A DNA stretch of 64,000 bases from Eledone cirrhosa (lineage: Eukaryota), in contig OZ024741.1 in NCBI GenBank assembly GCA_964016885.1, positions 279,868,001 to 279,932,000 of the forward strand, read 5' to 3'. How positions within the stretch are numbered: the first letter of the stretch is position 1; each line of letters opens with the position of its first letter. Positions 1-64,000 of this stretch are shown here, piece after piece. The position numbers were made by a program, and so were the translations under genes. The notes under the pieces are model-generated. The model saw only the letters and a program-made list of their open reading frames with translations. It had not been told where the DNA came from and searched no databases.

Positions 1-1073
1 AGTACTGAGAAATAGCTGCAAAGCCAAACGGGAGAAGAAAAAAAAAAAAAAAAAAAAAAAAAGAGTTGGCAAGCAGAACTAGTTTTAGGTTAACTCGCAG
101 CCTTTAGACAAAATGTAATTTGAAAGACTTGAAAATATTTTTGTTTTTGAAAACAATTAAAAATGTTACCAAAATAACAAAAACGGTGAAGCTAAGCAGA
201 TGAGCTTCTGAGATAAAATAAAGTCTATAAATTTTAGCCGTTAATTAATATTTTCTCTTGGTACCCATTGCAATTCATGTTGAATATACATTAAGTATTT
301 TTGAGCATAAACTATTACAATCTCTCTCAAAGACTTAAGTCAGGAACTAAATTCAATGAATAATATTGAATTAATGGTTACGTTTCACACTAAAAAATAC
401 ACAAAATATTATTTCAGTATGTCGTGAGACATCAAACTAATTTTTGCAATTTCATGCACCACATCTAATCAATTACTTTATTATATTCTTTGTGATTTGT
501 TGAACAATCCAAAACTAATCAGGTACTCAAAACTGAAAGAACAAAACTAAAAACTAAAAACAATGTAACGGTTGTTGTTTAGCACCAGATCAACAATGAT
601 TTAGACAACCCATGTATTGTGAAAGGCATTCCAACATTTTTATTCTGAAACATTACATCCCTAACCACATCTTCTAATGTGCACTTCTTCCTTTTTAAGA
701 CAATCTGATAACAGTGTGATTTTGGAAAGGGGGAGGGGTTACTTCTCATACAAGCGAGACATGGTTTCCTGTCCCATCTAAGAGTACAGTACATTCTAAT
801 AATAACTGACTTAGACAGTAAAAACCTGCCCGGTCTATGCCAGCATGAAAAACAAAAATATGATAATGATAAGATTTGAGGGAAATTTGGCTGTTGTTGC
901 TAGGTTAAGCAACCACAGACATCTCTGTAGTGCAACTGCTCAGTGGGAAAGTGTGAGGTTGAAACTCCATAATCAACTAACAAGTTTTTCAGTTTACAAT
1001 TCTGCCTAACTATGTGAATTTGATCAAGTGTTTGTAACTTCTTACTCAAACAAATAATATTTATACATACATA

Positions 1074-2370
1074 CAAGGAGCGTTCAAAAAGTATCCGACC
1101 TTTGGGCATAATAAATACAATTTTGTACCTTTCAAAAATTTTATTTAATCACCAAAATACTCTCTGGGAAGTTCACATGCTTCTCCCAGCAGTTCTACCT
1201 CAGCTAGTAATACCTCTGGAATACCTTCTCTGGAAAGCTATGGAGCTCTGCTGTTGCTTTTCTCATAATTTCCTCATGACTCAAATCACTTCCCTTACAG
1301 CGTCGTTTTCTAGTTAGGGTAAAGCCAGAAGTCACACAGTGCCAAAACATGAGAGTAGGGAGTCTGTTGAACAAGTGGTGTGTTGTTCTTGACCAGGAAA
1401 GCTGGGACTATGTGGGCGGAATGAACAGTAGCATTGTTATGGTGAAGTTCCCAATTCTTCACCGCTCACATTTCCAACTACTTTGTATAATCCCCCAGGC
1501 CATGTTCCTTATTGAACGTTTGGTCTTGTTGGTATGTATTCATGATGCACAATACCACGGGGTCAAAGAAACAGGTCAACAGTACTTTCACATTGCTGCG
1601 AACCTGTTGTGCTTTTCTAGGCCTTGGTGACGACAGATGCTTCAATTGGGAGGACTGGAATTTGGTTGTAACCATAAACCCATGTCTCATCGCCAGTGAT
1701 GAAGGTCTTCGTGAAGTCTGGGTTATGGTTTGCACAATCCAGCATGTCTTGAGAGATTTCCGTGTGGATTTGCTTCTTTTGCTTTGCCAGCACCTTAGGG
1801 ATGAATTTCGCTGACACTCTCTGCATGCATACATCCTCCATTAAAATGGAATGCATTAATCATGTGCTTATTGCCACTTTATGAGCAATTTCCTGGATTG
1901 TTACATGGTGGTTTTCCATGACTATTTGCCAAACCTTCTCAATCAGCTCCTCGTTTCAGCTTGTCGATGGCTTGCCTGAGTATGCTTCATTCTCCACTGA
2001 GGTGTGGCCATGTTTGAAGTGGCTGTACCACTCCTTGATCTGAGTTTTGCCCATGGCATCATCACCAAAGACCTGCTGAATCTTTTGGGTGGTTTGAGCT
2101 TGAGTATCACCAAGCTTTTAGTAAAACTTGATGCAATATCTCTGCTCAATGCATTTGGTAATCTTATGAGAAAACAAAAATCCAACGAGTGAGCACTACA
2201 TGCCTGTACTCCTATGCATAGCAGCTAGGAACTGATGTAGCCTACTGGTGCAAAAGTTTTTCTCACATGCATGGGAAGGGTGGTGTTACTTCCCATCCAA
2301 GGGAATTTTTCCCTGTAGCATTAGTTTTAGTGGTGAAAAATAAAGTTAGACACTTTATGAACACACCTCA
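1074..2370 (-). mobile_element. Degenerate mariner (Tc1/mariner) DNA transposon, ~1.3 kb, transposase broken by frameshifts and stops
   Basis: Minus-strand peptide RVSAKFIPKVL...FITGDETWVYGY (1617-1856) matches the mariner linker and first catalytic Asp motif. Degenerate ~29-bp TIRs (caaggagcgttcaaaaagtatccgacctt / aaagttagacactttatgaacacacctca, ~20/29 match) are flanked by TA on both sides; length is typical of mariner. Confidence 0.9.
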
Positions 2371-2508
2371 TACATATATAAGTGGATATATACATATATA
2401 CACACACACACACATATATACATATATATATACACACACACACATATATACATACACACACACACACATATATACATACATGCATAATATACAAACATAC
2501 ACATACAT
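2371..2508. repeat. (TA)/(CA) compound microsatellite
   Basis: Direct reading of the sequence. Confidence 0.9.
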
Positions 2509-3073
2509 TGAAATTAACTTAATCAGAACAGCTCATGTCACCATTCTCCAATTCCCAGATTACAACAGATGCTTATTCTAAATAAGCCAATATCAAACAT
2601 CTAGGAAGGAAGTGATATACTTTTATTATTAGAAAGAGTAAAATATTTTATGAGGAAAAATACTAAAAAAAAAAGCCAGATTAAAAAAAAAAAGTTACTA
2701 TTACCAGTTTTATCTCAGAAGGTTTTCTGATTGCTCTTTCTGTGCCACAAAATTTTGTTTTGCACTTGCCAGTATTTTTATCAACAGTTGATCTATATAC
2801 AGAATTTCGCTTAAGAGAGTCTTAGTAGGCACTGGTGTTTTCTTAACACATTTTTTGTAAGGTTTCTCTTTTAGTAATGCCAAGAAAATAATACTAACAA
2901 CATCAAAAATAAAACCACTCCAGTAAGCATGAACAACTTTCTTAGATGTTAGTAAAATCTTCAGTTCACTTTCTACACAAATTCTTCATGCTTTCAAGCA
3001 TAGACTAGCTAACAACCTCTGAGAGTAAAAAGCCAATATTAGAGTAATATAAAAACTATGTAATATGGCAGCT

Positions 3074-3134
3074 GCAGCCTGATGACATTCATTGCCCCCA
3101 TCCATACCAGTAATTGAAACAGGTTTGTTGTTGT
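3074..3134 (+). ncRNA. Possible degenerate type I hammerhead ribozyme
   Basis: gcagc-CTGATGA-catt...aatt-GAAA-ca(ggtt)tG-TT-gttgt. Core is intact, stem I is 5 bp (2 G.U), stem III 3 bp, site GUU; stem II is weak with a C.U closing mismatch. Confidence 0.3.
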
Positions 3135-3563
3135 TTTATTAACAGGTCTGCAGTATGGTTTTGAAAGACGTGTTTGAATTTAATTCATGGCTGGGGTTGA
3201 TTTTGGGATTATAATTTGTGTTTGAGTTTGAGGATAGCATGGGTCTGGTTTATTTTGTTTATGTTCTAGTTAGGGCAGATAAAGGCCTTAGTTAAATTAT
3301 ATATAAGTTTAGTTGGCCTGAAAGCTGGCATCCAGTTGTGAAATACTTGCTATGACAGATGTCTAAATTCATACAACAAATAAAGTAATGTCAATATAGC
3401 AAAACAAACTTAAAATGTGTTTATGATTCTTTTTAAAAAGGTGAAGGACTTTTAGACTATATTAACCTCCCCTTCTGTTTAATCAACAACCAGCCTACTC
3501 ATTCATTATCACCAGGAGTCATTTTCTCTCAAATTTTAGCAGACATTGAACATAGAATAAAGG

Positions 3564-3610
<47 letters not shown>

Positions 3611-4687
3611 ATGATGATGATGATATATAAGAGAGAGAGAGAAAAGCAAGGCCATATTAAGTTCTATTGAGGCTCTAAGCACTTAGTGCCCTTCTGCCCT
3701 TGATGCCCTAAGCATGTACTTATTTTGTTTAATGGTTAATCCAGCCCTGTTGAGAAGGTGTGTTAGTATTAGCATGTTTGTTAACATCAAAAAGCAAGTC
3801 AAGACTATAGTGATGATGATGTTTAGCATTACATCCAATGATTAATAAGATTCTAGCTGTGACCATCCTGTCTTTCCTTTAGGCATAGTGTAGTTGATAT
3901 ACAATATAGATAGAACCACAAAATATAAGGTTAAGAGCTTGAAATATTTATGCAATTTGGTGCAGGCAGATTCATAGGTTAAGATGTTAGATTAAATCCT
4001 AATGTGTGAGATCTTGAATAATTTTCTTTTACTGCAACAGTAGATTGACCAAAACCTGGGTGAAGTTTGGTAGACAACACTGTAGAAACCCATCATGTGT
4101 GTGTGTGTATGTGTGTTGGTGTAAATGGGTGCATGCAGTTATGTTCCCTTTTTTGCTAAAAACATCAAACTTAGCCATTTGGTAGTATGAAACTCTTGGG
4201 AGAACTGGACAACAGAAAATATTCAGAAAAGACACCCCTTACACTCTAAGGGGGCTGGGCTACAGCTTGGTCATGGCTCCTGGAAGCCTTTCTGATGATG
4301 CTTTTTAACCACAGGGACATGTTGTATAGGGCACTTAAACCATATCGAAATCGCTTCTGTTCCTCCTCGACCAGAGATATACAGATCAATAAAATATGTA
4401 TCAAACTGAAAATAGGTACGGGGGGGGGGGGGGTTATGTAACCAACTAAAGCTCATGAAGGCAGTGTCATAGCATATCTTCAGTTCAATGACTGAAACCA
4501 GTAAAAGAATAATTCTCTGATCTAAGAGAATTATTTATTATATACATTGGGCAAGACTAATGGCACTAGTCATTAAGGCCGAATAAAGCCAATATGTATA
4601 TATAATTATCCATGCCTTAGTTTTCTTAACTAACAAGTTTCAGCTTTCATTTCATTGTTGATTGGTTCACATTTGAAAGGGCATACA

Positions 4688-4929
4688 GCAACATAAACAT
4701 CACCTCCGCCCTGCTAAGAGGTGACATGTAATGCAAGCATCATAAACACCACTTCCACCGTGCTTAGTGATGACATGTAATGCAAGCAACATAAACATCA
4801 CCTCCACCCTGCTAAGTGATGACATGTAATGCAAGCAACATAAACATCACCTACACCCTGCTAAGTGGTGACATGTAATGCAAGCAACATAAACACCACC
4901 TCCACCCTGCTAAGTGGTGACATGTAATG
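4688..4929. repeat. 49-bp minisatellite, ~5 tandem copies
   Basis: Unit gcaacataaacatcacctccaccctgctaagtgatgacatgtaatgcaa repeated head-to-tail with a few substitutions and no unique spacers. Confidence 0.95.
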
Positions 4930-5109
4930 TAATGTGAAAAATCAAAAATTGTCCACAAAAGCCAACATGACATAAGCATGTTTCAGGTTCTTTGTTATCA
5001 GTTATTGCCTGCTATCATACAACATGTTTCCTTAATTAACATGACTGATGTTCACCTATTCCATTAAACACCAGAACACTCTTCTATTTGTAGCTGTTAG
5101 TATCCTAGT

Positions 5110-5400
5110 AAAGGTGGCAAATTGGATTGAATGCTTTGCTGTATTCAGTCCAACTCTGAGTTTAAATCCTGCCAAAGTCAACTTTGCCTTTCATCCATTT
5201 GGGGGGGTCGATAAAAAAAAAAGTACCAGTCTAGTAATGGAATTGATTCTTCCTCTATACCTCTTTCTCGCTTCCATTCTTTCACTCTCTATCCTTCTCT
5301 GGAAGAAATCTGCCATATTCAGATCTGGAGAGGAGATGGGCTCTGCCAGGTTTTAAAATGCCCTAAAAATGCTGTGTATCAATATGGCACTCCTACAACT
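5110..5400 (+). mobile_element. Degenerate octopus-type SINE
   Basis: B-box-like ctgagtttaaatcc followed by actttgcctttcatcc...gtcgataaa...gtaccagt. The same motif string recurs at ~8325, ~17627 and, reversed, ~57730. Confidence 0.65.
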
Positions 5401-6452
5401 CCCTAAGGAGTTACAGGACCATACACACAGTATACTAGTAAACAAATACAGTATGGTGATGGTGGACTATCAACAGTAACTAAAATACACAGCAGTACAA
5501 TTCTCTATACCACAAATAATGTTGAACAATCTAATATGTATAGTAACATTAAATGGAGACATAATTTCCTGAATTCAAATTAAAAAAATCTGAATACTTC
5601 ATTTTTTTTAAATTGAAAATTCAACAAAATGTGTAAATAAAATACTTATTTAGTTAAATGAAGAGGAATGAGAGCCATGGTCATTCCCTTTACAGCCCCT
5701 CTTAGATTTGGGGAGATCAATGTAGTTGACTAATTAAAACTTCTGTAGAGCAACAAATACAGTCAGAGCAGAGAATTCAGAGGGCTGCAGTTTTAGGAGA
5801 GGAATGATTGGCAAAAATGTTCAGTGTGGGATTTTAGAGGTGAAATACAAACAGCAGCAGTGACAGGCTCATTAAATTTTATTTTTAAATGTATTGAGTT
5901 TTTTTATAGGAACAGGTGACAAACTTATTTTATTTCAAAATACTCAAATATATTCCTAGGATAAAATTAGATACAATTAATAAAGAATTTAATGTTTAGT
6001 TAAACATACAGAAAAAGAGAGTTACATTGGGGAAGACTATAATGTTCTGAGAAGAAAAGGAAGGAAACGATTGTTAGGCAACGAAAGAAAGGGGGAAGGG
6101 GAGAGGGTGACAGACTCTACACCTAAGACAAGAGCTGTGTTTTATCTACGCCCTGTGGATAAAATGGAGGAAGTATACAATGAGGTAGCTGAGAGGAGTA
6201 AGAGAAGAAATAAAGATCAACAGAGATTGTGATGCCTAACATTTTTAAGAAACATTATGTATTGTTCAGGAGTATAGAAAATAATGTACAAGGCTATATA
6301 TATCCTTGTCTGCAAAAATATAATCTTGGTTATGATGGTGAAACCAAGTATTAACAGTCAGTTGACTGTGGCACGGATTATCAGAGCAAGATGGAATAAC
6401 AGCAACATTCTATATTCAGTAAATCCCGAAATAAAACAAAACAAAAACTTAC

Positions 6453-6573
6453 CTTCTCTCTCTTTATAAGTTGTGGATGAACAAATTTTCTGTACAAGAA
6501 ACTGGATCCCTTGGTAACAGGAGACAACAACCATAGTACAAATACTATTTTTATTTCATAATAAAATGGAAGC
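6453..6573 (-). CDS. REEP: Internal coding exon of a receptor expression-enhancing protein (REEP1-4 subfamily, TB2/DP1/HVA22 domain), equivalent to vertebrate exon 4
   Basis: Strong acceptor ttcattttatttcag| and donor aag|gtaagt; 121 bp, entering in phase 2 and leaving in phase 0. Translates to (W)[40 protein letters not shown], matching the conserved REEP1-4 segment [30 protein letters not shown]...EK. Absent from the ORF track because it is a short internal exon. Confidence 0.93.
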
Positions 6574-7444
6574 CTGAAATAAAATGAAATAAGATAAGAA
6601 AAAAATCTCTCAAGGTGGTAATTCAGATCAGATAAAAGAAATTCATAAATGCTTTCAAAGTATAGAATTGACTACAGCATCTGAAATTTTGTTCATAGCA
6701 AAAGGATGAAGTAGATGGAAAAAAAAACTGTGTAAAGATAACTAGGTGTAAATATTATTTAATACATTTTTCTGCTTCTTATAAATCAGACATTATCAAG
6801 TAAATGTGATTTATATAGTACATAACAAAACTATGAAAAACATAAAACATGATTGATATGGGTTGATTAAAATACTTAAGTATATTTTGATATCAATGGT
6901 CAGTACATGTAAATTAACATTTGATGTTTAAGTATGTGTGTTTTAACTTCATATATCATAATACATCCAGCAGTTTGGCAATATTCTGATCTTGGTATTT
7001 ATTACTTTGCTTTACATGGCTTCTTTTAGCTTGCTTGTATCCAATTACTAAGTATTTTGTTTAGATAATCTATTTAAAAAATACCATGCCTGATGTTGCT
7101 TATGAGCTTTACCAAAATTATAGTGTATTACACCATTTGAAATTCAACATTATAATTTAAGCGCTCCTACATCTTAATAACGAAGGTTCATTGAACATTT
7201 AAGTTTAAAAATGCTGATTTTGATAATTTTCCACTTTTAATAATACCAGCCTGTAAAAGATTCTAAAAGGGTGTGCAGGATCAGAGTTCTATTAAAAAAG
7301 CTTAATTTATATTCAACCTAATTTTTACTGTAGATAATATTTCAAAAATATATAAATTACAATTTTATCATCCATTAAAATCTCCCACTTCCTCTGTATA
7401 TTTCAGATCATATTACATATCATACATTCTGAATTTTCTATGAC

Positions 7445-7445
7445 T

Positions 7446-7502
<57 letters not shown>

Positions 7503-7541
7503 GAGAGGAGAGAGAGAAAGAGAGAGAGAGAGAGAGAAAGT

Positions 7542-7580
<39 letters not shown>

Positions 7581-7610
7581 GGAGAGAAAGAGAGAGAGAG
7601 TGTGTGTGTG

Positions 7611-7680
<70 letters not shown>

Positions 7681-7700
7681 TACACATACATAGATATATA
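7445..7700. repeat. Compound (CA)n(GA)n(GT)n(TA)n microsatellite
   Basis: Direct reading of the sequence. Confidence 0.95.
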
Positions 7701-8322
7701 AGAGCAGAATGTAGTTCGAATTTGCACATAAGGATGGGTTACTTTATATTATTCCCATCCCCAAAATATTTCTACGAATTTATTTCACGCTATATAACAA
7801 CTGTTTTTCTTTTCATACTTTGTTGTTTTTTTCTCCTACCCTTTTCCCTTTTCTCAAAGTATTTTAGAGAAGAGTTGGAAACAAGGTATCAGTTTATTAC
7901 TTCCCCTTTTTATGTTATGCATGAAGCTTCAGCATAATCGCTTCTTTTTTTCTAGACATGTATATTGATTAATCTGATTTGCTTCACACCTACTCAGTGT
8001 ACAAACATGTAATCATATTTTTAAGACCAGAGAAATATTTTAGTTAGATGCCTTTGTGTAAGGTAGTTATGGTGAAAAAAAGGTAAAAAGAAAAAATCAT
8101 CATCATCGTTGTTTTTATGCCCATGTTTCTGTGATAGCATGGGTTGGATGGGATGTTTTGAAACAATGTTTTTTTTAGCTGTATGCCTTTACTGGTACTA
8201 ACCCTTTCAGTTGCTTCTTATAACAGACAGACATACAGTGTATCTATTCTAAAATCTGGGATACATCTGTAAAGAATATTAGACGATAAATCATTTGAGA
8301 ATTATTGACTATATAGATAAAA

Positions 8323-8590
8323 ATGGTGGTGAATTGGCAGAGTTGTTAGAACATCGGATAGAGCATTTTGTGGTATTTGTTCTGGCTCTCTGTTCCCTCA
8401 AATCCCACCGAGGACAACTTTGTCTTTCATCCTTTTGAGATCGATAAAAAAAGAAAAAAAAAAAGAAAAAAGTGCCAGTCTAGTACTGGGGTTGATTCTT
8501 CCTCTATATCTCTTTCTCACTTTCAATCCTTCTCTGGAAGAAATCTGATGTATTCAGGCCTGAAAAACGCAGTATGTCACTACGGCACCA
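8323..8590 (+). mobile_element. Degenerate octopus-type SINE (same family as 5110)
   Basis: ggtggtgaattggcagagttgttag A-box-like head, then caactttgtctttcatcc, tcgataaa and ccagtctagtactggggttgattc. Confidence 0.65.
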
Positions 8591-9214
8591 TACCATACCA
8601 TAGATTAAAAAAAAAAAAGAACACAGTATTAAGTCAAAATGGTTAGAGATTTAAATTTAGCCTATAATGGTCAAGGAATTGTACCAAGAAGTCAAAAATC
8701 TTCACTATTGAAAGGAGTTTAATGACAAAGGGAATATTTTAAAATCAGTATAAAACTGCAAATAACGGTGAAGAGTTTGGTCAAATTATCAGAACACCAA
8801 CAGATATGATTTCTAACCAAACGGTTTTAGAATTAAGATAGAACAAAACGATTCTTTTAATGCCGTCAACTTTTTCCCGTCCAGGGCTTTCGTGTCCAAT
8901 TTGTTAGAAAACAAAAAAAAAAATACACCGAAATTTCTACATTTTCAATAAATATATATCTACTCAACATTTCTAAAAATAGATCAATTCTATTTATTCT
9001 TATATAAAAATTAATAGGTGGTAATAATTACTTTGTAAGTAAGTAAGCATTGTTAAAAGACAGAAATACAAAACTTGCATTATTTAAGATGTTGAAATTT
9101 TATAATTTAACCTATCCAAATCAATAATTTGAAAGGAGGAAGGGACTGCAACACTACTGCTTCAACTATCTCCCAACATTATTTTCCATAATAATAAACA
9201 TAAAAATAGCCTTA

Positions 9215-9610
9215 GCCAGGATCAGTAACCCATTAATTTTGGAGCTGGCCAGATCACAGTCAATGGGAACAGGCCCAATGGTCTTAGCATTTGTGTATGA
9301 GCTCATATGGAAGCTCATCCTTCTCACACCCTAGATGCTACAGTGGGGTTGAGTATCATTACATTTGTTGCCAAATGGAATAAACTACTGAAATACCATG
9401 ATTTATCATTAAACTACATTTTTCAGCCAGTAACATTCAAGACATTTGGGGAAGCTAGGTCACTGACAAGGTTTTTGTCACTGTTGGCAGGTTGCCTTAC
9501 TGAAGCTATTGGGTGATGCTCATGAAAATGCTTGGTTATTCCAGCATCTTAGCCTTGCTATAACCTATGGTAATGCCTTGAATGTCTTGGCTTGCCTCAA
9601 CATTTTTTAA
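9215..9610 (+). mobile_element. 3' fragment of a CRE-clade non-LTR retrotransposon (restriction-like endonuclease region), degenerate
   Basis: Translations give GNRPNG...KLLKYHDLSLNYIFQPVTFKTFG...WLFQHLSLAITYGNA, resembling the CRE C-terminal RPDG...KY...F.P.A.ET.G...QRLS.A..RGNA pattern. Confidence 0.65.
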
Positions 9611-11140
9611 AGGGCATCATCAGTATTCCCCGTTGTAGCATGTAATTGAGTCCGTATGTCTTGTTTCTTTTTTCTTTTTTTTTTGTCTCCCTTTTATTGA
9701 TTTATTCCTTTTGTAAATAAACATTATCTAATTTAACTGTGAAAAAATAATAAACACTAGATCTTTTTGGCATCAATTTTATACTATTTTCTTTAATGGA
9801 TACTGTAGCAAATGTGCATTAAAATCAACATTACAAAAATAAGTATAGTGCGAATATTTAGACATATGGGAACTGCGTAGAATAATTTTCAAATTAATAA
9901 AGAATAGAGAAAGAAAGCAAATCCTTTCCCCAAAAAACTATGTCATATGGAACTAAAGCCAAATGTGATGTGGATGCATTAAAGAAAGAAAAAAGGGGAA
10001 GGTACTCAGTAAGTATAAAAGACTTGAGTGATGAAGGATAGGTTTAGTATAACAGGAGATCAAAGGGGAGAGTAATTCAGAACATTTATATTAACGGAAA
10101 ACACATATATAATGAATATTCATGATCATTTTAACTCATATAAAAGCCATAGGAAGTGGATCTTTTATAAAGAAAAGAGAAAAAATACTGTTAATGAGTA
10201 TTTCAGGTTTATAAAAAATACTCGAGTGTAAGGATGAGTGTAATGTGTAAACAACAAAATGATAATTAGTGTTTGAGATTACAAAGGTTAGTAGACTAAG
10301 TTTAATAGACAAATGATTTGCACACAAATATAATTATGGAAAGTATATTGCAATTCAGAGTTCTAGCTAGTATATTAATTATATGGAGAAAAACAAAATA
10401 AGACAAAAGATAGCTAAGTGAATCAATAATTGAAAAGTTAGAGAATAAAGGAATATTTCTTAAGATGAAAAAAGTCAAACTGAATTTTAAACAGATAGCA
10501 ATTTGAGCCACCTTCTCTCGATAAAAAACAAGCAAATTGTTATACTCCGTTCAAAGGCAAGATAATTACAATACATTTTTATGTCCCTCCATCTCAGACT
10601 ACTTTTGAAAATCATGAAACTGTGAAACCAGTTTAACTCATGTAAATAAATCTTAAAGACACCATTTTGAAGTTTTGTTTCCAAAAAAAAAAAAAAAAGG
10701 CACAACATGATAGGACAACTTCTAAAGTCTACTGGTATTTTGTTTTCATTGTCAAAGAGATCAGGAGATTCTTAAGTGTGAAAATACCCATATATATCAA
10801 ACAAAAGAGTTTGTTAGGCAAGGAAAATCATTGGTGGCTTAATAAATAGCTTATTATTAGTACATCATTATTTCAATTATAACACTGGTTTAACGGAGGA
10901 AAAAAGGTTGTGTGTATTCAGTTTAGAATAGGTATACTGCATCTCTGCATGTTGTAAGAAGCAGCTAGAAGAATTGGTGTTAGGAAGAGAATCTAGTAGT
11001 AAAACACTGCCTCAAAACATCCCATCCAACACATTTCCAGCATGGAAAAGTTGAGGTAAAAACAATGATAGTGATAATGGAACAATTTAGAATCAAAATA
11101 GACTGTAAATTATCCATAGATTTTTAATGTATTTTAACTC

Positions 11141-11765
11141 TTAACATCCTGTAATCATTTAACAGAAAATATCTAAAAACAGCCTTAATTTTTTATATTT
11201 ATAGTATCTTAACATGTGGATAGATTGTTGTGAAACTTTGCAGTATTAGTACAAAGACTTGAATTTTTTAATGTGGTGCAATCATAATGCTGTTTTGTAC
11301 TTTTCAATAAAGTCTTGTTAATGTGGTTTCATGTGGTTTGTCTATAGTATTTTTACAGGTGGAGAGATCAATGTGTAAATTTGCAGTATTAGAAAAGAAA
11401 TTTTAATTTTTAATGTGATGCAGTCCTAGTGCTGTTTTGTACTTTTCAATAATGTCTTGAAAATGTGGTTTCATGCCGTACAGGTCATTACTATCTAAAA
11501 GTGGTGAATACAAGCATTGCTGTAGTGGTTAAGGTGTTTGCTTTATATGAGTAACTTTGTATTTTAATACTTCCTGCAATGATATAACAAAAAAATGTCT
11601 AAAACGGGTTTGTTAACTCAAATGTTTTATAGTATCTTTACTAGTGAACAGATTATTGTGAAAATTTGTAGTATTTAATGTGATGTAATCATAGTGCTGT
11701 TTTGTAATTTTCAAGAAAATCTTGCTAATATGGTTTCTTGTAGTACAGAACTTTAAGTGTTAAAA
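11141..11765. mobile_element. Tandem partial copies of a TTAA-flanked MITE-like repeat (related copies ~22280-22390, ~34800-35005, ~36080-36210)
   Basis: Recurrent ~130-190-bp motif ...ttgtgaaaatttg...ttttcaa..atgtcttg.taatgtggtttcatgtggtacaggac/tgttaa, with termini ttaacatcctgta / tacaggatgttaa. Confidence 0.5.
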
Positions 11766-12475
11766 TAATTATGATAGTACTTCTATACTCCAGCTCTCAC
11801 TTCAACTGTTTCATTGTATTATATTTCCATACTAGTAAAAGTGGAATATTAGTATATAGCTAAAGAAAATTACATTACAGCTGGCAATGATTACTCACAA
11901 CTACAACATTGCTGTCAGTCAGGCAGTGTGAAGTAAGCAGAATTATGTTTTGACCAAGAATATGACTTACACAAGAAACTAATAATATATTCTAAGAAGG
12001 AAAAAAAGTGTAAAGTAAAATATAATCTAAGAAATTAAGACAATATTATTGATTTTCGAACAATAAAAATTAATTTTCAAAGATTCAGAAAGATAAATAA
12101 TTTTTTATATGAAAATCTATAGTGAGATGTAGAAGTAACCAAAAAGTTGGCCTAAAGGCATAATGCTAAGATTTCATAAACATTGATTCAATCGCCATGT
12201 TTTTACAGCTTGATGCCTTCCTATCAGCAACCACTTTACAGCATGGACCTGGTGCATGCCGCCAGCACTAGGCAGGTTGTCTGTCAGGACTTTTAGTAAC
12301 AGGAAAGAACACTGAGTGCTACTGTCATCTGGGAAGTGGCTCTGCTTGATATATAGAATGTATGTGTGTGTGTAAGCTCTTGAAATTACATGCGCATCAG
12401 TAAATTCAATAATACTTTGATATTAGTTACTTCCCTTACATTTCAAGCAGTTCACTACTTAATCTCAAGTCAATA

Positions 12476-12480
12476 GCGCG

Positions 12481-12566
<86 letters not shown>
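12476..12566. repeat. (GC)n(CA)n microsatellite
   Basis: Direct reading of the sequence. Confidence 0.95.
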
Positions 12567-12569
<3 letters not shown>

Positions 12570-13215
12570 ATCATCACCACCATTATTTATCATGTTTTCC
12601 CTGCTAGCAAGGATTTGATGGGACATCATAGATCATGTCAGTATTCAAGCTGAGTTACTGACCTCTCAGATGGGCCAGGGGCCTGAATCACGCTTATGTA
12701 CATTCCTTCCTCCCTCTCGCTGAGAGTGGATTTCAATAGTCATATTCTCAAAACTTTTTCTTTAATTTTAAATCTATTTAATATTCATGAAAAGTAAGTC
12801 CAATAAATTGCTTTGAGATGGAGTAGATCTCATGAAGTAGTTATCCATGGTTTACTTTCTGTAAGCAGGACCGGATTAAGTTCTTTTGAGGCCCTAAGCC
12901 CTTAAAAGGTTATGGTGCCCTTCATATATAAACAAAGTCTCCAAAAAATATTTTTGGGAATGACAAATACAATTAATTTTAATAAAATGGTACCCCCTCT
13001 ACCCTTGATATGCTAAGTATGTATTTATTTAGCTTAATGGTTAATCTAACCCCATTAGTGAGTAATCTCTGTTTCATACAGATATTCACATATAAATTGC
13101 TTATTGCATTTTATTTTAAAATTTCGGAAAAAGTATGTCAAAATATATTTAAATATTAAACATTATAATCCCGATTAAAAACACACACACAATAATAATA
13201 ATAACAATAATATTT

Positions 13216-13642
13216 TTGTATATACTCATATATAAGCTGAGACATATGTGACTTCCCCCAAAAAATCCATGGTAAAATTTGGGGGAGGGGAGATCGGTTT
13301 ATATTTGGGGTGAATACTTTGCTGATTTTCACCAACTTCATATTCTACATAAATGGAGGTGAAATTTGTTTTAAATGAATATGACCTTCAAAACAGTCAG
13401 AAATTGGTAAATATCATTACATAATAGAGTTGTAAAACAAAAACTATATTCTAAACAGTATTCAAAACATTTTGAATATCAAAATATAAAAATTTCATAA
13501 ATATATTCTCTACTCATGAGAATTTCAAAACCACACCATCTAAACAATGTTTTAGCTGCCTCAGCTAATACATGGGGTTTGGGTTTTTGTCTCTTTCTCA
13601 GACATAAAATAGTGGGTTGGCTTATATTTGAGTATATACAGT
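13216..13642. mobile_element. pogo/Tigger-like MITE (inverted relative to the copy at 25193)
   Basis: TIR-like ends tgtatatactcatatataagc / gcttatatttgagtatatacagta; internal homology to 25193-25672. Confidence 0.6.
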
Positions 13643-15947
13643 AACTGGTCTAGAAGATAATGACTAAGATAAGCTAATTGTGTTTGAGAATGATTGAAAT
13701 AAACCTCTGTCTATGCTTAAATCTTGTTCTCTGCTCAGATATACTTTAGAAAACCATTTCCAGAATATACGTTTGTCTCGTCTCTCATCAGTTGCTAAGG
13801 TGGATACTTATGACCTTCATATATCCTCCTGCATGCCTTCCTATACATCACTTCACATGCCCTCCTATACATCACTTCACATGCCCACGCAGACAGTGAC
13901 ACAACCACACACACACACTCAATCAGAGAGAAGGGGATAGAGGAAGTGAGGGGAGGGAGAGAACTGAAACAAAAGAAAAATATAAGGGGGGAAAATGACA
14001 AATTTTTACAGACAAAATTACTTTTTACCTACAATCACATTTTGCTTTTCAGTCAATAAGTAATAATGCATTACATTTTGTCGAGAAGTAAGTATACTTG
14101 CATTAGATACGCTTTAAACTAAATAAAAAATAAAGATAGATTACATATGATCTAAGGAGCATATGTAACAAGGAAGAAAAAAATCTTGTGTATCATCCAA
14201 TTCCTGAGTAGGTGCTTCAGTACAAAAACAAAATGATCAAGGAGTAATTGATTAGCTTTTGATAGATTTCCGGTGAATTTTTCCACTAATTTGACTTGTT
14301 CTCTGGTAGACTTTCCCCGTGTATTTTTCTGTGCTGGTTGTAGGCCTAATAAACAAGTATCTATAATACTGTTTAGTATTGATTTCTGTCATCAAGTAAG
14401 CTGTTCTTACTTGGTAAGAATTTATATTCTGCTCTTACTCTGTAAGAATTTATATTGATCAATCTTTTAAGACCTACATGAATATTTTCAAGGAAATTTC
14501 TACACAAGATTAATGTACTTACTAACAAAATAGCACAACCAGAATAGAAAAAAAAAAAAAAAGATTGTACATTTAACATTTTGATAAAATTCTTACAAAT
14601 GCTGGGGGAAAATAAAAAAAATTGTTGCCATGTTGCCATTTCATTATTTCTTTGTTCTCTGAATAATTCTGATAGCAAATTGGACATAAATCTTTAACCA
14701 TAGAAAATTCAATTCAGAAACAGGAAAATAATTTTGACATCATTTTGAAAAAGTCCAAATTGATCACATTGAAAATTTCTTTTTAACATAGCCGAGAGTT
14801 ATTCTAATTACATGGGTAAAGGATGATAATGTAAACAGTTATACAAAATTTTAATCAGAAAATTTCATCACAAATATACAAAAATAGTAAAAATCATAAA
14901 TGAAAAAGAAAAGAGGAAAAGATCTGAGTATAACATTGTCAATTGGACATCAGAGAACAATTTAAAATGCACAGATAATAAGTTACTATTCAAAGTCTAA
15001 AATTATTTCCGTAAAAATTACTTCACTATTTAAACACACAGAAGAATATAAAAGAAAAAGAATGAATAAATGATTCTTTTGAAATATTTTGAGAAAATGG
15101 TAAAGAGAAGAAATGAATTGAAGCTAAATTAAAAACATGCTATCATACAATCAGTGGTAAGAGATAGTAATAAAAGATCAATGATTTTAATTAAAGTACC
15201 AATGATATTTTCTCAAGTTATTTTACCCATCAGCCAATTGGGTTAGTCAATAAAATATAGAGTTCGCCATTAGATAATATAGATATTTAATTTCAACTTT
15301 GAAGATTGTTCCGAATAAGAAATGTTACCAAGTATTGATTTCATATGCCAGGTGGTAATTACCATCATAAAAAGTAAATAACTCAATGTAATTTCCTCAA
15401 ATTCTGTGAGACTCGTATTAAAAAGTTTAAAAAATCAGTTGGAATGATTAAATTTTTGCAATTAATGAATATAAAGGACATAACTAAGACTGAGTAAAAT
15501 CGGAAATGAATACTTTTTAAGACTTTGCAGTAAGATCCTTATCATTTTCATACACATGTATAATAGTTGAATAGATTTGTTTTTTAACTGAAAATTTAAC
15601 TACTTACATGATGTAATCCAATTCCAAAACTAAGTGAAACATTACAAAAGCTAATATAAATATTTAGATGATAGTGTGAAGGATATTTTGATACCAAACC
15701 ACCTGAAATCACCCATGTTTCTATGGTACAAAACTATATCTTTAAGTGTTTATTTTTATCTAAAGACCTTTCACCTTAATTTTATGGAAGTAACTTTAAG
15801 TCATGTTCCAAACACCAGCTTAATAATGAGAAAGTGAGTTATGGAATTAAATCACTCTAAATTGTTGATTATTTGAAACCCATAGGTAGTGTTTTTCATT
15901 ATAAATATGTAATGAAAGGGACTTTTATTACATATTGTGTGTGTGTA

Positions 15948-17116
15948 TGAAGCATGGCCTAGAACCAAAAGGCCTTAAAATTAACTTGTCTAATACTAAA
16001 GTTCTAATATGTAGGAAGGAAAATAGGGCACTGGTCCCATCTGGGAAATGGCCATGCTCAGTGTGTAGAAGAGGAATAGGCAGAAACTCCATTTTATGTC
16101 CCAAATGCAAAGTATGGGTGCATAAAAGATGTAGTGGGATCACAGGTAAGCTAACTAAGAATATAGATTTTATATGTGGCCGGTGCTCTGGTGCAATAAG
16201 TAGCGGCAAGCGCCCACAATACTAGCTCATTCCATTGCACAGATGGTACTATAGAAATAGTAGACACCTTCCGTTACCTGGGTGACAAAATCAGCAGTGG
16301 TGGAGGGTGCTCTGAAAGTACAGTAGCTAGAGTCAGAACAGGATGGATAAAGTTCAGAGAGCTTATACCACTATTGGCCGCTAAAGGTTTCTCTCTAAAA
16401 ATGAAAGGCAGGCTGTATGATGCCTGCATACGAACAGCGATGTTACATGGCAGTGAGACATGGGCCTTGTGTGCAGAGGATCTACGCAGACTGGAGAGGA
16501 ATGAAGCTTGCATGCTCCGTTGGATGTGTAATAGTAATATACGCGAACGGCAAAGCATAAATGAACTAAGTGAGAAATTAGGAATAAGAGGGATCAGATG
16601 CTGTTTTCTCAAGAGAAGACTACGTTGGTATGATCACGTGATGCGCATGAAAGACGACAGCTGTATAAAAAAGTGCAGACCGATCAAAATAGACGGTAGC
16701 TACGGAGTAGGCAGACCCAGAAAAACCTGGGACGACTTGATAAATTCCGACCTCACACACTTACACCTCTCCAAAACAATGTCACTGGACCGAGATCTTT
16801 GGCGCTACTCAGTAATACAGAAGACCCGCCTTGCCTAAGTACAAAGCGAAACCTAGTCAGTAGGCACCTCTTAACCAAAATACACCCCCCGTCCCGCTAC
16901 ACCTACCCCCATCTACACCACTCCTTTCGATGTAAAGTTATGTTTGTACCACAACATCCAGTCCTAAATAAATGAGGTCATGTAGGTGTAGAAAACCCGC
17001 CAGACAGTCCTATGCGAGCGAGACAACCACTCTTGCTTCAAGTGGGACAATTCCCGTCCAGACCCATGCTAGTGTGGAAGATGGACGATGATGATGATGA
17101 TGATGATGATGATGAT
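15948..17116 (+). mobile_element. 5'-truncated RTE-clade LINE (family A)
   Basis: C-terminal RT region (GLKINLSNTK...FRYLG...RRLRWYDHVMRM...GRPRKTW) with a premature stop, then 3' UTR and (GAT)n tail; near-identical to the copies at 28436, 47574 and 49908. Confidence 0.95.
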
Positions 17117-18258
17117 ACACACACAAGCATAAAGAAAAATAGATATTATTGTATGAATATTAAATTTATTGAGAGAAATGAGTAACTGTAAGGCATGATT
17201 GCATCTTATATTCCTCTTACACATTAATGACTTACCTGCCATATAATTTGTTTTATGCTAACTATTAATTTATTGAAATGCAGCTTTCTTGATTTGTATG
17301 ATTGTTTATATATCCAGTAATCCTGGTATATATGGTTTATCAATCCTTCGGAAGCTAAATATATTCAATGTCATTGCTGTCATTGACAACACTGGACTAA
17401 TAGCATTTTATAAATAAGAATTGCTTTTCACCAACAAATCGACTCTATAACAACGAATTCACAGAAATTACACCAGTGAAAGAAAGATCAAAATTATAGT
17501 CAGCTGGCAAGCCATTATAGATATACAGGATGAGCGAAAAGTGACAAAGGAGTATCAATATTTAATAACTCCTTTATTCTATTTTGTTTTAAATAGTATA
17601 TATGGATATTATTAATTTCTAAGTTAGGGTGGTGGATTGGAAATATCAGTAGAGTGTTGGACATGCTTTGTGGCATATAGTTACGTCCCTTTGTGTTCTG
17701 AGTTCAAATCTTGTTGAGGTTAACTTTGCCTTTTATCCTTACAGGCTCGATAACCTACAATACTAGTAATGCATTTCAAACCCCTTCTTGACTTTTGCTC
17801 TCCTCCCCCATGACTTATGGCTCACTCTGTATATACTATGAGAATATATTAAAGTGTAATCTGAGGTTGATGAAGCTTGTCAAGTTGAAGAGTTTACCAT
17901 ATGTCTGATTTTAGTCTAAAACTGTAATACTTTTTTAATACTTAGTGGTACATAAAAAAATACTGAAGGCCTCCTAGATCAGAGACTTAATTCCCAGACA
18001 ACGGGGGTGAGTTTTTGTGACATTGAGCAAAACACATAATTTCTTGTTGCTCCAGTCCACTCAGCTGAAAATGAGTACCAGTGACAGCTGTGGGTTTAGC
18101 CCAGTGATGTACTGTCATATTGTCCAGGTGAGACTTGTACTTTTAATCACTTAATGCACATGAAATCAGGATAAAGCCCAGGTTTTGTGTAACCCATTCA
18201 AGCATAGAAAAGCAAACGTCTAAAATAATAACACCCTCTCTCTCTCCATATTTATATA

Positions 18259-18714
18259 TAAAATTAGAATTGGTGCTCTGAAATAGCGATATATATATAT
18301 ATATGAATATGTTGGATTCTTATAGAATTCCAGTAATAATCAGGAACCTATTATACAGAGCGGTCATCGGTCCAGCAGAAATTGAAAATTAGAATTGGTG
18401 CTCTGAAATAGCGATATATATATGAATGTATATATAGTGTATTTTGCAATACACTGTATGCTTAATTAAAAGCATTTTGAAGACCATATTCCTGATTATT
18501 ACTGGGATTCTATAAGAATCCAACACACATAATTTTCAGCAAACAGGAGGAGTAGTGAGCTTTGATAAGTACCAAAAAGTACGAAACAGAGCTCGGTCAG
18601 TTTATCTCCCCTGTTTGCTGAAAATTTAAATAAGTGACATTGTCACTATTTTAAAACAATAGCATTATGGTCTTCAAAATGCTTTTAATTAAGCATACAG
18701 TGTATTGCAAAATA
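18259..18714 (+). mobile_element. Rearranged Penelope-pLTR/retrozyme-like element(s) in a (TA)n tract
   Basis: Perfect 49-bp inverted repeat 18440-18488/18666-18714; second inverted repeat ~18310-18346/18489-18525; direct repeat aaattagaattggtgctctgaaatagcgatata at ~18260 and ~18386; contains an HHR. Confidence 0.6.
18531..18626 (+). ncRNA. Type I hammerhead ribozyme with U3:A8 core variant
   Basis: Stem I tgagct/agttta extended by ggag/ctcc and a perfect 17-bp helix; core TTGATAA (18562-68); stem II gtac-caaaaa-gtac; GAAA (18583-86); stem III c-agagctcg-g; GUC site (18596-98). Confidence 0.8.
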
Positions 18715-18775
18715 AGCGAGGAAGCTGGACGTTAAACGATGATGACACTATATATATACATTTATATATATATAT

Positions 18776-19113
18776 GGAGGCACATGGCTTAGTGGTTAGA
18801 GCATTGGGCTTGAAATCGAAAGGTTGTGAGTTCAATTCTCAAGCCGGGTGATGTGTTGTTTCCTTGAGCAAGACACTTTATTTCACATTGCTCCAGTTTA
18901 CTCAGCTGTAGAAATGAGATGATAGGGACTGGGGTCCCTATCATTCCACTGCAAAGTGGTCGTGGAGGTGCCACGGCAAAAAAGCACCCAGCACTCACTG
19001 TAAATGAGGTTGGTGTTAGGAAGAGCATGCAGCTGTAGAAATCAAGCCAGAATCAGTTCCCATCCCTCCCTTGCAATCAGAGAAAAGCGAACGTAAAATG
19101 ATGATGATGATGA
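18776..19113 (+). mobile_element. tRNA-derived SINE with RTE-type 3' tail
   Basis: A box tggcttagtgg, B box gagttcaattc, central domain ccttgagcaagacacttta...ctcagctg, RTE-like 3' part and (GAT)n tail; near-identical inverted copy at 27985-28375. Confidence 0.9.
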
Positions 19114-20487
19114 TATATATATATATATATATTATAATGTTTCCAAGGCCATGTTGTAGACAACATTTCCAGTGTCTTGTAGGCATCAATATAGAATTTA
19201 TTTTAAAAAGATAATTAAAGGTTATACATTGTACAAATAATATCAAATGCTAGCTGAAAGCTAAAGATGTCTACACTATTTTACTGAAATGTTGGGAGAC
19301 TTGAAACATCTGCATTTGTCCATAGGTGGTAGGCAAAATGCATGTATGAAGATGAGTGTCATAAAATCTTAAATGTCACCCAAATCCTATAGTTTCTATA
19401 TTGAAAGTCAGGAGGTTGTATGTATATGTCTTCAGTATTCTATCTAACATATAAAAGAGACTGGGAAGAAAAAGAAAATGATATCTTTGCAGAAAAGTAA
19501 ATATATTGTTATTCACTATGCTAGGAAATTAACAATAGATTGAAAATATAAAAAGAAACCAAAAAGTGTCTAGTTGTAAATCGAAGAAACAGCGATGAAG
19601 ACACTTAACTCTTATTGACCAAATTCATTAAGCTATAAATAGATAACATAGTGAGCTCACCAATTTTTTACAGCATAGCCTAATTAATGAGTTAATGAGC
19701 TCCCTTTTCAAGTTCAAATCTCTGAGCATGGGTCGTATTTCCTTCTCTGGATTCAGAGTTAGTAATGAAAAACTGTTCCAGTGTATATATATTCCTCAAG
19801 AGATGCTGAAATAACTTAAGATCCCCAGAGATTCCATTTCCCCTCATGTGACTTTCAGTAAATAAGAAAAAGAGAAGCAACAACAACAAAAAATAAAGAA
19901 TGAAAAATTAAATAAAATAAAAATTCTATATAGAAATTGATATGTCTGCAGTTGAAGATAGAATAGAAATGATCATGAATAAATATAAATATCTGAACGA
20001 ATGGACAGGAATAATTGGAAAGAAGTTGTCCTGAAGACAACTTCCAATCTACGAATGACTGTAAAATGATAGTGCTGGTACCACACAAAAATAACAAACC
20101 CCCAGTCCACCCTGTAAAGTGGGTGGCATTAGGTAAGAGCACACAGTCATAAAAATCATGCCAAAATGGAATGTATGAGGAAGACACAATCAGCTGACCT
20201 GTCTGTCTAGCCGCAGGGCATGACAATCCATCAAACCCATGCAAGCATGGAAAATAGACGTATGAGGAGGATGAGGATGATGATGATGATGGGAAACACA
20301 CTCATTGGGCACATTTGGCAAAAATATCAAGAACAAGCTATGTGTGGTACAGCATTTTTCTCTAAAACAACATCTGCTGGAATTGTATTAAGTAATTCTA
20401 GAACTTCTTCCACAATAGTGAAATTAGTACATATAAACTCATCTATTCTTTAAGCATCCACAGTAAAAATTATTTACTACCCCCCCC

Positions 20488-20518
<31 letters not shown>

Positions 20519-21483
20519 ATACATAGTGAGCTTATGTGGGTTGATAAGGGATCAACATCTAGTAAATCAAACTGAACTGAATTTCAATCATTTTCCTCTA
20601 TGGCACTAATACATGACGTAATACAGTTTATTTGTGAGAGCATGTGTGCATGTATACCCAAATACACACACAAACTCTTTCTATATATATCTGTGTGAGT
20701 GTGTATGGATGACGTTAAATGATGAGAGAGAGAACTTTTAAAAATCCATACATGGTTAGTTTCCAATTATGTTTTATGATAAACAACTGTTTCAAGTAAA
20801 TGCTACATCATTTTTATATATACTGCAATCCATTGAAAATAGCTATTGCATTTCCAATGCAATACAGAATTTATTTTGTAACAAACATCCTAACAAATAT
20901 GTGTTTTTCTTTTCAAAAGTTTTGAGTATTTACCAAACATTATAAGTATTTGTTTACATTTTTCCAAATGATACTTATCACAATAGAAACTTCTACTTAG
21001 AAAAAAGATTCTATTTGTATTAAAGATTTTTTAAATTATTATTAATTATTATAACATTTCTCTTATTAAACAAATTGTATAAACTTCTGATCAATATATT
21101 TTTAAAATAAAGTATTTAAAGAAATGTTTTGTAATTCCATTGTATCTGCTTCATTGAAAACAATAACAAACCACTGCTGCCATACAAATAACAATCGGCA
21201 GAATAGTGATTATGTATATAGTCTACAAGAGGTTTTGTTATTGCTAGTTTTCAAAACTAAACAATTTCATGTGATAGCAACAGATTAAAGTTGCTGTAAA
21301 TTTATGACAATTGTAAAAATTAAGGAGTCCTTTGATCAGGGGGTTCCCAGCCTGGGACAAATTTTATATTACATCAACAATTATAATGATTTCAAAGAGA
21401 CAACAGAACAGAAGTCATGAGGTCTTTGTGCAGATTATCTTAAAAGCAGCACTAAACTATCTCATATCATAGCAACAGATTAA

Positions 21484-21817
21484 CCCTTTCGTTACCGTAT
21501 TTATAATGAAATATGTATGGTCTCGTAACTCCTGGGGGAGTCGTAGGGGCAGTGTATTGATATAGGGTATTTCTGGTGCTTTTTAAACCTGGCAGAACCC
21601 ACTCCTCTCCAGGATAATGAAATAAACTCTTTCAATTAATTCAGAATTTTGACGGATTTACTCAAATTATTAATTAATTTGTTCCTAATATTATAACTTA
21701 ACATATAGTTCTTGTATAATATGTTGGAAGATATAAATTTATAGAGGAATATTTTGAAATGCGTTGTTTTCTTTCATAGAACCAGGGCTGGTTTTGGCCA
21801 GGTTAGTATCAAAAGGG
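21484..21817. mobile_element. piggyBac-type MITE with TTAA target duplication (related copies ~15685-15925, ~23430-23830, ~33540-33735, ~39963-40204)
   Basis: ttaa-CCCtttcgttac ... gtatcaaaaGGG-ttaa. A paralogous empty site with a single TTAA (gcaacaga-ttaa-agttgctgt) lies at 21277-21297. Confidence 0.85.
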
Positions 21818-24225
21818 TTAAAGTAGCTGTAGATTTAAGACAATAGCTAGAATTAAGAAGCCCTTTGATCAGGGGTTCCTAGCCTGAAATAAATTTGCTG
21901 ATTCTGGATTTGTACATAGTTTTCCAATTATAATTAAAAACAATCCAAAGTGAAGAAATTTGGAAGTATGCCTATTATGTTGATTAAAATACTACTGCTT
22001 TGATGCTAACAATCTGTATTTTACACTGCTTAATTACTGGTTACTGTGGTCCTAGTATTTGTATCTGTTCAGCATTGGTTTAAGAAAGTGAAATATGTTA
22101 AAAATTTGTTGATTTCTCCATTGTCAGTTGTTATACCAATTTATGGTACCAGTCTAGTACTGAAGTCGATTCTTCCTCTATATCTCTTTTTCACTTTCTC
22201 TCTCGCTATCAGTCCATCTCTGTGAGAAGTCTGCTATGTTCAGACCTGGGGATAGATTGGCTCCACCAGGCTTAAAATGGACAGATCATTGTGAAAATTT
22301 GTATTAGAGTAAATATGCACTCTTAGTTCTATTTAATACTTTTTCAAGAATGTCTTTGCTAATGTGATTTCATGTGGTACAGGATGTTAATTACTTAGCA
22401 AAACAGAGTGAGGGTAAATTTACTTTTAAAAAGTTATTATGAGATAAATGGGGCAAATACTTGAGAACCTTTGCCTTACAATATACACCAATAAAACTTT
22501 TTAGGATTTTATATTACGTCAATTATTATAATAATTTCAGAGACAACAAAATAGAAGTCATGAGATCCTTGTGCCGATTATCTCAAAAGCCATCTATAGG
22601 GATATAATCACAACAGAAAAATTTAATATCTATACCAGGAGGTATGTGTAACAATAAGAATATAGTTCAAACCAACTAGGGTGCCTGTGTGTGGTCTGCT
22701 CAATCTGCTATATCTCCTTGAAAGAGATGCACTCTGTTCACAGCCTGAACTAGAGTGAAACAACAACATATAGTTATTTGACTAAAGAGGATGTTAGTGG
22801 AGTCAACCTGCTGCAAGCTACTGATCATTTTTGTTGACTGGAGTATGATCTTAGCTAAAATGTCAGTAACATAGTTACTAAAGTAATAGATAAGAAAGAG
22901 TTAAGCAGGAGGATTGAAAGAAATGGAAAAATTACAGGAAATGATAGCTAGCTTTAAGACAAGTAGGAAACTAAACAACACCAGGCACATCTAGTCAGAA
23001 GAAAATCAGCTCATTAATATGTTTTGCACGGAGAGAGAGAAGTGCAGTGTTCTGAACTGTGAGTCAGTGTGTCCATATGAATCAAAATATGATTGGAGAG
23101 AAGTTTGTTCAAAATGACAAATGCACATTTGCTATCTGTAGAATCAACAGGGAAGTAAAGGAGGGGTGGGGTGAAGCAGTAGAAATAGTGAGCAAAGCAA
23201 CTGAAGACCTCTGCATAAAGTTCCCCGGGGATAGTTATTTAAGATGTCAAAGCAAGTCTTTCAATCAGGTGTTCAATAAGTCATTTCCTTTGTCTATTTC
23301 ATAGTAACTGACATAGCAACAAATTTGCCAACTGCTATAAACAATATAACCGAAGAAGGAAAATTATTAGAGCCCCAAGTGAAGAAAGTGAAAGGTAGAA
23401 GAATTTCTGATTGAAACCATTTCACTTTGTTAACCATTTCATTACCGTATTTCTAAGACACTGTCTATGTCTTTTAATTAATTTTGAAAATAATCAACTA
23501 TTTAGAGGAATTAAATAAAATAAACAAGTTTTTCATTAGTAAACTGATATTTAGAATATTATTTAACAAAAATGTCTTAAATAAAACTATGATTGAATGA
23601 TTTTCGCCCTTTTGATACCAACCTGCTCAAAACACCTCTGGTTCTTCTATGCAACAAAGTCACCCATTTTAAATAAAAATCTTCCAACATAATTTGACAT
23701 AAGAACCTTTTGTTTATGTACAAATACAGTCATAATAATGAAACACAATTTTAGTAAATCCCTGTAAATTCTTCATTAATATATTCAAATATGGTTTATT
23801 TCATGAGAAAGATGATCACAAAAAGGTTAATATAATAAATATAAATATTTTAAAATGAGCAGTTCAGTTTGTATCATTAATGCAAGGTGGTTTCAAGTGG
23901 TTTGGTATCAAAAGGATAACATTGCTAAAAATGACTAAAAGAATTTATTTTCGACCCTCTAAGTACCAGCTTCAGAATTTGCTGGGGTTAAATTTGCACT
24001 GCAACCCTCAAGAAGTTGATATAAAAGTACCAGGACAGGTTAGAATCAATTCAAACAACTCTGCAACAAATGTATGGATGTGTACTAATGTAAGAACTCA
24101 CAGTGGTTATCTTTATTCTATTTGATAGGAAAAACTGCAAGAAAGAATGTTAACTATACAGGGCTCTGTTTCTCTGAAGGAAATTATGAATAGATTCCAA
24201 TGAAAATACAAAAAACTGAGACATG

Positions 24226-24258
<33 letters not shown>

Positions 24259-25192
24259 AAGAGAAATAGAAAGAGAGAGAGAGAGAGAGAGTGTGTGTGT
24301 TTCATCACGCATCAAGAATCTTGCAAAAAAACCCCACAAAATCACAATGTATGTATGTATGTGTATATGTGTGAACATAACATTTCATATAACATTGAGC
24401 TAACACCCACACAGTTATTTTATTACAACCCCACCCCCACCTCCCATGTTGAGCATCATCCTGTTATATCTGAAATTAGATGAAGTGGTAGAATCTTTCA
24501 AGTTATCATCTCCAACAGAATATTAAATTCATCTGCCATGGAGCTTCTTTATAACAGTAGGAAATGTACTTTTAGGAGTGGCTTCAAGAACTATGGAGTT
24601 TATACTTTTACTATTATAGACTGCCTAGGCAATGATTCACAGGAACTAGCTTCCCTTATACATTTTATTTCCATGAAATTTTAATCTGTGCCAAAGGCAT
24701 TGTTTTTATCAGTTTTCAGCTGACTGCAACTTGACACTCTTGCTAGCTAGTCCTTATTTACTCCCTAATGCATTGGCAAAACACATAAGGACATCAGTCA
24801 CAGGGGAAAGAACTGTCTTTCTTTGTGTGTTGGACACCTGGTCTATAATAAATTATTTCAGACCCTATTATTTGTCTTCAACATTTCATTCTTCTAGGTC
24901 TTATAAACCAGCTTCATTGTAGCTCCTTTCTTTCTGAGTCTCCACCTCTCAACCCTAATACCTCTCCATCCCCACCACTACTATACTCAATCATTCTTTG
25001 TACCCAGCTCTCTTGCTATTGTTATTAATACTGATACAGTAATAAATCTATTCAATTTCAATTCATGTTAAATAGATGGTGCTAGCATAGTCATTCATCC
25101 ATGAATACACACATACACATACATTCCAATTATCTTAAACACAACAAAACCTATAACTGTTACAAAAAAGTTGTTAATTCAAATTTTACTTA

Positions 25193-25672
25193 CTGTATAT
25201 ACTGGAATATAAGCCAATCCAAATATAAACTGACCCCTTATTTTACATCAGAGAAATAGGCAAACATCCAAACTCCATTTATAAGCTGAGGCAGCTATTT
25301 AACAGTTTTGAAATTCTCATGAGTTGAGAATATATTTATGAAATTTTAATATTTTGATATTTAAAATGTTTTATGTGTCATTTAGAGTATAGTTTTTGTT
25401 TCACAACTTCAGTATGTAATGATTTTTTTTTACCAATTTCTGACCATTTTGAAGGTCATATTCATTCAAAACAAATTTAACCTCCAAAGTGAAACTGGTC
25501 TAATAATCTCCTCCAAAGCAAAAATATGTTAGCACATTATTTACATAGAATTTGAAGTTGGTGAAAATCAACAAAATATTGACCTCTTATATAATCGAAC
25601 CCCTCTACCTAATTCTACCACTGATTTTTTTTTTTGTCACATATTTCTTGGCTTATATACGAGTATATACAG
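25193..25672. mobile_element. pogo/Tigger-like MITE, 480 bp
   Basis: ~23-bp TIRs ctgtatatactggaatataagcc / ggcttatatacgagtatatacag; TA at the left flank. Confidence 0.7.
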
Positions 25673-26254
25673 TCAGCTGATTGAAAGTTAGATTTATACT
25701 CTTCACAGCACTAACATGTTGTGAATTACTAATTGTAATATGTACCAATGTAAAATAGTTAAATTTAATTGTCAAACATATTCCAGCAAAACATTAGCCC
25801 TCTGCCCACTGTCTTTTTTTTTTCTCCTTTATTAAAGTTTTACCCCACACATCATCATCATTTTCATGTCTATTTTTCCATGCTTGGAAGTTCTCTCCAG
25901 TAGTCACTCTCATTGTCTCTTTCCTTATATTCATCTAAAAAAAAATGTATCAATAGTTTTTAACGTCAAATTAACTTATATTCCAAACACCAGCTTAATA
26001 ATGAGAAAGTTAGTTATAGAACTAAATCCTTTGAAATTTTTGATAATTTCAAAATCATAGGCAGTGTCTTTCATTAGAAATATTGTAATGAAAGACTTAA
26101 GGCTAAATAAATGTAAGCAATGCTGTTTTTTGTTTTGTAATTGCTACTACTATTACGTTACTATTGACAACAATATGTTCTTAAGTAAAATTAAAAAAAT
26201 TAAAAAATCTATGAAGTACTTAGCTTCTTGTGATTCCTTTTATTGCCAATAATT

Positions 26255-26530
26255 TCAGGCTTTGCTGCACTTTGGGCCAAGGAGGGTAAACTCTCCAAAT
26301 ATCAGTCGTTCTCCGACAGGTTTGCGGTTGAGCCCGAAGCAGTGGAGACTTCTGATATCCTTGGCCCTAGGACCACTTCCCTACTCACCACCATCAGCAC
26401 GGAGTTGGCTACCCACAAGTGTGAGCCTCGCGAGCTGGAATGGCTCTTACAGCACGTCTCCCTCACCATCCTCCGGGAAAACGCCTTCTCTATTCTGTCC
26501 ACCGGGATCGCTGGGCGACCAGCACATGGG
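26255..26530 (+). mobile_element. 3' fragment of a CRE-clade non-LTR retrotransposon (RLE region)
   Basis: Peptide KLSKYQSFSDRFAVEPEAVETSDILGP...EPRELEWLLQHVSLTILRENAFSIL matches the CRE C-terminal pattern; GC-rich island in AT-rich DNA. Confidence 0.75.
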
Positions 26531-27276
26531 GTCCCATTTGCTTATAATAGTGAGAGATGGAGAGTGTGAGAGAGATGGGGGCAGTGAGTGAAAGAGAGAG
26601 AACATTAATGCACACACACACTTGATAAGACAACAATAGAAACAAACAGTGAACAAATTATATACTGAATTATTTGAAATTAAATGTGATATTTGATTTC
26701 TTGACATCATCAAGCTAATATTAAAACATCAGAGAAAGCTGAAAACCAAAGAAATGCCAAATACTTTTTTGTAGAAATGTTTCTCAAAAAGGACATGCTT
26801 AAAATAACTGATAAATAATACACTGAAGTATTCTTTCAATAATACTAGATCAAAGCGTCCCAAACTGTGCTCTACAGCTAAGGTTCTCAACAGTGACAAG
26901 AACAACTTCAACAGAAATAACAACAAAAAGAAGCAATGGTGATGAAAGGTGTGGGTGTATTCATACATATGAACATACACATATGCATACAAACATACAT
27001 ACATATACATATACACAGACACATATATACACACACAGGCCTGCATTAGTGCTTGATGAGGTTGAGAACCTGGTCAGCTTTCTGTGGTATTTAATCTCCC
27101 TAGGTAATAAAATCTGGAAACAGAATTTTCTCCTTATCAAAAAAAACAAAAAAAAAACAAATATAAATGCTTGTATATATACAAATGTATAAATGCATAG
27201 CTATATACATACGACCTTTCAGACCTTTATTAGCTGGCAGGAGGTTGTATATTTTGTCGTTCCTGGGACGTTTAGC

Positions 27277-27381
27277 CCTAGGAAGGGAAAATGCTTCTCT
27301 GATGAGCTTTGGTTTTCCATCATAAATCCATCGGATTTATGAGGTTTTACAAAGCGAAACTGATCAGTAAGGGCCACTAGG
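27277..27381 (+). ncRNA. Type I hammerhead ribozyme, copy 1
   Basis: ttct-CTGATGA(27299-305)-gctttg...caaagc (stem II capped by a tcataaatcc/ggatttatga hairpin)-GAAA-ctgatcaG-TA-aggg. Palindromic stem III CUGAUCAG, GUA site (cleavage after 27369), distal stem I cctag/ctagg. Confidence 0.88.
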
Positions 27382-27771
27382 AGAGGTAAATATTTATAAT
27401 ATATTTTTTAATGTATTTTGAAAAATTGATTGAATTTTACTTGTTCTGCTTATCTTAATATTAAAGTTCTGGTGTATCAAATTAACACCATTGAACAACC
27501 TTGAATCATAGACAACCTATGTATTTCTAGGGGTACCTAGTATCCCTGGACAGATTAACTTCTACCTTTTTCTCCGTCCGTTGAGAACAATCCTGTTGCT
27601 CTACTTGGCTGCTATTTTTTTTTTATTTTTTAGTAGTAATTGTAGACAGCAAGTCTTTGATTTTCCTGCTTTTACTTCGGTCCAGTTTACATACGGGTCA
27701 CTTTTACGACCTTTCAGACCTTTATTAGCTGGCAGGAGGTTGTATATTTTGTCGTTCCTGGGACGTTTAGC

Positions 27772-27876
27772 CCTAGGAAGGGAAAATGCTTCTCTGATGA
27801 GCTTTGGTTTTCCATCATAAACCCATCGGATTTATGAGGTTTTACAAAGCGAAACTGATCAGTAAGGGCCACTAGG
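27772..27876 (+). ncRNA. Type I hammerhead ribozyme, copy 2
   Basis: Same as copy 1 apart from one substitution in the distal stem II hairpin; CTGATGA 27794-800, GAAA 27851-54, GUA 27862-64. Confidence 0.88.
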
Positions 27877-27949
27877 AGAGGTAAATATTTATATTATATT
27901 TTTTAATGTATTTTGAAAAATTGATTGAATTTTACTTGTTCTGCTTATC

Positions 27950-27984
<35 letters not shown>

Positions 27985-27988
<4 letters not shown>

Positions 27989-28375
27989 TCATCGTCACCG
28001 TTTTAAGTCTGTTCTTCTACGCTAGCATGGGTAAGACGGGTTGTCCTGTTGTGGGCAGTGTCCAGTCGGCTGACCTTGTCTTGCTCATACGGGAACTGAT
28101 TCTGGCTTGATTTCTACAGCTGGATGCCCTTCCTAACACCAGCCTCATTTACAGTGTGGGCTGGGTGCTTTTTTGCTGTGGCACCTCCACGACCACTTTG
28201 CAGTGGAATGATAGGGACCCCAGTCCTATCATCTCATTTCTACAGCTGAGTAAACTGGAGCAATGTGAAATAAAGTGTCTTGCTCAAGGAAACAACACAT
28301 CACCCGGTTTGAGAATTGAACTCACAACCTTTCGATTTCAAGCCCAATGCTCTAACCGCTAAGCCATGTGCCTTC
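27985..28375 (-). mobile_element. tRNA-derived SINE, full length, with RTE family B 3' end
   Basis: Reverse complement of the 18776 SINE; its 3' ~220 bp align with the RTE 3' UTR at 36216-36436. Confidence 0.9.
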
Positions 28376-28435
28376 ACATATATATGTATATCTACATACA
28401 TATATATATATAAATCTACACACACACATATATAT

Positions 28436-31330
28436 TATCATCATCATCATCATCGTTTAACGTCCATCTTCCATGCTTCCATGGGTTTGGACGGGAGGTT
28501 TCCCACTTGAGGCAAGATTTGTTGTCCTGCTCGTATAGGACTGTCTGGCGGGTTTTCTACGGCTGGATGCCCTTCCTAACACCAACCACGTTTACAGTGT
28601 GGACTGGGAGGTTTTTACCGTGTTACCTACACGGCCACATTACAGCATGGACTGTGTGTTTTTTTGTCGTGACACCTACAAGACCTCATTTGTTTCTGAC
28701 TGGATGTTGTGGTACCAACATAACTGCACATTTAAGGGAGTGGTGTGGATGGGGTGGAGGTAGTGGGACGGGGCGGGGGGGGGGTATTTTGTTAGAGGTG
28801 CCTACTGACTGTAGGTTTCGCTTTGTACTTAGGCAAGGCGAGTCTTCTGTATGACTGTGTAGCGCCAAAGATCTCGGTCCAGTGACATTGTCTTGGAGAG
28901 GTGTAAGTGTGTGAGGTCGGAATTTATCAAGTCGTCCCAGGTTTTTCTGGGTCTGCCTACTCCGTGGCTACCGTCTATTTTTATCGCCCCGCACTTTTTT
29001 ATACAGCTGTCGTCTTTCATGCGCATCACGTGACCGTACCAACGTAGTCTTCTCTCAAGTAAACAACATCTGATCCCTCTTATTCCTAATTTCTCCCTTA
29101 GTTCGTTTATGCTTTGCCGTTCACGTATATTACTATTACACATCCAGCGGAGCATGCAAGCTTCGTTTCTCTCCAGTCTGCGTATATCCTCTGCACACAA
29201 TGCCCAGGTCTCACTGCCATGTAACATTGCTGTTCGTATGCAGGCATCATACAACCTGCCTTTCATTTTTAGAGAGAACCCTTTAGCGGCCAATAGTGGT
29301 ATAAGCTCTCTGAACTTTTTCCATCCCGTTCTGACTCTAGCTACTGTACTTTCAGAGCACCCTCCCCCACTGCTGATTTTGTCACCCAGGTAACGGAAGG
29401 TGTCTACTATTTCTATAGTACCATCTGTGCAATGGAATGAGCTAGTATTGTGGGCGCTTGCCGTTACTTATTGCACCAGAGCACCGGCCACATATAAAAT
29501 CTATATTCTTAGTTAGCTTACCTGTGATCCCACTACATCTTTTATGCACCCATACTTTGCATTTGGGATATAAAATGGAGTTTCTGCCTACTCCTTTCCT
29601 ACACACTGAGCATGGCCATTTCCCAGATGGGACCGGTGCCCTATTTTCCTTCCTACAAACTAGAACTTTAGTCTTAGACAAGTTAACTTTAAGGCCTTTT
29701 GATTCTAGGCCGTGCTTCCATGTTTCGAATTTCTTCTCTAGTTCAGCCATTGATTCAGCTATGAGCGTTAGATCATCTGAATATAGGAGTTCCCATGGGC
29801 AGCCGGTTTTGAACTCCTCTGTTATAGCCTGAAGGGCAATAATAAATAGTAGGGGGCTAAGAACGGAGCCCTGATGAACACCAACTTTTACGCTAAACTC
29901 TTCACTATATTCGTTGTTAATTCTAACCTTGCTGACTGTTTCTTTATACATGGCTTGTATAGCTTTCACAAGCCATTCATCAACAACTAGTTTTCTAAGA
30001 GCACACCAGATAATGGAACGGGGGACTCCAAGTCGACAAAAGCTAAGTATAGGGGTTTACTTTTAGCTAGGTACTTCTCCTGTAGTTGTCGTACAATGAA
30101 AAGAGCGTCTGTGGTACTTTTACCTGACACAAACCCAAACTGCATTTCATCTAGATCAATTCGTACTCTGATTAGTTGCGCTATTACTTTTTCTGTGACC
30201 TTCATGACCTGGTCGATTAATTTAATGACTCTATAGTTACCCCTATCAAGAGCATCTTTACCCTTGTAGCAGTTAATGATGATGCTGCTATGCCAGTCCT
30301 TCGGAACGGCCCCATTCTGTATGACTTGGTTTACTATCCGGGTGACCATAGTGTGTCCCACCGTTCCAAATGCTTTCAGCATTTCAGCAACTATTTCCGA
30401 AGGCCCGGCCGCCTTACCCGTCTTCATATCTTTGATTGCCTTACTTATTATACTACCTTCAACTCGCACTGCTGGTCCCTCTATTGGATCGATGTGGGGG
30501 AGACTGTCTTTCTCCCATTTATTCTCCTCATTTAGTAGCCTTTCGTAGTGACACTTCCAAGCTACCTTCTTATCAGCGTCAGTGATGGCAAGTACACCAT
30601 CATCATTAAGGACACACTTCTCCCCAATAATATCACGGTTTTCCTTGACACATTGCCTAGCAATCCTGAACACCTCACGTTTTTGGTCCTCGCGTTGTAG
30701 AACATGCTTGAACTTTCTTTCCTCTGCTTCCCTTCTTGCGAAGTACACTTGTCTCCTAGCTTCCCCCCTGGCCACTTGATAGTCTTCTCTACTTCCCCCA
30801 TCCCGCCATACTTTCCAAGCCTGCTTTTTGGCCTTAATTGACTCCTCCGCCTTACTATTCCACCACCACGTTACTCTCCTCCTGCCTCTAGGCCTGCTCC
30901 AGCCACAAACTTCATCTGCCTCCTTCAGCAGGTTAGCTTTCAGGAATTCTCACTGTTCCTCTATATTGTACGATCAATTGCTCTTCCTTACTGTCTAAAG
31001 CATCAAGTAATATGCTTTTAAATTTATTACTGGCTGTGGGGTCCTTTAGCTTCCATATTTTTCTCCTGAGGATAGTCCTCCTCTGTTGTCGAGTACGTCT
31101 TGTCCTGACTATGAGGTCGCTGACTATGAGTCTATGTTGGGAGGTGCATTCTTCATGGCGGAGGGATTTAGAGTTTACAACAGACACTCTATCACGTCTT
31201 CTGGTAAGGATATAATCTATCTGACTGGCGTGTTCCCCTGATCTATAGGTGATCAAGTGATTGTCTCATTTTTTGAAGTTAGTGCTACAGATAGTTAGGT
31301 TATTTGCATCGCAGAATTCCAGGATTGAGT
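28436..31330 (-). mobile_element. RTE-clade LINE (family A), truncated within the APE endonuclease, multiple disablements
   Basis: EN motifs TYRSG...SQIDYIL...TSQHRL; RT motifs [24 protein letters not shown]; 3' UTR and (GAT)n tail at 28436-28455. Confidence 0.95.
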
Positions 31331-31979
31331 TTGGTGGGTGGGGACGGTGGGGCGCGGGGAGGGGTGAGGGGGATGGGGTTGGGATTATGTTGGCCATCCG
31401 CGGCTGAAACAAAGAGGAGTCATTGTCTTTTCGTCCGGCAGCATGTGGTGAATTTGTCTTTATCTTTAGCATTATCACTGAGTGTCCAGATTGTTCAGAC
31501 TCTCCAGAATTTCATAGTCCATCCATCATATCGGCAAGCAACCAGAAGTGATAGCATAGTCCGCTGGCTTATGATTGGTCCTAATAATAATGGAGAGTGG
31601 GGGTGGGTAGGAGGGGTATGGGGTAGTTAGCGAGAGGGTTTAAATGAAATCTTCGGATTTTGGGCATAATTGGAGAAGCATATAACAGTAATAATAAGCG
31701 AATAATGGGGTTTTAAAATACAAGAAGATTATTTAGAAACAACCAGACAGAATTATAGAATAGCATTGAGAGAGAGCAAAAGATACGGATATATGAATGA
31801 ATGGACCGATAGGCTGGAGAGAGATAAGAAAAATGGCATTTACATTATACTTCGCAGGGAACGATGGGGTCTGACCATTAATAAGCGTTGACAAATTCTG
31901 AGATTCGTACCTCGTAACAGGTTTATTTATTATATTAATTCAAAATATTAACAAAAATAGACATTCGTGTGATCAAATA

Positions 31980-32046
31980 TATTTTATTATACATATTTCA
32001 GAGGTACTGAGCTATCTTCAACAGTACGTCCTCATCAGATAAAATA
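31980..32046 (-). ncRNA. Minimal type I hammerhead ribozyme (Penelope-pLTR style)
   Basis: Minus strand: tattttat-CTGATGA-ggacgtactg...cagtacctct-GAAA-t(atgt)A-TA-ataaaata. 8-bp stem I, 9/10-bp stem II with G.U closure, 2-bp stem III, AUA site. Confidence 0.75.
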
Positions 32047-32130
32047 AGATGATGCATGACATACCCTGACTTAGTAGATGGTTAAGATTCACTCATTCTT
32101 TGATTTATTCATTGAACCTTGTTTAACCTT

Positions 32131-32177
<47 letters not shown>

Positions 32178-33114
32178 CTACATACATACATTTACGTATG
32201 TATATAGCTATGCATTTATACATTTGTATATATACATACATTTATATTTAAGTGTGTAAGAATATATATATATATGTGTGTGTGTGTATAATATATATAT
32301 ATTATACACACACATATTTTCTTTTTTCAGTCTGGTCTACCATGTTTGAGCCCCCTGTTGGAGATAGATAGATAGATAGACGTTTACCAAACACACACAC
32401 ATTTATTACTGTCTCTGTCCCCCCACCAACACTCTTTCTCTCTTCATTTATATATATATGGCGTTGTTATTTGGTGTTGTTGTAAAGAGCAGTGGCCTTT
32501 GACCTGGCAATAAAAACTGGAGACAAAATTCTTTCTGTACCAAAACCAAGGCACACACACAAGTTTGTGTGTGTGTGTGTGCACGTTTATGTGTGTGTGT
32601 ATCTATCTATGTATATATAAAAGGGATACAGATATTGCTTTCTCAGTCACCAAGTTTCTCAATTCATTCCTTGCTACTAAGTATTTTATTTTGCAATGTA
32701 CTATTTTCCCCCTGAGTTTGTGATTTCAGAGAAAGGTAAGAAATTCTTCATATTTTGCATTTTTTGTATTTTGACTTTACAGTTTCAATTGTCTATCCAC
32801 TCAAAATATTATAACAGCTAACAGTGAAATATAGAATTTAAAAATAAAAAGCTTTTTTGACTGAGATCAAATTTTTTTTAATTTTTATTTCAAAAATATA
32901 TAATTTGAAATAGCTTGCTTTTGTTTTGGACTTTTTTGTATTTAATTTGTATGAGTATTTTTTAAAGATTCTAAGATAACTTGATTTGGCCCAGTAATCT
33001 ACTGATATCAAAATCAGTAGTATATTGAAAAATGGAAAAATAGGGTAGGGGGCGTTTCGTGATTTCGAGGGGCGAAATGGGTTGAGAACCTTTGCTCTAC
33101 AGCATACCCTTAAA

Positions 33115-33304
33115 CAGGCATGCCAAACATGTGGCGCTTTGCAAGCACACCTGCAGCCTGCACAGAGGTTTTTACAGCGCGAACATGTTTTATCTTCGCA
33201 ATATAAAATTTAAAAAATTAGTTGTAATGTGTGCAATTAGTTGTCATGTGTGGCCCTCAGACAACACATGTGACCCACAAAGGACCCTCAGTTTGACATG
33301 TCTG
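33115..33304. mobile_element. hAT MITE, 190 bp
   Basis: TIRs caggcatgccaaac / gtttgacatgtctg; perfect 8-bp TSD cccttaaa at 33107-14 and 33305-12. Confidence 0.85.
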
Positions 33305-36213
33305 CCCTTAAAGATCCACAAAGATAGAAAGGGGTCTGTGAGCTTGTTGAGTTGACAAACCTTTCAAGGGGCTGTAATTCATTGGAAAAATTAATTAATA
33401 TAAACGAGTTCCTTCAGAGTGAAAAGGTTCAGAACCACTTTATTACACAATGAAAATATATAACTATATCAACATGATCTAGGAATTAGGAATTGAAAAT
33501 ATAGAATGACCACATGAGTGATTTATAAAGATTACATGCCAAACCACCTCTGGTTCTACAATACAAAGATGTTTATTTTTTAAATGTTTACATTTATCTT
33601 AAAACCTTCCACCAGCTTAATAATGAGCAAGTTATTTATATTACTAAACCCCCTCCAAATTCTTTATTATTTTTAAAATGAATTGAACATCATAAGCAGT
33701 GTCTTTTATTAGAAATATAGTAATGGAAGGGTTAACTAGAGTCAACAAAGTAATAAAAGGAAGCTAATTTAAGAATACTGGGCTGAGTATCATAACTAAA
33801 AGATAACATAACAATAGGCTGATTCAGTGATCAAGTGACTAAATTTTGGGGCTTGAAATCTAATGTGCCATAGCAGCAGATTTAAAACCTGCCTGAAGCA
33901 ACTTTAGCTAAGAAGCTTGCTTCACAACCACAAGATCCTATGCTTCATTACACAGCATCTCATCTTGGGGGTCTTCTATCATAATTTCTGTCAAACCAAA
34001 GCCTTGCAAGTGAAATTTGGCAGATGGAAATTGTGTGGAAGCCTTTTGGAGGAATGTGTGTGTTGGATGGCAAATGAAAAAGATAATCTGGTGCATAAAA
34101 TTAAAATATCTTTCAGTATTAAGTTCCACATTGGTTGACTCCCTTTAGATCTGTTTCTTCCACTCATCATCATTGTAATTTTAACACTCACTTTCCCTGC
34201 TAGAGGTTGATAAAAATACCAGATATGGACTGAGGGTTAATATTTTTGACTAAACTTCTTCGAGGCAGTGTTCCAATATAACTGCAGTCCAGAGACAGAA
34301 ACAAATAAAAGAATATAAAACTTGGCTGATTTGCACAATCAAAGCTAACAAGGCTGCAAGGCTGAAACACTCGACCAAAGCTAGTCTGAAACTCTCGACC
34401 AAAATTTTGTCAGAAACTTCTAAGCTGATAGGTAAAGCAGAATCTACCATGAGATTATTAGGCTGAATCTAATAGCTTGAATTACATAACTGAATCTAGC
34501 ACAAAACTGACTCCCAATTAACGATAATAGATTTTTCAGTTTGACTTATCTAACTGAAGCCAATGTTTTGTCTGACTAAAGCTTACATGTTTCTATGCTA
34601 ACCATTTCCTGTTCCTGAGTGAAACAAACATATATCATTATCATCGCCATTTTAACGTCCGCTTTCCATACTAGCAAGGATTGAACAGGTCTACATAAAC
34701 CAAGTCTGTAGCGGGCTACTGACCTACCAGACAGGCTAGGAGGTCTGTTCTTTTGCTTACATATGGTCCCATGTTCTACTGAGTGCAGAGGAGAGGATGT
34801 CATATATGTCTAATGTAATGATTTAGCAGAAAATGTCTAAAAAAACAAAAATTGTTAATTCAAATGTTTATTTCTTTACTATTGGAAAGAAAATTGTGAA
34901 AATTTACAATATCAGAGTAAGGACATTAATTTTTAATGTGTAGTCATCTTAATACTTTTCAAAAAATGTTTTGCTAATGCGGTTTTATGTGGTACAGGAC
35001 GTTAACAGTTTTTTTTTTTAAAAGGGGTTAATAAATAATATGATAAAAGGAACAACAGGAACTATTAAAATGAAATAAATTATCCTAAACGTCTTTAATT
35101 TTTAGCCACCGATAATGCACCTCATTTAATGTTTGGCTCTTGAGCTAGTTGCTATTGGCCCAAAATTAGATTTTATTGAGTAGACCTATGATCAAAACTA
35201 TTCTAGTGGTAACTATCCCACCTTTCCTTCAAACTGTATATAAAGAACTACTTTATCTAATGTGTTCTTTTAAAGATGGTAGGATTTTATACGAAGAAGA
35301 TTTGGCTACTATTTCTAATAGGTCAAGTTATGGTGCAAGAGACTCCCTCTTGAGCTAATAAAGGTTTATGTAAGCATTTTAATCCAGTGATATAATTAAA
35401 TACTTAAGATTGTGTGTGTGTGTGTGCATGCACGCATCGGCGTGCCTTGAATACATGAAAGAAATTTATTCTACAGGAGGATTCTTCAAGTGTGTCAACC
35501 TCCCTAGTGCTTGTGTTATGATAAAATGCACCTGGTGCACTCTATAAAGTACAGGAGCATAGGTAAGCAAGATGCACCCCACCTCCACCACCTCTGAGAA
35601 GTCAGTAGCACTGATTAAATACTGACTTAGCTGGTGTCGGTTTACTTGTCCAACTCTCGCTAGCAGGGAGATGTAGATGTTAAACGATGATGATGGCTGA
35701 AAGGTTTCCAAAAATACAACTAACTGCTTTGTGACTCTGAATGATCACTAATGCATGCTCTATAGTCAATAGAAACTCATTTCCTGCCTCCTCTTCTTCC
35801 TCCCCTTTTCTATTATACTTATCCACTAAAAATAACACCACAATAAAATGCTGAATAGTTGGTATTAATATCAGTAGTGTATTCAAAGGAAATTAGTCAC
35901 CAAGCTTTCTCAGGGATTTATATTAACACATAACCTTCTGGAAAGTTAATTTGTTCTATCACTTGCTGGAATGAAACTGAAATATTTTAAATCTTACAAA
36001 CAAATTGACCTGAAACAAGTGAAACCTAATTTCCAAGAATGCCTAATTTTTAGCTTGGAAAAGTATTAGCTTAACTCTTAATGTCATGTACTGCATGAAA
36101 AGAAAGACACTTTTGAAAAATACAATAAAACAGTATCACTGCATCATATTAAAAATATTTAAAGTCCTGACTTTAACTTACTGCAAATTTTCATAATCTG
36201 TCCACTAGTAAAA

Positions 36214-38278
36214 ATCATCATCATCACCGTTTTACGTCCGTTCTTCCATGCTAGCATGGGTTAAACGGGTTGTCCTGTTGTGGGCAGTGGCTGGTCGGCT
36301 GACCATGCCTTGCTCATACAGGAACTGATTTTGGCTTGATTTCTACAGCTGGATGCCCTTCCTAACACCAACCTCATTAACAGTGAGCGCTGGGTGCTTT
36401 TTTCCGTAACGCCTACACGTCCACTTTGCAGTGGGAGGGTGTGGGGGCATATTGTCTATATGCTTCAGCTTGTACCCATGGGAGGTCGGGTACTCTGTAT
36501 TACTGCGTGATGCCAGAGGTCACGGTCGTGTGTCATCGCCTTTGAGAGGTCTAATTGGGTAAGGTCAGCTTTTATCACCTCATTCCAGGTCTTCTTGGAT
36601 CTCCCCACTCAGCGGTTTCCATTGACTTCTAGTGCTCTGCACCTTTTTATGCAGCTGTCATCCTTCATACGCATCACATGTCCATACCAACGCAACCGCC
36701 TCACCTGCACACAGCATTTGATTCCTCTTATGCTCAGTCTCTCTCTCAATTCATTTATGCTTTGCCGTTTGCGTATATTACTATTACACATCCATCGGAG
36801 CATGCAGTCTTTGTTTCTTTCTAATCTACGTAAGTCTTCCACCTTCAGCGCCCAGGTCTCACTACCATGTAACATTGCTTTTCGGATACACGCATCATAC
36901 AGTCTGCCTTTCATTATGAGGGAGAAGCCTTTTGCAGCTAGCAGTGGCAGTAGTTCCCTGAACTTCTTCCATCCCGTTCTTACCCTAGTTATTGTACTTT
37001 CTGAACACCCACCTCCGCTGCTAATTCGGTCACCTAGGTAACAGAAGCTGTCTACTGTTTCTACAGAGCCCTCCCAGAGATTGGTGGTGCTTGTTTCCTG
37101 TTGCTGTTTGCTGCTTGCTGTCCCAGAACAGCTGCTACATGTGAAGCCTACATTCTTAATTAAGCTTCCTGAGATCCCGCTACATCTCTTGTGTACCCAT
37201 TGTTTGCATTTGGGGCAGAGAATGGAGTTCCTACCTACACCTTTCCTACATACTGAGCAAGGCCATTTCCCTGAGGGGATCTGGGTTCTGTTTTCTCGTC
37301 TACTTACAAGGACCTTAGTCTTTGTCATGTTGACTTTGAGCCCCTTTCTTTCTAGTCCCTGCTTCCAAGTTTGGAATTTCTTCTCTAGTTCTACCATATA
37401 TTCAGATATAAGTGCGAGGTCATCAGCATACAGGAGTTCCCATGGGCATCCGGTCTTAAACTCCTCCGTTATTGCCTGCAGGAATATGATGAACAGGAGA
37501 GGGCTAAGAACAGAGCCCTGGTGAACACCAACCTGTACGCTAAATTCCTCGCTATACTCATTGCTAATCCTAACTTTGCTGACTGCTCCCCTATACATGG
37601 CTTGTACAGCTTTCACAAGCCATTCATTTACTCCTAGTTTTCTAAGAGCCCACCAGATTATAGCACGTGGAACTCTGTCAAAGGCTTTCTCGAGATCGAC
37701 GAATGCCAGGTAGAGTGGCTTACTTTTAGCTAGGTACTTTTCCTGTAACTGCCTCACAAGGAAGAGGGTATCAGTGGTGCCTCTTCCTGGCACAAACCCA
37801 AATCGCATCTCATCTAGTTTCACCCGGTCCCTAATCAACTGTGCTATAACTCTTTCTGTTACTTTCATGACCTGGTCCATCAGCTTTATACCTCTATAGT
37901 TTCCACTATCTAGTGCATCACCTTTACCTTTGTAGCAGTTGACAATGATGCTACTGCACCAATCCTTTGGTATGACACCTTCTATTATTACCTGGTTAAC
38001 AATACGTGTGGTTATGGTGTGACCTACTGACCCAGATGCCTTCAGCATCTCGGCAGCTATACCCGATGGACCTGTTGCTTTCCCCGTCTCATTATCTTTG
38101 ATTGCCTTATTTACTATGCTGCTGCTGACTTGCACTGATGGCCCCTCTATAAAGTCTATTTGGGGTAGGGTCTCTTCTTCCCATGCATTCTCCTCATTTA
38201 GTAATCTATCATAATGGCTCTTCCATGCATCTTTCTTCTCAGCACTTGTGAGGGCAAGCTCACCTTTATCATTCCGGA

Positions 38279-38280
<2 letters not shown>
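36214..38280 (-). mobile_element. 5'-truncated RTE-clade LINE (family B, distinct 3' UTR)
   Basis: Long RT frame ([39 protein letters not shown]) with a frameshift near 36610; (GAT)n tail. The listed ORF start is read-through from a microsatellite. Confidence 0.95.
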
Positions 38281-38314
<34 letters not shown>

Positions 38315-38390
38315 CGAAGGAAATGTGGTAAGGAACCAGGTGGACCATAATGCACCAAAGTACTCAATACTTAGGGTAGTAGAGTGGGTA

Positions 38391-38513
38391 ATAGGAACGA
38401 GTAGGACCCCGGCGGCTGAGCTCAAGCCATTTCGACGGCTAATTCTCGACTCAATTTTGTCCAGAATTACCCGTCGAAACGGCTTGAGCTCAGCCGTCGG
38501 TGTCCTAGTCGTT

Positions 38514-38518
<5 letters not shown>
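38391..38518. repeat. ~56-bp-arm inverted repeat containing the 3' half of a hammerhead (GAAA-stem III-GUC)
   Basis: Arms 38391-38446 and 38463-38518; ...ccgtc-GAAA-cggcttgagctcagcc-GTC present; CUGAUGA absent; lies between (TA)n tracts. Confidence 0.7.
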
Positions 38519-38572
<54 letters not shown>

Positions 38573-38908
38573 TAAAATAACAGATTAAAGTTTAAGCAAA
38601 GAATCGCTGCTTTCACCCTTAACGGGATCTCTGAAACTAAAAATATCAATTATATATATATATATAATTAAAAAAAAAAGTTTTTTCGAATATTAATAGT
38701 AATATTCAATTCGTTTGCAATTATGCAAACAAGCCTCATTTTTAAAGCCATGTCAGTATAATGAGCCCCTCATTCTTGATCTCGTGTTGGCATGTAAAAA
38801 GAACTGCAGACACTAATGTTTCTGGGTACTAGTCTGCTAATATGAAAATCAAGCCAATCACTGTATATTTTAGAAAATATCATATATTTTCACTAGCTCT
38901 GACAGTTG

Positions 38909-38968
38909 AACAGTGAACTGTACTGATGAAGGGTAATACCTAGAAACATTAGTGTCTGCAGTTCTGTT
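38909..38968 (+). ncRNA. Type I hammerhead ribozyme
   Basis: aaca(gt)gaactgta-CTGATGA-a-gggt(aat)acct-a-GAAA-ca(ttag)tG-TC-tgcagttctgtt. 12-bp bulged stem I, GUC site (cleavage after 38956); non-canonical A.A at the base of stem II. Confidence 0.8.
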
Positions 38969-39348
38969 TACATGCCAACACAAGAGCAAAAATGAGGGAC
39001 TCATACTACGGACATGGCTTTAAAAATTAGGCTTGTTTGCATAATTGCAAATGAATCGATTATTATTATTAATATTCGAAAAACTCATATTACATTTACT
39101 GTATTCAGCCATGTAGAGCGAAAAAAAATTTTTTTTTATTTGAATGTGGCAAAGCTGGCCATTAATCGCTTGTATACAGGAAACTGACTGGGCAGTCTGC
39201 TGATATGCAAATCTGGCTGATCAGTGGATCTGCTAATATGCAGATCTGACTGATCAGCCAGTCTGCTAATATGAAAATCAGGCCGATCAGTCACTGTATA
39301 TTTTAGAAAATATCATATATTTTCACTAGTTCTTACAGTTGGCAGGTG

Positions 39349-39407
39349 AACAGTGAACTGTACTGATGAAGGGTAATACCCAGAAACATTAGTGACGTAG
39401 TTCTGTT
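39349..39407 (+). ncRNA. Mutated hammerhead ribozyme copy (GUC>GAC), probably inactive
   Basis: Same core and stems as 38909, but U16.1 is replaced by A and stem I has a 1-nt deletion. Confidence 0.7.
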
Positions 39408-41295
39408 TACATGCCAACACAAGAGCAAGAATGAGGGACTCATTCTACTGACATGGCTTTAAAAATGAAGCTTGTTTGCATAATTGCAAACAAATCGAAT
39501 ATTATTATTAATATTCGAAAAACTCAGATTACATTTATTATATATATATATAAAGTAAAATAAAGCCAACTTCAATTTCATTCAAAAGCAAAGTATAAAG
39601 GTAAAGGCACATAGTGATTTTGAATAGAGTGTTTGCACATATATAAGAGACAAAGAGTTTGGAGTTAACACATACAGCTGTTAAAATCTCTGATCTCTCA
39701 TATTGCCAAAATTGCAGCCCAAAGGCTAGGCATCCTCTTTAAAAAAAAAAAAAAAAACCACAGCCCTGCTTAGTTCCTGACATCTAGAAAGTTCAAACGA
39801 AACCTACACTGGAATAGGGGTTTCATTTAAAACACAAACATTCTAGATCACATACAAAAGAAGGCCATTTGGCTGAATGGTAAAAATTCACTCTCACCCA
39901 CACTGCAAACACAAGCACACAGATGCAGTTTTTTTTATTTCAATTATAACAGTCTGCTCTTCTAACCCTTTCATGGGTGCATTTTTAATGAAATACACAC
40001 TATTTCGATTAATTAATGATGAAGAATTTTGAGGGATTTACTTAAATTATTAAATATTTCATTACTGAGATAGTAACTTAATGTAAGGCTCTTGTATAAA
40101 ACAATGTTGGAAGATTTTAATTCAAATTGGAAACCTTTAAAATGGGTGGCTTTATTTCATAAAACCAGAGTTAGTTTTGGCTGGGTTGGTAACAAAAGGG
40201 TTAAGCTGACTAGCTGTTTATGCCTTAAACCCAGGTGCACACAACTCAATTTTTACTCTCATCATCCAGGCTATGCATCCTTTCCCTCTCCTCTCACACT
40301 CAACACTTTAATCAATCGTTTCCCCTCAAAATCGCAAGGCTATAGAATGAATGCTCTCTTCACTGACTTCAACTAAACAAACCACACCAATACTGATTGT
40401 GAGAAACTCCACAAATGTGAACTCCTGCACATGATAAATAGGAAAGAGTGAAGGAACATGTTATTATTTTCCAACAATAGGAGTTAGATAGCTATATAGT
40501 AAAGGGATTTATGCAACAATAAAGTGAATATACATTTGACTGTAGTAATATCATGTCTTCTATCATATATCAAGCAAATCTATAACCCATTAACCTTTAA
40601 CCATGCTATTATATTTAGAAATTTCTGAATGCACTGAACATAGACAATTATCTGATTAACTGTCAGTGTTTATTTTTGCTTCAATTTTTTTTCTTCTTCT
40701 TCACAACCTTTCATCTAGTTCATTATCCACTGAGCAAAATGCATTAAAAACTCAAACTGCAGTGGTTGATGTAAAACATTATTTTTATTCTGAGTGAATA
40801 AAAACAAACTACATTGATAAAAGCATGAAAAAGTTAACATGATTTGATGCAAGGGATGTACTGAATGAATAATCTATCAATATTTATGTAATTATACTCA
40901 ACTAAAATAGAAGTTACCAATACAGACTACAGGAAGGTGATATGGGAAAATAAAAAAATGTCTTAATGAAGAGGTAAATATAAGGTGAGTAGTTTAATTA
41001 GAAATAGATTATTCATAAACAGACTGACCACATGTGAAATGGATAGAATAAAGTAAGACAAAATATGAAAAAAAAAAAAAAACTATTTCATAAGTTCATA
41101 TATACTTTCATATACTAATTTATAAACAAAGTAGTTGATTTAGGAAGCATTAGAAACATTTTAAATGTGTGCATCCCAACACAAATGACCATAATAATTG
41201 ACCATAAATAATAGTAGAGAAAATAGCTGGTGACTGTCCACCTTTTTCCATCTACAAGAGTACTGCAAAGAACAGGTTTGAGAATAGTCTGATGG

Positions 41296-41560
41296 ATGAG
41301 TAAAGTATTGCTCAGAGGGAGAAAGACAAACAATAGATTGCAGAGGATGATGGGAATAGAACCAATGGTGAATATTGTGATGAGAAATGGAATGAGATGT
41401 TCGAGCCCTGTGTTGAAGAAGGATGAAAGTGACTGGTTAAGAAGAGTGATGGAAATGCATGCGGAGGGGAGTAGAGGAAGGGGAAGGCCAAGAAAGATAT
41501 AGCTAAGGCTATGGTGTTGATGTGGAGGAGTGCAGACGACAGGGCAAAATCCAGAAGCTT
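41296..41560 (+). mobile_element. Old RTE-like 3' fragment
   Basis: Peptide ...DWLRRVMEMHAEGSRGRGRPRKI resembles the RTE C-terminal G.R.RGRPR motif. Confidence 0.55.
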
Positions 41561-42112
41561 GTCATGGTGGTCTTCAAAGTAAACTCGTACTTTAGCAGGG
41601 AAAATGGCCCGAAAATCCTAATTATTGTAGTTATTGTTCACACACATTACTGTATAGCTACTTGTAAATCACATTATATAACCAAAGTGTTAAAATCCTG
41701 CAGATTATCACAACCATCTATGTGCTAGTAAAGATACAATAATCTTTTGAATTAAAGGATCCGTTTTTAGAGATTTTCTAATAAATCATTACAGGATATT
41801 AAGAATTAAGTCATGAGCACTGTGGTGTTAAAAGGTAAGCTGCTCATCAGAAGTAGAATCATCAACCCATTTATTATTCCTAGTTGAAACCATTCCACTT
41901 CATATATGATGCTGAAGTAAATTAGTTTTACCTTCTCTGCTGTCAAGTAAATGAAGATTTAGAAGATATTAGCAACTTGGTCTGTGTTAATGACAAGATA
42001 CAAACTCAAAATTCTTTACTTAAAAGGTCAACGGCCCTTTATCCACTTAGGCATTGTGACTGCATATATTAAAGTGTCAGAAAAATGTATAGATTAAAAT
42101 AGAGTAGACATC

Positions 42113-42113
<1 letters not shown>

Positions 42114-42184
<71 letters not shown>

Positions 42185-42390
42185 AACATACACATATACA
42201 CATATATATATATACACACACACACATGCACATACATACATATATATACTTACATAAATATATATATACATACATATACATGCATACATACATATATATA
42301 CATACATACATACAAACACATGCACATACATATATATATACATACAAACATAAATATATACATACATAAGCACGCACGCACACACATATA
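42114..42390. repeat. (CA)n/(TACA)n microsatellite
   Basis: Direct reading of the sequence. Confidence 0.95.
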
Positions 42391-42399
42391 CAACCGTTG

Positions 42400-45300
42400 T
42401 GTGTTACTATCGAGAGGCTAACCTTTGAAATAAAGCTGGGCGTGAAAATCGGATTACCTTCTGAACACGCCCAGGCCTACCACCCCATGTACATCCAAAG
42501 CTACGTGCTGCAGCTTCCTTGAATCGGAACTCAGCACAACATGAAAGTTTTAGTCTGCCTGATGATGGGCAGATCTGGAGGTTTGTTAAGGCTGGTGAAA
42601 CGTGGAAGAGAGATACCAGCTGGTCTGAGTGTGCTCTACCCACAATAACTGGCAATGAAAAAACTGCAACAACTCTGGGAAACTAAACCAGAACAACCTG
42701 CCATCCTCTACACACCATCATAAACTGCAAGCAGGGTACAAATTGTTGTCCTTAAATGCTCGCAGTTTATGCAACAAGATACATCTGTTTAACTCCTACG
42801 TCGGAAGCATCGACCTTGACTTCATCACAGTCACGGAAACATGGGCACATTCCTTACTCTGTGATGGGGTTTTCAGCATTACTGGGTACAACCTTTTCCG
42901 CAAGGACCGCATTAATCGCCGTGGTGGTGGTGTGATGGTCTACGTTCGTTCAAACTTTTCGGTAATTCCTTGCATTGATTTGAACGAATCACAAGAAGAA
43001 GTTTTTTTTTGTGACATACGTATGACCATGTCAACACTTCTGCTTGGTGTTGTTTATCCCCCCCCCCCCCCCCAAAAAAAAAACTACCATCAGGACACAC
43101 AGCTTTGCGATATCCTCAGAGCTGCTGGCAGGAAAACAGCCACTTATGTGTTTATTGCAGGTGACTTCAATCATCCTGAGATCGATTGGGAAACCTTTCA
43201 TTGGCCACAAAGTGCAAACGATTTCCTTGAGCTAGTGCTGGATTCAAACTGGTCACAAGTAGTCACCTCTCCAACAAGAGGTGACAACACTTTGGACCTG
43301 ATCTTCACCACTACTCCTGAAGTGATTATCAGTTGTACTACTGAGGAACCTCTAGGCGACTCTGATCATGCTATGATCATTGCCAATCTGGCTCTTGTGG
43401 GCAGCAACAAAAACCAGAACCATCTCCAATCTGCTTGCTTTGATTGGAAGAAAGCAGATTGGAACTTGTACTGCACTGAGCTACATCGCCCAAACTGGCA
43501 TAAGTTCTATAACTCTGGAGATGTGAACACTACACTCCAGAGCATCCTGGACTCAATATGGATAGCGTGTGCAGCATCGGTGCCACTTCAGCGGTCCAAC
43601 TTGCCAGGAAAGAACGTCGGAACACTGAACGGGAATATAAACTGCATAAATCAGATGCCAACAGAAAAAAAGCGGAATAAATCTTCCAACCATCTCAAGC
43701 AAGTGACAAAAAAGGCAGTGCTTGAATTTGAACAGTGCATAGCAACCAATCCTGACAGTTGGTCCTCTTCGCAATCTCCACACAAGCCAGATCACTGACG
43801 ATCCCAAAGGATGCGCAGAACTCATTGCTGAGTGCTTTACAAGCATTTTTACTGTTGAAAACCAGAATGTACCATCTCCACCATCTCTAACATCAAATTC
43901 CCTAACAACTATGGAATTTACACCTGCAATGTTGCGACGTCACCTTAAAAATAAGCACAACTATGCCTCCCTGGGTCTTGATGGTGTTACATACCTGCTT
44001 CTCAAACGTGGCGGGTACTTCCTTTTGCACCAGCTTTCTTTCTTCTTTCAATACTGTCTCAACAATGGTGCAGTGGAAAACGGCCAGTGTCATTCCCGTT
44101 CAAAAAGGGCGACCGCACGTCACCTGTCAACTATCGTCCAGTCAGTCTTACGAGCTGTATTGCCAAACTGATGGAATCCTGTGTCAGAGAAACATTTTAT
44201 AACTTCTGGAGCTCTCACAGCCTCATCCAGCCCTCGCTGTTTGGATTTATCCCTAACTCCAGCTGCTGTGATCAGCTTATCGAGTTCCTTGAAGACATTA
44301 CCCGGATCACTGACAGCGCCTCATGGATGTTGTTTACCTTGACTTCGCTAAGGCTTTTAATTCTGTGCCACACAAAAGACTTATGGCAAAACTCTCTGCA
44401 ATGGGTGTGAGGAATGATCTTTTTAACTGGTTGAAATCCTTCATTCTCAGCCGAAAAGAGGTAGTCACGGTTCTAGGACAGCATTCTTCACCATATGAGC
44501 TGTCATCTGGTGTACCACAGGGATCTGTTCTTGGTCCCCTTTTGTTTGTGGCATATATTAATGACATAGATGCCAACTTAAAGAATGCCACGGTACTGAA
44601 ATATGCAGTGACATCAAGCTGTACCTTGAAATCAAAAGGACTGATCCTGAAATCTACAACTCTTTCCTACAATCAGACCTGGACACAATGTAGCAATGGA
44701 TCACAGACTGGCAACTGAAGCTGGCTGTGGACAAGTGTACCACCATGCATTTTGGGAGGAAAAATCCAGCGTCCACATACTCCCTCCACAACACTGATAT
44801 CAAGAAGTCCTCTTGTGAACGTGACCTGGGCATTACTGTCAGCAGCGATTTGCGTTGGACAAAGCATGTCTCTAAGATTGTAAAGAAGGCCGAGGGTGTC
44901 TTGGCATCACTCAGCAAGACCTTTGTTAGCCGCTCTCCAGCCATCTATTTAAAACTGTATACAGCTATGGTACGACCACACTTGGAATTCGCATCATCAG
45001 TCTGGAACCCCTATCTTGCTCAGAACATTGACCTCCTGGAAACTGTTCAGAGACGTGCAACCAAGCGCATACCCTCCATCAGACACCTACCATACTCTGA
45101 ACGCCTTGCTTCCCTGGGCATGGATTCATTGAAGCTCCGACGTCTGGCAATGGACTTGATAAACACCCACAAAGTTATTAACCATCTCGCCAACAACAAC
45201 CCTGAGCACCTTCTTGATCTCCATGTGTCTAACACACGTGGACATGCCTACAAAATCAGAAAACAGCACAGCTCCCGTGACTTTCGGAAACATTTTTTCA

Positions 45301-45563
45301 CACTCAGAGTTGCTGAAGCATGGAACAAACTGCCTGCGTCAGTTGTTAGCTGCCGAGACACTGCATCCTTTAAAACCCTCATGCTTCTCGAAATTCGCCA
45401 AAACTACACCTGATGTACCCCTTCCATACACACGTGTATATCATGACTCATGCACTGTTCATTTTCCTGATGTTTGTACATTACCCTATGTACTATACAT
45501 ACACTTTTTGATGAGTTGTAGTGCACCTGAGCACTGTACACAATATTTCATTATTATTATTAT
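42400..45563 (+). mobile_element. CR1-group LINE, ORF2 (APE endonuclease + RT) frameshifted
   Basis: EN: LNARSL, VTETW, RKDR..RGGGV, GDFN, PTRGDNTLDL, SDH. RT: KKGDR...NYRPVSLTS, YLDFAKAFNSVPH, SGVPQGSVLGPLLF, RPHLEFASSVWNP. (ATT)n tail at ~45550. The 5' boundary is approximate. Confidence 0.92.
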
Positions 45564-46889
45564 GAATTATGCTGCAGATTTGATGAATTATAGAACCACA
45601 CTCAAAGCAATGTGCGACACTAGATATTGACTTCTGGCTGACCCAGGAGGGGTCACACCCGACTGTGAATGGATTACAACCTCCGGATTCAGTAATCTAT
45701 ACGAAAACCACGTGGCGGACATATAAGTAACTTAGTTGTCATTGACAGTTTTAGCCGTGAGTTTTCTATATATTCTACAGAAATTTGCACTCACTCTAAT
45801 AAACCTGTTTATTATTGTAACCATATCTGCTTTTCCTTCACTCTGCCATAGGTAATTCTGGAAGCGGAGTTTTCTATATACACTTTCTCTCTATGTGACG
45901 GGATAGCCATCACGATTTACATTTACTGTGGTATAATTGTATACGGTATGACACTTTGGTTCGACGCCGACTCGGCCATACAGTGAATTTCACTTGGGAC
46001 GTTGGGTTGAGTGACCGAACGTGAGGACTTTGGGGATGCCAGTTATTGCGGACTTGTCGTATTTTCAATTTCCTCACTGGTGTGCCAGCTGTACATGTAC
46101 CCTACCTTTCTTCAACTCATCATACTTTTTTTTATTTTAGATTTTAGGTGTCTATTGCAGATCGCCTATGTGGATAAATCCCCTGGGTATATGTTTTGGA
46201 AACAATGTTATCTCGCCTAACGCTCGGAACTGGAACCAATGGATGTGGTTCGTAGGGTGCTGATATGATACGGAGAATCGACCTGTTACAAGGCGATATA
46301 ACTGGAGTACACCATCCTTCCTATAGACAATCCTACATGTAAAGCTGCACCACCGCTAACCAACTATTCTTCTCACAGACTCATGCTTGCAAGCTCTCTT
46401 AATCTGCCTGTACACCCTGTATTTGGACTGCATGTGCTTTGATGTATCTATGCATTGCTTTGTTTTTTTTTGTTTTTTATTAAATATTATTATTATTATT
46501 ATTATTTTTTTTTTATCATGCTGATTAATACCTTCACTCATTCCTTGCTACCATCTCCCAACCTCCTTATCATCTATTGCACCATTTAAGTGTAAAATTT
46601 TTGATGACATTTTATGACATTATGTGCGTCATGTATTGTCTTTTTCTATATAGCGCTGGCCTCGGGACCCTCCTGCTGATCCTTTAACCTTGTTCTGGTG
46701 ACGCAGCTTGATGGAGCATGCAACTATTGATATACTCTTGTTTATAGGCTCATATGATTCCTGCAATAGGGTATGGATGAAACACTGTTAGCTAATAAAA
46801 CAATGTATTTCTAAGCACTCTTTGGTTATTCCTATAATTATACATATATACATATATATATATACATACAAATACATGCATACATACAA

Positions 46890-46943
<54 letters not shown>

Positions 46944-46946
<3 letters not shown>

Positions 46947-47282
46947 AATAAAATGCAGGCATAACAGACCAGATATTATGATATGGGACAGGGAAAAGAA
47001 GGCATGCGCAGTAGTGGAAATTAGCTGCCCACTAGATGCCAATATAATATCAAAGATTAACGAAAAGGAGAATATTTATGCAGAACTGATGAGAAATCTG
47101 CAGATTTATGCATGTGTTTATTGGGGCACTGGGGTATGTTAGTAACTGACTCAATACAAATCTTGAGAAGCTAGGCTTCAGAGGAACAGAAAGAACACAA
47201 CTAGTTAGGAAATTACAAGTACAATCCATTAATGGAACAGTAAAAAATATGTAAAACATTCTAAAAGTTTTGCATCTAATAA
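46944..47282 (+). mobile_element. 3' fragment of an R4/Dong-type non-LTR retrotransposon (restriction-like endonuclease)
   Basis: Peptide HNRPDIMIWDREKKACAVVEISCPLD...EKENIYAELMRNL...IGALG fits the PD-(D/E)xK-type RLE; sits next to a (CA)n tract. Confidence 0.8.
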
Positions 47283-47573
47283 CTGCATATACACATGTAC
47301 AGATACAAAGCATATACACATGCACACATACAACTAAAAACACACATCCATATCTACACATGCATGCATGCATACATAATCTACCTAGTTGATGTGTAAA
47401 TTCCAATGAGAGAGTCTTGTGTCTATGTTAGAAACCAACTCTCTCTCTCTATTGGGAAAAAATTTGTGAACTTATAAAACCAGAAGAACATACATACATA
47501 CATATATATATACATATATAGTAATAATAAAAAATGTGAAGACTAAAATCCGAAGAGAGCTTGATAAGGATTA

Positions 47574-48949
47574 CATCATCATCATCATCATCATCGGGTT
47601 TAGCGTCCGTGTTCCACGCTTGCATGGGTTTGGACGGGGGTTTTCCCACTTGAGGCAAGAGTGGTTGTCTTGCTCGCATAGGACTGTCTGGCGGGTTTTC
47701 TACAGTTGGATGCCCTTCCTAACACCAACCACATTTACAGTGTGGGGCTGGGAGGTTTTTACCGTGTTGCTAACACGGCCACATTACAGCGTGGACTGTC
47801 TGGCGGGTTTTCTACAGCTGGATGCCCTTCCTAACACCAACCACATTTACAGTGTGGGGCTGGGAGGTTTTTACCGTGTTGCCTACACGGCCACATTTAC
47901 AGCGTGGACTGTGTGTTTTTTGTCGTGACACCTACACGATCTCATTTGTTTCGGCCTGGATGTTGTGGGACCAACATAACTTTACATTGAAAGGGGCGGT
48001 GTGGGTGGGGTGGAGGTGGTGGGACGGGGGTGTGTTTTGATAGAGATGCCTACTGACTGTAGTAGGTTTTTACTTTGTATTTAGGTAAGGCGGGTCTTCT
48101 CTATTACTGAGTACCGCCAAAGATCTCGGTCCAGTGACATTGTCTTGGAGAGGTGTAAGCGTGTGAGGTCGGAATTTATCAGCTCGTCCCATGTTTTTCT
48201 GGGTCTGCCTACTCCGTGGTTACCGTCTATCTTTATTGCCCTGCACTTTGTTATACAGCTGTCGTCTTTCATGCGCATCACGTGACCGTACCAACGTAGC
48301 CTTCTCTCGAGTAAACAACATCTGATCCCTCTTATTTCTAATTTTTTCCTTAGTTCGTTTATGCTTTGCCGTTCACGTATATTACTATTGCACATCCAGC
48401 GGAGCATGCAAGCTTCGTTCCTCTCTAGTCTGCGTATATCCTCTGCACACAATGCCCAGGTCTCACTGCCATGCAGCATTGCTGTTCGTATGCAGGCATC
48501 GTATAACCTGCCTTTCATTTTTAGGGAGAACCCTCTAGCGGCTAATAGTGGTATAAGCTCTCTGAACTTTTTCCATCCAGTTCTGACTAACTACTGTACT
48601 TTCAGAGCACCCTCCCCCACTGCTGATTTTGTCACCCAGATAACGGAAGCTGTCCACTATTTCTATAGAACCCTCTGCGCAGTTGAAGGAGCTAGTATTT
48701 TGTGGGCACTTGCTGCTACTTATTGCACCAGAGCACCGGCCACATGTAAAATCTATGTTCTTAGTTAGCTTACCTGTGATCCCACTACATCTTTTATGCA
48801 CCCATACTTTGCATTTGGGACATAAAATGGAGTTTCTACCTACGCCTTTCCTACACACTGAGCATGGCCATTTCCCAGATGGGACCGCCGCCTTATTTTC
48901 TTTCCTACAAACTAGAACTTTAGTCTTAGCCAGGTTAATTTTAAGGCCT
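47574..48949 (-). mobile_element. 5'-truncated RTE LINE (family A) with a duplicated 3' UTR module
   Basis: C-terminal RT peptides; (GAT)n tail; 112-bp tandem duplication at 47681/47793. Confidence 0.95.
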
Positions 48950-49152
48950 ACATATATATATATATAAACCGTAGAGCAAATATTTATTAAAATGACAGAT
49001 TAAAGTTTAAGCAAAGAATCGCTGCTTTCCCGTCAAGAGTGAAAGAAGTGATTCTTTGCTTGAACTTTAATCTGCTACCTATGATGCCTAGCAGACAACC
49101 GATGATGGATAATCCTAACCTCTGATTTTTAATTATACATAATTGCAACAAC

Positions 49153-49211
<59 letters not shown>

Positions 49212-49868
49212 CATATGTATATATACATACATATGTATATATACATACATACATATGTATATATACATACATATATACATATACATACATATATATACAT
49301 ACATATGTATATATACATACATATATACATATACATACATATACATACATACATATACATACATATATACATATACATACATACATATACATACATATAT
49401 ACATATACATATACATACATATATACATATACATACATACATATACATACATATATACATATACATATATACATATACATACATATATACATATACATAC
49501 ATATATACATATACATACATACATACATATATACATATACATACATATATACATATACATACATATATACATACATATATATACATATATATATATATAT
49601 ACATACATACATACGTATATATACATAGATATATATATACATACATATGTATATATACAAACATACATATATATATACATACATACATACATATATACAT
49701 ACATACATATATATATACATACATATATACATACATATATATATACATACATATGCATACATACATATACATACATACATACATATACATACATATACAT
49801 ACATACATATATATATACATACATACATACATATACATACATACATACATATACATACATATACATAC

Positions 49869-49902
<34 letters not shown>

Positions 49903-49907
49903 ATATA
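49153..49907. repeat. (TA)/(TACA) compound microsatellite
   Basis: Direct reading of the sequence. Confidence 0.95.
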
Positions 49908-51716
49908 CATCATCATCATCATCATCATCAACGTTTAACGTCCGTGTTCCACGCTTGCATGGGTTTGGACGGGGGTAGTCCCACTTGAGGCAAGAGTGAT
50001 TGTCTTGCTCGCATAGGACTGTCTGGCAGGTTTTCTACAGTTGGATGCCCTTCCTAACACCAACCACATTTACAGTGTGGGTCTGGGAGGTTTTTACCGT
50101 GTTGCCTACACGGCCACATTACAGCGTGGACTGTGTGTTTTTTTGTCGTGACACCTACACGATCTCATTTGTTTCGGCCCGGATGGCGCGGCAGCAACAT
50201 AACTTTACATAGGACGGGGTGGTGTGGATGGGGTGGGGGTGGTGGTGGTGGGACGGGGTGTATTTTGTTAGAGATGCCTACTGGCAAGGCGGGTCTTCTC
50301 TGTTACTGAGTACCGCCAAAGGTCTCGGTCCAGTGACATTGTCTTGGAGAGGTGTAAGTGTGTGAGGTCGGAGTTTATCAGCTCGTCCCAGGTTTTTCTA
50401 GGTCTGCCTATTCCGTGGCTACCGTCTATCTTTATTGCCCTGCACTTTGTTATACAGCTATCGACTTTCATGCGCATCACGTGTCCATACCAACGTAGCC
50501 TTCTCTCGAGTAAACAACATCTGATCCCTCTTATCTCTAATTTTTTCCTTAGTTCGTTTATGCTTTGCCGTTCACGTATATTACTGTTACACATCCAGCG
50601 GAGCATGCAAGCTTCGTTCCTCTCTAGTCTGCGTATATCCTCTGCACACAATGCCCAGGTCTCACTGCCATGCAACATTGCTGTTCGTATGCAGGCATCG
50701 TACAACCTGCCTTTCATTTTTAGGGAGAACCCTTTAGCAGCTAATAGTGGTATAAGCTCTCTGAACTTTTTCCAACCAGTTCTGACTCTAGCTACAGTAC
50801 TTTCAGAGCACCCTCCCCCACTGCTGATTTTATCGCCCAGGTAACGGAAGCTGTCCACTATTTCTATAGAACCCTCTGCGCAATTGAAAGAGCTAGTATT
50901 TTGTGGGCACTTGCTGCTACTTATTGCACCAGAACACCGGCCACATGTAAAATCTATGTTCTTAGTTAGCTTACCTGTGATCCCACTACATCTTTTATGC
51001 ACCCATACTTTGCATTTAGGACACAAAATGGAGTTTCTACCTACGCCTTTCCTACACACCGAGCACGACCATTTCCCAGAAGGGACCGCCGCCTTGTTTT
51101 CTTTCCTACAAACTAGAACTTTGGTCTTAGCCAGGTTAATTTTAAGTCCTTTTGACTCTAGGCCGTGCTTCCATGTTTGGAATTTCTTCTCTAGCTCGGC
51201 CATTGATTCCGCTATGAGTGTCAGGTCGTCTGCGTATAGGAGTTCCCATGGGCAGCCTGTCTTGAACTCCTCTGTTATAGCCTGAAGGGCAATAATAAAT
51301 AGTAGGGGGCTGAGAACAGAGCCCTGATGGACGCCAACTTTTACGCTAAACTCTTCACTATATTCGTTGTTAATTCTAACCTTGCTGACTGTTTCTTTAT
51401 ACATGGCTTGTATAGCCCTCACAAGCCATTCGTCAACGCCTAGTTTTCTAAGAGCCCACCAGATAATGGAGCGGGGGACTCTGTCGAAGTCTTTCTCCAA
51501 GTCGACAAAAGCTAAGTAGAGGGGTTTACCTTTAGCTAGGTACTTCTCCTGTAGTTGTCGTACTATGAAAAGAGCGTCTGTGGTACTTTTGCCTGACACA
51601 AACCCGAACTGCATTTCATCTAGGTCAATTCTCTCTCTGATTAGTTGCGCTATTACTTTTTCTGTGACCTTCATGACCTGGTCGATTAATTTAATGCCTC
51701 TATAGTTACTCCTATC
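49908..51716 (-). mobile_element. 5'-truncated RTE LINE (family A) with an uninterrupted RT frame
   Basis: Open frame from NYRGIKL through YADD to the C-terminus (50268); (GAT)n tail. Confidence 0.95.
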
Positions 51717-54714
<2,998 letters not shown>

Positions 54715-54717
<3 letters not shown>

Positions 54718-55320
54718 TGGTTGCCAACTCGTTTTTGAGTACGGCCACTACTTTATATCCATGTAGGAGAACCCCTACCGATGCGCTGAATGAGTGTGAC
54801 TTTTTAGTCCAGCCAGCGACTTGAAAACTCTGGTACAAACACTACACCTGTGACAATTATTGACAGTGTTGGGCCCATGATACCATGTGATGACAAATGC
54901 AGAGATCTCCAGATATAAAGCAGTGCCTGTGCCGTGAAGCTTTTATAGTGAGCAAAGGCACTGCACAAAGCCAGTCCCACTCTCTTAACCAAGATGATAT
55001 TTACCAAAAAGAAGAACAAGTCAACATCATTGGATACCATCAGGGTTGCAGGTGTTATATCAGAGTTTTCCTTCTCCTAGAATTCTGTCTTGACAAAGGC
55101 TAAGGGGTCATCTCTCCCGGTGATTTTGGATGGCCATTGACTCTTAAGAGCTACTTTGCCCTTTGACAGGTTTTGTTTTTAGTCCTGCAGGATGTCAAAA
55201 GTCACCCTCCTCACCAAGAAACCTTGGTGGGGTTGCCAGTTTAGTCGCCAACGACCCGACCATGAGACAGGTTGTACTGGGATACATGTTACCAGTAGCA
55301 CCAACTGGTGAACTGACATA
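54715..55320 (-). mobile_element. ~600-bp non-autonomous, internally deleted RTE-like element, copy 1
   Basis: Highly similar to 63235-63844; RTE-type 5' UTR-like sequence joined to a C2H2 remnant ([17 protein letters not shown]...H). Confidence 0.7.
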
Positions 55321-55786
55321 AATATATGACATATATATATAAATACATACATACATATATATATAAATACATACATATATATATATATAAATACATACAT
55401 ATATATATATAAATACATATATATATATAAATACATACATATATATATATATATATATAAATACATACATATATATATATAAATACATACATATATATAT
55501 ATATATAAATACATACATATATATATATAAATACATACATATATATATATAAATACATACATATATATATATATATAAATACATACATATATATATATAA
55601 ATACATACATATATATATATATATAAATACATACATATATATATATATATAAATACATACATATATATATATATATAAATACATACATATATATATATAT
55701 ATAAATACATACATATATATATATATATATATAAATACATATATATATATATATATATAAATACATACATATATATATATATATAA

Positions 55787-55817
<31 letters not shown>

Positions 55818-55862
55818 AATCCATACATATATATATATAAATACATACATATATATATATAA

Positions 55863-55903
<41 letters not shown>

Positions 55904-56106
55904 CATACATATATATAAATACATACATATATATATATATATATATAAATACATACATATATATATATAAATACATACATATATATATATAAATACATAC
56001 ATATATATATATAAATACATACATATATATATATATAAATACATACATATATATATATATAAATACATATATATATATATATATAAATACATATATATAT
56101 ATATAA

Positions 56107-56141
<35 letters not shown>

Positions 56142-56180
56142 CATACATATATATATATATAAATACATACATATATATAT
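55321..56180. repeat. (TA)nAATACATACA compound microsatellite
   Basis: Direct reading of the sequence. Confidence 0.95.
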
Positions 56181-57137
56181 ACTAGACATGAAAAATGCGC
56201 AAGCTCAAAAGTGCCACAGAATGTTATAATAAACCTTCAAAAGTGTGGGACTAGAGTTGTTGCTAAAAAATATTGTAATCATTATATATCGTACATTCTG
56301 TGGCATCCTTTATAAAAATAGCTTAAACCAACGAAGCCTTTATTTTTACGCTATTTCACTTAGTTAATTCTTAGAGTGTAACATATAAAAATATGATTTA
56401 CAACTATAAAATAAATTAATTAATATAATAACAGAGCTGCGGAGCTGAAATTTAGGAAATAATGGAGTATCGGATCCTGAGTTGGAGCCAGTCAATTTTT
56501 GGCCGACTCCGCAGCCCTGTATAATACATTTCATATTAAAGTTATTAATAAACCTATTTTACACTGAATGCAAATTACCACGAGATATTGATATTAGATA
56601 TAAGATACAGCGCAATATCTACAGCTGTAAAAGTACGAAAGCGAAGTAATAATAAGTGGCTTAAGGTAATTCCAATATGAAAGTTTGTAGTGATAAAAAT
56701 TTGATAATGCAATACGATTGTTAATATTATAGTTCTATGAAAATGTAACAATAGATAACTAAATTATTTTACTATTAGTATATTTAAGAAATTATCATTA
56801 TAGATTTGATCGTTCATATAAGCATCATATTAAGTTTCAACACAATTATTTTGTTACTATGAGTATATGATAATAATATTACGTAATTATTTATAGCTGT
56901 TATTACATTAAACATAGATGTATTTATTTTTATATGTTACACTCTAAGAATTAACTAAGTGAAATAGCGTAAAAATAAAGGCTTCGTTGGTTTAAGCTAT
57001 TTTTATAAAGGATGCCACAGAATGTACGATATATAATGATTACAATATTTTTTAGCAACAACTCTAGTCCCACACTTTTGAAGGTTTATTATAACATTCT
57101 GTGGCACTTTTGAGCTTGCGCATTTTTCATGTCTAGT
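56181..57137. repeat. Long inverted repeat: ~213-bp apparently identical arms (56181-56393 / 56925-57137) around a ~530-bp spacer
   Basis: actagacatgaaaaatgcgc...gtaacatataaaaata is reverse-complemented at 56925-57137; no TSD seen. Confidence 0.9.
56432..56519. mobile_element. Tiny hAT-like MITE
   Basis: Ends cagagctgcggag / ctccgcagccctg; flanks tataataa / tataatac (7/8 TSD). Confidence 0.6.
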
Positions 57138-57729
57138 TTAATATTTTTTTAAGGCAACGCTTGTAATAACTCTAGTTAAACAGGATATATATTAATAATA
57201 AATTATCGTTGTAATGTAATTAGATTATGTAATTGTTATTATAAATTATCTTATAAATATTAGTGTAAGATGTATACAAATATTTTCAGACTTTTAATAT
57301 AAACAACTACAAAAAACAATCAATATTAAATCAATATATTATACATAATAGAAAACATAAAATATACAATACAAAAACAAAATATTTACATACAATTGCA
57401 ATTATCAGTGTATATACATTTTCTTTATATTCCCTGAGCAAATTAATAAGATTTGTTTTTATTGTACATAATTTGATGACTTGTTGGAGTGTATTAAAAG
57501 ATAGCAACAATTTGTGATTAAATTGTTATCTTAAGCAACTCACTTTTTAATAGTTGTTGGCTGAGCGAAATTGTAAAAGCCTATGAGCAAATATAAAAAA
57601 AAATACACAAACAACATTTCCTTGTGTTATTACAACATTAGATAAAATAATTGAGCAATGTCGTTATATTTTGCTCTTATTGCACATTAATAGTGTTTCT
57701 ATTTTTCGGCACAAATCCATTACGGCAGT

Positions 57730-57860
57730 CCATTACTGGTACTTTATTTTATCGAATTAGTAAGTATGAAAGTCGAAGTTAACCTCGGCAGGATTTGAAC
57801 TTAGAATGCAAAGGACCATAACAATACTGCAAAGCATGGTGTCTGACGCTCTACCAATAC
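57730..57860 (-). mobile_element. Degenerate octopus-type SINE
   Basis: actggtactttattttatcga...ctcggcaggatttgaact is the reverse complement of the 5110/8323 family. Confidence 0.6.
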
Positions 57861-58254
57861 TTGTGTTGAGCTGGTCATTAATTTATGGTGGTCGTGCGTG
57901 GAGTAGAGCAATCGCTAGTTGAAATATTATGAACAAAACATTTTTATTTGCCGAAGAACATATTTTCAATACTGTTTGTGAATGTGACGAAGGAAATACA
58001 TTCTGATATGGAACAGTGTACAAAGTGTGTCTGTGAATAACATAATGTTACCTCATGTTGTTGTCAAGACATAATGGATTTCGTTTATCCAGTTAGAAGA
58101 TGAAACCTAGCCATCTCGGATTAGTTATATTTCATGCCATGTGTAAACGTGTTTGAGGATAGCAAAATATGCGCGTTAATTATAATAATTAGTTAATAAT
58201 ATTACAAAATATACCTAATTAAACTCTTTGCTTGAAATTTTATCATTCTTCGTT

Positions 58255-58286
<32 letters not shown>

Positions 58287-59694
58287 TTTATCTAGTCCTT
58301 CGCTCAAGATTAATCTATAAGTTTAGATGTTTGCCTTCGTTTAAGTAAATATTACAGTAAGATTTTTAATATAAACAACTACAAAAAACAATTAATATTA
58401 AAACGAAAAAATTATCAATGATAAAAGAAGCGGATGCAACTTTTTTTTTTATAAAGTTATATTCCTGTTTCTTTAAAGAACATTTCATTTTTGTTCTATT
58501 GTAGGCGAAATAATGCAATGGTTTAATAGGGAAGATATAACTTACCAATTATGTCTCTAACCGTGTAACGCTTTTTAAGTAGATAACTACAATTGAAAAT
58601 ACTAAAGAAATGGAACCAACAATTCAATTTGAAAGTCGTCTACTTATAGTGACAGTGTATTACTGGTACTTTATTTTATCGACCCCGTAACGATGAAATG
58701 CAAAAATGCAAATGCTTAAAATTTAAATTGCCTTAATTCTATCGTCTGCTGTTTCATTAAAGGGAGATTATCGTCTGTATTTAATTCTATCATCTACTGT
58801 TCCACTAAACAGATATACCTCCACTATCGTCTCTATTTATACATTTTAACTTATAACTTATACACATTTGATTTGAAATATTTTATCTAGTCCCCCCTCT
58901 CAATATTATGATGATTTCTTTCGAATGAAACAGTTCTAGTCCTGTAGAAGCCATTTATATATATAATTGAACTGAGTTAAAAATTCACAATATTTATAAT
59001 TAAATAAGCTCATATATATATGTGTGTATTTATCTGTTTATTGTATTATATATAATGTGTGTATATACAGGATGTCCCCCAAAATATATACACACTTCAA
59101 CAGCATTCTAATAACTATTGCCTGTACAGGTAATCAAAGTGTCAATCGAATGTTAGTTTCGTGTTTTAACAGTACAAATTTACAATACACACATAAAACC
59201 AGTGTATATACATACATGAGTGTGTATACACATACATGAATGTGTATATACAATATATATGTATATATATATAGACACATATATTCACGGTGCAACGGTA
59301 CATTAAAATATAGATGCGGGAGAGGGGGGGTGTATATATAGGGGCGCTGGGGATAAAGGAGTGTAAAGCGTGTGTAATTGATATATTGAAGGAGAGGAGC
59401 GTGCAGCGATAGAGTAACAAATATATAGAGAGGGGGAGAGATGGTATTGAAGGGGAGGAGTGCAAAGCGAAAGAGTAAGAGATATATATAGAGACGGAAC
59501 AGATAGAGAGAAACAGGCGTAAGTAACAGTGGAAGAGATATAGAGAGAGGTACTCTGATTGGTTGAAAATTAGCCAATGACATACGATCACCACCACCAC
59601 GGCTATCCCCGAAAAATTTTTAAAGAAGCTAGGCATATATGTTAGAACACGAAAAGTGAACATTCTGTTGTTTCACACTTTTCGTGTTCTAACA

Positions 59695-63234
<3,540 letters not shown>

Positions 63235-63844
63235 TGGTGGCTGCCAACTCGTTTTCGAGTACGGCCACTACTTTATATCCATGTAGGAAAACCCCTACCG
63301 ATGCGCTGAACGAGTGTGACTTTTTAGTCCAGCCAGCGACTTGAAAACTCTGGTACAAACACTACACCTGTGACAATTATTGACAGTGTTGGGCCCATGG
63401 CACCATGTGACGACAAGTGCAGAGAGATCTCCAGATATAAAGCAATGCCAGTGCCGTGAAGCTTTTATAGTGAGCAAAGGCACTGCACAAAGCCAGTCCC
63501 ACTCTCTTAACCAAGATGATATTTACCAAAAAGAAGAACAAGTCAACATCATTGGATACCATCTGGGTTGCAGGTGTTATATCAGAGTTTTCCTTCTCCT
63601 AGAATTCTGTCTTGACAAAGGCTAAGGGGTCATCTCTCCCGGTGATTTTGAATGGCCATTGACTCTTAAGAGCTCCTTTGCCCTTTGACAGGTTTTGTTT
63701 TTAGTCCTGCAGGATGTCCAAAGTCACCCTCCTCACCAAGAAACCTTGGTGGGGTTGCCAGTTTAGTCGCCAACGACCCGACCATGAGACAGGTTGTACT
63801 GGGATACATGTTACTAGTAGCACCAACCGGTGACCTGACATAAC
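63235..63844 (-). mobile_element. ~600-bp non-autonomous RTE-like element, copy 2
   Basis: Paralog of 54715-55320; ORF 63295-63483 ends in C2H2 [22 protein letters not shown]. Confidence 0.7.
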
Positions 63845-64000
63845 ATACATACACATATATATACATACACATATATATACATACATACATATACATACAT
63901 ACATATATATACATACATACATATACATACATACATATATACACACACACATATACATATACATACATATATATACACACACACATATACATACATATAT

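Follow-up and report, generated by a model that had tools for sequence, protein, structure and literature searches.

We sought to determine what kind of mobile element is represented by a pair of hammerhead-bearing direct repeats in Eledone cirrhosa, and by what route it was copied into place. The window analysed was a 64,000-nucleotide stretch of assembly GCA_964016885.1 (contig OZ024741.1, positions 279,868,001 to 279,932,000, forward strand), and positions below refer to it unless they are given as unit positions or carry a contig name. The original prediction had read the locus as a tandem hammerhead pair that would excise a 495-nt non-coding RNA, a candidate cephalopod retrozyme, with a remnant of a Penelope-like element (PLE) as the competing identity.

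Structure of the insertion and its hammerheads

The two direct repeats lie 495 bp apart as had been claimed, each spanning 252 bp (27210-27461 and 27705-27956) and neither extending beyond these limits. They are also nearly identical, mismatching at 2 of 252 positions (27327 T/C and 27399 A/T), and the unit has no open reading frame worth the name: on the circular monomer, the longest ATG frames were 15 amino acids on the plus strand and 34 on the minus strand. Tandem hammerhead repeats therefore do exist at this site, but their architecture is that of a 5'-truncated tandem insertion of 1.52 units. A reading of the direct repeats as two LTRs was ruled out for the same reason, since the whole insertion consists of 1.52 turns of one non-coding unit. 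The unit length of 495 nt is correct for the window copy but specific to it; 64 of 89 full units in the family are 485 nt long, and the window unit is longer because its poly-T tract holds 10 extra bases. Besides this gain, the window copy differs from the family unit by approximately four private substitutions. The features of the insertion are as follows.

27210-27956, plus strand: whole insertion, 1.52 head-to-tail turns, non-coding, 5'-truncated, stopping at the main 3' site of the family
27210-27213, plus strand: 5' junction, where 4 nt (TACG) are microhomologous to the host repeat that the insertion breaks into (27159-27213)
27295-27373, plus strand: hammerhead 1, with stem I at 27295-27298/27370-27373, core at 27299-27305 and predicted cut after 27369
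27306-27355 and 27359-27368, plus strand: inner parts of hammerhead 1, namely stem II with an inner hairpin and the palindrome
27370-27864, plus strand: predicted cut-to-cut monomer, 495 nt (family norm 485)
27384-27391, plus strand: splice-donor-like AG/GTAAAT, 16 nt past the cut, a candidate by sequence only
27459-27461, plus strand: 3' end site 1 in the internal copy (unit 250-252), putative first reverse-transcription start
27462-27567, plus strand: PLE-type tail of ~105 nt, from end site 1 to end site 2 (unit 353-358, window 27562-27567)
27466-27499, plus strand: hairpin GTTCTG...ATHGAACMAC, just past end site 1, conserved in five families
27615-27633, plus strand: poly-T tract, 10 nt longer in the window copy, terminating in TTTTAG
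27790-27868, plus strand: hammerhead 2, with an intact core and a single mismatch in the inner hairpin of stem II; cut predicted after 27864
27953-27986, no strand assigned: (AT)17 target tract, immediately after the 3' end

The host repeat that the element interrupts on its left (27159-27213, plus strand) is short and AT-rich, and an inverted copy lies at 32195-32249 on the minus strand. It gave 321 exact 26-mer matches, and its copies often face each other across an (AT)n tract in which other insertions accumulate. The idea that this 55-nt inverted flank had been templated during insertion was dropped, since the flank is a member of the 321-copy repeat.

Both hammerheads were found where they had been placed, with cores starting at 27299 and 27794 and cut sites predicted after 27369 and 27864. 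Each comprises CUGAUGA, a 6-bp GCUUUG/CAAAGC stem, GAAA, CUGAUCAG and GUA. The type I topology and motifs claimed for them stood, but the description as canonical did not: stem I has only 4 bp, two of them G-U pairs, stem II bears an additional 10-bp inner hairpin, and the hammerhead went unreported in an Rfam search with a threshold as loose as E<=5. The palindrome that forms stem III is 10 nt long. A hammerhead motif scan gave three matches in the window, while among 20 block shuffles used as a control 19 gave none and one gave two.

Folding predictions point to a ribozyme that is largely held inactive. A lone ribozyme was predicted to be blocked with a probability of 0.99. The palindromes paired with a probability of 0.92 in the modelled 27200-27960 RNA and only 0.48 in a 485-nt dimer, and the probability of stem I in the folded two-copy RNA was ~0. 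When the active double hammerhead was forced, it lay 9.4 kcal/mol above the minimum for the window copy and up to 14.5 kcal/mol above it at most. The model thus predicts that cleavage would be dimer-only and weak. The monomer as a whole folded better than 40 shuffles, with circular z values of -3.8 for the window unit and -7.2 for a 485-nt unit.

The palindrome of stem III differs across families, occurring as CUGAUCAG, CUGUACAG, CCGAUCGG and CUAAUUAG and as the near-palindromic CCGUCGG. With the window copy as the reference structure, both partners had changed in 23 of 51 pairs among 19 sequences from three families (three rows, L046, L196 and L221, exit the element within the tail), compared with 13.6 in shuffles and 5-8 when partners were slid. 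This covariation across families argues that the hammerhead is likely under selection.

Copies, ends and arrays across the genome

A 22-nt hammerhead core gave 616 exact matches genome-wide, and its reversed control gave none. A search of the same genome with the unit returned at least 175 matches in the best 39 of 1,598 candidates, many of them head-to-tail. We estimate 350-400 loci in total, of which ~90 were sampled. The family occurs as single pieces and as arrays of up to ~20 units, among them arrays of ~20, 15.5, 9.8 and 8.2 units. At least four sister families, likewise non-coding, have units of ~466, 524, 483 and 540-557 nt (loci L268-L297, L238-L267 and L141-L202). The layout of the ribozyme is common to all five families, as are a stem III that is fully or nearly palindromic, a GT motif 15-16 nt past the cut and, directly after end 1, a hairpin that is likely recognised by the reverse transcriptase (RT). 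Searches with variant-ribozyme and hairpin patterns brought up further families, all of them non-coding. The hairpin pattern had 2158 matches, mostly in the 483-nt sister family, including an 8-unit run at C1:82.117 Mb. A pair spaced by 5.2 kb in a sister family turned out to be a tandem duplication.

The ends of the copies were analysed at every locus contributing to the first 100 core matches on contig C1. These 61 loci comprise 77 arms, and the last array was read through its 5' part only. Because these loci were picked for carrying the core, the share of copies crossing the cut is biased in this set. The 3' ends were strongly clustered: among 76 that could be read, 52 fell at unit 251-254, another 18 at 353-364 and the remaining 6 at other positions, so that 70 of 76 lay at two fixed sites ~105 nt apart. 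At loci with two orientations, one arm ended at each site in 12 of 16 cases, and the other four included an irregular end. Ends at the fixed sites ran into (AT)n in 79 of 82 cases, counted over 71 loci that overlap with this set. The 5' ends, by comparison, were scattered, and 0 of 77 arms ended at the cut itself (unit 161+-3). There was a mild excess near the cut, with the 5' ends of 14 of 77 arms at unit 152-186; they could reflect either copying that ran off the end of cut linear RNA or microhomology with an AT-rich stretch. An apparent pile-up at unit 1-14 was set aside as an effect of how the loci had been selected; in the C1 set, 5 of 77 lay there. The tail of the anole PLE corresponds to two RT start sites (PMC11167929), and by analogy we infer that the two fixed 3' ends are two start sites for reverse transcription.

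Units differed by 1.2 substitutions on average within an array, versus 7.5 between loci, and inverted arms carried the haplotype of their own array (L105 and L111). Among 54 locus-private variants, 5 were present in all overlapping copies, 7 in some and 42 in one copy only; an excess of A>G changes of the RNA-editing type was looked for among them and not seen. The 15.5-unit array (L101) showed, beyond array-wide changes, single-unit changes only. Three arrays (L104/L213 at C1:382.89-382.90 Mb, L103 and L102) had a partial, irregular higher-order periodicity of three to four units, which may mark an early step towards a satellite. An origin of this periodicity in multimeric circles was unsupported, as the L104 variant was confined to its array and the pattern was irregular. 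The single-copy variants and irregular higher-order patterns point to turnover of the arrays at the DNA level.

As to splicing, no spliced genomic copy was found for the single acceptor examined. The contigs of four runs of unspecified kind, which are silent on expression, held no joint skipping part of the unit. A motif present in run X4 had no match in the assembly.

The template for copying

The putative starts of copying lie 90 and 195 nt downstream of the cut. At most 195 nt could therefore be made from a cut linear monomer, which cannot have been the template, and so the core-bearing copies needed a template continuous across the cut, either a circle or an uncut precursor. We consider the circle to be probably the main route. 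Paired hammerheads would cut a multi-unit RNA, the released monomer would likely be closed into a circle by ligation, and a borrowed PLE reverse transcriptase/endonuclease would likely copy round this circle into (AT)n tracts. The near-uniform arrays, the haplotypes common to inverted arms, the private variants found in all copies and the lack of flank transduction lead us to prefer the circle. Against it weigh the unfavourable active fold, with stem I unformed in the model, the single-copy private variants (42 of 54) and the DNA-level turnover of arrays. Precedent on cutting also weighs against it; among frog dimers, one of nine was reported to cut and eight did not (Li et al. 2026, bioRxiv 10.64898/2026.07.22.740005).

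The same observations allow a different template, an uncut or partly cut linear transcript of several units. The element would still be PLE-dependent and non-coding; the hammerhead would merely trim upstream read-through RNA or would work with the help of a protein, and the arrays would lengthen by DNA duplication. The energy of the active fold, 9.4-14.5 kcal/mol over the minimum, speaks for such a template, as do the irregular higher-order repeats, the mild 5' end excess at unit 152-186 and the modest arm length (median 538 nt, with more than two units in only 9 of 77 arms of the C1 set). The anole PLE, in the account of PMC11167929, also uses mainly uncut RNA, and its insertion was normal with ribozyme mutants. 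However, each round of linear copying would shorten the copies, no non-element 5' flank was shared among 90 loci, inverted insertions can have both arms multi-unit with a single haplotype, and L101 shows just the single-unit changes described above. We judge linear templating unlikely.

If the circular route is combined with the conserved features of the five families, a joint reading suggests itself. The genome would host an old clade, with five or more members, of circular-RNA parasites that all exploit a single PLE enzyme. A dimer-only switch would cut multimers and leave the circle locked, and a common hairpin would prime reverse transcription twice, once at each of two sites separated by ~105 nt; insertions would be rolling-circle records, and the starts may lie in a retained intron, given the donor-like GT past the cut in all five families. 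Start sites inside a retained intron, if such it is, would account for only unspliced RNA moving. Taken as a whole, this combination is tentative and somewhat doubtful. Were it true, each insertion would preserve in the genome a direct trace of a Penelope RT copying round a circle.

Relation to Penelope-like elements and to known retrozymes

The insertion marks closely match those of PLEs. Two fixed 3' ends bound a tail, the tail is present at one end only, 5' ends are truncated, arms are inverted, the target is AT-rich or (TA)n, and a hammerhead with palindromic stem III stands shortly upstream of the ends, as PMC4209133, PMC11167929 and PMC8557442 describe for PLEs, the last of these giving the two ends bounding a one-ended tail, the inverted 5' arms and the (TA)n bias. 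The tail is longer here, ~105 nt versus the 30-40 nt given for PLEs, and the family, unlike PLEs, has no RT or GIY-YIG frame. The element is very probably non-autonomous and mobilised by a PLE. The original claim that it is young, non-coding, multi-copy, of retrozyme type and mobilised in trans was supported; the window element is a young copy of a non-coding, multi-copy, ribozyme-bearing repeat.

It could be argued that the unit is instead the pseudo-LTR (pLTR) of an autonomous PLE and the copies its truncated remnants, since every insertion mark is a PLE mark. The original prediction had itself named this outcome, in which all genomic copies would be pLTRs of an autonomous PLE. When checked, the 91 loci sampled held no coding frame contiguous with the element, neither within the unit nor joined to it, and therefore the element is very probably no remnant of a pLTR. 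At 40 of 40 single-core loci, the last unit was preceded by more unit, (AT)n or unrelated flank. PLE-protein matches occurred nearby at 8 of the 91 loci, none as a contiguous upstream frame; three of these were read and had (AT)n in between, and by coordinates the other five were downstream or on the opposite strand. Five non-coding families of 460-560 nt with the same layout, two of which align over the whole unit, also argue against a pLTR. The sample of ~90 of an estimated 350-400 loci, and the 150 of 10,596 GIY-YIG candidates scored, leave this explanation some room, and we rate it as very improbable.

RT/GIY-YIG elements are abundant in the same genome. One of them, L121 (G000:C1:145869300-145878300, minus strand), is a near-intact pLTR-ORF-pLTR element with a broken frame. 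Its U3-A8 hammerheads lie 4979 bp apart, 63 nt separate its two ends and its target is (AT)n, so that the layout of hammerhead, two ends and (AT)n is that of the retrozyme family. The pLTRs of L121 and five other GIY-YIG/RT families had no sequence in common with the unit, and none of the 50 GIY-YIG loci read, out of the 150 candidates scored, held a PLE sharing the unit's sequence or hairpin motif. We infer that the mobilising partner is a microsatellite-targeting PLE of Neptune/Nematis type, a label based on the CX4CxxC motif that precedes GIY-YIG. For a PLE protein of this genome, the relatives that carry a name were bivalve proteins and bivalve-symbiont records. Three more PLE families carry TTGA-AA...AACCGGT variants after their frames. 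The window itself holds a third hammerhead of another type at 31985-32050 on the minus strand (core at 32038, 8-bp stem I), near (AT)n at 32134. Hammerheads resembling it occur in PLE loci L126, L129 and L134, and it is likely the truncated pLTR of another PLE family.

The least probable account, a dispersed minisatellite spread by DNA recombination with the hammerhead as a relic, has the DNA-level turnover of arrays on its side, but is largely ruled out by the end statistics: 3' ends are fixed, 5' truncation is random, arms can be inverted and the target is (AT)n. It is also opposed by the covariation of the ribozyme across families.

We compared the PLE-mobilised element with published classes. 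Metazoan non-LTR retrozymes, as described in PMC7229834 and Li et al. 2026, are non-coding AT-rich tandem units with one type I hammerhead each, dispersed as pieces and multimers, with palindromic stem III and PLEs in the genome; the present family agrees in each of these points, having at least two consecutive complete type I hammerheads in a tandem repeat, monomers, dimers and multimers in dispersed positions, and a predicted stable self-paired monomer fold. The unit falls within the 51-972 bp range of Li et al. 2026 and exceeds the 150-450 bp given by Cervera & de la Pena 2020 (PMC7229834). Its ribozyme is unlike theirs in its long stem II and 4-bp stem I and in being missed by Rfam. The present copies further document two fixed ends and a strict preference for (AT)n as target, and a homologous pLTR was not found among the PLEs read here, whereas 24 of 57 Xenopus families had TE homology (Li et al. 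2026).

Among PLE derivatives, the closest likeness is to the non-autonomous Chlamys elements such as MRC1, which PMC8557442 describes as non-coding, multicopy, head-to-tail PLE-type insertions; the 3' end of those elements is similar to that of their autonomous partner, and hammerheads are missing from most Chlamys in that account. The layout of a true autonomous PLE, with an RT + GIY-YIG frame flanked by the repeat, was absent from the loci sampled. Plant LTR retrozymes also have two hammerheads in direct repeats around a non-coding core (PMC7761336; Li et al. 2026), but these are type III ribozymes in true LTRs around a unique core, with PBS/PPT and 4-bp target duplications, whereas the hammerheads here are type I and the repeats a partial tandem. 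We assign the element to a new family of non-LTR retrozymes, a class already known, with unusually clear PLE footprints and with cutting and circles as predicted properties. The literature searched held no paper on a cephalopod retrozyme; Repbase and the supplements of PMC7229834 and of the bioRxiv paper, which may list cephalopod families, lay outside its scope.

Movement of animal retrozymes by PLEs via circular RNA has so far been proposed from co-occurrence and pLTR similarity. In the present family the PLE mechanism can be read from the insertion ends themselves, where each arm uses one of two putative start sites and runs into (AT)n. As the RNA is compact (485 nt), with its start sites mapped and its hairpin conserved, it offers a direct test of whether a PLE enzyme can copy round a circle.

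Several other features were recorded in the window. The (AT)n tract next to the insertion also took up a tRNA-derived SINE-like element at 27987-28370 on the minus strand (Rfam tRNA match at 28309-28366), whose 3' part matches the end of the adjacent LINE (73 nt, 86%); a further tRNA-like match lies at 18779-18846. Broken LINE copies at 28440-31650 (minus), 36500-38400 (minus) and 42659-45600 (plus), with RT, PHD-like finger and endonuclease domain, are what we take to be RTE-like. A frame at 26234-26566 (plus) gave no match in a Pfam search and, by its motif, presumably resembles the C-terminal endonuclease region of a non-LTR element. An exon with a TB2/DP1/HVA22 (REEP) domain lies at 6384-6671 on the minus strand, and degenerate (AT)n microsatellites of 3-3.5 kb occupy 51713-54715 and 59696-63232.
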